Shown here: piece by piece, positions 1 through 64,000 of the stretch
Numbering within the stretch: position 1 is the stretch's first letter
Layout of the letters: each line of letters opens with the position of its first letter
Assembly (NCBI GenBank): GCA_963771275.1
Contig: CAVYSW010000003.1
Coordinates: 192,001 to 256,000, forward strand
Reading direction: 5' to 3'
DNA: 64,000 bases
Source: an uncultured Gemmatimonadales bacterium
Lineage (GTDB): Bacteria; Gemmatimonadota; Gemmatimonadetes; Gemmatimonadales; GWC2-71-9
Program-made: the position numbers and the translations under genes
The notes under the pieces: model-generated
What the model saw: the letters and a program-made list of their open reading frames with translations, nothing else
What the model was told of the DNA's origin: nothing
Databases searched by the model: none

Positions 1-1
1 C

Positions 2-1429
2 GCCGGGGTCGCCGGGGTCTTCTCCCAGCCCGAAGTCGGCCTCGGCCGCCACCCAGCCTGCGAGCTGCAGCTCGACCCCGACCGGGACCTCGACGTTTCC
101 GCACGCCACGCCGTGATCACGCGACAGGGTGACCGCTGGAGCGTGCGGGACCTCTCGAGCCGCAACGGGACGTTGGTGAACGGGCACCCAATCCATACGG
201 CTACCCGGCTGGACGACACCGACCAGATCCGCCTGGGGCCCGCGGGACCGACCGTGGAGGTCCGCCTCGTGCCCGAGGGCGTCGAGGATCAGCGGCCGGC
301 CGCGCCGACCCCGTCGGTGGAGGGGCCGTCCAGCACGCCGATGCGCCGCACGGGCACGACACCCGCCGCGGCACCCGCCCCGACGCACGCGCGGCGCGCC
401 CCCAGCACGACCCAGCGGATCCGCATCGAGGTCGGGCGCCAGACCCGCCGCCTGCGAACCGTGAGTGGCGTGCTCCTGCTCCTGCTCGTGGCAGCCGGCG
501 GGTACGCGGTCGTGAGCCGCCGGCAGCAGGCGGCCGACCGCGCGCGTGAGCGCGCCGCCTGGCAGGCGCGGACCGACAGCATCGTGCGGGCGTCCGACGC
601 GGCGGTGCGGCAGCTCCGTGGGGAGGTGGCGGGGCTCGCCGACGCGCTGCGGGAGTCCCAGACCCAGGTCCAGCGGCTGCAGGGGGAGCTGCGCACGGCC
701 GAGGACGCCGGGAGGCCGGGCGACGTCGCGCGCCTCCGGGCGGAGCTCACGGCCGCCACCGCGGCGCTGAGCGCGCAACAGGCGGCGGCCCTGCTCGACT
801 ACCGCAGCATCCACCAGAACAACAACCGGGCGGTGGCGATGCTCTGGGCCGAGTTCCAGCCCGGAGACGTGACCACGGGCACGTCGTTCGCCGTCACCGC
901 GGACGGCTTGATGATCACGAATCGGCACGTGGTCTACGGGCCCGACGGCACCAGACGTCCGCGTCGCCTCGCCGTGCAGTTCACCGGTTCCGCGCAGGTC
1001 TGGCGGGCGCACGTCGTCGCGACCAGCCCCGATGCGGACGTCGCGATCATCCGGGTCGAGGGAATCGTCGGCGCGGTGCCGTTCGTTCCCGTGCCCGGTG
1101 GCGCGGCCGCCGCCGAGCCGGGCGACCCGGTTGCCATCATCGGCTTCCCGTTCGGCACCGATCTGCCGATGCGCTCGGCCGGCGAGCCCAACCTCGTGCG
1201 CACCACGCTCACCGCGGGCACGGTGAGCAAGGTGCTCCCCGACCTGCTCCAGATCGACGGCTTCGGCGCCCAGGGCGCCAGCGGCAGCCCCGTGTTCAAT
1301 CGGGATGGCACGCTGCTCGGCGTGCTGTACGGCGGCGAGCCCGGCACCGAAGGCCGCGTCGTCTATGCGGTCCCTGTGAAGTACGTCACAGCGCTCCTCA
1401 GGCAACTCGCGACAAGTTCGGTCCCCTAG
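2..1429 (+). CDS. FHA-domain, membrane-anchored coiled-coil trypsin-like serine protease (5' end runs off window)
   Basis: Frame open from base 2. FHA motifs GLGRHP..VSARHA..SRNGT; Pro/Thr linker; TM (VSGVLLLLLVAAGGYAVV); coiled coil; protease triad TNRHV / DVAII / GASGSP. Confidence 0.85.
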   Translation, partial: AGVAGVFSQPEVGLGRHPACELQLDPDRDLDVSARHAVITRQGDRWSVRDLSSRNGTLVNGHPIHTATRLDDTDQIRLGPAGPTVEVRLVPEGVEDQRPAAPTPSVEGPSSTPMRRTGTTPAAAPAPTHARRAPSTTQRIRIEVGRQTRRLRTVSGVLLLLLVAAGGYAVVSRRQQAADRARERAAWQARTDSIVRASDAAVRQLRGEVAGLADALRESQTQVQRLQGELRTAEDAGRPGDVARLRAELTAATAALSAQQAAALLDYRSIHQNNNRAVAMLWAEFQPGDVTTGTSFAVTADGLMITNRHVVYGPDGTRRPRRLAVQFTGSAQVWRAHVVATSPDADVAIIRVEGIVGAVPFVPVPGGAAAAEPGDPVAIIGFPFGTDLPMRSAGEPNLVRTTLTAGTVSKVLPDLLQIDGFGAQGASGSPVFNRDGTLLGVLYGGEPGTEGRVVYAVPVKYVTALLRQLATSSVP

Positions 1430-1452
1430 CCCTCACACCGAGGCGCCACCCA

Positions 1453-2001
1453 ATGCCAAGACGCGTGCTCTGCCTGGTCGCCCTGCTCGGGGCGCTGGCC
1501 TGCGACATCCCAGGCGCCCCGAAGTGGAGCGCGGACTTTCTGTTCCCGCTGGACGTGCCGGACATCGTGCTGGCCGACTACGGCGTGGGCGGCGTGATCC
1601 CCCCGACCGACGTGACCTTCGTGACGCCGATCGAGAGCCAGGACGTCTCGAGCGGCCTGAGCGAGAAGATCCTCAGCGAGGACATTACCGCGATCTCGGC
1701 GGAAATCATCAGCGGCACCGACGTGAACGTGACCGGCACGGTCACGTTCACGATCGCCACCGATCCGGCCAATCTGTTCAGCGCCAATCCCCAGCAGGCG
1801 GTGACGGTGCAGTTCCCCATCACCGCGGCGGACACCACCAGGGTCACCGCCGCCCCCACGCTGTTCAAGGACGCCGCGACCCTCTACTACCAGTCGAGCG
1901 TCACCGCCCGTGGCGCGTCGCCCGGTGGCACGCCGGTGAGCGCGGGTGACAACGTGCGACTCGGCGCGAACATCTTTGCCACCATTCCGGTGTCCAAGTG
2001 A
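1453..2001 (+). CDS. Hypothetical lipoprotein, beta-rich
   Basis: Signal peptide with lipobox LGALA-C; co-oriented and closely spaced in operon. Confidence 0.75.
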   Translation: MPRRVLCLVALLGALACDIPGAPKWSADFLFPLDVPDIVLADYGVGGVIPPTDVTFVTPIESQDVSSGLSEKILSEDITAISAEIISGTDVNVTGTVTFTIATDPANLFSANPQQAVTVQFPITAADTTRVTAAPTLFKDAATLYYQSSVTARGASPGGTPVSAGDNVRLGANIFATIPVSK

Positions 2002-2009
2002 GGCCGCCC

Positions 2010-3314
2010 ATGCGCATCCGACCGCTGCTCACGATCGGGCTGCTCGCGGTCCCGGCGGCCTTGTCGGCCCAGCTCCCGTCCGCCACCGCACGCAGCACCG
2101 CCATGCTACAGAGCAACACCGCGGCCGCGCGCGGCTACGAGGCGATCGTCTGGAACCCCGCGCTGCTCGCCATGCCCGGGCATCCTGGCTTCTCCCTCAA
2201 CATCGCGCAGGTCGCGGCCGAGATCCACAGCAACACGCTGGGCCCGTCGGACGTGCTGCACTACCTGAACGACACGCTCGATACGGCTGCGAAGGACAAG
2301 ATCCTCGGCGAGATCCGGGCGGGCAGCGACTCGACGCTCGCGCTCGGCGCCACGGCGGGCGGGCAGGCGCTCGGGCTCACCCTCGGCCCGTTCGGCATCA
2401 TGGCCACCGGGGCCGGAGATGGCTATGCGGCCGTGAGCGACGACGCCGTGGAGCTGGCCCTGTACGGCAACGTCACGCGGCGCGCTCCGGGCCAGCGGTA
2501 CGGCGCAACCGGCACCACGGGGTCGGGGTGGGCGGGCGCCTCCCTCGCGATCGGCTTCGGTCTCCCGCTCCGCGTCGTCCCGGTGGGGCACCTCGCGGTC
2601 GGCGCCACGCTCAAGCTCACGCAGATGGTCACCGCCGGCGTCGCGGGGGATGCCGGGTCGTTCCTCCAGAACGCGCCCAACTTCTCAGCCCGCGCTGCCG
2701 GCCAGGCACTGATCTTCCATCCCGACTCGAGCGCCACGAACAACGGCTTCGGCGTGGGGCTCGATTTCGGGGTCGCGTACGACCTCGTATCGGGCATCCG
2801 GCTCGGACTGGCCGTCGAGAACGTGTTCTCGACGATCAGCTGGAAAGAGCGGAACCTGGTCTACTACCGGCAGGACTACATCATGGAGCAGGTCGGCGAC
2901 CAGTTCACCGACAGCACGGTGGCGGACATCGACATGCCGTACGACCCGACCGACCCGAACCAGCTCGCCCTGCACGATTCCCTGGTGGGCGCGCAGACAT
3001 TCCCGACGAGAGTCCGGGCGGGCGTGCTGCTGAGCGCGGGTCCGTTCCGCATCGCCGGCGACGGCATGCTGCAGCTCAAGCGGGGGCTCGTGCCCGGTGA
3101 CAAGCAGCGCCTGAGCGCCGGCGCGGAGCTGCCACTCGGCGGGTTCTTCGCCCTGCGGGCGGGGTTGTCCAGCAACTTCGCCGGCGGCTTCAGCTACGGC
3201 GGGGGGTTCGGGTTCAAGATGGGACCAGTCCGCCTGGACCTGGGGGCGAGCGCGACACCGGGGGGCAGTCGCCAGGGCATGCAGGCGGCGTTCGGGTTGA
3301 GCGTGATGAAGTGA
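2010..3314 (+). CDS. Outer-membrane beta-barrel protein (DUF5723/TraF/FadL-like)
   Basis: Signal peptide; N-terminal 'AIVWNPALLA' motif; amphipathic strands GVGLDFGVAY..LGLAVENV; GAGG before ATG 2010 (alternative GTG 1998). Confidence 0.7.
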   Translation: MRIRPLLTIGLLAVPAALSAQLPSATARSTAMLQSNTAAARGYEAIVWNPALLAMPGHPGFSLNIAQVAAEIHSNTLGPSDVLHYLNDTLDTAAKDKILGEIRAGSDSTLALGATAGGQALGLTLGPFGIMATGAGDGYAAVSDDAVELALYGNVTRRAPGQRYGATGTTGSGWAGASLAIGFGLPLRVVPVGHLAVGATLKLTQMVTAGVAGDAGSFLQNAPNFSARAAGQALIFHPDSSATNNGFGVGLDFGVAYDLVSGIRLGLAVENVFSTISWKERNLVYYRQDYIMEQVGDQFTDSTVADIDMPYDPTDPNQLALHDSLVGAQTFPTRVRAGVLLSAGPFRIAGDGMLQLKRGLVPGDKQRLSAGAELPLGGFFALRAGLSSNFAGGFSYGGGFGFKMGPVRLDLGASATPGGSRQGMQAAFGLSVMK

Positions 3315-3332
3315 GGGTTGGGGGGCGAGCCG

Positions 3333-4451
3333 CTATCTCGGCGTGATGCGCCCCAGCACCCTCGGTCCCGCCGCGCCGGTGGCGCTCGGCACGTTGCCCG
3401 GGCGCCCCCGCAGCGTGAGCCAGCCGAGCAGCGCGAACGCCACCGCCTCCTTCGCGTCCCCGTCAAAGAACAAGTCGTCGAATGGCCGCACCGGGCGCGT
3501 CAGCGCGCGGCGGAGCCCCTCCACAAGCACGGGGTTCCGGCCGCCCCCTCCCGACACGACCACGTCGGCGCCGTCATCCGGCAGCCAGCGGGCAATCTGA
3601 TCGGCAATCGTGGCGACGGTGAAGTGGGCCGCGGTGGCGACGCAGTCCTCGTCGGTCGCTCCGGCTCGCCGGACCCGGATCTCGCGCACCAGGCCGTGCG
3701 CGAACGCGTCGCCGAACGTCTCGCGCCCCGTGCTCTTGGGCGGCGGTGCGGCAAAGAACGGATCGCCCAGCAGGTCCGCCACGAGCTGCTCGTCGACCCG
3801 GCCGGCCGCCGCGAGCCGCCCATCTTCGTCGAACGGCAGCCCGGGTCTCAGCTCCCGGGTGACGGCATCGAGCACCGCCACGCCCGGTCCGGTGTCGAAC
3901 GCGATCGTCCGCTCGGGGGCGCCGCCTGCCGGCACCCATGTCACGTTCGCCATGCCACCGATGTTGAGCAGGATCCGGCTGCGATCCGGCGCGGCAAACA
4001 GGAGGGCGTCCGCCACGGGGACCAGCGGGGCGCCCTGCCCCCCCGCCGCGACATCCCGGCTCCGGAAATCGCTCACCACGGGAACGCCCAGGGCCTCAGC
4101 GATCACCGCCGGGTCGCCGAGCTGGAGGGTCGCCTTTGCCGGCTCATGCCACACCGTCTGCCCGTGGCTCGCGACGAAGCCGAGCGCCGCGGCCGGCGTC
4201 CCGCTCGCGGCCAGCACCTCGCGCGCGGCGGCCGCAAGCCGACGGCCCAGCTCGACGTGGAGCAGCGCTACGTCGCGCACCCCGCCGTGCGCGATCGTCC
4301 GGAGGATGCTCTGGCGGAACTCGGCGTCGTACGGGGCGGTGCGGAACGCGACCAGCTCCACCCGCGGGCGGTCGCCGCTGAATCGCACCAGCGCGGCGTC
4401 CACGCCGTCAAGCGAGGTGCCCGACATCAGACCGATGGCCAGGTCCTTCAC
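3333..4451 (-). CDS. anmK: Anhydro-N-acetylmuramic acid kinase
   Basis: GLMSGTSLDGVD, SHGQTVWH, GGQGAPLVP, LNIGGMANVT, FDTGPG, PPKSTGRE, KEAVAFA motifs. Confidence 0.97.
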   Translation of the reverse strand: MKDLAIGLMSGTSLDGVDAALVRFSGDRPRVELVAFRTAPYDAEFRQSILRTIAHGGVRDVALLHVELGRRLAAAAREVLAASGTPAAALGFVASHGQTVWHEPAKATLQLGDPAVIAEALGVPVVSDFRSRDVAAGGQGAPLVPVADALLFAAPDRSRILLNIGGMANVTWVPAGGAPERTIAFDTGPGVAVLDAVTRELRPGLPFDEDGRLAAAGRVDEQLVADLLGDPFFAAPPPKSTGRETFGDAFAHGLVREIRVRRAGATDEDCVATAAHFTVATIADQIARWLPDDGADVVVSGGGGRNPVLVEGLRRALTRPVRPFDDLFFDGDAKEAVAFALLGWLTLRGRPGNVPSATGAAGPRVLGRITPR

Positions 4452-5374
4452 GGCGTCACGCCAGGCGGATCGCCGATCACCCGGCGGATCACGTCACCGG
4501 CCTGCTCCAGCAGGCGCCGCGCCTCGACCGGACTCACATCGCGCCGCAGCATGACCATCGCGAGCTTCACGCTTCCCTCCGCCGCCTCGATCGCGTCGCG
4601 TGCCGTTGCCCGATCGACCCGGCACGTCTCCATCACGATGCGCTCGCCGCGATCGTGCAGCTTGTCGCTCCACGCCTGGAGATCGACCATCAGGTTGCCG
4701 TAGGTCTTCCCCAAGCGGATCATCGCGCCCGTCGTGATCGTGTTGAGCGCGAGCTTGGTCGCCGTTCCCGCCTTCATCCGGGTCGAGCCGGTCACGACTT
4801 CCGGGCCCACCCGCAGCACGATGAGCTGGTCGCAGGTCCGCCGCAGCACCTCTGGCGGATCGGCACAGGTGAGCAGCACCGTCCTGGCTCCCCGCGCCTG
4901 GGCGCGGGCGAGCGCGGCCCCCACGTACGGCGTGGTGCCGCTTGCCGCGATCCCGATCACGAGATCCCTGTCGCCCACGTGGTGGGCGTCCATGGCTCGG
5001 GTGCCGGCTTCCTGGTCGTCCTCCGCGCCTTCCTCGCCCCGCACCAGCGCGTCCCGCCCGCCGGCGATGATCCCGACGACCAGCTCGGGCGGAATGCCGA
5101 ACGTCGGCGGGCACTCCGCCGCGTCCAGCACTCCCAGTCGGCCGCTCGTGCCGGCGCCGACGTAGAGCAGGCGGCCGCCCGCGCGGAACCCGCGCACGGC
5201 GAGATCGATCGTCGCCGCGATCGCCTCCCGGGCCTGGTGGACCGCCACGGGGACCAGGCCGTCCTCCGCGTTGATCAGGTCGGCGATCTCGAGCGCCGAG
5301 GCAACGTCGATGTCCACCGTGCGCGGGTTGCGCTGCTCGGTGAGTCGAGGGTCGCGAAACTCGGGCGTGGACAT
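4448..5374 (-). CDS. murQ: N-acetylmuramic acid 6-phosphate etherase
   Basis: TEQRNP, GAGTSGRLG, AAECPPTFG, GPEVVTGSTRMKAGTATK, GNLMVD; overlaps anmK start (GTGA). Confidence 0.97.
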   Translation of the reverse strand: MSTPEFRDPRLTEQRNPRTVDIDVASALEIADLINAEDGLVPVAVHQAREAIAATIDLAVRGFRAGGRLLYVGAGTSGRLGVLDAAECPPTFGIPPELVVGIIAGGRDALVRGEEGAEDDQEAGTRAMDAHHVGDRDLVIGIAASGTTPYVGAALARAQARGARTVLLTCADPPEVLRRTCDQLIVLRVGPEVVTGSTRMKAGTATKLALNTITTGAMIRLGKTYGNLMVDLQAWSDKLHDRGERIVMETCRVDRATARDAIEAAEGSVKLAMVMLRRDVSPVEARRLLEQAGDVIRRVIGDPPGVTP

Positions 5375-5425
5375 GGCAGGTCGCTAAATTTCCCCCCGGA
5401 CCCTCTACCGGTCAACGACACCACG

Positions 5426-7132
5426 ATGCCGATACCCATGACGCTGCCCCGCCAGACGGCTCTTGCCGCCCTCGCGCTCCTCGCCGCATGCGCTCCCAGT
5501 CGCGCCCGCTGGCCGTTGTACCAGCAGGTCAAGGCCGTCGAGGCCCCGGAGGCGATGGTGGTCTCGGTGAGCCCGATCGCCACCCGGATCGGCGTGGACA
5601 TCCTCAAGCGCGGCGGGAACGCCGTCGACGCCGCGGTCGCGATCGGGTTCGCGCTGGCGGTGGTCCACCCAGGCGCAGGCAACATCGGCGGCGGCGGCTT
5701 CATGGTGATGCGGTTCGCCGACGGGGCGGTCACGTCGATCGACTACCGCGAGACCGCCCCGGGCCGTGCGACGCGCGACATGTACCTCGACTCGGCCGGG
5801 AATGTGACCGAGGCAAGTGTCACGGGGCCGCTGGCGGCCGGCGTCCCCGGGAGTGTCGCAGGCATGGCCGAAGCGCAGCGGCGCTACGGGAAGCTCGCGT
5901 GGGCCGACGTGCTCGCGCCGGCGGTGCAGCTCGCGCGCGAGGGATTCACCCTCGACGGCGACCGGGCCGCGGGGATTCGCCGGGACGCCGAACGCCTCGC
6001 GCGGTTTCCCGCGTCGGCGGCGCAGTTCCTCCCGAGCGGGGTCCCACCGGACTCCGGAGCCACGCTCGTCCAGACCGATCTCGCCCGCACGCTCCAGGCG
6101 ATCGCGGACAGTGGGCCGAGTGTCTTCTACCGGGGCTACATCGCCCGCCTGATCGTGGCCGAGATGCAGCGCGGAGGCGGGCTCATCTCCCGGGAGGATC
6201 TGGCCGCCTACACGCCGCTCTGGCGGCAGCCGATCAGCTTCGCGTATCGCGGCCACACGATCTACTCCATGCCCCCGTCCAGCTCGGGGGGCACGACGCT
6301 CGCCGAGATCCTCAACATGCTCGAGACCCGCGACCGGCTCGCGCCGTTCGGGTCGGCCGAGCAGGTGCATTTCCTGGCGGAGGTGATGCGGCGCGCGTTC
6401 GCGGACCGCAACGCCTACCTGGGCGACCCGGCGTTCGTCGAGATGCCCGTGGCGACGCTGATCTCCCAGGAGTACGGCGTCCGCCGCGCCGCCGACATCG
6501 CGCCCGACCGGGCGACGCCCTCGGGCGACGTCGCGCCCGGCCTCGGCGAGGGCACGCACACGACACACTACTCGGTGGTCGACGCGCTGGGAAACGCGGT
6601 GAGCGTCACCACCACGCTCAACTCCGGCTTCGGCAGCGCGGTGACCGTCGCCGGCGCCGGGTTTCTGCTCAACAACGAGATGGACGATTTCGCCTCGGCG
6701 CCGGGCAAGCCTAATCAGTACGGCCTGATCCAGGGGGACGCCAACGCGATCGCCCCCGGCAAACGGATGCTCTCGGCGATGACGCCGACGATCGTGCTCG
6801 ATCCGGCGGGGCGCCTCTTCATGGTGGTCGGGACACCCGGCGGCCCGACGATCATCACGACGGTGGCGCAGGTGATCTCCAACGTGATCGATCAGCACAT
6901 GTCGCTCGCCGACGCCGTGGCCGCCCCGCGCATCCACCACCAACACCTGCCGGATGTGCTGCGCTACGAGGGCGGTCTCGAGGCGACGACCCTGCGGCGC
7001 CTCCGGGCCATGGGGTACACGCTGCGCGCGGGGGACGGCTACAGCGGCGAGGTGGCGGCGATCGTCCGGGGAGAGCGTGGCTGGATCGGCGTGGCGGATC
7101 CCCGCATGGAAGGACTCGCCGCGGGCTACTGA
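5426..7132 (+). CDS. ggt: Gamma-glutamyltransferase, probable lipoprotein
   Basis: GGNAVDAAVA, GNIGGGGF, IDYRETAP, catalytic HTTHYSVVD, LLNNEMDDF, GTPGG, ADPR; lipobox LLAA-C. Start ATG 5426 or 5438 (the ORF-track upstream extension overlaps murQ). Confidence 0.93.
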   Translation: MPIPMTLPRQTALAALALLAACAPSRARWPLYQQVKAVEAPEAMVVSVSPIATRIGVDILKRGGNAVDAAVAIGFALAVVHPGAGNIGGGGFMVMRFADGAVTSIDYRETAPGRATRDMYLDSAGNVTEASVTGPLAAGVPGSVAGMAEAQRRYGKLAWADVLAPAVQLAREGFTLDGDRAAGIRRDAERLARFPASAAQFLPSGVPPDSGATLVQTDLARTLQAIADSGPSVFYRGYIARLIVAEMQRGGGLISREDLAAYTPLWRQPISFAYRGHTIYSMPPSSSGGTTLAEILNMLETRDRLAPFGSAEQVHFLAEVMRRAFADRNAYLGDPAFVEMPVATLISQEYGVRRAADIAPDRATPSGDVAPGLGEGTHTTHYSVVDALGNAVSVTTTLNSGFGSAVTVAGAGFLLNNEMDDFASAPGKPNQYGLIQGDANAIAPGKRMLSAMTPTIVLDPAGRLFMVVGTPGGPTIITTVAQVISNVIDQHMSLADAVAAPRIHHQHLPDVLRYEGGLEATTLRRLRAMGYTLRAGDGYSGEVAAIVRGERGWIGVADPRMEGLAAGY

Positions 7133-7138
7133 CGAAAC

Positions 7139-7206
7139 GGGCAGCGAAGAGGGGCAGAGGGGGAGAGCGTGTTGCCCGCCCCTCTGCCCCCTCTGCGTTT
7201 CTGCCC
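7139..7206. repeat. Imperfect long inverted repeat between convergent genes (REP-like / bidirectional terminator)
   Basis: GGGCAG..GAGGGGCAGAGGGG ... CCCCTCTGCCCCCTC..CTGCCC fills the intergenic gap. Confidence 0.65.
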
Positions 7207-8016
7207 CTACCTGGTCCCCGTCAGCGAGAAGGGCGCCGTGAGCACCAGCCGGATCGGCGCGCCGGCCGGGAGCACGATGTCCACGTCCTTGGTCCCCGCC
7301 GCCACGGCGGTGCCGGCCGCGGCGCCGACGACCCCGCCGACGATCGTGCCCGTCTTGTTGCCCCCGACCACGCGGCCAACTACGGCGCCCGCCACCGCGC
7401 CGACGCCGACTTTGGCCGCGTCACCGGTCGTGATCCCCCGGCCTTTCAAGACAGTGGCCAGGCTGTCGGTGCGGGCCGCGATCGCGTAGGTCTGGCCGCC
7501 GAACTCGACCTGGTTGAACGTCAGCACCATGCGACCCTGAGCGTTCGCGTTCTCCGCCGGCGCGATGTCGGAGATCGTGCCCGTGAACACCGCGCCCGAC
7601 GGAATCACCACGTTCCCGCGCGCGTCGCGGATCGCCGCGGTCGACGTGGCCACGACGGTTTCACCCTTCTTGTTGTGCCGTGACGTGATCGTATCGGACG
7701 CCGCGAGCGTCAGGATCGTGCCCTCGCCCACCGTGCGGGTGGCGCTGGTCGGGCTCGCGGTCGCGCTCGGCGTCGGCTGGCGCGGGGCCGCCTGCGCCGG
7801 CCGCGGCGCCGCGGGCGGCAGCGTGTTCTGCCCCGGCTGGCCGGCGGGCTGGGCCGCGGGCTGCTGGCCTTGGGCCGGCTGGTCGTTGAGCGCGGCCACC
7901 GACTCGGCCGGCGCCATGCTTAGGTCCCGCATCGTCTGATCGGCGGGGGGCTGCTTTTCGCCGCCGCAGGCCATCACGGCGAGCGCGGTGAGCGCGAAGT
8001 AACGCGGCGAGTACAT
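7207..8016 (-). CDS. Lipoprotein with Pro/Gln linker, beta domain and glycine-zipper C-terminus
   Basis: GGAGGA RBS before ATG 8016; lipobox AVMA-C; GVGAVAGAVVG..GTIVGGVVGAAAG glycine zipper. Confidence 0.8.
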   Translation of the reverse strand: MYSPRYFALTALAVMACGGEKQPPADQTMRDLSMAPAESVAALNDQPAQGQQPAAQPAGQPGQNTLPPAAPRPAQAAPRQPTPSATASPTSATRTVGEGTILTLAASDTITSRHNKKGETVVATSTAAIRDARGNVVIPSGAVFTGTISDIAPAENANAQGRMVLTFNQVEFGGQTYAIAARTDSLATVLKGRGITTGDAAKVGVGAVAGAVVGRVVGGNKTGTIVGGVVGAAAGTAVAAGTKDVDIVLPAGAPIRLVLTAPFSLTGTR

Positions 8017-8122
8017 CGACTCCTCCTGGTAGCTGGTACACCGAGCCAATAGCGTAACCTCATGCCGTCCGGTCGCCTTGGCAAGAGCGCGGCGCGGGGC
8101 GGTCACGGGTGGGCGACTCGGC

Positions 8123-8845
8123 TCACAACTTCGACCTGAGGAATTCCGGCGTCAGGCCCGAGAGCCACCCGGCCATCGCCGTGTAGTACCCCGACGCGAG
8201 CAGGATGCCCACCAGCACGAGCATCGCGCCGGCCACCCGGGTCACGACGGGGATCAGCCTCCGATACCGCTGGAACCAGGCGAGGAAGCGGTCGATCGCG
8301 AGCGCCGCGAGCAGGAACGGCACGCCTAACCCCAGCGAGTACACCAGCAGGAGCACGATGCCCTGCCCCAGCGTCGCGGTGGCGCTGGTGTACGTGAGCA
8401 CGGCACCCAGGATCGGCCCGATGCACGGGCTCCAGCCCGCTCCGAACGCGAGGCCGACGAGCGCGCTCCCCAGGTACCCGAGCGGCTTGTCCTGAAGGTG
8501 GACCCGCCGCTCGCGCGACAGCGGGCCCCACCGCAGGGCTCCCAGTAGGTAGAGGCCGAAGACGATGATGAGCAGACCGCCCAGCCGCTCGAGCCAGACC
8601 CGGTGGTAGTTGAGCAGCGTGCCCACGGCCGTTGCCGAGGCCCCGAGCAGCACGAAGATCGCGGTGAAGCCGAGCACGAACATGCCCGCGTGGGACAGGG
8701 CCACCCAGCGGCGTGAGCCCACGTCGTCGAGCGACAGCCCCGTGATGAACGAGACGTAGCTCGGAATCAGCGGCAGCACGCAGGGGGAGAGAAAGCTCAG
8801 CAACCCGGCGAGAAACGCGAGGGGCAGGCCGATGGAGTCGGTCAT
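8123..8845 (-). CDS. ccdA: Cytochrome c biogenesis protein CcdA
   Basis: AGLLSFLSPCVLPLIP and GWSPCIGP redox Cys motifs; multiple TMs. Confidence 0.95.
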   Translation of the reverse strand: MTDSIGLPLAFLAGLLSFLSPCVLPLIPSYVSFITGLSLDDVGSRRWVALSHAGMFVLGFTAIFVLLGASATAVGTLLNYHRVWLERLGGLLIIVFGLYLLGALRWGPLSRERRVHLQDKPLGYLGSALVGLAFGAGWSPCIGPILGAVLTYTSATATLGQGIVLLLVYSLGLGVPFLLAALAIDRFLAWFQRYRRLIPVVTRVAGAMLVLVGILLASGYYTAMAGWLSGLTPEFLRSKL

Positions 8846-9421
8846 GGGGAGGGCGGCCTCCCCTCAGCCTCGGGGGACCGGCGGGTCATCAAGTGCGGCA
8901 TGCCGATCATGATACACCGGCCGGGCTGGAGCCGCACGCTTGGCCGTTCACCAGCGCCGACGCTCGCCAACTCGTGAGGCCGGTCCGGCTCGGGGCTCGA
9001 CCCTGCGAACACGCCGGTGAAGCTCTGTTCGCTGTCAGCAGGTGCGCCGCTTGGCAGACCGATTGAGAACGTGCCGGGGGAGGTTGCGTTATGAAGGGAC
9101 CGTTGGACACGTCCGGACGGGCGTGTCCAAACAGCCCCTGTCCCCAGGGCCGCAAGAACTCTTGCAAGCCGGACGCGCCTGGAGCTTTGAGGCGCTCCGG
9201 GTCGCTTGAGAAGTTGCGGGCGCTGGATCAAACGACCACGGACGGGCAGGTCACTCCGGACGCCGCCTCCTTAGCAAGGTAACCGGCGCCCAACGACACT
9301 GCTTGGCGCGAACTCCTGCGCCCCTGCCCACCGGCCGGCGCGTGGCCGTGGCGGCTTGTGCCCCGCGGGAACCCAGTCACGACTGGTACGCCAGGGCGTG
9401 CCCTGGAGCGAGGGGGGAGTC

Positions 9422-9874
9422 TCATCTCTGAGGCGAGCGATCCTTCCCTGCAGGAGGCGGAACGAGGCGAATCGGGACGACGACACCGGTCTCCCGCCAC
9501 CAGGTCGCAAGAACGGGGCTCTGCCAAAGCACACCCTGAAAGGTCGAGACGGAGAGGATGTAGAGTTGGTTTGATGGAACCCCGGAGTCGACGAGCTGCC
9601 AGAGCGAGAGATTCAAGCCCATGCGCTTGGTCTCTCCAGGAGCCAGCAGGGCCTCCGTCACGACTGTCGTATCTGGAACCTCGTGCGTGAAATCCGCGAC
9701 CCGAATGACCGCGCGCACAGAATCGGTGAGCGTGTTGCGGAGAACCAGGGGCGCCGTCCGGTTTGGGTCGCGGACTGCACACCAGGAGCCCAGGGACGCG
9801 GCCATGAGAACTGCCACCAGCAGGACTCCCTGCCTCCACTGCCGGCCGCCAGCGCTTTTGTGAGCCACCACCAT
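9422..9874 (-). CDS. Hypothetical membrane-anchored/secreted protein (possible orphan immunity or cargo gene)
   Basis: GGAGG before ATG 9874; hydrophobic N-terminal segment; atypical codon usage; inside the accessory island. Confidence 0.5.
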   Translation of the reverse strand: MVVAHKSAGGRQWRQGVLLVAVLMAASLGSWCAVRDPNRTAPLVLRNTLTDSVRAVIRVADFTHEVPDTTVVTEALLAPGETKRMGLNLSLWQLVDSGVPSNQLYILSVSTFQGVLWQSPVLATWWRETGVVVPIRLVPPPAGKDRSPQR

Positions 9875-10032
9875 TGGGGGACCCTCCCACTTGTCAGTGT
9901 CCGAGCTACCGTGAGTGTTGACACTCCTGCCCGGCCAGGGAAAGGAGAGCCGCAGGTTGCGGTGCAGCGCCCGCTCCCCTTGGCCGGGCCGCGTGAGTGG
10001 GTCTGCGCGCACTACTACCCATGGGGCGCTTC

Positions 10033-10174
10033 ACGGGGTTGAAACCGATCAGCGAGAAGCGCTCCCCGCGCACCGCCCGGCTGCTGAAACGGCTCCAGAA
10101 GATCGCGGAACCTCCCCGCCGCCGATCAGCGCACCGTCCTCAAGCTCCTCGACGCCCTCCACGCCGCCCGCTAG
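10033..10174 (+). pseudogene. Relic C-terminal half of an XRE-family regulator
   Basis: GLKPISEKRSPRTARLLKRLQKIAE, then a 1-nt shift near 10111, then LPAADQRTVLKLLDALHAAR*. Resembles the C-terminus of the intact XRE at 12183 (..EEKRAARDLLDALI); no HTH upstream. Confidence 0.6.
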
Positions 10175-10220
10175 CGCGAGCGGCCCCGCGCCCGCGCCAC
10201 CGCTGGCCGCTAAGCGAAGA

Positions 10221-10242
10221 AGCCCGGCTGTTAGGCCGGGCT
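10221..10242. terminator. Hairpin between convergent XRE relic and immunity gene
   Basis: AGCCCGGC-TGTTAG-GCCGGGCT, preceded by AAGA (short U-rich tail on minus strand). Confidence 0.55.
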
Positions 10243-10273
10243 CCCCTGGGACATGAAATGACCCAGAATCCTG

Positions 10274-10735
10274 CTAGCTAGGCTCCTCGTTCAAAGGGGA
10301 CTGAGAGGCCATCTGTACTGATTCGGCGATCCGCCACTGTACGAAGACCACCTCGAACCAGCTATACCCCTCTCGCCGGAACAGGGCCCGGTAGCTCGGC
10401 ACGGTCAGACGAGTGCGAGTTGGCGCAGCATGCTCGATACGCAAACAGGCAATCTCACCGTGGCCCCAATTGACCGACGCCGAGCCACCCACCATGCCGT
10501 CCACAAGATCGTTAACGAGGTGAAGGTCGCTCACGCCCAGGAAACGAATGGAGACGATCCGGCGGCTGACTCCTGTCGACCGAACGCTGCCATCGTCCTG
10601 CCAGACGAAGTCGATGTCGACGTTGAGCGACGTACCCCAGTCCAGCCACTCAACGCCGACGACGACACACTCCTCAAAATCGCGGTAGGCGTGCACTTGA
10701 GCGCGTAGCGCCGCGAGCTCGTTCACCGGTTCCAT
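10274..10735 (-). CDS. Putative immunity protein of the RHS toxin
   Basis: 153 aa, low-GC codons; start overlaps the toxin's 3' end by 13 nt, the usual toxin-immunity coupling. Confidence 0.7.
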   Translation of the reverse strand: MEPVNELAALRAQVHAYRDFEECVVVGVEWLDWGTSLNVDIDFVWQDDGSVRSTGVSRRIVSIRFLGVSDLHLVNDLVDGMVGGSASVNWGHGEIACLRIEHAAPTRTRLTVPSYRALFRREGYSWFEVVFVQWRIAESVQMASQSPLNEEPS

Positions 10736-11355
10736 ATCGTCAAGTGAGTCGTAGCATTCGAGCCCGGGTTTCCCATCGCGTCAAGATAGTTGCCGGCGGC
10801 GTTCTTCGCGCGCATGTACCACCCGTTCGCGCCGCGCATAAGCCGAACTTCTTCACCGGTGCCGTTAGTAAACAGATAGCCCTGCTTGTTCTCGGCTAGC
10901 CTCATTGCGAAGCCGCCCTCCTTCAGGGCCGCGCGAATACCAATGATCGATTCATCGGCAAGTGCGCCACCCTCCGAGAATAGCGCCCGGAGCCCGGCAC
11001 TCGCGCCCTTGAGTCCACGACCGATCGCCCCGCCGCCGACGGTGAAGGCCGCCATCGCAAGGCCACGCCCGGCGTGACCACTACCTATGTCGTAGCCTGC
11101 GTCAAAGGCGGCGCTGATCGGATTGAAGTCATTGACTGCGTTGAGCGCGGCGGCACCGTTCAAGACTACACCGCCTACAACGCCACCCTTCTGCGCGCCC
11201 CAATTCGCGGCTTGCTGAAGGCAGTCTTCGATCGGCGGGCACAGCCCAAACGGGTCGCTGAAGTTGACCGGATCCCCGTTGGCGAAGCCATAGAGGTAGC
11301 CCGCCGGCGTAGCCGATCGGGTCTTCCTGGGTAAGACACCCGGTCGCCGTGTTGG
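10723..11355 (-). pseudogene. Orphan RHS-core plus C-terminal toxin cassette, two frameshifts
   Basis: Reads TATGCLTQEDPIGYAGG, shift ~11300, YLYGFANGDPVNFSDPFGL-CPPIEDCLQQAANW, shift ~11200, GAQKGGVVGGVVLNGAAAL...VRLMRGANGWYMRAKNAAGNYLDAMGNPGSNATTHLTIWNR*. PxxxxDPxGL is the RHS hallmark. Confidence 0.85.
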
Positions 11356-11526
11356 GCTACGATTTCGCCGCGCTAACCGCCTGCGACTCGCTCCCTTAGC
11401 CGCTCACCCCTCCTGATTCTTGATCGTAATCTGCACTCAAAACCGCCGACGTGCACTTCCGAGGGGGGGTGGGGCGCGCTTGGGGGGTCGGGGACCGTCT
11501 CAGCAGGGTGCGGTTTCAACCGCGGC

Positions 11527-11892
11527 CTACGAGTCGGGGTGATACTCCCGGATCTGGTCGCGATGAACGATCCACAGCTTTCCCGCCACAGGGCGAGCGG
11601 GCGCCGCCTGTACCAGGGTCCGGACCGCGTGCCGGAGCGCCGCCTGCGTGGCCCGTGCCGGCAATCGGATCACCACGATGCCACTGTACGAGGCGGGGTG
11701 AAAGAGCAGCGGATTGCCGAACTCGAGGTCCAAGGTGACCAGGCAGCGTGCCTCCCTATGGGCGGCGTCCAGGACGCGCCGATCAGACGCTCCCTGGAGT
11801 TCCTCTTCACCCACGGTGATCACATCGTGCGCCGCCGCCCGCAGGGCGTCGGCGACCGCCTGGCCGAGGTTCTCGTCGAGCTTGAAGTTCAC
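11527..11892 (-). CDS. DUF5615-type PIN-like protein (putative toxin)
   Basis: FKLDENL..LRAAAHDV..GASDRRVL..LVTLDLEFG; coupled (GTGA) to the DUF433 gene. Confidence 0.85.
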   Translation of the reverse strand: MNFKLDENLGQAVADALRAAAHDVITVGEEELQGASDRRVLDAAHREARCLVTLDLEFGNPLLFHPASYSGIVVIRLPARATQAALRHAVRTLVQAAPARPVAGKLWIVHRDQIREYHPDS

Positions 11893-12134
11893 GCCCCCGC
11901 GCCAGAGACATCCACGTAACGCTCGCGCGCCATCTCGGCCCCGTACGCGATGCAGGCGCGGATGTCCTCAGCCGTGAGGTCCGGGTACTGTGTGAGAATC
12001 TCCTCGACCGTCATCCCGTCGGCCAGGAAGTCGAGCACCAACGACACCCAGATACGGTGTCCTCGAATGCACGGCTTCCCAAAACAGACGTTCGGGTCCA
12101 CCGTAATGCGAGCCAGCAGCGTGTCACGATCCAC
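11889..12134 (-). CDS. DUF433 family protein (putative antitoxin)
   Basis: RITVDPNVCFGKPCIRGHRIWV..GMTVEEILTQYPDLTAEDIRACIAY; GGAGG RBS before GTG 12134. Confidence 0.92.
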   Translation of the reverse strand: MDRDTLLARITVDPNVCFGKPCIRGHRIWVSLVLDFLADGMTVEEILTQYPDLTAEDIRACIAYGAEMARERYVDVSGAGA

Positions 12135-12182
12135 GGGCGCCCCTCCACGATGGAAAGCTAGTGGCGGCCTCGCTACCCCGCC

Positions 12183-12674
12183 ATGTCCGCTCCCGAGCCT
12201 CAGCTGATGATGGCTACGCTCGTCCTGGACTGCATGCCCCGGCCCCGGCCCGACGACTTCGCCCCCCGCCTCGCCGCCCTGCGGAAGGCGCGCCGCCTCA
12301 CCCAGCAGGCCCTGGCCGAGCAGGTGGGCCTCCACGTCATGCAAATCCACCGCTACGAGGCCGGCACCTCCCAGCCTACGCTCGATGTCATCCGCCGCTT
12401 AGCCGTCACGTTGGGCGTCACCGCCGACGAGCTCGTCTTCGGCCCCGACGCTCGCGGGCCCGACCAGGACCTCAAGCTCCAGTTTGAAGCGGTGAGTCGG
12501 TTCAGCCGCGAGGAAAAACGCGCCGCCCGGGACCTCCTCGATGCCCTCATCCTCAAACACCAAGCCCGGCACCACCCCATTGCGCCGGCGCGTGCTGGGT
12601 CACCACCGGCGCGTTCTCGCACTTCCGCCGCGCACCATGAAGCGTCGGGGCGCGGCATCGTGCACCCACAATGA
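12183..12674 (+). CDS. XRE-family HTH transcriptional regulator
   Basis: RLAALRKARRLTQQALAEQVGLHVMQIHRYEAGTSQPTLDVIRRLAVTLGVTADELVFG; exact start uncertain (12183-12235). Confidence 0.88.
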   Translation: MSAPEPQLMMATLVLDCMPRPRPDDFAPRLAALRKARRLTQQALAEQVGLHVMQIHRYEAGTSQPTLDVIRRLAVTLGVTADELVFGPDARGPDQDLKLQFEAVSRFSREEKRAARDLLDALILKHQARHHPIAPARAGSPPARSRTSAAHHEASGRGIVHPQ

Positions 12675-12842
12675 GGATGCGGGGCCCAATGCACAAGTTG
12701 CTACCGGTAGCAGGTCTTGGCCTGCTAGTGGTAGCAGTGTCTGCCTGGCAGAAGCGGAGATACGATCTGTCAGATTGGCGGAATCAAGGTCGTGAGGGTG
12801 CCAGCGGGCCCCGCGAGCTCACCGGACTCCTCTTCAACTGTA

Positions 12843-13786
12843 CTAGATGCGGCCCAGCGCCCGGGCGTGGAACCCGATCAGCTTGTAGACCAGCTTGGCG
12901 GCGAGGAAATCGGGGGCGACCATCCCGGGAATCGGCGCCAGCTCCACGACGTCGGCGCCCACCACGTTGCGCTCCCGGAACACGCGGTCGAGGAAGCGAA
13001 TCGTGGAGTTCCACTGCCCGCCGCCCGGCTCGGGGGTACCGGTCGCGGGCACGCAGGCCGGGTCGAAGTAGTCCACGTCGATCGTGAGGTAGACGTCCGG
13101 CCCCAGCCCGGCGATCGCCCGATCCATCCAGGACTCATCCTCCAGCTCGTGGCCGAACACCACGGTCATGCGCCGGCGCCGCTGGAGCGCCCGTTCCTCG
13201 GCGGTGAGCGAACGGATGCCCACCTGCACCAGCTTCACGCGCTCGTGCACCGTGTGCATCACGCACGCGTGGGACAGCGGCGTGCCCTCGTACTCCGCGC
13301 GCAGGTCGGCGTGCGCGTCGAGCTGGAGCACCGACAGCTTCCCCTTCTTCTGCCGGTCGGCATGGGCGAGGATCGGCGGGCCCGAGACGCTGTGCTCGCC
13401 GCCCAGCATGATGACGAACTTGCCGGTGGGAAGCAGGGCGTCGAACGCCTGCGCAACTCGCGCGAGCGCGCGCGCGGGCCCCGCCCCCGAGAGCAGCAGC
13501 GTCGGGCAGGGTGTGCACGCCGATGCGTGTAGGGCTCCGCGTCGAGCTCGTGGTCGTACAGCTCGACGAACCGCGACGCGTGGAGCAACGCGCGCGGTCC
13601 GAACCGGGTGCCCCCCATGTAGGAGACCGTCGCCTCGTAGGGGACCGGGAGGATCAGCACCGCGGCGCCGTCGTAGCGCGCCGCGTCCTCGGGGAGGCCA
13701 AGGAGATTCTCCGCGGGAGCCCAGCCGAGCCGCTCGAGCGCCTTGGTGTGGCCCTCCACCCGACCGCCGCCGCGGAACTCGTTCAC
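12843..13786 (-). pseudogene. speB: Agmatinase, frameshifted near 13505-13525 (true pseudogene or sequence error)
   Basis: N-part (PVPYEATVSYMGGTRFGP) and C-part (LGGEHS, LDAHADLR, GIRS, TIDVDYFDP, TGTPEPGG, DVVELAP) lie in different frames; linker IGVHTLP is in the third frame. Confidence 0.88.
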
Positions 13787-13796
13787 CGGGGCGGGC

Positions 13797-14357
13797 TCAC
13801 TCGCAGAAGATCACCGCGGACAGCGCCGTGACCCACCGCCCGTCGTCCTGCGCCTCGGCCGTCTGGCTGATGTGCAGGGTCTTCACCATCTCGCCCGACA
13901 GCAGCCACTGCTCCTTGCGCTGGTCCCACGCCTGGTCGGGGTCGAACGGCACGCCGAGCACGGTGGCGAGCATGCTGGCGGCGAGGTCCTCGGCGTAATC
14001 GCCCGCGGACTGCTGGCGCTGGCCGAACGCGTGGTGTTCCGAGATGTAGCCGTGGTGCGAGGGATCCGCCGGGATCGCGAGGCCGATCGCCGACGCGGCG
14101 AGGCGCGACGGCTCGTTGGTCTCCGCCTGCGCCACGACCGCGAAGACCACCTGACCGGGTTGCAGCAGCTTCAAGCCCTCTTCCCGCGAGATCAGCTGGC
14201 AGTTCGGCGGGAAGATCGAGCTCACCCGCACCAGGTTGTACTGCGCGACGTGCGCCTCACGCAGCGCCATCTCGAAGCTCGTGAGCTTCTCCCGGTGCCG
14301 GCCGACGCCCTTGGTGAGAAACGCCTTGGTCGGGACGAACAACTTGGGATCGATCAC
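13797..14357 (-). CDS. pdaD: Pyruvoyl-dependent arginine decarboxylase
   Basis: LTSFEMALR..YNLVRVSSIFPP self-cleavage Ser-Ser site; GYISEHH; AEDLAASMLATVLG. Confidence 0.92.
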   Translation of the reverse strand: MIDPKLFVPTKAFLTKGVGRHREKLTSFEMALREAHVAQYNLVRVSSIFPPNCQLISREEGLKLLQPGQVVFAVVAQAETNEPSRLAASAIGLAIPADPSHHGYISEHHAFGQRQQSAGDYAEDLAASMLATVLGVPFDPDQAWDQRKEQWLLSGEMVKTLHISQTAEAQDDGRWVTALSAVIFCE

Positions 14358-14860
14358 CGTGCTGTCCCCTCGCGCTCAATGGTTCCGGCCCGCACCGTCA
14401 CGGCATGTCGGCGGCACTCGCCGCACTCCCCGTAGATCTCCCACCGATGACGATGGTGCAGATACCCGTGCTCCTCGGCGATGGCCGTGCTCATCCGCTC
14501 GACGCGCGCGGTGGCGAACTCCACCACGCGGCCACAGCGCACGCAGATCAGATGCTCGTGATAGCCGCGCGCCGCCAACGGCTCGTACCGCCTGAACCCC
14601 TCACCGAAATCGTGCTCCTGCAGCAGGCCCGCCTTGACCAGCAGCTCGAGCGTGCGGTAGACGGTCGCCTTGCCGACGTGCTCCGCCTGCTCGGCCAGCG
14701 CAAGCTCGATCTCGGGCACCGACACGTGACGATCCGCGTAGAACACGGCGGCCGCCACGACTTCGCGCTGGCGCGTCACAGGCAACCCGTGCTCATGCAG
14801 GTACTGGCGAAACGCCCCCATCAGGAGGGCGCCGTCAGCGCGCGGCGGGGGATTGGTCAC
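14354..14860 (-). CDS. Fur-family metalloregulator
   Basis: TRQREVV, ATVYRTLELL, HEHLICVRCGRVVEF, YGECGEC; start approximate (GTG 14860). Confidence 0.92.
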   Translation of the reverse strand: MTNPPPRADGALLMGAFRQYLHEHGLPVTRQREVVAAAVFYADRHVSVPEIELALAEQAEHVGKATVYRTLELLVKAGLLQEHDFGEGFRRYEPLAARGYHEHLICVRCGRVVEFATARVERMSTAIAEEHGYLHHRHRWEIYGECGECRRHAVTVRAGTIEREGTAR

Positions 14861-15272
14861 GGTCGTCGAACCAGGTCGCCGGCACGATCTCGAGTGGCGG
14901 CTCCGCCTCGCCCGCACGCTGCTGCACGCCGCGGATCACCTCGGGGAGCACGTCATCGGGCGTCTCGCCCACGTCTTCGACCCCCACCTGCCCCTGCCCC
15001 CGCTCCCGCCCGCGCACCACGAGGTGGTAGCTGCCGGTGTACACTCGCAGCCGGCCCGCGCTGACGCGCCGGGCAATCACCGCCGTGCCCCACTCCCGGT
15101 CCTCGCCGCGCATGGGCGGAAACAGCCACGCGCGCTCGATCTCGGCAACCGGCATGGTCCGGGCAACCTCCTCCGCCACGCGCCGCCAGCCGAGCGGCAG
15201 GCCTGCCGCCGCGGCGGGGCGCGACGGCGCGCGCGCCGCCTCGAGGTCTGGCGCAGGACGGGGCTCGGTCAC
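14835..15272 (-). CDS. Hypothetical protein
   Basis: 145 aa with high-GC3 codons; preceded by a promoter; overlaps the fur-like gene. Confidence 0.7.
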   Translation of the reverse strand: MTEPRPAPDLEAARAPSRPAAAAGLPLGWRRVAEEVARTMPVAEIERAWLFPPMRGEDREWGTAVIARRVSAGRLRVYTGSYHLVVRGRERGQGQVGVEDVGETPDDVLPEVIRGVQQRAGEAEPPLEIVPATWFDDRDQSPAAR

Positions 15273-15280
15273 GGCGCAGC

Positions 15281-15309
15281 AAGATACCGGTGGGGGCCCC
15301 CCCGTTCAA
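15281..15309 (-). promoter_or_regulatory. Sigma70-type promoter of hyp-fur-pdaD-speB operon
   Basis: TTGAAC-N17-TATCTT, 8 nt before GTG 15272. Confidence 0.6.
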
Positions 15310-15337
15310 CCCGGCGCCCGACCGGCGATCCGGCACG

Positions 15338-17752
15338 CTACAGCAGGGAGACCGGGTCGCGGTCGACCACGAGCCGCACCGCACCCCGCGGGCCGAGGGG
15401 CGCCCGTCGCGCGGTATAACGCGCCAGCCGACCCAGCAGCGCGCGATCCGTCGCGCGCAGCAGCAGGTGCCAGCGCCAGCGCGCCTTGATCCGGGCGAGT
15501 GGGGCGGGGGCCGGGCCGACGATCTCCACGCCGGGCGCCCGGGCGGCCACCACGCCCCGGAGCCAATCCGCCAGCGCCACCGCCGCGTCCGCGACGACAG
15601 GTTCTCGCGTCCCGCTCACCAGCACGTTGACCAACCCCACCGTCGGCGGATAGGCCGGCGACTGGCGGGCCACCAGCTCGCTCGCCGCGAACCCCTCGAA
15701 GTCGTGTCGGGCCGCCGCCGTCAGCGCGGCGTGGTCCGGACTCCGCGTCTGCACCAGCACAGCTCCCCCGCGCGGGCCGCGGCCCGCCCGACCCGCCACC
15801 TGCGCGATCAGCTGGAACGTCCGCTCCGCCGCGTGGAAATCGGGCAGATGGAGCCCGGTGTCCGCGTCCACCACACCCACCAGCGTCACATTCGGGAAAT
15901 CGAGTCCCTTGGCGATCATCTGCGTCCCGAACAGCACGTCGACATCACCGGTCCGCACGCCGTCGAGAATGCGCGCGTGCGACCACTTCGTGCCCGTGGT
16001 GTCGGCGTCCATCCGCGCGAGCCGGGCCGCCGGATACCGGATCGCGAGCCAGCGCTCGAGCTCCTGCGTCCCCACACCGCGCGTCCGCTGCGCCGGGGCG
16101 CCACACTGCCGGCAGGCCTCGGGCACCGCCGTGTCGTGCCCGCAATAATGGCAGCGCAGCCGGGGCGGGGTGCGATGGACGGTGAGCGCAATGGAGCAGT
16201 GCGGACATTCCCACACGAAGCCGCACCGCGCGCATTGCAGGAAATGCGCGAGGCCGCGCCGGTTGAGCAGCAGCAGGACCTGTTCCCCGGTGGCGAGCCG
16301 CGCCTCCACCGCCTGGTCGAGCGCGCGCGACCACGGCACCGCGCCCGCCGCCGGCACGCGCGGCGCGCTGCGGAGATCGATCAGCTCCACGGGCGGGAGC
16401 GGACGCGCTCCCACCCGGTCGGGGAGGCGGACCAGCGTGAGGCGCTCGCGGGCGGCCCACGTCTCGAGCGCCGGCGTCGCGCTGGCGAGCACCACCCGCG
16501 CGCCCTGCAGCCGTGCCCGCGCGAGCGCCACGTGCCGCGCGTGATAGCGCGGCAGCTCGCCGTTCTTGTAGCTCGGGTCGTGCTCCTCGTCCACCACGAT
16601 GGCCCCGAGGTCCGTTAGCGGCGCGAACACCGCCGAACGGGCGCCCACAATCACCCGCCGCCGGCCCGCGGCCACCGCCCGCCACGCGTCCGTCCGCTCG
16701 GCGTCGGACAGGGCGCTGTGCAGCACCGCCACGTCCTCCCCGAACACCCCCCGCACCCGCGCGATCGTCTGGGGCGTGAGGGCGATCTCCGGCACGAGCA
16801 CGATGGCACCGCGTCCCGCGCGCACCAGCGGGCGGATCGCCTCCAGATAGACCAGCGTCTTCCCGCTGCCCGTGACCCCGAACAGCAGCGCGGCCTCGCC
16901 CGCCGGCATGCCGGCGAGCGTCTCCAAGGCGGCCTGCTGCGCGGGCCCGGGCTGCACCGGCGGCTCGGCCCGCACGTCGGCGAAGGGATCGCGCAGCCGC
17001 TCGCGCTCCTCGATGCGCGCGAGCCCGCGCTCGGCGAGCGCATGGAGAATCGCCGGGGAGAAGCCGAGCTGGTGCGTGAGATGCGACCACGCCGCCTCGC
17101 CGCCCGCGGCGTCGATCGCGTCGTACGCAGCCCGCTGCCGCGCCGCGCGAGCGAAGGTCCGCTCGCGATCCGCGAGCGACGGCAGCGCGCGCACGAGCAC
17201 CACGACCCGCTCGTGCCCGGCCGTCGGCCCGAGCGCGGGAGCTTCGGTCTCGAGCGTCACGGCACCCGCGCGGCTGAGCCGCTGCAGCACGTCCCACACC
17301 GGGCGGCCGACCTTCCGGGCGAGCTGCGTTGCCGGCGCGCGCCCGCCCGCGCGCTCCAGCGCCGTGAGCACATCGCGGCTGGCGCCTCCCCCCGCGCTGG
17401 TGGGATGACGGACCTCGGCGATGAGACGCGATTCCCCCCAGAGCGGGCCTGGCAGCATCGCGCGGAGGCACAGGCCCAGCGGCGTCGCGTAGTAGCGGCT
17501 GATCCACCCGGCGAGCGTGAGCAAGGGGCGTGGCACGAGCGGTGCCGGGTCGGGCGCCAGCAGAACCGCCTTGAGGTCCGCCGTCGGTTCGTCGCCCAGA
17601 TCGAGAACGACGCCGACCATTTCCCGCCCGCGCACCGGCACGACGACGCGCGCCCCGGCGACGACGCGATCGGCCAGGCTCTCGGGCACGGCGTAGCGGT
17701 ACGGCTGGGGCGCGGGAAGCGGAAGCACCACCCGACACGTGGTCGGGATCAC
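15338..17752 (-). CDS. priA: Primosomal protein N' (replication restart helicase)
   Basis: LFGVTGSGKT, LVPEIALTPQ, GARSAVFAP, DEEHD, two CxxC..CxxC zinc sites, GTQMIAKGLDFPNV, QVAGRAGR, VDRDPVSLL; start likely GTG 17752. Confidence 0.97.
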   Translation of the reverse strand: MIPTTCRVVLPLPAPQPYRYAVPESLADRVVAGARVVVPVRGREMVGVVLDLGDEPTADLKAVLLAPDPAPLVPRPLLTLAGWISRYYATPLGLCLRAMLPGPLWGESRLIAEVRHPTSAGGGASRDVLTALERAGGRAPATQLARKVGRPVWDVLQRLSRAGAVTLETEAPALGPTAGHERVVVLVRALPSLADRERTFARAARQRAAYDAIDAAGGEAAWSHLTHQLGFSPAILHALAERGLARIEERERLRDPFADVRAEPPVQPGPAQQAALETLAGMPAGEAALLFGVTGSGKTLVYLEAIRPLVRAGRGAIVLVPEIALTPQTIARVRGVFGEDVAVLHSALSDAERTDAWRAVAAGRRRVIVGARSAVFAPLTDLGAIVVDEEHDPSYKNGELPRYHARHVALARARLQGARVVLASATPALETWAARERLTLVRLPDRVGARPLPPVELIDLRSAPRVPAAGAVPWSRALDQAVEARLATGEQVLLLLNRRGLAHFLQCARCGFVWECPHCSIALTVHRTPPRLRCHYCGHDTAVPEACRQCGAPAQRTRGVGTQELERWLAIRYPAARLARMDADTTGTKWSHARILDGVRTGDVDVLFGTQMIAKGLDFPNVTLVGVVDADTGLHLPDFHAAERTFQLIAQVAGRAGRGPRGGAVLVQTRSPDHAALTAAARHDFEGFAASELVARQSPAYPPTVGLVNVLVSGTREPVVADAAVALADWLRGVVAARAPGVEIVGPAPAPLARIKARWRWHLLLRATDRALLGRLARYTARRAPLGPRGAVRLVVDRDPVSLL

Positions 17753-17759
17753 GGCGCGC

Positions 17760-18668
17760 TCACAGGGCCCCGAGATGGGCAATCGCCGCGTCGGCGATGC
17801 GCCGCGGCTCGTACCCGCCCTCGAGCACCGACGCCACCGGGGCGTCGAGCGCGCGCCAGCGCGCGACCCACGTCGCGTAGTCCTCCGGCTCGAGCGTGAA
17901 GCCTGCGAGCGGATCGCCCGCCATGGCGTCGAACCCCGCCGAGATCAGGATCAGCTGCGGCGTCCAGTGCTCCGTGGCGCGCGCGACCGCCGCGTCGAGC
18001 GCCGCGACATACTCCGCGCGGGGGCGGCCGGGCGGCCGCGGCACGTTGAACACGTTCCCGACGCCGCGCTCATCGGCGCGGCCCGTGCCGGGGTAGAGCG
18101 GCCACTGGTGCAGCGAGACGTAGCGAATCCGCGGCTCGCGCTCCACCAGCGCCTGCGTGCCGTTGCCGTGATGCACGTCCCAGTCGACGATCAGCACGCG
18201 CTCGAGGCCGTGGTCGTCGAGTGCCGCACGCGCCGCGATCACGACGTTGTTCAGCAGACAGAACCCCATGGCGCGGTCGGCGAGCGCATGATGGCCCGGC
18301 GGCCGGACCGGGGCGAACGCGGGGACGCCGCCGAGCGCCGACTCCGCGGCCGCGACCGCCGCCCCGGCGGCGTGCAGCGCCGCCGCAAAGCTGCCGGCGC
18401 TCATCACCGTATCGGCGTCGAGAATGCCGCCGCCGGCCGAAGCCAGCCGCTCGAGCCGGTCGACGTAGGCCTGGGGGTGCACACGCTCCACGGCGGGGCG
18501 CGCGGCCGCTGGCGCGTCGATGAAGTCGAGCCGCGGGGCGACGGAGCTGCGGCGCAGCATGGCGAGCATCGTGCGCACGCGCTCCGGCGATTCGGGATGC
18601 CCCGACCCCGGCTGATGCTCCAGCGTCGCAGGGTGCGAGAAGATGCGGATGCGCGGGGCCGCCGTCAT
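17760..18668 (-). CDS. Histone deacetylase-family Zn-dependent amidohydrolase
   Basis: HPESPER, RPPGHHA, GFCLLNN, DWDVHHGNGTQ, SLHQ..YPGTG, SAGFDA..DPL, LEGGY all intact. Confidence 0.95.
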   Translation of the reverse strand: MTAAPRIRIFSHPATLEHQPGSGHPESPERVRTMLAMLRRSSVAPRLDFIDAPAAARPAVERVHPQAYVDRLERLASAGGGILDADTVMSAGSFAAALHAAGAAVAAAESALGGVPAFAPVRPPGHHALADRAMGFCLLNNVVIAARAALDDHGLERVLIVDWDVHHGNGTQALVEREPRIRYVSLHQWPLYPGTGRADERGVGNVFNVPRPPGRPRAEYVAALDAAVARATEHWTPQLILISAGFDAMAGDPLAGFTLEPEDYATWVARWRALDAPVASVLEGGYEPRRIADAAIAHLGAL

Positions 18669-18680
18669 CGTGACGGCGGC

Positions 18681-18947
18681 TCAGCGCGGGTGGTCGCGCA
18701 GCGTCTTGGCGAGATCTCCCAGCTCACCGCGCAGGGCGTTCCGGGCGTCGGCCAGCTCCTCGAGGCGCTTCACGTAGCGGCGTCGCAGCACCAGCACGCC
18801 GATCGCTCCGGCACCGAACACGCCGCCCCAGGCCACGAGCCACGGGCGCGCGGACCACAGCCCCGCCAGCACCAGCAGCGCGGCGTCGAGCACCAGCACT
18901 CCCGCCGCCAGCACGGTCAGGGCCCGCGCGGGATGCCGGTGCTTCAC
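18681..18947 (-). CDS. Small two-TM membrane protein with C-terminal coiled coil
   Basis: Two hydrophobic helices then RRRYVKRLEELADARNALRGELGDL; GTG start 18947. Confidence 0.7.
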   Translation of the reverse strand: MKHRHPARALTVLAAGVLVLDAALLVLAGLWSARPWLVAWGGVFGAGAIGVLVLRRRYVKRLEELADARNALRGELGDLAKTLRDHPR

Positions 18948-18957
18948 CCGCGCGGCG

Positions 18958-19227
18958 TCACCAGACCGGTCGGCGACGCCCGGGCAGCACGATGAGCGGA
19001 GCACCATCGGCCAGCTGGAGCCCCGCCACCGTCACGTGCTCGTCGAGCACGAGCGCACCGCGATACTTGATCACGTAGGCTGCGGGATCCAGCGACCGCC
19101 CGGTCGCGGCGGCGAGCGCCTGCTGCTTGACCGCCGCGAGCGTGAGCTCGGGAGACGCCTCCAGCTCGACGTGATCCCACGTGTCCGTCACCATCACCCG
19201 GAGCCGCACCGCGCTCGCCGTGGTCAC
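18958..19227 (-). CDS. Ubiquitin-like (beta-grasp; YukD/EsaB-like) protein
   Basis: Pattern matches ubiquitin elements: VRLRVMV / HVELEASPELTLAAVKQQAL / YVIKYRGALVLDE / VTVAGLQLADGAPLIVL; ends PGRRRPVW with no GG. Confidence 0.75.
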   Translation of the reverse strand: MTTASAVRLRVMVTDTWDHVELEASPELTLAAVKQQALAAATGRSLDPAAYVIKYRGALVLDEHVTVAGLQLADGAPLIVLPGRRRPVW

Positions 19228-19496
19228 ACGGTCTCCTGCTCAAGCGCCGGCAGCGTCGACAGGAATCGGTCGATCGTCTGATCGAACAGCAGGGAGGACG
19301 AGCGCACGCGCGTCCCGCCCTCCACCGGGAAAGCCGCGACGACGATCTCTTCCCCACCCTGGCCGCGAAACGTCGCCCAGGTGGGTCCTTCCCCCTCCAG
19401 GAACGCGCCGAAATGCGGCACGCGCTCCGCAAAGAACTGCTTCGCGCGGCGCAGCACTTCGTCGGCCGCGAGCGATGTCGTCATGTCATGCAGCAT
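19224..19496 (-). CDS. Hypothetical alpha/beta protein, 90 aa
   Basis: Strong GGAGG RBS; stop overlaps the Ubl start (GTGA). Confidence 0.8.
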   Translation of the reverse strand: MLHDMTTSLAADEVLRRAKQFFAERVPHFGAFLEGEGPTWATFRGQGGEEIVVAAFPVEGGTRVRSSSLLFDQTIDRFLSTLPALEQETV

Positions 19497-19561
19497 GGGC
19501 TCCTCCGCCCCGCCACGGGGGCTTTCGGCGGCCCGGGAAAGCTAACGCGCGGCGCGCGCCC

Positions 19562-22195
19562 CTAGAAGGCCACCCGCAGTCGGCTCAGCAGCAGGCGGCC
19601 GATGGGCGGCGCCCCCACCATCTCCTGGTGCCGATTGTCGAGCACGTTCTGCACGGTGAGGGTGAGGCCGGCCCCGAGCGTCCCCGGGAGCCGCAGGCCG
19701 ACCGTGACGTCCACCACGCCGTACGACGCGACCCGCCCCTCATACACGCCATTGGAGACGGGGAACGCGGCCACGACACGCGCGCGCACGGCCGCCGTCA
19801 CGCCGGCCGCCGGGCCACGGTACGTGAGGGCGAGCGTACCCTTGTTGCGCGGCGCGTTGAGATAGACCGTCCCGACCCGCTGGACGTTCGGCAGCGTGTC
19901 GTTGCTCGTCCAGGAGTAGGACGCCGAGGCGGCGAAGCGATCCGAGAGCGCGAAGCGCAGCTCGACGTCCGCGCCCCACAGGGTGTACGCGCCGCCCCGC
20001 TTGTTCACGACGAGGATGTCGTACGGGTGCAGCGCCTCGGTGGGGGAGACGGTGCCGGCGGGAAGCTGGCTCAGCGTGTCGGCGAGCATGGCGGCCGTGT
20101 CGGCGGGGAGATACGTCGCGAGGTAGGCGTAGAGCATGTCGCGGTCGAAGAACGCGTTGGGTGTCGCCGTGACCAGCGGGCCCGCAACGTCCCGCACCCG
20201 ATTGGCCCACACGGATACGCCGGCCTCCAACCGCCGGGCGACCTGCCCCTTGTAGCCCAGCTCCACCACGTTCGTGATCGTGCGCCCTTCCCCCTCGATA
20301 TCGGTCACGTCGGCGGCGGCGATCGGGACGAACGTCCCCGAGCTGATGTCGAGCAGGCCGAGGTGCGTGGCGATGTCGGCGGACGTGGGCGCCGGAATGC
20401 CGGAGAGATCCACGCCGAACTGCGGGGCGGCGAGCACCACGGCGGGCCAGAGCAGCGTCGCGTCCGTCGGGATGTAGGCGTTGGGATCGCTCAGGTTGAA
20501 CGGGCTCCGCATGCACAATCCGCCGCCGCAATCCCGGCGGAACGTGAAGCCGTCCTTCGGCACCCCGACGCCGCGCACGCTGTACCCCAGGCTGCCCACG
20601 ATCGCGATGCGCGCGTACTCGAGATCGAGGAACAGGTCGTTCGCGTCCGGCGACGTGAACGCCCGGTTGTACGTGAGCCGCAGCGCCTGGGTGGGGGCGG
20701 GGCGGAACACGACCGCGGCCCGGGGTGAAAGCACGACGTCGTTCAGCCGGTTGTGGTGATCCACCCGCAAGGCGCCGATCAGCCGGAGCCGCGGGCCCAC
20801 CGGCCCCTCGGCAGTGAGATACGCGCCGAGCTCGGCCACCTGATCGGCGCTCTCGTTCGCCCCGTCGATCGTGCCGCCGGTGCGTGGATCGGTCCAGCGG
20901 CCGTCCACGCCGTACAGCAGGTCGACGCCGCCCAGCCGGCCGCCGTGCTGCAGCTGGGTCACCAGCACCCGGGAGCTGTCCACCAGGGGCGCGCCGTTCC
21001 GCAGCAGGTAGGAGTTGCCCGCATTCTGCCAGTCGTAGACGAGATTCGCGAACAGCCGGTCGCGCCGCGCGCGGAGCTGCACGTAGCCGTTGCGCCAGTC
21101 TTCCCCCTGGACGGCCCCGAACCCCGAGGTCATGTCGATCGCATGGACCGCGTCCACGATCCCCCCCGACGCCACCACCTCGGTCCGCACGTCGGGCCGC
21201 CAGTCGACGCGCAGATCCGCCGCGAGGCGCTCGACGGTCGAGTCCCGCCGTCCGACGCGGAGCGTCGCGGGGTCGGCCCCGGTCGCGATCGAGTCCACGC
21301 GGTTCTTGACCTCGGTGGAGTCGGTATACGGCCAGTCGTGCCCACGCAGCAGCTCCCCGGACAGCTTGACGCCGAACGTGCGGCTCAGCGCGGCGGCGTA
21401 GCGGAAGCTCCCGCCCAGCACCGCGCGCGTGCCGCCGCTGAGCGTCACCGTCCCGCCGGGAAAGTCGAGCGGCGAGCGGGTCAGCAGGTGCACCACCCCG
21501 CTCGGCGCCCCGGGGCCGTACAGCGCGGACGCGGGGCCGCTGATCACCTCGATTCGGTCGACATCCTCGTTCGTCGCCGGGATCATGTACGGCACGTTGA
21601 ACGCGTAGGAAGGGAGCGCCGCGTAGCGATAGTCGTTGAGCAGCAGCAGCGCGCCCGAGTTGACCGTGTTCGTCCCGCGCGCGCTGAAGGTCTGCTGGAT
21701 CAGGCCCTTTTCCGCGGCGTTCACGCCCGGCACCTGCGCGACGTGCTGCAGGGGAGACGCCGTCGGCGCCTCCTCGATCTCGCGGCGGCCCACCACCGAC
21801 GCGGCCGTCGGCGCGTCGAGCGCCGTTTCTTCGCTGCGGGACGCGCTCACGATCACGGGATCGAGCGGCGTGCCCAGCGGGAGCAGCCGGATGACGAGCG
21901 AATCGCGGCCCTGTCCGGCCGACACCCCCTCGAGCACGCGGGGCGCGTAGCCCACGCGCGTGAGCCGCAGCCGGTACGTGCCGGCGGGCACCCCCCCGAA
22001 CACGAACCCGCCCTGCCAGCCGGTGATGACGGCACGCCGCAGGCCGGCCCCCTCCAGCTCCACGCGCACGGTGCTGACCGGCACGTTGGCCACCGAGTCC
22101 AGCACGGTGCCGCGCACCTGCTGCGCCACGGCCGGCGCCGCAGCCACGGCAATCGCGATGGTGATGCGCGAGGCGAGCGACACGACACGGGACAT
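19562..22195 (-). CDS. TonB-dependent receptor with N-terminal carboxypeptidase-regulatory-like domain
   Basis: Signal peptide; VRGTVLDS..GTYRLRLTRVGY; plug motif DRIEVISGPASALYG..GVVHLLTR; VQNVLD; terminal Phe. Confidence 0.93.
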   Translation of the reverse strand: MSRVVSLASRITIAIAVAAAPAVAQQVRGTVLDSVANVPVSTVRVELEGAGLRRAVITGWQGGFVFGGVPAGTYRLRLTRVGYAPRVLEGVSAGQGRDSLVIRLLPLGTPLDPVIVSASRSEETALDAPTAASVVGRREIEEAPTASPLQHVAQVPGVNAAEKGLIQQTFSARGTNTVNSGALLLLNDYRYAALPSYAFNVPYMIPATNEDVDRIEVISGPASALYGPGAPSGVVHLLTRSPLDFPGGTVTLSGGTRAVLGGSFRYAAALSRTFGVKLSGELLRGHDWPYTDSTEVKNRVDSIATGADPATLRVGRRDSTVERLAADLRVDWRPDVRTEVVASGGIVDAVHAIDMTSGFGAVQGEDWRNGYVQLRARRDRLFANLVYDWQNAGNSYLLRNGAPLVDSSRVLVTQLQHGGRLGGVDLLYGVDGRWTDPRTGGTIDGANESADQVAELGAYLTAEGPVGPRLRLIGALRVDHHNRLNDVVLSPRAAVVFRPAPTQALRLTYNRAFTSPDANDLFLDLEYARIAIVGSLGYSVRGVGVPKDGFTFRRDCGGGLCMRSPFNLSDPNAYIPTDATLLWPAVVLAAPQFGVDLSGIPAPTSADIATHLGLLDISSGTFVPIAAADVTDIEGEGRTITNVVELGYKGQVARRLEAGVSVWANRVRDVAGPLVTATPNAFFDRDMLYAYLATYLPADTAAMLADTLSQLPAGTVSPTEALHPYDILVVNKRGGAYTLWGADVELRFALSDRFAASASYSWTSNDTLPNVQRVGTVYLNAPRNKGTLALTYRGPAAGVTAAVRARVVAAFPVSNGVYEGRVASYGVVDVTVGLRLPGTLGAGLTLTVQNVLDNRHQEMVGAPPIGRLLLSRLRVAF

Positions 22196-22261
22196 GGGCC
22201 ACCTCAGCGGAAGGCAACCTCCAAGGTGCGGCCCGCGGGGGCCCGCGGCAAGACGGCCTGC

Positions 22262-22951
22262 TCAGGCCGGCGGGCTGGAGCGCGCGACCGCCCGCGCGAC
22301 GCTCGGAGGCCTCCCACGACGCACCAGATCCCGCAGCCGGGGCTTGTGGCGGAGCACGGCAACCAGCTCTCCGGGTGGCGGTTCGCGCACGCCGTCCACC
22401 ACGAGGAAGAGCGGCAGCGGCAGATCGGGCACGTCCATCTCGTAGGCCTCGCCGTGCCAGCGGACGTCGAGCCGCGCGGGCCGACCCCGCACCAGGCGGT
22501 CGAGGAACACGTCGTCGTCCACGCGGTAGATCCCCGGCGCGGCCTCCTCACCGGACAAATGGAACACCGCATCGAACGGCTGTCCGTCGTGCCGGGCGAA
22601 GTTCTGCTCGGCCGCCCAGTCGTAGTCCTCGAGCCGATCGGTGCTGGCACGCCACTCGATGTGATGGCGCAGCTCGTGCGTCAGGGTGTCCCACGCCTCG
22701 TCGCGCCAGGAGAAGTCCGCGCTCAACCGCGCCAGCGCGCGGAACGAACCATGGTACAGCACCACCCGGGACTGGGTCTCGTCGTCGCTGCCGTGCAGCG
22801 GAATGCACTCGCCGAGCGTGTACACATCGGCCCGGACCGGATCGGGGACGCTCTTGGGGCTCACGTCGATCGCCGCAATCCCGTCGAGGTACTCGGCCGG
22901 GATCTCACGGGTGAGCCGCGTGATCAGGCGCTCGAACTCGGCGAACTGCAT
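22262..22951 (-). CDS. Minimal zincin-like metallopeptidase
   Basis: IPAEYLDGI..TLGEC..VLYHGSF..DTLTHELRHH (HExxH). Confidence 0.8.
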   Translation of the reverse strand: MQFAEFERLITRLTREIPAEYLDGIAAIDVSPKSVPDPVRADVYTLGECIPLHGSDDETQSRVVLYHGSFRALARLSADFSWRDEAWDTLTHELRHHIEWRASTDRLEDYDWAAEQNFARHDGQPFDAVFHLSGEEAAPGIYRVDDDVFLDRLVRGRPARLDVRWHGEAYEMDVPDLPLPLFLVVDGVREPPPGELVAVLRHKPRLRDLVRRGRPPSVARAVARSSPPA

Positions 22952-22961
22952 GATGAATAGT

Positions 22962-23005
22962 GCGGCAGGGGTGGCAGGAGCGGCAGGGACGGCTGGAGCG
23001 GCAGC
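22962..23005. repeat. Degenerate 9-nt tandem repeat, ~5 copies, intergenic
   Basis: GCGGCAGGG GTGGCAGGA GCGGCAGGG ACGGCTGGA GCGGCAGC. Confidence 0.7.
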
Positions 23006-24484
23006 TTAGGCCAGCACCGCCGCGAGCCGGCGGATCACGGGTGCGAAGGAAAGCGGCCCGCCGGTCACGCGCTCGGCGAGCCGGGCGGCCGAGTCGGCCT
23101 GGCCGCGGGACATGAGATCGCGCACGAAGCCCCCCGCCCGGGGATTGCGATACCAGTCCTCATCGAATTGCTGGACGAGTTGGTCGGCGAGCATCGCCGC
23201 GAGCTGCCACGCCCGGAGGTAGCGTGCGGCGTAGAATCCGGGATCCACGTCTCGCAGAAAGTCCGCTTCCGGAAACCGGAATCGCGTCGCGTCGGTGAGC
23301 AGCTCGGCATAGAGCGGTCCCGCGTGCTCGTAGTCGCCGCGATGCAGCGCGATCTCGTAATGCAGCTTCGCGGCGTAGCGGCGCAGCATGTAGAGCTCCG
23401 CCACCGCCAGCTCGAACAGCAGATCGCGGATCTGCCCCTCACCCCCCGTCCCCCGCTCCCCCAGCGCGCTGTACCGCCCGATCCACCCCGCCTCGAGCGT
23501 CAGATGATCCCACAGCATCGCGAACCCTTCGGTGACCGAGTTGTCCCCCAGCCACTTCTCGTGGAACGGGCGCTCCTGGGCCACCGCGGCGAAGTGCATG
23601 GCGTGCCCCAGCTCGTGCCAGAACGTGCGGTAGTCGGCGTGGCCGCCGGCCGGCCGCAGCACGAGGTAGACCTCGTCCGGCACGCGCACGGGTGCGCAGA
23701 AGGCGCGGGGCTGTTTGCCGTCCCGCTCGTCGGTGTCGAACCGCACGCGACCCTGCTCCGTGGCGTCGAGCCCCATGTCGGCCATCTGGCGCAGCGCGAG
23801 CGGCACGAGGGCCGCGGGAGGGAACGCCGCGTCGAACCGGTCGGCGCGGAACGCCCAGCCGGTGTCCGCCCGGACCAGATCCGCGAGCCCGAGGCCCAGG
23901 CGCCGGCGGACGAGCCGTGCGAGGGCGTCGTCGTACAGCTCGCGCGTCCCGGCGAGCAGCTCGGCGGCGCGCCGGTCGAGCGTCGCCAGGTCGATGCCCG
24001 ACAGGGTGGCGATCGACGCGACGTAATCCGCCCCAACGCCGAACTGGAGCACCACCTCCCGTTCCGTGAGGAACCGCTCCCGTCGCAGCGCGTTGAGTCC
24101 CTGAGCACCAGCCGCCGCGCGGGCGCCGTCCAGCGCGATCCGCCACGCGCGGTCGGGGGCGTTCTGCAGCTCGATCGCCGCCCGCAGATACGGGATCGCG
24201 CGACCGTCCACCTGCAGCACGGCCTGCTGCTCCCAGACGAGCTGCCGCTCCTCGAAAACCGCCACGCGGCGCCCCACCCGGAGGTCGACGACCCACTCCA
24301 GCAGCGGCGCGATCGCTGAGGCGCGCGCGACCTCCAGGGCTTCGTCGCTCTGAAGGTCGCGATACCGCTCGTAGATCTCCAGGAAGGCCGGGTCGGCCTT
24401 CAAGCCGGCGCCGGTGAGATACGACTCGCGCCCGAGGTCGGCGTGCAGCGCCTCGCCGCGCGCGACGAGCTCGTCGAGCGTCAC
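23006..24484 (-). CDS. M3/oligoendopeptidase F-like zinc metallopeptidase
   Basis: KQPRAFC, TFWHELGHAMHF, downstream third ligand VTEGFA, FYAARYLRAW; GTG start overlaps the glyQS stop. Confidence 0.8.
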   Translation of the reverse strand: MTLDELVARGEALHADLGRESYLTGAGLKADPAFLEIYERYRDLQSDEALEVARASAIAPLLEWVVDLRVGRRVAVFEERQLVWEQQAVLQVDGRAIPYLRAAIELQNAPDRAWRIALDGARAAAGAQGLNALRRERFLTEREVVLQFGVGADYVASIATLSGIDLATLDRRAAELLAGTRELYDDALARLVRRRLGLGLADLVRADTGWAFRADRFDAAFPPAALVPLALRQMADMGLDATEQGRVRFDTDERDGKQPRAFCAPVRVPDEVYLVLRPAGGHADYRTFWHELGHAMHFAAVAQERPFHEKWLGDNSVTEGFAMLWDHLTLEAGWIGRYSALGERGTGGEGQIRDLLFELAVAELYMLRRYAAKLHYEIALHRGDYEHAGPLYAELLTDATRFRFPEADFLRDVDPGFYAARYLRAWQLAAMLADQLVQQFDEDWYRNPRAGGFVRDLMSRGQADSAARLAERVTGGPLSFAPVIRRLAAVLA

Positions 24485-25815
24485 CCGCCCAATTGCTCGC
24501 GCAGGTACGCGAGCAGCCGGTCCGCCGCCACGCGGTCCTGCTTGAGGGTGTCGCGGTGCCGCACAGTCACCGTCTGGTCCTGCACGCTCTGGCCGTCCAC
24601 CGTGACGCCGAACGGCGTCCCCGCCTCGTCCTGCCGCCGGTAGCGTCGGCCGATCGAGCCGCCGTCGTCGTAGAAGATCGTGACGTGGCCCCGCAGGCCG
24701 TCGGCGATCCGGTGCGCCAGCTCGGGCATCCCGTCCTTCTTCACCAGCGGGAAGATCCCCGCCTTGATCGGGGCGATCGACGGGTGGAACCGCAGCACGA
24801 CCCGCTGCTCCCCCTCGATCTCCTCCTCGCGATACGCGTCCACCAGCGTGACGAGCGCCAGCCGGTCCGCGCCGAGCGACGTCTCGATGATGTACGGCAC
24901 GAAGCGCTCGTTGGTCACGGGGTCGAGGTAGTCGAGCTTCTTCCCCGAGTGCTCCTGGTGCCGACCCAGGTCGAAGTCGGTGCGGTTGTGGATCCCCTCG
25001 AACTCCTGCCAGCCGAACGGGAACTCGTACTCGATGTCGAACGCGTCTTTCGCGTAGTGCGCCAGCTCGTCCTTGCCATGCCGGTGGAAGCGCAGCTTGG
25101 CAGGGGTGATCCCCACGTCCTGATGCCACCGCATGCGCCGGGCACGCCACTCCTCGAACCAGCGCTCGTCCTCACCCGGCTTGACGAAGAACTGCATCTC
25201 CATCTGCTCGAACTCGCGGGTGCGGAACGTGAAGTTGCCCGGCGTGATCTCGTTGCGGAACGCCTTGCCGATCTGCGCGATGCCGAAGGGGACCTTCTGC
25301 CGCGACGCCTGGAGGACGTTGAGATAGTTGACGTAGATCCCCTGCGCGGTCTCGGGGCGGAGATACACGACCGCCGCGGCTTCCTCGACCGGCCCCATGA
25401 ACGTCTTGAACATGAGATTGAAGAGGCGTGGCGCAGTGAGCGTGCCCCTGGACCCGCAGACCGGGCACTGCGCGTCGGGCTGCCCCGGCGTGCCCTTGAG
25501 CCGCGGATCATCGGCGCGGAACCGGTTCTTGCACTGCTTGCAGTCCACCAGCGGGTCCGTGAAGCCGGCGACGTGCCCCGAGGCCTCCCACACCCGCGGG
25601 TGCATCAGGATGGCCGCGTCGATCCCCTCGATGTCCTCCCGCTCGTAGACCATGGAGCGCCACCAGCGCTCCTTCAGGTTCTTCTTGAGCTCGACGCCCA
25701 GCGGGCCGTAGTCCCAGACCGAGCCCAGCCCGCCGTAGATCTCGGACGACTGGAAGACGAACCCCCGCCGTTTCGCGAGTGAGACGATCTTGTCCATCAG
25801 CGAGGTGTTCGCCAT
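24481..25815 (-). CDS. glyQS: Glycine--tRNA ligase, homodimeric (alpha2) type
   Basis: KRRGFVFQSSEIYGG, YLRPETAQG, GKAFRNEITP, FRTREFEQME, SIGRRYRRQDEAGTP. Confidence 0.97.
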   Translation of the reverse strand: MANTSLMDKIVSLAKRRGFVFQSSEIYGGLGSVWDYGPLGVELKKNLKERWWRSMVYEREDIEGIDAAILMHPRVWEASGHVAGFTDPLVDCKQCKNRFRADDPRLKGTPGQPDAQCPVCGSRGTLTAPRLFNLMFKTFMGPVEEAAAVVYLRPETAQGIYVNYLNVLQASRQKVPFGIAQIGKAFRNEITPGNFTFRTREFEQMEMQFFVKPGEDERWFEEWRARRMRWHQDVGITPAKLRFHRHGKDELAHYAKDAFDIEYEFPFGWQEFEGIHNRTDFDLGRHQEHSGKKLDYLDPVTNERFVPYIIETSLGADRLALVTLVDAYREEEIEGEQRVVLRFHPSIAPIKAGIFPLVKKDGMPELAHRIADGLRGHVTIFYDDGGSIGRRYRRQDEAGTPFGVTVDGQSVQDQTVTVRHRDTLKQDRVAADRLLAYLREQLGG

Positions 25816-25865
25816 GGAACCCAAGTGGCTGTGAGGGAATGGGATAGGTGGCGGCCGCGGGCGGA

Positions 25866-25894
25866 AAACTAGCCGCGCGTCACGGGGGCGGCAA
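25866..25894 (-). promoter_or_regulatory. Sigma70-type promoter for glyQS
   Basis: TTGCCG-N17-TAGTTT. Confidence 0.5.
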
Positions 25895-26947
25895 GCGAAG
25901 CGCCCGCCGCACCGCCCGCTCGGCGTGGCGCGCGAGGTCGTCCGCCGTCCACTGACCGGACTCGCTTTCCACGACGACCCCCGCCGGCACGTCGGACGCG
26001 CAAGGCGCCACCAGCGCAGCCGGGACCTTGCGGCGCAGGGCCGCGTGCAGCACCTCGCCCGGCAGCTTGCCGTCGAGTGAGGTGCGGTCGAACCGCGCCT
26101 CACCCACCACCACGAGGCTCGCCTCCTTGAGCAGCGCCGGGAACCCCACCCGGTCGAGCACCCACGGCGCGCCGGGGATCACGCTGCCGCCCCCGAAGCA
26201 CATCAGGCCGAACCCGAGGCCGCCGGCCGCGCCGGCACCTTCCTCGACGGCCAGGGCGGGTCCATTCCACGGCTCGGTGAGCTCGACCAGCCGCCGCAGG
26301 CCGGCGGCAAGCCGCTCGATCGCGTGCGGGCTCGCGCCCTTCTGGGACGCGTACACCGCTGCGCCGTCCTCCCCCAGCAGCACGTTGCGCACGTCCGACA
26401 GGCCCACCAGGCGGACGCCGGGGGGCCTGCCGGGTGCGAGATCGCCGAGCTCCTCCAGCGCGCCGCCGCCCTCCGGCAGGGGCTGGCCGTCGCGGTCGCA
26501 CGGGGTCCACCCCCAGGCGCGCGCCATACCGAGCCCGCCGTCCATCGTGGCGCTCCCGCCGAGGCCGACGAACACCACGGTGGCGCCACCCCGCGCCGCC
26601 GCCGTGACGAGCTCGCCGACGCCCCGCGTGGTGGTGTTGAGGGGGTCGCGGCGCGGCGCCGGTATCAGGGACAGGCCGCATGCCAGCCGCGACTCCACGA
26701 CCGCGGTCCGCTCGTCGAGCCACCCGAGGTCGGCCGTGACGGGCGTCCCGAGCGGTCCTGTCACCTGGTGGGTCGTCCTGATGCGGGGAGCCAACGCATC
26801 GAGCAGCCCGTCGCCCCCGTCGCTCGCCTTGACGAGGCGGGCGCTGCATCCCGCCGCCTCGACCCCGCGAGCCAGCGCCTGGGCGACCTCGTGGGCGTCC
26901 AGGGTCCCCTTGAAGGGCTGCGCCACCACCACGACGGTCGGGATCAC
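25880..26947 (-). CDS. garK: Glycerate kinase (GarK/GlxK family)
   Basis: PFKGTL, SDGGDG, TTRGVGEL, GLGGSATMDGG, SQKGA, GAGAAGGLG; GTG start overlaps the purA stop. Confidence 0.88.
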   Translation of the reverse strand: MIPTVVVVAQPFKGTLDAHEVAQALARGVEAAGCSARLVKASDGGDGLLDALAPRIRTTHQVTGPLGTPVTADLGWLDERTAVVESRLACGLSLIPAPRRDPLNTTTRGVGELVTAAARGGATVVFVGLGGSATMDGGLGMARAWGWTPCDRDGQPLPEGGGALEELGDLAPGRPPGVRLVGLSDVRNVLLGEDGAAVYASQKGASPHAIERLAAGLRRLVELTEPWNGPALAVEEGAGAAGGLGFGLMCFGGGSVIPGAPWVLDRVGFPALLKEASLVVVGEARFDRTSLDGKLPGEVLHAALRRKVPAALVAPCASDVPAGVVVESESGQWTADDLARHAERAVRRALRLPPP

Positions 26948-28227
26948 GACAGGCCGATGATCTGATCGCGCCGCGAGCCGACGCTGACGTATGTGACCGG
27001 CGTCCCGACCAGATCCTGAATCCGGTCGAGGTACGCGCGCGCCTGCGTCGGGAGGTCGGCGAGCTTCCGGGCGTCGCTGGTGCGCCGGCGCCAGCCCGCG
27101 AGCACCTCGTAGACCGGCTGGACGCGGGCCAGCGTCTCCGTGTCCGCGGGCATGTCGTCGAGCCCCGCGCCCTCCAGGTGGTAGCCGGTGCAGACCGGCA
27201 GCTCGTCGAACTCGTCCAGGATGTCGAGCTTGGTCACGGCGAGGTCGGTGAGCCCGTTCACCCGGGCGGCGTAGCGCACCACCACCGCGTCGAACCAGCC
27301 GCACCGTCGCGGCCGCCCGGTCGTGGCGCCGAACTCGTCACCCAGCGTCCGGAGCCGTTCGGCCGCGGGGGCTTCGGCTTCCGTCGGCAGCGGCCCGTTG
27401 CCGACCCGCGTGGTATAGGCCTTCACCACGCCCAGCACCGCGTCGATCGCGGTCGGCCCGATCCCGGCGCCGACCGCCGCCCCGCCGGCGGTCGTGTTGG
27501 ATGACGTGACGAACGGATACGTGCCGTGATCCACGTCCAGCAGGGCCCCTTGCGCGCCCTCCAGCAGGACGCGCTTCCCCTGGCGCAACGCGTCCCACGT
27601 GAGCCTACCGGTGTCCGCGGCGAGCGGCAAAATGCAGGGCGCCAGCCGGCGCACGAGGGCGACGTGCTCCGCGGCCGAGGCACGTTCCTCGACCCCGAGC
27701 ATGGCGAGGATCCGGTTCGCCCGCTCCGCGCCGTCGGTGACGAGCTGCGCGGCCCGGTCCGGGTGCCGGAGATCGCCCACCCGGATCCCGCGCCGTCCGA
27801 ACTTGTCCTCGTACGTCGGGCCGATGCCCCGCCCCGTCGTGCCGATCCGCTGCTGCTGCTCGGTGGCGCGGTCGAGCACCTTGTGGTACGGCATCACCAG
27901 GTGCGCCCGGTCGGACACGGCCAGCCGGCCGTCGACCACGATGCCGCGCTCCGTCAGCGCCTGCATCTCGTGCAGCAACGTCTCGGGATCGAGCACGACA
28001 CCGTTACCGATCAGGCAGCGTATCGCCGGATGCAGGATCCCGGAGGGGATCTGGTGGAGGACGAACGCGTCGGTGCCGTTGACGACGGTGTGGCCCGCGT
28101 TGGCCCCGCCCTGGTACCGCACCACGAGATCGGCGCGCTCGGCCAGCACGTCCACGATCTTCCCTTTCCCTTCGTCGCCCCACTGGGCACCGACGACGAC
28201 GAGGCAATGGCACTTCGCACCGAACAT
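26944..28227 (-). CDS. purA: Adenylosuccinate synthetase
   Basis: GAQWGDEGKGK, GGANAGHT, GTTGRGIGPTY, EGAQG..DHGTYPFVTSS, EFGATTGRPRRCGWFD. Confidence 0.98.
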   Translation of the reverse strand: MFGAKCHCLVVVGAQWGDEGKGKIVDVLAERADLVVRYQGGANAGHTVVNGTDAFVLHQIPSGILHPAIRCLIGNGVVLDPETLLHEMQALTERGIVVDGRLAVSDRAHLVMPYHKVLDRATEQQQRIGTTGRGIGPTYEDKFGRRGIRVGDLRHPDRAAQLVTDGAERANRILAMLGVEERASAAEHVALVRRLAPCILPLAADTGRLTWDALRQGKRVLLEGAQGALLDVDHGTYPFVTSSNTTAGGAAVGAGIGPTAIDAVLGVVKAYTTRVGNGPLPTEAEAPAAERLRTLGDEFGATTGRPRRCGWFDAVVVRYAARVNGLTDLAVTKLDILDEFDELPVCTGYHLEGAGLDDMPADTETLARVQPVYEVLAGWRRRTSDARKLADLPTQARAYLDRIQDLVGTPVTYVSVGSRRDQIIGLS

Positions 28228-28247
28228 CGCGACCTCGCGGAAGCCAG

Positions 28248-28275
28248 AAAAAAAGCCCCGGGGGCTACCCGGGGC
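28248..28275 (-). terminator. Rho-independent terminator 20 nt upstream of purA start
   Basis: GCCCCGGG-TAGCC-CCCGGGGC followed by T7 on the minus strand. Confidence 0.8.
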
Positions 28276-28287
28276 ATCCTCTGAGGG

Positions 28288-28316
28288 AAGGTAAGGCTCG
28301 GTGCGCGGGCGGTCAA
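28288..28316 (-). promoter_or_regulatory. Sigma70-type promoter upstream of purA
   Basis: TTGACC-N17-TACCTT. Confidence 0.6.
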
Positions 28317-29224
28317 CGCAACGCGGCTGCACGCGCCACCCCCGCATCGCGCAACAGCGCCGCCACCGCGTCCCGCTCGCCGGATGCGAGGTCCAGCAGC
28401 GGCGGGCGCACGGGTCCACCGGTGAGTCCCACGAGATCCATCGCGGCCTTCACGCCGGGTACCCCCCGCTCCCCCACGGTGCCCTTGTTCAGCGGCGTGA
28501 GACGCTCCTGGACCGCGCCAGCGGCCGGCCGGTCGCCCGCGGCGAACGCGCGCCAGACCTCGACGGCGAGCGGGGCGGCAAAATTCCCCAGCGCCAGGAT
28601 CCCGCCCGCCGCGCCCAGCTCGAGGGCCGCGTACCAGTGCGACCCCGAGCCCATCAGCATGGCCCAGTGCGGCGCCGCCGCCCGATAGGCGGCGAAGTTC
28701 CTCAGGTCGCCCGACGAGTCCTTGGCGCCCGCGATGTTGCCGTGATCCGCCAGGGCGGCGAGCAATTGGTCGGACAAGGCCACGTGCGTGTACTTGGGGA
28801 TGTTGTACAGCAGCACGGGAACCGGCGAGGCGTCGGCCACGTGCCGGAAGTGATCGGCCAGGGCGGCGCTGGACAGCGATGCGCCGTAGTACGCCGGCGC
28901 CCGTACCAGGACCGCGTCCGCGCCGAGGTCCCCGGCGACCTGGCACGCCGCGATCGTCGCCCTGGTGGATTCGCGCCCCGCGCCGGCCACCAGCAAGCGG
29001 TCCTCCGGGACCACGTCGCGCAGCCACTCGACGACGTGGCCGTACTCGTCCTCGTCGAGCAGCGCCGCCTCCCCGGTCGATCCGCCGGCCACGATGCCGT
29101 GCGCGCCGGCCGCGAGCAGCGTGCGGGCGTTGGCGCGAAGCGTCACCGGCGCGGGCGCGCCGGTGACTGGATCGAACGGCGTCGTGATCGGGACGAGCAG
29201 CCCGCGGACCGCCGTCGCGCTCAT
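28313..29224 (-). CDS. DapA/NanA-family aldolase (HOGA-like)
   Basis: PITTPF, GSTGE, VLLYNIP, Schiff-base KDSSGD; substrate uncertain. Confidence 0.88.
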   Translation of the reverse strand: MSATAVRGLLVPITTPFDPVTGAPAPVTLRANARTLLAAGAHGIVAGGSTGEAALLDEDEYGHVVEWLRDVVPEDRLLVAGAGRESTRATIAACQVAGDLGADAVLVRAPAYYGASLSSAALADHFRHVADASPVPVLLYNIPKYTHVALSDQLLAALADHGNIAGAKDSSGDLRNFAAYRAAAPHWAMLMGSGSHWYAALELGAAGGILALGNFAAPLAVEVWRAFAAGDRPAAGAVQERLTPLNKGTVGERGVPGVKAAMDLVGLTGGPVRPPLLDLASGERDAVAALLRDAGVARAAALR

Positions 29225-30282
29225 CAGAGTCGCCCCCCCGGCACGCCCATGGCCGGCATCTGGCCGCTCACCCGTGCCACCTCGGCGGTCACGATGCCTG
29301 CCTCGACCAGGTCCGCCAGGTGCTGCGCGAACGTCTGCGTGCCGTGTCGCTCGCGTCCGCTCGCCAGCTCGGTGGGGATCTCCTGCATGCGCTCCGCGCT
29401 GCGCAGCATGTCGCGCACCGCCGGCGTCGCCACGAGCACCTCCACCACCACGCTCCGGCCCTTCCCATCCGCCTGCGGCACCAGACGCTGCGCGATCACC
29501 GCCTTCAGGGTCTCCGACACTCGGAGCCGCGCCAGGTCCTGCTGGTCTGGCGGAAACATGGCGATGACGTGGCCGACCGCGTGCATCGCGTCCGGCGCCG
29601 ACACCGCCGTGATCACGAGGTGGTCGGTCTCGGCCGCCCGCAGGGCGATATCCAGCGTCTCGCGGTCCGGCACCTCTCCCAGCACGATCACGTCCGGATC
29701 CTGTCGCACCGCCGACCGTAACCCGCTCGCGAAGCTCGCCGTGTCGACACCCACCTCGCGCTGCGTCACCGACGACTTGGCGTCGCGGTGCAGGAACTCG
29801 ATCGGGTCCTCGAGCACGACGATGTGCCGGGTCTGGGTCGAGTTGATGTGGTGGACCAGGGCGGCGATGGTGGACGTCTTCCCCACGCCGGCCCCGCCGG
29901 CCACCAGCACGAGCCCGTCCTCCTGTTCGGCGACCCGGGTGAGCACCTGCGGCAGATTGAGGCGTTCGAGGGTCGGCACATCGAACGGGATCACCCGCAT
30001 CACCACCATGAACGAGGAGCGCTGTCGCAGGATGTTGACGCGAAAGCGACCGATCCCCGGGGCGCCCCAGGAACAGTCGTAGTCGCGGAGGCTGTCGATC
30101 CGCTTGCGGTCCTCCTCCGTGGGGATCATGCGCAGCGCGATCGCCCGCGTCTGCTCCGGCGTCAGGCGCTGCTTCGTGAGCGGCTTGAGGACGCCGTCGA
30201 TGCGCGCCCGGAATACGTCGCCCGCCTTGATGTGCAGGTCCGACGCACCCCGCTCCACCGCCGCCTTGATGATGTTCTCCAT
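29224..30282 (-). CDS. pilT: PilT/PilU-family ATPase with degenerate motifs
   Basis: GASDLHIKAG, GRFRVN, Walker A GGAGVGKTST, LEDPIEFLH, QREVG, AVRQDPDVIVLGE. Confidence 0.88.
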   Translation of the reverse strand: MENIIKAAVERGASDLHIKAGDVFRARIDGVLKPLTKQRLTPEQTRAIALRMIPTEEDRKRIDSLRDYDCSWGAPGIGRFRVNILRQRSSFMVVMRVIPFDVPTLERLNLPQVLTRVAEQEDGLVLVAGGAGVGKTSTIAALVHHINSTQTRHIVVLEDPIEFLHRDAKSSVTQREVGVDTASFASGLRSAVRQDPDVIVLGEVPDRETLDIALRAAETDHLVITAVSAPDAMHAVGHVIAMFPPDQQDLARLRVSETLKAVIAQRLVPQADGKGRSVVVEVLVATPAVRDMLRSAERMQEIPTELASGRERHGTQTFAQHLADLVEAGIVTAEVARVSGQMPAMGVPGGRL

Positions 30283-30286
30283 GGTG

Positions 30287-31315
30287 TCAGTAGCCCAGCT
30301 TCAGGTTGACCACGTTGCGCAGCCGGCGGCCGCTACGGTAGCGCGCGATGTTGTCCACCAGCAGCGCCGTCTCGCGCGCCCAGAACCGGGCGGACACGGC
30401 GCTCACGTGCGGGAAGACCAGCACGCGCGGGTGGCGCCAGAACGGATGGTCGTGCGCCAGCGGCTCGTGGGCGAACACGTCGAGCGCGCATCCCCCCAGC
30501 TGCCCGTCATCGAGCGCGCGGCGCAGCGCCGCTTCGTCCAGCAGGGCGCCCCGCGCCACGTTGATCACGTACGCGCCGCGGGGCAAGGCCGCCAGGATCG
30601 CCGCGCTCACCAGCCCCTGCGTGTCTGCCGTCTGCGGCGCGGCGAGCACCAGCACGTCGCTCCGTCGCGCAAGGGTCGTCAGCTTCCCCGGGCCGCCGAC
30701 CCACCGCACGCCCGCGGGCCGCGCCCGGGTGGGACGCCGCCGTACGGCCGACACTTCCATGCCCAGCGCCGCGCAGCGCCGTGCCACCGCGCGCCCGATC
30801 CCACCCAGCCCGACGATCCCCACCCGGGTGCCTGCCAGCTCGCGCACCCGCACAGCGCCGTTCGTGAACTCGTCTTTCGCCCACCGCTCTTCAGCCTGCG
30901 CGCGGAGCGCCGCCGGAAAGCCCCGCAGCCAGAAGCCGATCGCCGCGACCACCCAGTCGGCGATCGGCTCCGCGTGCACGCCCGCGGAGTTGGTGAGGCG
31001 CGCCCCCGACGCGCGCAGCTCGGGCGTGACGCTCGCTCCCACGCCCGCCGCCGCCGTGTGCACCCAGCGCAGCGTGCCCCGCGCCGCCGCCACCACGGCC
31101 GGCGGAACGCCCCACCCGGCGTAGACCTCGGCGCCGGGCGCCGCACGGACCGCCTCCGCGTTGCCCGCTCCCCCATCCCCGTCGCTCGACGAGAGCGCCG
31201 CGACACGCACCACCTCCCACCCGCAGCCGAACGCCCGTCGCACCGCCTCGACGGTCGCATCCGGGACGGACCAGACCGGGCGCGGCGAGGCGAGGTCGAG
31301 GACCGCCCGTCTCAC
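30287..31315 (-). CDS. D-2-hydroxyacid dehydrogenase family protein
   Basis: LRWVHTAAAGV, GIVGLGGIG, INVARG, LDVFAHEPL, PHVSA; GTG start 31315. Confidence 0.93.
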   Translation of the reverse strand: MRRAVLDLASPRPVWSVPDATVEAVRRAFGCGWEVVRVAALSSSDGDGGAGNAEAVRAAPGAEVYAGWGVPPAVVAAARGTLRWVHTAAAGVGASVTPELRASGARLTNSAGVHAEPIADWVVAAIGFWLRGFPAALRAQAEERWAKDEFTNGAVRVRELAGTRVGIVGLGGIGRAVARRCAALGMEVSAVRRRPTRARPAGVRWVGGPGKLTTLARRSDVLVLAAPQTADTQGLVSAAILAALPRGAYVINVARGALLDEAALRRALDDGQLGGCALDVFAHEPLAHDHPFWRHPRVLVFPHVSAVSARFWARETALLVDNIARYRSGRRLRNVVNLKLGY

Positions 31316-31986
31316 TCGTTGATCGAGAGCCGGTACGAGTGCGTGGCGCGGAGCAGCTGCAGCCGGGCCTCGTCGTGCTGGTGCGCGTTGCCGCGCACGC
31401 TGAAGGTGAGCACCACGCGCCCCTCGCGGGCCGGCTCCGCGCGGAAATCCGAAACGACGAGGCCGCACTCCTGCAGGATCGACTCGACGAGCGCAATCTG
31501 GTCCGCCCCGGCGGGCACCTCCACCGAGATGCTCGACTCGACGGCCGCGCGCCGCACGCGCTGCTCGGCCCACCCCAGCCCCCGGAGGACGAGCAGCATC
31601 AGCAGGGTGACGCCCACGCCCTCCAGCATGGCGCCCGAGCCGAGCGCCACCCCGATCGCCGCGACCACCCAGATCGTCGCCGCGCTGGTGAGCCCCGTGA
31701 CCGAGCCGCGCGAGTGCATGATCGCCCCCGCCCCGATGAACCCCACCCCGGTCACGATCTGCGCCGCGAGCCGGGCCGGGTCGCCCCGCCCCCCCGCTAG
31801 CTGCAGCGAGAGCTGCGTGAACAGCGTGGCACCCACGCAGATCAGAATGTTGGTGCGCAGCCCCGCGGCCTTGCCGCGCAGCTCCCGCTCGAGACCGACC
31901 GCGCCGCCGCACACGACGGCGACCAGGATGGCCCCGAGCAGCTCGAGCTGCAGCAGGTCGACCAGGACCGGCCACAGGGTGGTCAG
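31312..31986 (-). CDS. MgtC/SapB family membrane protein with ACT-like C-terminus
   Basis: GLERE..KAAGLRTNILI, DPARLAAQIVTGVGFIGAG, GLTSAATIW; no canonical start codon at the expected position. Confidence 0.88.
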   Translation of the reverse strand: MTTLWPVLVDLLQLELLGAILVAVVCGGAVGLERELRGKAAGLRTNILICVGATLFTQLSLQLAGGRGDPARLAAQIVTGVGFIGAGAIMHSRGSVTGLTSAATIWVVAAIGVALGSGAMLEGVGVTLLMLLVLRGLGWAEQRVRRAAVESSISVEVPAGADQIALVESILQECGLVVSDFRAEPAREGRVVLTFSVRGNAHQHDEARLQLLRATHSYRLSINE

Positions 31987-32984
31987 CGACGTACCGGCAC
32001 CTCGCTGGCGGGCAGGAGTCCCATCGCGTCGCGGACGGCCCGCATCGTCTCGCTGGCGATGGCATGCGCGCGCGCCGCCCCCGTGCGGAGCGCCTCCCGC
32101 ACGCGCTCCGGCTCCCGCGTGAGGGCCGCGGCCCGCTCGCGCGTCTCCGCGAAATGCGCCGCGAGGTTGTCGGCCAGCACGCGCTTGCAGTCGAGGCAGC
32201 CCCACCCAGCGGCCCGGCACTTCGCCGCCACCTCGGTCACCGTCCCGGGCGGCGAGAAGTACTGGTGCAGCGTGTAGAGATTGCACCGCTCGGGATCGCC
32301 CGGATCCTTCCGGGTGACGCGTGCCGGATCGGTCTTGGCAGGGCGCAGCAACTCCCAGATCCGCTCGGGCGGATCGAGGATGCCGATCGTGTTCCCCAGG
32401 CTCTTCGACATCTTGGCCTCGCCGTCGAGCCCCACGATGCGCTTGGCGTGGCTCAGCGTCGCCTGCGGCTCCGGGAAGAACCCGGGGCCGAACCGCGCGT
32501 TCCACTTGCGTGCGATTTCGCGCATCAGCTCGAGGTGCTGCACCTGATCCTCGCCCACGGGAACGATCTCCGCCCGGTAGAGCAGGACATCGGCCGCCTG
32601 GAGCACGGGGTAGTTGAGCAGCCCGGCAAGCACGCTTTCTTGGCGCTGCGCCTTGTCCTTAAATTGCGTCATGCGCTCGAGCTCCCCAAGCGGGGTCACG
32701 GTCGTGAGGACCCACGACAGTTCCGTGTGCTCGGGCACGTGCGACTGCACGAAGAGGATGCAGCGCTGAGGGTCGAGCCCCGAAGCGAGCAGGCTGACGG
32801 CCATCTCGAAGGTGCGGGTCTCCAGCCGGGCGGGATCGAAGTCCTGCGTGATGGCGTGGTAGTCCACGATGCAGAAGATGCACTCGTGCCGGGCCTGGAG
32901 CGCCACCCAGTTGGCGATCGCACCAAGGTAGTTGCCGATGTGCAGCTCGCCGGACGGCTGGATGCCGGAAAAGACGCGCGCCAT
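31983..32984 (-). CDS. trpS: Tryptophan--tRNA ligase
   Basis: SGIQPSG..HIGNYLG, YPVLQAAD, VPVGEDQ, KMSKS. Confidence 0.98.
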   Translation of the reverse strand: MARVFSGIQPSGELHIGNYLGAIANWVALQARHECIFCIVDYHAITQDFDPARLETRTFEMAVSLLASGLDPQRCILFVQSHVPEHTELSWVLTTVTPLGELERMTQFKDKAQRQESVLAGLLNYPVLQAADVLLYRAEIVPVGEDQVQHLELMREIARKWNARFGPGFFPEPQATLSHAKRIVGLDGEAKMSKSLGNTIGILDPPERIWELLRPAKTDPARVTRKDPGDPERCNLYTLHQYFSPPGTVTEVAAKCRAAGWGCLDCKRVLADNLAAHFAETRERAAALTREPERVREALRTGAARAHAIASETMRAVRDAMGLLPASEVPVRR

Positions 32985-32990
32985 GGTCAC

Positions 32991-33019
32991 AAGCTACGGA
33001 GGGTGGTAAAGGGGGGCAA
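32991..33019 (-). promoter_or_regulatory. Sigma70-type promoter, predicted leaderless trpS
   Basis: TTGCCC-N17-TAGCTT, then 6 nt, then ATG; no SD. Confidence 0.6.
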
Positions 33020-33020
33020 G

Positions 33021-33848
33021 ATGGCCCAGCATCGTGACTTACTCGCTGTCGCCACGCGCGCCGCGGAACGGGCGGCGGACCTGATCCGTGGGGCCAGGCC
33101 ACCCGATCCCGCCGCGTGGGACCGCAAGGCACCGAGCGACTTCGTCACCGAGGTCGACCGCGCGTCGGAGCGCCTCATCGGCCACATCCTGACCGATGCG
33201 TTCCCGCATTGCGTGGTGCTGGGCGAGGAGCTGACCCCCGACGCGCCGCAGCTCGCCGGGATCGTGTGGATCGTGGATCCGCTCGACGGCACCACGAACT
33301 TCCTCCACGGGTATCCCGCCTGCGCGGTGTCCATCGCCGCCGTGGTCGATGGAGAGCCCGTCGCCGCCGCCGTGGCGGACGTGGGCCGCGCGGTGCTCTA
33401 CACGGCGACCGCCGGCGGAGGCGCGTGGTGCGGCGAGCGGCGGCTCCAGGTCTCCGCCGTCGCGGACCCGGCGTACGCGCTGATCGGCACTGGCTTCCCG
33501 TTCAAGCATCCGGCGAGCGAGCGGCTCGACGAGTACCTCGAGCAGTTCCGGCGCATCCTGCCGCGATCGAGCGGCATCCGGCGCGCGGGGTCGGCCGCGC
33601 TCGACCTCGCCCACGTGGCGGAGGGCCGCCTCGACGGCTTCTGGGAGCTCTGGCTCGCTCCCTGGGATGTCGCGGCGGGGGTGCTGCTGGTGCGGGAGGC
33701 GGGCGGCGTGATCACGGATCTGGCGGGCGATCCGGCGCGCGTGGCGCCGGGCGCGTTCGTGGCGGGGAACCCCGCCGTCCACCGGTGGCTGCTCGCTCAG
33801 CTCATCCCCGAACCGCCCGACCAACCCGTTATCGGCCCGCGTGCGTGA
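33021..33848 (+). CDS. suhB: Inositol monophosphatase family protein (SuhB)
   Basis: DFVTEVD, LGEE, WIVDPLDGTTNF, RRAGSAALDLA, WDVAAG; ATG 33021. Confidence 0.93.
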   Translation: MAQHRDLLAVATRAAERAADLIRGARPPDPAAWDRKAPSDFVTEVDRASERLIGHILTDAFPHCVVLGEELTPDAPQLAGIVWIVDPLDGTTNFLHGYPACAVSIAAVVDGEPVAAAVADVGRAVLYTATAGGGAWCGERRLQVSAVADPAYALIGTGFPFKHPASERLDEYLEQFRRILPRSSGIRRAGSAALDLAHVAEGRLDGFWELWLAPWDVAAGVLLVREAGGVITDLAGDPARVAPGAFVAGNPAVHRWLLAQLIPEPPDQPVIGPRA

Positions 33849-34575
33849 GCGAGGCGAGCCGCGAACTCAGGTCGGGGTCCTCGACCTCGGAGAGACCCGG
33901 CCGGATCGCCTCGAGCAACGCGTTCAACCCGGGGGTCGCAAACGAATACCCTTGGCGCAAAACTCCCGTAGGGGGTACGCCGCACCGCCGGCGCACCCGC
34001 ATGTGCTCGAGGCGGCGGTCGAGGATGGCGTTGGGAAAGCGCGCCTCGACGTCAGCCGCGAACGCGTTCACGTTCGTGCCGAAGCTGGCCGTCTGCCGGG
34101 GTCCCATGCCGCCGAAGCCGGTCACGCCCTGGAGGACCGTCCACCGTGTGGGCGGACCCGTCGTGGTCGGGTACAGATCGAGAAACGACGCCGGTTGCGG
34201 CCCCTTGGCATCGGCGAGCCGGGGGCTGAACAGGACGGCCACCATCGGCGTATCGTACGATAGCGTGCGCTCGCCGGCGTCATCCCGCAGCCACAGGCCC
34301 TCCGCGCCGAATTCGAAAGCGGCAATCGGGCGGTGCGCGGGAATCCCGGCGAGGGCCGCGCCCGGCACGGCAACCACACTTACGTGGGCCCCCCGCAGCA
34401 GCTCCGCCGCCTTGCGTGCCGCAGCAGGATCGGCGGCGAGCCAGATCTCCGGGACCGGGTAGTTGACCTTGAGCCGCACGTCCACCGGGGCGATGCCCAG
34501 GACGAGCGCCGCCGACTGCACATCCACCTCGCCCCGGTGCGGCGGATTGGCGATGACGAGGCCCAGGCCACCCAT
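33829..34575 (-). CDS. Hypothetical protein
   Basis: Open frame with protein-like composition; TGGACA-N18-TACATT lies 7 nt before ATG 34575 (alternative start 34638). Confidence 0.6.
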   Translation of the reverse strand: MGGLGLVIANPPHRGEVDVQSAALVLGIAPVDVRLKVNYPVPEIWLAADPAAARKAAELLRGAHVSVVAVPGAALAGIPAHRPIAAFEFGAEGLWLRDDAGERTLSYDTPMVAVLFSPRLADAKGPQPASFLDLYPTTTGPPTRWTVLQGVTGFGGMGPRQTASFGTNVNAFAADVEARFPNAILDRRLEHMRVRRRCGVPPTGVLRQGYSFATPGLNALLEAIRPGLSEVEDPDLSSRLASLTHAGR

Positions 34576-34682
34576 GCCGCCCAATGTAGGGCGGCGGTGC
34601 GACGGCTGTCCATCCCGTAACGCAGCGCGGGGGCTCATCGCCCCCGCGCCCCGACCCGCGGCACCGTCCCGCTGCGTCGGCG

Positions 34683-35453
34683 CTAGGCCCGCACGCCCGC
34701 CGGGAGCTGCGTGAGGATCCGGTGGCCCCCCTCTTCGATCACCACCGTGTGCTCGAAATGCGCGGACAGCGACCCGTCCCGCGTCACCACCGTCCACTTG
34801 TCCTCGAGGGTGCGGATCTCCGGGCGCCCGCGGTTCACCATCGGCTCGATGGCGATCGTCATGCCGCGCGTGAGGCGGACGCCGCGCTTGGGTTTGCCGT
34901 AGTTCGGGATCTGCGGCTCTTCGTGGAAGCTCGTACCGATGCCGTGGCCCACCAGCTCGCGGACGACGCTGCAGCCCGCCGCCTCGGCCACCCGCTGCAC
35001 CGCGTGGCCGATGTCGCCCACGTGATTGCCCGCCTTGGCCTCCGCCAGCCCCGCCTCCAGCGCCGCCTGCGTGACGTGGAGCAGCTCGCGGGTCGCGTCC
35101 GCCACGGATCCCACCGGCACCGTGATGGCGCTGTCGGCGTGGAGTCCCTCGAGACACACACCGCAGTCCACGCTCACGATGTCCCCGTCGCGCAGGACTC
35201 GCTTGGCCGACGGGATGCCGTGCACGATCTCCTGGTTGATCGAGGTGCACAGCGACTTGGGAAAGTCGTACAGGCCCTTGAACGACGGCAGGGCGCCGGG
35301 GTGGCTGCGGATGAAGTCTTCGGCGAGATCGTCGAGCTGCAGGGTCGAGACGCCCGGCTTGGCGTGCGTGGCCACGAGATGGAGCGTCTCGGCCACGATC
35401 GCGCCCGCCGCCGCCATGATCTCGACCTCGCGCGGCGACTTGATGGTGATCAT
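34683..35453 (-). CDS. map: Methionine aminopeptidase type I
   Basis: CTSIN..VHGIP, DSAIT, GHGIG..HEEP, IEPM, SAHFEHT. Confidence 0.98.
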   Translation of the reverse strand: MITIKSPREVEIMAAAGAIVAETLHLVATHAKPGVSTLQLDDLAEDFIRSHPGALPSFKGLYDFPKSLCTSINQEIVHGIPSAKRVLRDGDIVSVDCGVCLEGLHADSAITVPVGSVADATRELLHVTQAALEAGLAEAKAGNHVGDIGHAVQRVAEAAGCSVVRELVGHGIGTSFHEEPQIPNYGKPKRGVRLTRGMTIAIEPMVNRGRPEIRTLEDKWTVVTRDGSLSAHFEHTVVIEEGGHRILTQLPAGVRA

Positions 35454-36013
35454 CGGCCGAGGCTTCCGACCATCCGCTGCGCGATCTCCTCGACGGTGCC
35501 GGTCCCGGGAATGGCCGTCATGACGCCCTGCGCCCGATAGTGCGCGATCAGCGGCTCCGTCTGCTCGCGGAACACGGCGAGCCGCTTGCGGATCGTCTCC
35601 GGCGTATCGTCGCTGCGCCCTTCCTGGGCCGCGCGCCCGAGCATGCGCCGCACCAGCTCCTCCTCGGGCACATCGATCAGCAGCACGCGGTCGACGCGGC
35701 GCCCACCCGCGGCAAGCAGCTTGTCGACGGCCGACGCCTGGGGAATGGTGCGCGGGAATCCATCCATGATCACGCCGCCGCGCGCCGCGGGCGACGTGAC
35801 GACCTCCTCGATCAGCCCCATGATGATCTCATCGGGCACGAGGAGGCCCTGCTCCATGTACCGCTGCGCCTTCCGCCCGAGCGGCGTCCCGTCGCGCACC
35901 GCCGCGCGCAGCAGGTCACCCGTGGCGATCTTGGGAATGCCAAGCCGGGTCGAGAGCAGGGCCCCCTGCGTGCCCTTTCCCGAGCCCGGCGCGCCGAGCA
36001 GGATCAGATTCAC
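35450..36013 (-). CDS. adk: Adenylate kinase (short LID)
   Basis: GAPGSGKGTQ, TGDLLR, DGFPRT, GRSDD. Confidence 0.98.
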   Translation of the reverse strand: MNLILLGAPGSGKGTQGALLSTRLGIPKIATGDLLRAAVRDGTPLGRKAQRYMEQGLLVPDEIIMGLIEEVVTSPAARGGVIMDGFPRTIPQASAVDKLLAAGGRRVDRVLLIDVPEEELVRRMLGRAAQEGRSDDTPETIRKRLAVFREQTEPLIAHYRAQGVMTAIPGTGTVEEIAQRMVGSLGR

Positions 36014-36027
36014 GCCCCCCCCTATCC

Positions 36028-37341
36028 CTACATGTAGCGCCGGCGTCCGCGGAACTTGACGCGGCCCTGTTTCATGAAGTCGTCATAGTGGCGCAGGTGC
36101 AAGTGCTGCTGCATCTGGATCCACGTGTCGAGTCCCACCCCCACCACGATCAGGATCGCCGTCCCGCCGAAGAAGAACGGCACGTTGAACCAGTCGAAGA
36201 TGAAGAACGGGAGCAGCGCGATGAGCGTGAGGAACAGGGCGCCCGGCAGGGTCACGCGACTCAGGACGTCGTCGATGTAGTCGGCCGTCGCCGCGCCGGG
36301 CTTCACGCCCGGGATGAACCCGCCCTGCTTCTTCAGATTCTCCGCCAGGTCCACGGGGTTGAAGATGATGGACGTGTAGAAGTAGGTGAAGAAGACGATC
36401 AGGACGCCGTACGTCGTGTAGTACGCCGCGGTCTGCGGGGCGAAGACGTCGGAGAATGCCTTGAGCCACGGGACGGTCGTGAACGCCGCCAGCGTGCCCG
36501 GCACGATGATCAGCGATTGGGCGAAGATGATCGGCATCACGCCGGCCGAGTTGATCCGGATCGGGATGAACGTCTTCTGGCCTTCCCGGATCCGGCCGCG
36601 CCCCATCACCTTGCGCGGGATCTGGATCGGGATGCGCCGGGCCGCCACCGTCATCGCGATCACGGCCGCCACGACGGCCACCATCACGGCCCCGAGGATG
36701 ATCAGGCGCAGCGGCGTGATGATGCCGGTCTTGAGGAAGCTGATCGTCTGGGCGGTGCCCGGGACCATGCCGTCCATGATCGAGAAGAAGATCATGAGGC
36801 TCATCCCGTTCCCGATCCCCCGCTCCGTGATCTGCTCGCCGAGCCACATGATGAACACGGCGCCCGTGGTGAGCGTGAGGACCGTCAGAACGCGGAAGCC
36901 CCACAGCGACTGCATCGACACCGCCTGGAGCGACTCCGTGAAGATCGAGAACCCGTAGGCCTGACCGGCCGCCAGCACCACGGTCACGTAGCGGGTCCAC
37001 TGCGTGATCTTCTTCCGCCCGTCCTCTTCCTTCTGGAGCTTGTCCACCGTGGGGAACACCGCTCCGGCCAGCTGGAAGATGATCGACGCGGAGATGTACG
37101 GCATGATGCCCAGCGCCAGGACCGTCGCGCGGCGCAGGCCGCCGCCCACGAACAGATCGTAGACGCCGAACAGCGTGCCGCCCGCCTGATTCCGGATGAA
37201 GTCCGCGAGCACCTGGACATTCACGCCGGGGGTCGCGATGTGCGCGCCCGCCCGGTAGATGCCGAGGCACAACAGCGTGAAGAGGATCTTGTCCTTGAGC
37301 TCCGGGTCGCGGAAGAAGTTGGGGATGCGGGGTCCCGTCAT
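36028..37341 (-). CDS. secY: Preprotein translocase SecY
   Basis: LGIMPYISASII, WLGEQITERGIGNG, GVMPIIFA, GGFIPGVKPG. Confidence 0.99.
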   Translation of the reverse strand: MTGPRIPNFFRDPELKDKILFTLLCLGIYRAGAHIATPGVNVQVLADFIRNQAGGTLFGVYDLFVGGGLRRATVLALGIMPYISASIIFQLAGAVFPTVDKLQKEEDGRKKITQWTRYVTVVLAAGQAYGFSIFTESLQAVSMQSLWGFRVLTVLTLTTGAVFIMWLGEQITERGIGNGMSLMIFFSIMDGMVPGTAQTISFLKTGIITPLRLIILGAVMVAVVAAVIAMTVAARRIPIQIPRKVMGRGRIREGQKTFIPIRINSAGVMPIIFAQSLIIVPGTLAAFTTVPWLKAFSDVFAPQTAAYYTTYGVLIVFFTYFYTSIIFNPVDLAENLKKQGGFIPGVKPGAATADYIDDVLSRVTLPGALFLTLIALLPFFIFDWFNVPFFFGGTAILIVVGVGLDTWIQMQQHLHLRHYDDFMKQGRVKFRGRRRYM

Positions 37342-37345
37342 CGGT

Positions 37346-37810
37346 TCATGCCTCGATCCGGCCGCCTGCCTGTTCGATCTTGGCGCGCGCGCTCTCGGAG
37401 CACGCGCAGCCCGTCACCGCGTACGCCCGCTCCACCGCCCCCATGCCGAGCAGCTTGACCGGGTGATCGCCGTGGTTCACGATCCCCGCCGCCACGAGCG
37501 TGGCAGGGGAGACGTCGGTCCCCGGCAGCCGCGCGAGGTCCCGCAGGTTCACCACCTGCGCCGCCGTGCGCGCCGGGTTGTGGAACCCGCGCTTGGGCAG
37601 GCGCCGGATGATCGGCATCTGCCCGCCCTCGAAGCCCGGGCGGACGTTGCCGCTCTTGCGCGCGCGCTGTCCCTTGTGCCCGCGGCCCGCCGTCTTGCCC
37701 AACCCGGAGCCCGGGCCGCGGCCCTTGCGCTTCGGCACCGTGGTCGCACCCCGCGGCTTCGGCAGGTTGTGCAGTCCGAGCACTCCCGGCCCCTGCGTCT
37801 CGTCCATCAC
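37346..37810 (-). CDS. rplO: 50S ribosomal protein L15
   Basis: GRGPGSGLGKTAGRGHKGQ..FEGGQMP..RLPKRGF. Confidence 0.98.
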   Translation of the reverse strand: MMDETQGPGVLGLHNLPKPRGATTVPKRKGRGPGSGLGKTAGRGHKGQRARKSGNVRPGFEGGQMPIIRRLPKRGFHNPARTAAQVVNLRDLARLPGTDVSPATLVAAGIVNHGDHPVKLLGMGAVERAYAVTGCACSESARAKIEQAGGRIEA

Positions 37811-38034
37811 GCCTCCTCACGCGTCACGCGCACGAGGTGACGCACCTTGTTCAGCATGCCCCGCACCGTCGGCGTGTCGCCCACCACGATCTCGTGCTGG
37901 TGGTGCCGGAGCCCCAGGGCGCGGAGCGTGCGCCGGTACGTCTCGGCGTGCCCGATCCCGGAGCGCACCTGCTTCACCCGCAGGGGCGCCGCCCCAGTGT
38001 CCCGCTGCCGCTTGCGCTTGGCCGCGTCAGGCAC
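37807..38034 (-). CDS. rpmD: 50S ribosomal protein L30
   Basis: [27 protein letters not shown]. Confidence 0.95.
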
Positions 38035-38611
38035 GGGCCACCTCCTGCCGTCCCCTGAACGGGATCGCCTCGACCGGCAGGTCGCGCTCGCGCGCCACCT
38101 GCTCGACGGTCACGAGGTGCTGCAGACCATCCACCGTCGCCCACACCATGTTGTGCGGGTTGGTGGATCCGAGCGACTTGGTCAGAATGTCGGTGACGCC
38201 CGCGCAGTCGAGCACCGCGCGCACCGCCCCCCCGGCGATGACGCCCGTCCCCGACGTGGCCGGCTTGAGCAGCACCCGGCCGGCCCCGTGTGCCCCGAGC
38301 ACTTCGTGCGGAATCGTCGAGCCGACGCGCGGCACCTTGAGCATCGCCTTGCGTGCGGCATCGACCGCCTTGCGCACGGCGTCCGAAACCTCGTTGGCCT
38401 TGCCCGTACCGACCCCGACCATCCCGTTGCGGTCGCCGACGGCCACCAGGGCGGTGAACGAGAACCGGCGTCCGCCCTTCACCACCTTCGCCACCCGGTT
38501 GATCGCGATCACGTTCTCGAGGAGGTCCGAGTCTCGCTCCCGGTCCCGATCCCGATCGCGGCGGTCACGCCGCGGAGGCCGCTGCTCGCGCTGCTGCTTG
38601 TCGCCAGCCAT
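38027..38611 (-). CDS. rpsE: 30S ribosomal protein S5
   Basis: [24 protein letters not shown]. Confidence 0.98.
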
Positions 38612-38614
38612 GTC

Positions 38615-38986
38615 CTAGAGCTCCAGTCCGCCGTGCCGCGCGCCTTCGGCCACCGCCTTGACGCGCCCGTGATACGGATACCCGCCGCGATCGAAGACGA
38701 CCGCGGTGATGCCGCGCTCGCGGGCACGTGCCGCCAGCAGCTTGCCGACGGCGAGTCCGACCGCGACCTTGCCCGTCCCGCCCACCTCGACGCCCGCCGT
38801 GCGGTCGCTGACGCCGAGCAGCGTCTGCCCCCGGTCGTCGTCCACCAGCTGCGCGTACACGTGCTTCAGGGACCGGAACACCACCATCCGGGGGCGCTCC
38901 GCCGTCCCGCTCACTTTCTTGCGCAGGCGCAGGTGCCGGCGCGCGCGCCGCTCCCGCCGCGTCTTGGGCTTGCGAATCGGCCGCAT
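38615..38986 (-). CDS. rplR: 50S ribosomal protein L18
   Basis: GTAERPR..FDRGGYPYHGRV. Confidence 0.98.
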   Translation of the reverse strand: MRPIRKPKTRRERRARRHLRLRKKVSGTAERPRMVVFRSLKHVYAQLVDDDRGQTLLGVSDRTAGVEVGGTGKVAVGLAVGKLLAARARERGITAVVFDRGGYPYHGRVKAVAEGARHGGLEL

Positions 38987-39526
38987 TTACTTCGCCCCCG
39001 TCTTCCCGGCCTTCCGCCGGACGTGCTCGCCCAGGTATCGGATGCCTTTGCCCTTGTACGGCTCGGGCGGCCGTACCTTGCGGATCTCGGCAGCCACCTG
39101 GCCGACCAGCTCCTTGTCGATGCCCGTGATCTTGATCTGCGTGTTGTTCTCGACCGCCAGGGCGATGCCCGCCGGCGCCGGGAACTCCACCGGGTGCGAC
39201 AGCCCGACGACCAGGCGCAGCCCCTTGGGGTTGGCCTCGGCCTTGTACCCCACGCCGTGCAGCTCGAGCTGGCGGAAGTAACCCTTGGTGACGCCCTCCA
39301 CCATGTTGTGCAGCAGCGCCCGCGTCAGGCCGTGCAGGGCGCGATGCTGGCGCGCGTCGCTCGGGCGCGCGACCGTGACGTGCCCGTCCTCGAGCGCGAT
39401 CCGCATCTCCGGGTGGCACGTCCGCGTCAGGGTCCCTTTGGGCCCTTGTACCGTCACCGTCTGCCCCGCGACACTCACCGTCACGCCCGCAGGGATGGGC
39501 AGCGGCTTCTTGCCGATCCGCGACAT
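38987..39526 (-). CDS. rplF: 50S ribosomal protein L6
   Basis: [17 protein letters not shown]. Confidence 0.98.
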
Positions 39527-39536
39527 GGCTCCTCCT

Positions 39537-39932
39537 CTACCAGACCACGGCGAGCAGCTCGCCGCCCAGGCGGGCGCTGCGCGCCTCGCGGTCCGTCATC
39601 AGGCCGCGGGGGGTGGAGAGAATCGCCATCCCGAGGCCGTTCTTCACACGCGGGATCTGCCGCACGTTGACATACCGCCGCAGGCCGGGCGTGGAGACGC
39701 GTTGCAGCTCGCGGATCACCGGGGAGTCCCCGTGATACCGCAGATAGAGCCGCAGCAGGCCGTGCCGGCCGTCATCCAGGAGCTTGTAATCCTGGATGTA
39801 GTGGTTGTCGCGCAGCAGCCGCGCGATCTCGACCTTGAGTTTCGACACCGGCACATCGACCCGACGATGCCCCGCCATACAGGCGTTGCGAATGTGGGTC
39901 AGCATGTCGGCAACGGGATCAGTCATGCTCAT
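39537..39932 (-). CDS. rpsH: 30S ribosomal protein S8
   Basis: [25 protein letters not shown]. Confidence 0.98.
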
Positions 39933-39950
39933 AGCGTCGGACTCGATCCT

Positions 39951-40136
39951 TTACCAGCTGGCCTTGCGCACCCCCGGGATTTCCCCCCGGAGCGCCATTT
40001 CTCGGAAACAGATGCGGCACATCCCGAACTTCCGCAGATACGCCCGCGGCCGGCCGCACCGCTGACAGCGCCGATACTTGCGCACCGCGAACTTGGGGGT
40101 GCGCTTCGCCTTCACGACCAACGACTTCTTCGCCAT
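39951..40136 (-). CDS. rpsZ: 30S ribosomal protein S14, type Z (zinc-binding)
   Basis: 61 aa, [16 protein letters not shown]. Confidence 0.97.
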
Positions 40137-40144
40137 GCCCGCTC

Positions 40145-40774
40145 CTAGCCGACGGTGACCGGCGTCTCGCCGCGGAATGGCATCCCCAGCTCCCGCAGGA
40201 GCGCCATCGCCACGTCGTCCCGACCTGCACTCGTCACGAACGTGATGTCCATGCCGTGGATCTTCTCGACCTTGTCGTAGTCGATTTCCGGGAAGATCAT
40301 CTGCTCCTTGACTCCCACCGAGTAGTTCCCGCGCCCGTCGAACGACCGGGTCGGCAGGCCGCGAAAGTCACGCACCCGCGGGATCGCGATGCCGATGAAC
40401 CGGTCGAGGAACTCGTACATCCGCACGCCGCGCAGCGTCACCGAGGCGCCGATCGCCATGCCCTGCCGGAGGTTGAAGTTCGCGATCGACTTCTTGGCGC
40501 GCGTCACGACGGCCCGCTGTCCCGTGATCCGGCCCAGCTCGTCCACGATCGCGTCGAGCAGCTTCGCGTTCTTCATGCCCTCGCCTTCGCCGACGTTCAG
40601 CACGATCTTCACGAGCCGCGGGATCTGGTGCGGGTTCGCAAAGCCGAACTGCTGCGCGAGCTTCGGCCGGACCGCCTGCAGGTAGTACACCTTGAGGCGG
40701 GGCGGCGGCACCGGGGCGGCCGGGGCGGCCGGGGCCGTCTGCGGCGCCGGGGCTTTCGTCTTGGTTTTCGCCAT
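40145..40774 (-). CDS. rplE: 50S ribosomal protein L5
   Basis: [23 protein letters not shown]-terminal Ala/Pro extension. Confidence 0.98.
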
Positions 40775-40778
40775 ACCG

Positions 40779-41162
40779 TCAGCGCTTCCTCGGAATCGGC
40801 TGGCCCGACTGCGCGCTCAGGCGCTCGACCGAGCCGTCCTCGTTCCGCTTCCGTCGCACCCGCGTCGGTTCGGCCGACTTCGGGTCGAGCAGCATCACGT
40901 TCGAGGCGTGGATCGGCGCGGCGTGGGAGATGATGCCCCCCTCCTCGCCGGCCTGCGTCGCCTTGCGGTGGCGCTTCACGACGTTCACGCCCTCGATCAC
41001 CACACGGTTCGCCTTGGGAAGCACCCGGAGCACGACGCCCTCCTTGCCGGCGTCGTCACCGCGCACCACCCGCACCGTGTCGCCCTTGGTGATGTGCATC
41101 TTGTGTCGCACCACCGGCTTCTGGCGCACGCGCTTGGCCTTGTGGAACACCAGCGGCTTCAT
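40779..41162 (-). CDS. rplX: 50S ribosomal protein L24
   Basis: [21 protein letters not shown]. Confidence 0.97.
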
Positions 41163-41530
41163 CAGATCACCTCCGGCGCGAGCGACACGATCTTCATGAA
41201 CTTCTTCTCGCGCAGCTCGCGCCCCACCGGGCCGAAGATGCGCGTCGCCCGCGGCTCGCCCTGGTCCGTGATCAGCACGGCGGCGTTCTCATCGAACCGG
41301 ATGTAGCTGCCGTCCCGACGGCGGGTCTCTTTCGCCGTCCGCACCACGACGGCCCTGGCCACCTCACCCTTCTTCACCTGGCCCGTGGGCAGCGCGTCCT
41401 TGATCGCCACCACCACTATGTCCCCCAGGCCGGCGTAGCGGCGTCGGCTGCCGCCCAGCACGCGGATCACGAGCGCGCGTCGCGCGCCCGAATTGTCCGC
41501 GATCTTGAGAATCGTCTCCTGCTGTACCAC
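41162..41530 (-). CDS. rplN: 50S ribosomal protein L14
   Basis: [20 protein letters not shown]. Confidence 0.98.
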
Positions 41531-41545
41531 GCGATCCCCCCTGGC

Positions 41546-41812
41546 CTACTGGGCCCGCTGGACGATCTCGACGACCCGCCAGCGCTTCGTTTTCGACAGC
41601 GGTCGCGTCTCCATGATGCGTACCGTGTCGCCCGCCTTGGCACCGTGCACGTCGTGCGCCGCGACGCGCTTCGTGCGCGTCACCCGCTTGCCGTACAGGG
41701 GATCCGCGAACTGACGCGTGAGCCGCACGACTACCGTCTTCGCCATCTTGTCGCTCACCACCACGCCAGTCCGTGTCTTCCGGCGCGGGCGGGCGCTCGT
41801 TTGCTCGCTCAT
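41546..41812 (-). CDS. rpsQ: 30S ribosomal protein S17
   Basis: [22 protein letters not shown]. Confidence 0.98.
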
Positions 41813-42036
41813 CCTCGCGTCCTCTCGCGCAGCACCGTCTCGATGCGCGCGATGTTGCGGCGCATCGTCCGGAATCGCATCGGGTTCTCGCCCGAGATGT
41901 CCTCGGTCGCCGCCCGGAACCGCAGCCGGAAGCCCGCCTCCTTGAGCCGCACCAGCTCCGTGTGCAGCTCGTCCTCGGGCAACTCGCGCAGCGCCTCCAT
42001 GTCGAACGCCTTCCGATCCGTGTCCTTGAGCGCCAT
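41809..42036 (-). CDS. rpmC: 50S ribosomal protein L29
   Basis: [22 protein letters not shown]; position in S10 operon. Confidence 0.93.
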
Positions 42037-42040
42037 GACC

Positions 42041-42454
42041 TTACGTCTCCTCCCGCCGAACGAAGCGCGTCGTCACGGGGAGCTTGGCCGCCGCCAGCGC
42101 GAGGGCTTCGCGCGCCACCTTCTCCTCGACGCCCTCGAGCTCGAACATCACGCGTCCGGGCTTCACCACCGCGACCCACCCCTCGGGGTTCCCCTTGCCC
42201 TTCCCCATCCGGGTCTCGGCCGGCTTCTTCGTGATCGGCTTGTCGGGAAACAGCCGAATCCACACCTTGCCGCCGCGCTTCATCGCGCGGGTGAGCGCCA
42301 CACGGGCCGCCTCGAGCTGACGATTCGAGATCCAGCCCGGCTCGAGCGTGATCAGCCCGAAGTGGCCAAAGGCCACAGTGTTGCCCCGCGTGGCCTGGCC
42401 ACGCGTGCGGCCCTTCATCTGCTTGCGGTACTTCACCCGCTTCGGCGCGAGCAT
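42041..42454 (-). CDS. rplP: 50S ribosomal protein L16
   Basis: [20 protein letters not shown]. Confidence 0.98.
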
Positions 42455-42456
42455 GG

Positions 42457-43116
42457 TCACGCCCCCGTGCTGTACGTGCGGCCGCGGGCGTCCTCAACCA
42501 CCTCGCCCTTGAAGATCCAGACCTTCACCCCGATCGTGCCGAAGGTCGTCTTCGCCGTGCTGGTCGAATAGTCCACGTCGGCGCGCAGGGTGTGGAGCGG
42601 CACCCGCCCCTCGTGATAGCCCTCGGTGCGCGCGATCTCCGCGCCGCCGAGCCGCCCCGAAGCGCGGACCTTGATCCCTTGCGCGCCCATCCGCATCGCG
42701 CTCTGGACCGCCCGCTTCATCGCTCGGCGGAACGACACCCGCTGCGTGAGCTGATGGGCCACGTTGTCCGCCACCAGCTGGGCGTCGAGCTCGGGCCGCT
42801 TGATCTCTTCGACGTTGATCCCGATCTCCTTGCCGGTCAGCTGGGCCAGCTCGTCGCGCAGCTTGTCCACCTCCGCCCCGCGCTTGCCGATCACCACCCC
42901 CGGCCGGCCCGTGAAGATCGTGACCGAGACCTTCCCCGGCCGGCGATCGATGTGCACGTCGGAGATCGCGGCGTGCCCCAGCCGCGTCTTCAGGTACTTG
43001 CGGATCAGCTCGTCTTCCCGGAGCAGCTCGGCGAACTCGCCGCGCGCGAACCAGCGGGACCTCCACGGCTTGACGATGCCGAGGCGGAAGCCGTACGGAT
43101 GCGTCTTCTGGCCCAC
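42457..43116 (-). CDS. rpsC: 30S ribosomal protein S3
   Basis: [38 protein letters not shown] start. Confidence 0.98.
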
Positions 43117-43469
43117 TACTCCTCCTTCTCCGCCACGCGGATCTCCACCGTGCTCATCCGCTTGTGAATCGGGGTCGCACGCCCGTGCGCCGCGGCGTGC
43201 CACCGCTTCAGCGTCGGCCCTTCGTTGACCACCGCGTACGCCACGATCAGCTTGTCCACGTCGAACGCCCGGTTCGCCCGGAGCGCGTCCTGCTCGGCAT
43301 TCGACACCGCCGATCGAAGCACCTTCTCGATTTGCTGGGCCGCCCGCTTCTTCGAGTGCTTCAACAGCGCGTACGCCCCGTTCACGTCCAGGCCCCGCAC
43401 CTCGTCGATCACGAGCCGCATCTTCCGCGCAGACTGGCGCACCCAGCGCTGTGTCGCTCTCGCCGCCAT
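43116..43469 (-). CDS. rplV: 50S ribosomal protein L22
   Basis: [22 protein letters not shown]. Confidence 0.97.
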
Positions 43470-43478
43470 GAGGCCTCC

Positions 43479-43838
43479 TTACCGCTTCGCCGACGGCCCG
43501 GCGGGTGCCGGCGACGCCGGAGCTGCCGCGGGCGTGGCGGGTGCGCCGCCCGCCGGCCCCTTGTCCGGCGCCGCCGTCGGCCTGCCACCGTGGCCGCGGA
43601 ACAACCGGGTCGGCGAGAACTCGCCCAGGTGGTGTCCGACCATGTTCTCCGACACGTACACCGGGACGAACTTGTTCCCGTTGTGCACCGCAATCGTATG
43701 CCCGACGAACTCGGGCGTAATGGTCGAACGCCGCGACCAGGTCTTCAGCACGCGGCGCTCGTTCGCCGCGTTGAGACCCTGGATCTTGCGGAGGAGCGCC
43801 TCCTCCACGAACGGGCCCTTCTTGATGCTCCGTGCCAT
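43479..43838 (-). CDS. rpsS: 30S ribosomal protein S19
   Basis: [22 protein letters not shown]; Pro/Ala C-terminal tail. Confidence 0.98.
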
Positions 43839-43856
43839 ACGCGCTCTCGTTGCCCC

Positions 43857-44696
43857 TTACTGCGTCGCTTTGCCGCGCCGGCGCCCGCGGACGATGAGCC
43901 GGGTGCTCGATTTCTTCCGCTTGCGCGTCTTTCGCCCCTCGGGCTTCCCCCACGGCGAGCACGGCGGGCGCCCGCCGGAGGACTTGCCCTCACCGCCACC
44001 CAGCGGGTGGTCTACCGGATTCCGTGCCACACCGCGCACCCGCGGCCGCCGTCCGAGCCAACGGGACTTGCCCGCCTTGCCGACGCGCACCAGCTCGTGC
44101 TCGGCGTTCCCCACCTCGCCGATCGTCGCCCAGCACTCGCCGCGCACCATCCGCACTTCCCCGCTGCGCAGCTTGAGCGTCACGTGGACGCCCTCCTTCG
44201 CCACCACCTGGGCGCCAGCGCCCGCCGAGCGGCAGAGCTGCGCGCCGCGACCCGGCTTGAGCTCGATACAGTGTACCGTCGTGCCAAGCGGGATCTCGTT
44301 GAGCGGCAGGGCGTTGCCGTTGCGGATGTCGCTGCCCGACCCGGCCACCACGGTCTCCCCCGCCCGCAGCCCCTTGGGATGCAGGATGTAGCGCTTCTCC
44401 CCGTCCGCGTACGTGAGCAGCGCGATCCGCGCCGTCCGGTTCGGATCGTACTCGATTTCGGCGACCCGGGCCGGAATGCCGGGCTTGGCCCGCCGGAAAT
44501 CGATCCGCCGGTAGCGCCGCTTGTGCCCGCCCCCGCGGTACCGCGCGGAGACATGGCCCTTGCTGTCGCGCCCGCCACCCTGGGGCAGCGGCTCCACCAG
44601 CGAGGCTTCGGGCTCGGCCCGCGTCAGCTCCGCAAAGTCGGAGACGGAGCGCAGCCGGCTGCCGGCGCTGGTCGGTCGAAACTGTCGGACGCCCAT
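43857..44696 (-). CDS. rplB: 50S ribosomal protein L2
   Basis: [28 protein letters not shown]. Confidence 0.99.
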
Positions 44697-44700
44697 GGCT

Positions 44701-44988
44701 TCAGCCCTCGAACACCGGGATCGTGTCGCCTTCCTTCAGCCGCACGAACGCCTTCTTCCAGGCGGGACGCCGGCCCACGGATTTCCCGCGAGTCCGCCGT
44801 TTCGCGCGCTGCATCAGCGTCCGCACGTGCACCACCTGCACACCGAACATCTGCTGGATCGCCGCGCGGATCAGCGGCTTCGTCGCGTCCGGATGCACTT
44901 CGAACGCGTACTCCTTGAGCGCGCCCCACTGGCTCGAGGATTTCTCGGTGACTACCGGCCGCACCAGCGTGTGGTACACGTCAGGCAT
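44701..44988 (-). CDS. rplW: 50S ribosomal protein L23
   Basis: [15 protein letters not shown]. Confidence 0.97.
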
Positions 44989-45772
44989 CGCTGCCACCCT
45001 TCTTCTTCGACGGCTTCGTCGCCTTGGCCGCCTTGGCGCCCTTGCCCGCCGCCGGCTTCCGCGCGGGCTTCTTGCGCGCGCGCTTCACAACCGGCTTGCG
45101 GACCGCCTCCGCCTTCTTCGCGCGCTTCGCACGGGGCGCGTCCTTCCGCGCCGTGCCGGCGATCACGTGCCCGCCGATCGCCGCCTCCTCCACCACCAGC
45201 GCATCGGCCCGCAACACCTCGTACGCCGACGCGTCCCGATACCGCTGGACCTCCACCCCCGGGATGTTGCGCGCCGAGAGGTAGATGTGCGGGTTGGCCT
45301 CGGCCGTGAGCACCAGCACGGACCGGCCCGCCAGCCCGAGCGTCTCCAGCAGCTCGGCCATCTGCCGCGTCTTGGGCGCCGTGAACTCGAACCCCTCGAC
45401 GACGTGGATCACCCCGGCCTGCGCCCGCGCGTTCAGCGCCGAGCGGCGCGCCAGCTGCCGCACCTTGCGCGGCAGCTCGGTGCGGTAGCTCCGCGGCGTC
45501 GGGCCGAACACCGTCCCCCCGCCCGGCCAGTGCGGCGCCCGGTTCGACCCCTGCCGCGCCCGGCCCGTGCCCTTCTGCCGCCACGGCTTCTGGTTGCCGC
45601 CCGAGACGAACCCGCGGGTCTTGGTCGCGTGGGTCCCTTGCCGCTGGTTGTTCAGGAACGCCCGCACCGCGTGGTACAGCGCCCCCTGATTCACCACGCC
45701 GTCGTACTCGGCCGGCAGGGCATAGCTGCCCTTCTTCTTCGCCGCCGCCGTGTAGTGATGGGCCTCAAGCAT
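44981..45772 (-). CDS. rplD: 50S ribosomal protein L4 with Lys/Ala-rich C-terminal extension
   Basis: [28 protein letters not shown]. Confidence 0.98.
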
Positions 45773-46400
45773 ACCGGCTCCGCTTCCCCTGCTTGCGAAT
45801 CAGCACGATGCCCCGCATCGGGCCCGGCACCGCGCCCCGGACGAAGAGCAGGTTGTTCTCGGCATCGACCTTGACCACGCGGAGCCCGGTCTCGGTGTGG
45901 CGCGCCGCCCCGTGATGCCCCGGCAGCTTCTTGCCCTTGAGCACCCGCGAAGGGTCAGTCCCCGGTCCGATGCTGCCGGGCTTCCGGTAGCGCGTGTTGC
46001 CGTGGGACGCCGGACCGCCGCTAAACCCGTGACGCTTGACGACGCCTTGGAACCCGCGGCCCTTGGTCGTCCCGGTCACCTTCACCCGGTCGCCCACCGC
46101 GAAGATGCCGACCGTTACGGTCTCCCCGGTGGCGGGGAGGGCCCCGGCCACACGGAATTCCCGCAGCACCGCGACGCCTCCCTCGACGCCGGCCGCCTTC
46201 AGGTGTCCCAACTGGGCTTTGGCGACGCGCTTGGCCTTCCGCGCGCCGAACCCCAGCTGGACCGCCGCCCCGCCCGGCGCGGCGCCGCGCACCCGCACAA
46301 CCGGGCACGGCCCCGCCTCGATCACCGTCACCGGGTGGACCTGGCCGTCTTCCTCGAAGAAGCGCGACATGCCGAGCTTCCGGCCAATGAGTTCGTTCAT
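45765..46400 (-). CDS. rplC: 50S ribosomal protein L3
   Basis: [26 protein letters not shown]. Confidence 0.98.
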
Positions 46401-46403
46401 GCG

Positions 46404-46715
46404 CTACCCGACCTTGATCTCCACGTCCACGCCCGCCGGCAGATCCAGCTTCGTCAGCGCATCCACGGTCTGCGGGCGCGAGTCGTGGATGTCGATCAGC
46501 CGCTTGTGCGTCTTCAGCTCGAACTGCTCGCGGCTCTTCTTGTCGATGTGCGGGCTCCGCAGCACCGTCCAGCGCTGCACCTTCGTGGGCAGCGGGATGG
46601 GACCCGAGATCGTCGCCCCGGTCTTCTCCACCGTGCGCACGATGTCCGACGTCGCCTGGTCCAGGACCGCGTAGTCGAACGCCTTCAACCGGATTCGGAT
46701 TTGCTGGCCCGCCAT
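46404..46715 (-). CDS. rpsJ: 30S ribosomal protein S10
   Basis: [23 protein letters not shown]. Confidence 0.99.
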
Positions 46716-46737
46716 ATAGTCCGCTCGTTTCGCCTGG

Positions 46738-47937
<1,200 letters not shown>

Positions 47938-47949
47938 TGGTCGCTGCCC

Positions 47950-50049
<2,100 letters not shown>

Positions 50050-50229
50050 ATCCCTTCAAGCGCTCGCGCGCGGTGACCGTCTCTGTTGCCCGGGCCCCAT
50101 GCAGGGCACGAAAAACGCGGGGCGACCGTCGTCTGCACGCAGACAGGTCTCGCTCCGCCACCGTCCGGGTCTCACCCTGCAACGTGGGTCCCGCCTTCGG
50201 ACCCGCGAGTTGTCGCTACCGCCGGCCGA

Positions 50230-50696
50230 CTACCAGCGGTAATGGGCGAACGCGCGGTTCGCCTCCGCCATCTTGTGCGTGTCTTCCTTCTTCTTGATGG
50301 CGTTGCCCTCGCCCTTCGAGGCGAGCACCAGCTCCGCTGCGAGCCGTTCGGCCATGGACTTCTCGCCGCGCTGACGCGCGTACTGCAGAATCCAGCGCAT
50401 CGCCAGCGCGGTCCGCCGCTCCGGTCGCACCTCGACCGGCACCTGGTACGTGGCACCACCCACGCGCCGACTCTTCACCTCGAGCGCGGGCTTCGTGTTG
50501 TTTAGCGCCTGCTTGAACACGTTCACGCCGGGCTGGCCGGTGCGCTGCTCGATCAGGTCCATCGCCCGGTAGAAGATCCCCTCGGCCACCGACTTGTTGC
50601 CCGCCGTCATCAGGTTGTTCAGGAACTTGCTGACGGTCTGGCTGTCGTAGCGCGGATCGGCCGGCACCGGCCGCCGAACGGCCTTCTGCCGCCGAC

Positions 50697-50700
<4 letters not shown>
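50230..50700 (-). CDS. rpsG: 30S ribosomal protein S7
   Basis: [27 protein letters not shown]. Confidence 0.99.
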
Positions 50701-51068
<368 letters not shown>

Positions 51069-51116
51069 ATGCGATCCGACGCCCACCTCGCAAACGCGGT
51101 TTCCAGAGAGACTTGA

Positions 51117-51145
51117 AACTTATCGGACCCGGATAGACGGGTCAA
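51117..51145 (-). promoter_or_regulatory. Sigma70-type promoter of str operon
   Basis: TTGACC-N17-TAAGTT immediately after the rpoC stop. Confidence 0.65.
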
Positions 51146-51149
51146 CCCC

Positions 51150-55442
<4,293 letters not shown>

Positions 55443-55456
55443 CGGTCGCTTCCCCC

Positions 55457-59938
<4,482 letters not shown>

Positions 59939-60123
59939 CAACCGTCCTCAGGCAACGCGAACGGCCCCGTCCGCTCCCGCCCAGTGCGGGTGGAACACGG
60001 CATCGGGGCTCGCCTCGCGAGCAGGGTGATACGAACGACGTCGATCCTGGTGCATACCGTCCCGGCTGAAGTTCAGGTCCGCGGGCGCCCGTCCCGCACG
60101 GGCGGCGCGTCCCGGGGCCCGGG

Positions 60124-60516
60124 CTACTTCAACTCGACGGTCGCTCCCTGCTCCTCGAGCTTTTTCTTGACAGCTTCCGCCTCGTCCTTCGTCACGCCTT
60201 CCTTCACGGTGCCCGGCGCGTTGTCCACCAGGTCCTTGGCCTCTTTCAGGCCGAGCGTCGTCACCTCGCGCACGGCCTTGATCACCTGGATCTTCTTGGC
60301 TCCCACTTCCTTGAGAACCACGGTGAACTCCGTCTTCTCTTCCGCCGCGGGCGCCGCGTCCCCGCCACCGCCCGCCGCCGCCGCGGCCACCGGCGCCGCC
60401 GCGATCGTGACGTTGAACTTCTCCTTGAACGCCTCGATCAGATCAGCCAGCTCCATGACCGTCATGTTGCTGATCGCCTCGAGGATCTCGCCCTTGCTCA
60501 GAGTCGTGGTGGCCAT
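60124..60516 (-). CDS. rplL: 50S ribosomal protein L7/L12
   Basis: [26 protein letters not shown]. Confidence 0.98.
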
Positions 60517-60542
60517 CGCGTGCTCTCTTTCCCCCAACCAGG

Positions 60543-61064
60543 TTACGCAGCTTCGGCGCGCTGCTTGTGGAGCGCCTCCAGGGCGCCAACCCATTGATAC
60601 AGCAACCCGTTCATGGCGCCCAGGAACCCCTGCAACGGCGCCTGCAAGCCACCCGCGAGCTGGCCGAGCAACTCGGCGCGCGACGGGAGCCTTGCGAGCT
60701 TCTGCACGTCCTGCGCGGTGATCGGCCGGCCTTCCACCAGCCCCGCCTTCACCGTGAACGCCTCGGCTTCCTTCTGGAAGTCGGTGATGATCTTCGCCGC
60801 CGTGACCGGATCCGCTGCGAACACGAACCCGGTGGGGCCCGCCAGCCGCTCCGCGAGTCCGGTGACCGTCGCCTCCGCAAACGCCCGCCCCGCCAGCGTG
60901 TTCTTCACGACGACGTACTCCAGCCCGGCCGCGCGCAGCCGCCGACGGAGATCCGTCATCTGCTTCACCCGGAGGCCGGTGAAGTCCGTGAGGTACAGGT
61001 TGGGCAGTCGCGCCAGCCGTTCGCGGATGTCGGCGACGATCGTGGCCTTCTCCGTGCGATTCAT
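60543..61064 (-). CDS. rplJ: 50S ribosomal protein L10
   Basis: [19 protein letters not shown]. Confidence 0.97.
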
Positions 61065-61747
61065 CGATACCCCGCCGTGTCGACCGGAACGCCCGGCCCC
61101 ATGGTGCTGGAAACGGTCACCGAGCGCAGGAACGTCCCCTTGGCGGCCGCAGGCTTCGCCCGCACGACCGCCTCCACGAAGACGTTGAGATTCTCGTGGA
61201 GCTGCTCCTTGGAGAACGAGACCTTGCCGATCGGGCCGTGGATGTTGCCGGTCTTGTCCACGCGGAACTCGATCTTGCCCGCCTTGATCTCCTTGATCGC
61301 CCGCGCGATGTCCATCGTGACCGTGCCGGACTTCGGATTCGGCATCAGGCCGCGCGGCCCCAGAATGCGGCCGAGCTGGCCGACCTGCCCCATCATGTCC
61401 GGCGTGGCCACAATCACGTCACAGTCCAGCCAGCCATCCTTGATCTTCTGGATGTACTCCGGCCCGACGCAGTCCGCGCCCGCCGCCTCGGCCTCCTTCG
61501 CCTTGTCCCCCTGGGCCAGGGCCAGCACCCGCACGGTCTTCCCCACCCCGTGCGGGAGTACCACCGTCCCGCGGACGATCTGATCGGCGTGCCGCGGATC
61601 CACCCCGAGATTCATCGCCACGTCCACCGATTCGTCGAACTTGGCGAATGCCGCCTTCTTGACGATCTCGACCGCCAGGCTCGGCACATACCGCTGCGTG
61701 CGATCGACCGTCGCCGCGGCGGTCCGGAACTGCTTGCCCGCCGGCAT
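61061..61747 (-). CDS. rplA: 50S ribosomal protein L1
   Basis: [29 protein letters not shown]. Confidence 0.98.
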
Positions 61748-62172
61748 CAGTCCACCACCTCGATCCCCATGGACCGTGCGGTCCCCGCGATGATGCGCAT
61801 CGCCGCGTCGACGTCGTTCGCGTTCAAGTCCGGCATCTTGAGCTCGGCGATCCGGCGCACCTGGGCATGCGTCACCTTCGCCACCTTGTCGCGGTTGGGC
61901 GCCGGCGACCCCTTCTCGAGTCCCGCCTCTTTCTTGAGCAGCGCCGCCGCCGGTGGCGTCTTGGTGATGAAGGTGAAGCTCCGATCCTGGTAGATCGTCA
62001 CTTCCACCGGAATCACCATCCCCGGCTGGCTCTGGGTGCGCGCGTTGAACTGCTTGCAGAACTCCATGATGTTGACACCCTGCGGACCCAGGGCGGTACC
62101 AACCGGAGGCGCCGGCGTTGCTGCGCCAGCCGTGACCTGCAGCTTCACGAAGCCGATCTGCCGTTTCGCCAT
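61747..62172 (-). CDS. rplK: 50S ribosomal protein L11
   Basis: [25 protein letters not shown]. Confidence 0.99.
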
Positions 62173-62326
62173 GCACTCCTCACTCGCGCCGGGACCGGGT
62201 CCCTGGCTGCCACGTATGCCCCGTGGTCGTGGTACTGCCGCTCGATTCTCGCCCGCCGTCGTCGAACGGTGGCGTCCCTGCTCCGCTCCGCGCTGCCACC
62301 GCCCCCCGGTGCCGGGGAGGCCGGGG

Positions 62327-62869
62327 TCAGTGCCCCCGCAACTGCAGGTAGTCCAGCTCGACCGTCGTGGGGCGTCCGAACAGGCTCACGCTCACCCGCA
62401 CCTTCCCCTTGTCCGTGAGCACCTCTTCCACCGTGCCGCTGAAATCGGTGAACGGCCCTTCCATGATCTCCACGACCTGGCCCACGAGGAACGGGATCTC
62501 CTCGCGGGGCGCCGTCTCCGCCGCCGGCTCCACGATGCCGAGCAGCCGGTTGACCTCGTCCTGGCGCAGCGGCTGAGGCGTCCACCCCTGACCCACGAAC
62601 TTGATGACGCCCTGCAGGCTGTTGATGATATGGAGCGACTCCTGGGTCATGACCATCTCGACCAGCACGTACCCGGGATAGCGCTTCCGCTCAACCTGGA
62701 CCTTCTTGCCGTTCTTGATCTCGATCACCTGCTCCGTCGGGACCAGCGCCTGCCGAATGAGCCGGTCCTCCGGCGCCTTCGGATCCTGGTCGATCCGGCG
62801 CTGGATCAGCGAGCGGACCTTGTTCTCATGGCCCGCCGTCGTCTGAATCGCGTACCACCGCGCCTCCAT
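62327..62869 (-). CDS. nusG: Transcription termination/antitermination factor NusG
   Basis: [33 protein letters not shown]. Confidence 0.97.
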
Positions 62870-62880
62870 GCCGACCTCGA

Positions 62881-63138
62881 TCACCGCAGTGCACGGCCCA
62901 GGAGATCGATCAACACCCACGACGAGATCAGGTCCATCAGGCCGATGATCAGGCCGATGACGATCACGAACACGATGATCACGATCGTGGTCCGCCGCAG
63001 GTCGTCCCACGTGGGCCACGTGACCTTGTCGACCTCCGCGCGCACCTCGCGGACGTACGTCACGACCCGCTGCAGGAACCCGCCGACCCGGCGGGCAAGC
63101 CCCGTGCGCTCCTCAGCCCCCGTCGCCACGACCGCCAC
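62881..63138 (-). CDS. secE: Preprotein translocase SecE
   Basis: EVDKVTWPT plus one TM; start approximate. Confidence 0.92.
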   Translation of the reverse strand: MAVVATGAEERTGLARRVGGFLQRVVTYVREVRAEVDKVTWPTWDDLRRTTIVIIVFVIVIGLIIGLMDLISSWVLIDLLGRALR

Positions 63139-63139
63139 C

Positions 63140-63292
63140 TTACTTGGATTCCTTGTGGGGCTTGTACGTCCCACAGCGCGGGCAGAACTTCTTCCACTCG
63201 ACGCGCTCCGGGTGCTTCCGCCGGTTCTTCGTCGTGAAGTAGTTCCGACTCTTGCAGTCGGTGCATTCCATGATGATGTTCTCACGCGGCAT
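63140..63292 (-). CDS. rpmG: 50S ribosomal protein L33 (zinc-binding type; not in ORF track)
   Basis: Manual translation [50 protein letters not shown]. Confidence 0.97.
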
Positions 63293-63355
63293 ACGCGCCT
63301 CTCGCTGATCGGGGCCGCGCCGCGGCGCCGCCCCCCTGCTCCCGACTCACCCCAG

Positions 63356-63427
63356 AGCTCGCGATGGGGATTGAACCCATGGCCTCGTCCTTACCAAGGA
63401 CGCGCTCTACCACTGAGCTACGCGAGC
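63356..63427 (-). tRNA. tRNA-Thr(GGT), CCA not encoded
   Basis: Cloverleaf GCTCGCG acceptor, anticodon loop TTGGTAA, TTCAA T-loop. Confidence 0.95.
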
Positions 63428-63432
63428 CTCTA

Positions 63433-63505
63433 AGCGGGCGACGGGACTCGAACCCGCGACCCTCAGCTTGGAAGGCTGATGCTCTACCAACTGAGCTACA
63501 CCCGC
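63433..63505 (-). tRNA. tRNA-Gly(TCC), CCA not encoded
   Basis: GCGGGTG acceptor, loop CTTCCAA, GGTTCGAGT. Confidence 0.95.
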
Positions 63506-63568
63506 GGAGCCTGGCCCCACCGTCTGCCCCGATTACCAGACGTCGCGCTCCCGGGCGCGGCGCCCACA

Positions 63569-63651
<83 letters not shown>

Positions 63652-63736
63652 CTGCCCGCGCCAGTCCGCTCAGCAGACCACCCCGCAGGCAACGCGGGGT
63701 GGCCGTGCGCGCAGGACGAGCGCCTGCCTCGCATGC

Positions 63737-63812
63737 TGGAGCTGACGAAGGGACTCGAACCCTTAACCTGCTGATTACAAATCAGCTGCTCTGCCAGTTG
63801 AGCTACGTCAGC
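63737..63812 (-). tRNA. tRNA-Thr(TGT), CCA encoded
   Basis: GCTGACG acceptor, loop TTTGTAA, ends TCCA. Confidence 0.95.
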
Positions 63813-63838
63813 CTTGGGCCATTTTTTGCGAGACTTGT

Positions 63839-63867
63839 ACCTTAACCTGCGGTGGAAGGAGAGTCAA
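63839..63867 (-). promoter_or_regulatory. Sigma70-type promoter for tRNA cluster
   Basis: TTGACT-N17-TAAGGT. Confidence 0.65.
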
Positions 63868-63886
63868 CGCCCCACCCGTCGCCAAC

Positions 63887-64000
63887 TTACGCGCCCCCCG
63901 CCTCCCTGCTCCCCGGTCCCGACCGCACCCGCCAGCGCGTCCCCTGCGGGGTGTCCTCCAGCTCGACCCCGCGCGCCGCGAGCTCGTCGCGAATCGCGTC
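63887..64000 (-). CDS. cysS: Cysteine--tRNA ligase, 3' end only
   Basis: DAIRDELAARGVELEDTPQGTRWR is the typical CysRS C-terminal anticodon-domain motif. Confidence 0.8.
   Translation of the reverse strand, partial: DAIRDELAARGVELEDTPQGTRWRVRSGPGSREAGGA

Follow-up and report, generated by a model that had tools for sequence, protein, structure and literature searches.

A predicted ubiquitin-fold protein and its KA1-like neighbour are encoded by a conserved gene pair in Gemmatimonadales

Bacterial proteins so ubiquitin-like in fold are found mainly in antiphage conjugation operons, type VII secretion systems (T7SS) and a few enzyme complexes. YukD/EsaB and TmoB are non-conjugated bacterial adaptors with a five-stranded beta-grasp. 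For YukD, lack of conjugation is reported (PMC1779556). In Bil and Bub operons, an E1, an E2 and a peptidase are encoded together with the ubiquitin-like protein (PMC11601603), and a Gly close to the end of type II BilA is reported to be universally conserved (10.1101/2023.09.26.559546). Literature on DUF2604, on ubiquitin-like or beta-grasp proteins of Gemmatimonadota, on DUF1952 and on KA1, surveyed largely outside subscription papers and preprint supplements, yielded no prior description of the gene pair reported here.

The window (the whole stretch of 64,000 nucleotides that was analysed) contains five genes on the minus strand, among them those of a ubiquitin-like protein (Ubl) and of a 90-aa protein (U90) encoded just upstream of it:

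19539-19544, minus strand: TAGCTT, a -10-like box and putative promoter element, 42 nt upstream of the U90 start
19224-19496, minus strand: U90, 90 aa, conserved partner gene of Ubl, clade I member
18958-19227, minus strand: Ubl, 89 aa, ubiquitin-like beta-grasp protein, with a 4 nt overlap with the U90 stop
18681-18947, minus strand: 2TM protein, 88 aa, accessory neighbour, assigned from hydropathy and presence counts
17760-18668, minus strand: HDAC-family deacylase, class-II-like, 302 aa, assigned from PF00850
15338-17752, minus strand: PriA replication restart helicase, 804 aa from a GTG start, assigned from TIGR00595

Gaps of -4, 10, 12 and 7 nt between successive genes were reproduced from the ORF coordinates, and the ribosome-binding site (GGAGGAG) and TAGCTT box that the preliminary description had noticed ahead of the first gene are both present. 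Of 123 distinct loci, 66 had a TANNNT box within 70 nt upstream of U90, whereas 500 mononucleotide shuffles gave 39.0 ± 4.4; a strict sigma-70 scan found no promoter, and no stable leader structure was detected upstream of U90 (z +1.2). The proposal that the five genes constitute one system was not borne out, as this exact order was found in 2 of 73 loci and only U90 and Ubl stay together. The HDAC, 2TM and PriA genes are passengers of synteny beside the U90-Ubl pair.

The structure of Ubl predicted with AF2 (pLDDT 92) is a five-stranded beta-grasp, placing the protein in the ubiquitin-like superfamily. Its best Foldseek match was the bacterial ubiquitin-like protein BilA (8tyx, TM 0.81), which also ranked first with VIA (8tyz, Z 12.7, rmsd 1.9 Å, 81 residues aligned), and the top matches of both programs were BilA, ubiquitin, NEDD8 and SUMO. 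The alignment with ubiquitin originally made by eye was reproduced both by this structure and by a family profile, which matched ubiquitin chains among PDB sequences. The match to DUF2604 was borderline (25.1 bits, cut-off 25). Among 59 members of the Ubl family, 28 gave weak matches to YukD (best E 3e-5), one matched the PADLOC BilA model (E 0.009) and none matched ThiS.

U90 had no match in Pfam or NCBIfam. Its predicted structure (pLDDT 91) has a KA1/NAF-like beta-alpha-beta4-alpha fold, with VIA scores of Z 9.4 to the Chk1 KA1 domain (5wi2) and to CIPK14 (2zfd); KA1-like Z scores of 8-9 have a modest margin over background. Foldseek gave nothing at E 0.001 or better, and the family profile matched nothing meaningful among PDB sequences. 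A comparable fold occurs in 1v8c as a fusion with a MoaD domain (Z 7.3, rmsd 1.9 Å, 66 aligned, rank 24), which may offer a weak, fold-level lead for U90. The C-terminal domain of that protein belongs to DUF1952 (PF09189), a family with no match to the U90 genes of 5 genomes, even at E values as high as 1, and none among 31 aligned members. U90 proteins are acidic (mean net charge -2.7), carry a nearly invariant RGQGGEE loop and are spread across the class, forming two clades in the tree (95/94). Longer forms numbered five proteins in the search. An apparent U90-Ubl fusion in genome G269 was read as a frameshift, the end of U90 lying in another frame.

The coupling of Ubl to the 90-aa gene, suggested at first from a single locus, proved tight. 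The two genes were adjacent in every Gemmatimonadales locus picked by Ubl (29/29, 16/16, 17/17 and 2/2), in all 76 evaluable loci of 80 picked by U90, and in 30/30 loci of families f5 and f6; a Ubl gene lacking an upstream U90 was never met among the loci read. In f6 the two genes stand alone as a unit, well away from HDAC, and are flanked on both sides by opposite-strand genes in 10 of 13 loci. Ubl follows a clade I U90 in Gemmatimonadales and a clade II U90 in f5/f6; although the paralogue was exchanged, the tie between Ubl and the U90 family was thus kept. In f5, f6 and f8, clade I U90 genes stand ahead of moaD, itself a beta-grasp gene (moaD-moaE-moaA, 8/8 loci). No beta-grasp neighbour of the Gemmatimonadales clade II paralogue was seen in the loci read, and U90 is absent from the HU-moaD-moaE locus of the window's genome. 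Of 197 Gemmatimonadales genomes, 193 carried a single copy of Ubl, as did 24/24 genomes of f5/f6, a core rather than a defence-island pattern that suggests a housekeeping role for the ubiquitin fold. Prediction of a U90-Ubl complex with alignments scored 0.00 and was counted neither for nor against. A low-power coevolution test (mean-field DCA, 130 pairs, effective 103) detected no signal between U90 and Ubl, the top z of 5.0 lying below the 5.4 and 5.9 that shuffled pairings gave; the values for U90-HDAC and Ubl-HDAC were 5.7 and 5.5.

The reported absence of conjugation genes beside Ubl was upheld in 40 wide Gemmatimonadales-centred loci, with recurrent clusters and some single genes annotated, in which no E1, E2 or JAB/peptidase adjoined Ubl. 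The sole JAB-model match in the window's genome was RadC-like and under the cut-off, and the Prok-E2_B model matched none of 5 genomes and no control genome either. No ESAT-6/FtsK or monooxygenase neighbourhood was present in the annotated loci. T7SS was rejected as a partner, since WXG100 substrates were found in 0/19 genomes (controls positive in 3/14) and YukD Pfam matches stayed under the cut-off; in these genomes Ubl does not track with T7SS. A Pup partner was rejected in the same way (Pup ligase family in 0/19 genomes, control positive in 1/14), as was a UBX/Cdc48 partner, since the 3 of 19 genomes with CDC48_N all lack Ubl.

Two types of Ubl tail were distinguished. Gemmatimonadales proteins have a basic RR(R/Q)PVR tail, and the conserved terminal Gly of the Bil/Bub type was present in 0/58, consistent with a Ubl that is not conjugatable by the E1 route in this order. 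By contrast, it was found in 101 of 102 f5/f6-type orthologues, which share a (Y/F)DLGHxxFxG motif with invariant D-L-G-H and F, and the 30/30 f5/f6 loci agree. The penultimate residue of these is E or R, and neither tail type has a Gly-Gly consensus. Mean net charge was -6.2 for f5/f6 orthologues versus +1.7 in Gemmatimonadales. The basic character of the PGRRRPVW tail of the window's Ubl was found to be conserved, but not its Gly, which occupies that position in 4/58 proteins, no tail position being a conserved Gly; cleavage after it, as once suggested, is for this reason unlikely. The two orthologous types offer a natural experiment on the interconversion of conjugatable and non-conjugatable Ubl proteins.

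On this evidence, we hold with about even confidence that Ubl is a non-conjugated ubiquitin-fold adaptor, that U90 is its KA1-like binding partner, and that recognition operates through the lineage-specific tail. The conserved unit would be a two-gene housekeeping module, translationally coupled behind its own putative promoter and lying inside the Gemmatimonadales glyQS...HDAC...priA block. Ubl would act non-covalently and U90 would bind it, as gene context suggests; the pair would be co-transcribed, and specificity would most likely come from the C-terminal tail, which is strongly conserved within each lineage, RR(R/Q)PVR here and (Y/F)DLGHxxFxG in f5/f6. Of the adaptor first proposed, the ubiquitin-like fold, the lack of an E1 route to conjugation and the tight coupling to the 90-aa gene were supported, but the membrane anchor, HDAC and replication-restart parts were not. 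Several observations run against the adaptor reading: a pure adaptor would not be expected to end in a near-invariant Gly, as the f5/f6 orthologues do; U90 persists without Ubl, both in genus g58, where Ubl is cleanly deleted (2/2), and as clade II genes in f4, f7 and f8; and the modest KA1-like scores, the missing DUF1952 match, the Gemmatimonadales clade II paralogue and the HU-moaD-moaE locus without U90 likewise weigh against it.

Least probable of all was the original reading, in which a membrane-anchored Ubl/U90 adaptor with a link to replication restart recruits or regulates a lysine deacetylase. The HDAC matched PF00850 at 5e-81, and its nearest single-domain PDB entry was the lysine deacylase 5zmp (3e-69). 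Acetylpolyamine amidohydrolases gave 1e-35 or weaker, so the sequence does not favour a deacetylase of polyamines working with the arginine decarboxylase and agmatinase encoded nearby. HDAC follows Ubl in most loci of five Gemmatimonadales sets (26/29, 16/16, 10/17, 2/2 and 72/74), lies 7-8 kb downstream where a MoxR cluster intervenes (5/5 checked), and has orthologues elsewhere in the genome in 7/7 f5/f6 genomes checked. However, genus g19 keeps the pair and lacks the HDAC orthologue (3/3), three Ubl-negative genomes (G098, G027 and G063) retain HDAC, and the five-gene order is rare; HDAC is the usual syntenic neighbour of Ubl and no obligate partner. The 2TM protein, with two hydropathy peaks (2.5 and 1.8), is encoded after Ubl in 14/29, 9/16, 0/17, 0/2 and 41/74 loci of the same sets, its gene being present at this locus in just part of family f1 and absent from 19/19 f2/f3 loci, which argues against an anchor. 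PriA (TIGR00595, 568 bits, over the cut-off) directly follows HDAC in 1/12, 0/16, 0/10, 0/2 and 7/67 loci, counts that do not favour a link to replication restart; it is the end of a conserved glyQS...priA block, usually with other genes between HDAC and PriA. Across this region the order of genes tends to be preserved.

That conservatism, together with the survival of U90 where Ubl is missing, would also suit two small, independent housekeeping proteins sharing one promoter with no direct complex. We consider this rather unlikely, given that in the loci read Ubl always has an upstream U90, even in the stand-alone unit and across the paralogue switch. Very unlikely is an orphan covalent modifier or sulfur carrier, its ancestral terminal Gly activated by a shared MoeB-type E1 and this ability kept in f5/f6 but lost in Gemmatimonadales. 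The Gly-type tails, MoaD as the neighbour of clade I U90 in f5/f6, and moeB within the fetched region in 10/13 f6 loci would agree with it. The residue before the Gly is nevertheless not Gly, the f6 moeB is paired with a GG-ending ThiS-like protein of its own (accompanied in some loci by JAB and a PLP enzyme) and its link to Ubl likely reflects synteny with a separate sulfur-relay cluster, five Gly-type genomes each have a single ThiF match and hence no dedicated E1, and the idea is inapplicable to the window's Ubl, which has no terminal Gly. Binding of RNA or another nucleic acid by the Arg-rich tail, as in the UBL of SF3A1 and with U90 as cofactor, appears highly improbable: the structural matches include the SF3A1 UBL-U1 snRNA complex 8id2 (Z 11.5), the tail is basic, and glyQS (in Gemmatimonadales) or a DEAD-box helicase and HU (in f5/f6) lie nearby, but many ubiquitin-fold proteins match equally well and the f5/f6 orthologues are acidic.

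A broader view, quite unlikely at present, would have U90 proteins as bacterial KA1-fold receptors for beta-grasp proteins and their tails (Ubl or MoaD by lineage), with Ubl switching between a Gly-terminated activatable modifier in f5/f6 and an Arg-tailed non-conjugatable adaptor in Gemmatimonadales. If true, it would amount to a ubiquitin-like system that serves housekeeping instead of defence and has neither an E1 nor an E2 dedicated to it. A U90 orthologue is on deposit for Gemmatimonas aurantiaca (WP_012682402.1), which makes the pair open to testing in a cultured species.

Compared with known systems, Ubl resembles BilA/BubA in its best structural match and borderline DUF2604 assignment, but differs in being a core single-copy gene without an adjacent E1, E2 or peptidase and without the conserved Gly. 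It shares the beta-grasp with MoaD, ThiS and CysO, and U90 orthologues precede moaD-moaE-moaA in f5/f6/f8; however, both profile and structure place Ubl nearer to ubiquitin, Gly-Gly is lacking in it, and the window's genome has a separate MoaD elsewhere. The fold of U90 is that of KA1/NAF domains (Chk1, SAD-B, CIPK) and of the C-terminal domain of the Thermus MoaD-related protein 1v8c, although U90 is stand-alone, acidic and bacterial, with no sequence-level link to them. Unlike YukD/EsaB and TmoB, Ubl has no WXG100 protein beside it in 19 genomes and no T7SS or monooxygenase neighbourhood in the annotated loci, and its presumed partner is KA1-like; as a stand-alone ubiquitin-like domain without Gly-Gly, it would most likely work as those adaptors do.

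U90, the 90-aa partner protein, adjoined Ubl, the 89-aa ubiquitin-like protein, in all loci of four sets picked by Ubl (29/29, 16/16, 17/17 and 2/2) and in 76/76 picked by U90 (the best 80 of 539, leaving out 4 incomplete loci); these counts span non-independent relatives, and the locus sets overlap and are biased to close kin. U90 and Ubl form a real, conserved and uncharacterised two-gene module, and no description of the pair was found in a literature search. In the window the pair heads five minus-strand genes separated by -4, 10, 12 and 7 nt, as the preliminary description reported. The remaining genes were less constant. A 2TM gene followed Ubl in 14/29, 9/16, 0/17 and 0/2 of the Ubl-picked and 41/74 of the U90-picked loci, HDAC followed in 26/29, 16/16, 10/17 and 2/2 of the former and 72/74 of the latter, and PriA came immediately after HDAC in 1/12, 0/16, 0/10 and 0/2, and in 7/67, respectively; HDAC and PriA were usually separated by the gene for an enolase-family enzyme, kinase, CorA or methyltransferase. 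The exact five-gene order occurred in 2/73 loci with U90 called (59 of these loci showed five genes), one genus (g19) kept the pair without an HDAC orthologue (3/3), and HDAC was present without Ubl in genomes G098, G027 and G063. The five-gene HDAC/PriA system proposed earlier is therefore not supported and, frequent as a downstream HDAC is, seems very improbable. In five f2 loci lacking an adjacent HDAC, this gene still occurred beyond a MoxR cluster, at a distance of 7-8 kb downstream, and in genus g58 Ubl was deleted and U90 joined directly to HDAC (2/2). HDAC, a PF00850 match whose nearest single-domain structure is the lysine deacylase 5zmp, and PriA are ordinary members of their families.

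A TANNNT box was enriched upstream of U90 (66/123 versus 39 ± 4.4 expected), so the U90-Ubl unit is probably under its own promoter. The following features surround the five genes:

window:19562-22195, minus strand: TonB-dependent receptor gene, inserted between a zincin-like gene and U90
window:15338-19496, minus strand: U90, Ubl, 2TM, HDAC and PriA genes
window:14835-15272, minus strand: gene for a 145-aa protein with no Pfam or NCBIfam match, its own TATCTT box just upstream
window:12843-13786, minus strand: agmatinase-like gene after arginine decarboxylase, apparently in two frames near 13400-13520, a possible frameshift
window:10274-12674: small insertion-like cluster of genes with lower coding scores, two unknown ORFs and an HTH regulator, which we take to include a toxin-antitoxin-like pair

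The receptor gene is directly upstream of U90 in only 1/73 related loci; the gene for the 145-aa protein has a conserved place ahead of fur and the gene encoding pyruvoyl arginine decarboxylase.

A profile search of 300 phylum genomes plus genome G000 matched Ubl in families f1 (122/124), f2 (68/70), f3 (3/3), f5 (1/1) and f6 (23/23), in single copy in all genomes but one, with no match in the genomes of f4 (6), f7 (47), f8 (4) and f9-f12 (22). U90 was matched in the Ubl-bearing families, f8 (4/4) and f7 (7/47); a broader profile detected it in f7 (10/10), f4 (1/1) and f8 (3/3), and not in f9 (0/3) or other classes (0/10). These tallies take in up to four unpublished genomes (G181, source of locus L023, G057, G156 and G096), and no claim is made on these alone. 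The window's genome is placed in Gemmatimonadota, homologue loci being labelled Gemmatimonadales or Gemmatimonadota in 79/80 records and Bacillota in 1/80. L218, a Bacillota-labelled contig with a Gemmatimonadales-type U90 gene (61% identity), is likely misbinned.

AlphaFold2 on 59 sequences predicted the beta-grasp fold expected for Ubl (pLDDT 92), and the family profile reproduced the alignment with ubiquitin earlier made by eye, Arg-Pro standing opposite ubiquitin's Gly-Gly. The best structural match was BilA (TM 0.81; Z 12.7), followed by ubiquitin, SUMO and NEDD8; in Pfam, the match to DUF2604 just reached the cut-off, and that to YukD fell short of it. No family match to U90 was found in Pfam or NCBIfam. 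Its predicted fold, beta-alpha-beta4-alpha (pLDDT 91), is closest to KA1/NAF domains, a likeness (Z 9.4) only modestly above background.

Ubl orthologues of f5 and f6, some of them database entries for hypothetical proteins of Ca. Palauibacter, have R10, W17, K34 and E63 in common with the window's Ubl and end in (Y/F)DLGHxxFxG. The terminal Gly was present in 30/30 f5/f6 loci and in 101/102 Gly-type proteins (from a set of 535 homologues, of which the best 120 were used), and in 0/58 and 0/18 Arg-tailed proteins. In f6, both neighbours of the pair lay on the opposite strand in 10/13 loci, and a DEAD-box gene on the same strand adjoined it in 2/13; 1/13 was uninformative. The Gly-type Ubl of L107-L136, with an acidic surface and in a stand-alone two-gene unit with clade II U90, is a candidate orphan modifier. 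A MoeB-type E1 was encoded in 20/20 genomes, as the sole one in five Gly-type genomes; in f6 it lay near the pair in 10/13 loci, accompanied by a GG-ending partner of its own. That Ubl of the Gly-type lineage is an orphan modifier seems distinctly unlikely, and RNA binding by the basic Arg tail of the other lineage slightly less likely still. Pup ligase was found in 0/19 genomes searched, and Cdc48 in 3/19, all three Ubl-negative. A sulfur-relay cluster of f6 (L138-L144, L147, L149, L151) encodes MoeB-rhodanese together with a ThiS-like protein that is either free or fused; some of the loci also have JAB and a PLP-dependent enzyme.

The U90 tree (53 sequences, midpoint-rooted) resolved two clades with support 95/94, and the partner of Ubl was clade I U90 in Gemmatimonadales and clade II U90 in f5/f6. 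Clade I U90 of f5/f6/f8 was directly upstream of moaD-moaE in 8/8 loci; the HU-moaD-moaE locus of the window's genome has no U90. This clade I gene precedes moaD-moaE-moaA, often downstream of HU, in L071-L075, L077-L079, L087-L092 and L095. Clade II U90 of f4/f7/f8, without Ubl, carried its own tail, LPY(E/Q)(P/H)GD, in 11/14 loci scanned; speculatively, this may loosely resemble the Gly-type Ubl tail. Such genes follow a DsbA-like gene, often before a DEAD-box helicase, in L080, L081, L247-L255 and L258-L260. A second Gemmatimonadales U90 paralogue (G000:C6:91369-91659; L101-L105, L256-L257), with a GGHY motif and a conserved tail ending AY/GY/AF, adjoins copper ATPase/CopZ or pyruvate dehydrogenase genes.

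The obligate upstream U90, the stand-alone two-gene unit, the paralogue switch and the MoaD context, together with the weak fold-level parallel of the Thermus fusion 1v8c, favour an adaptor pair whose members would associate non-covalently: U90 would bind the beta-grasp protein, and the conserved Ubl tail would set specificity. From gene context, we give this reading an even chance; against it, U90 is often present without Ubl. That the two genes are linked and nothing more would accommodate such loci, and is an unlikely account of a pair adjoined throughout.

Ubl resembles BilA in predicted structure. Unlike Bil and Bub, which PMC11601603 and 10.1101/2023.09.26.559546 define by operon and Gly, it has neither a conjugation operon nor their defining Gly. 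It also differs from YukD in T7SS membership, WXG100 substrates being found in 0/19 genomes searched. By analogy, Ubl would nevertheless be most like YukD or TmoB in mode of working, which PMC1779556 and PMC1949818 describe as non-conjugated adaptors or assembly factors.
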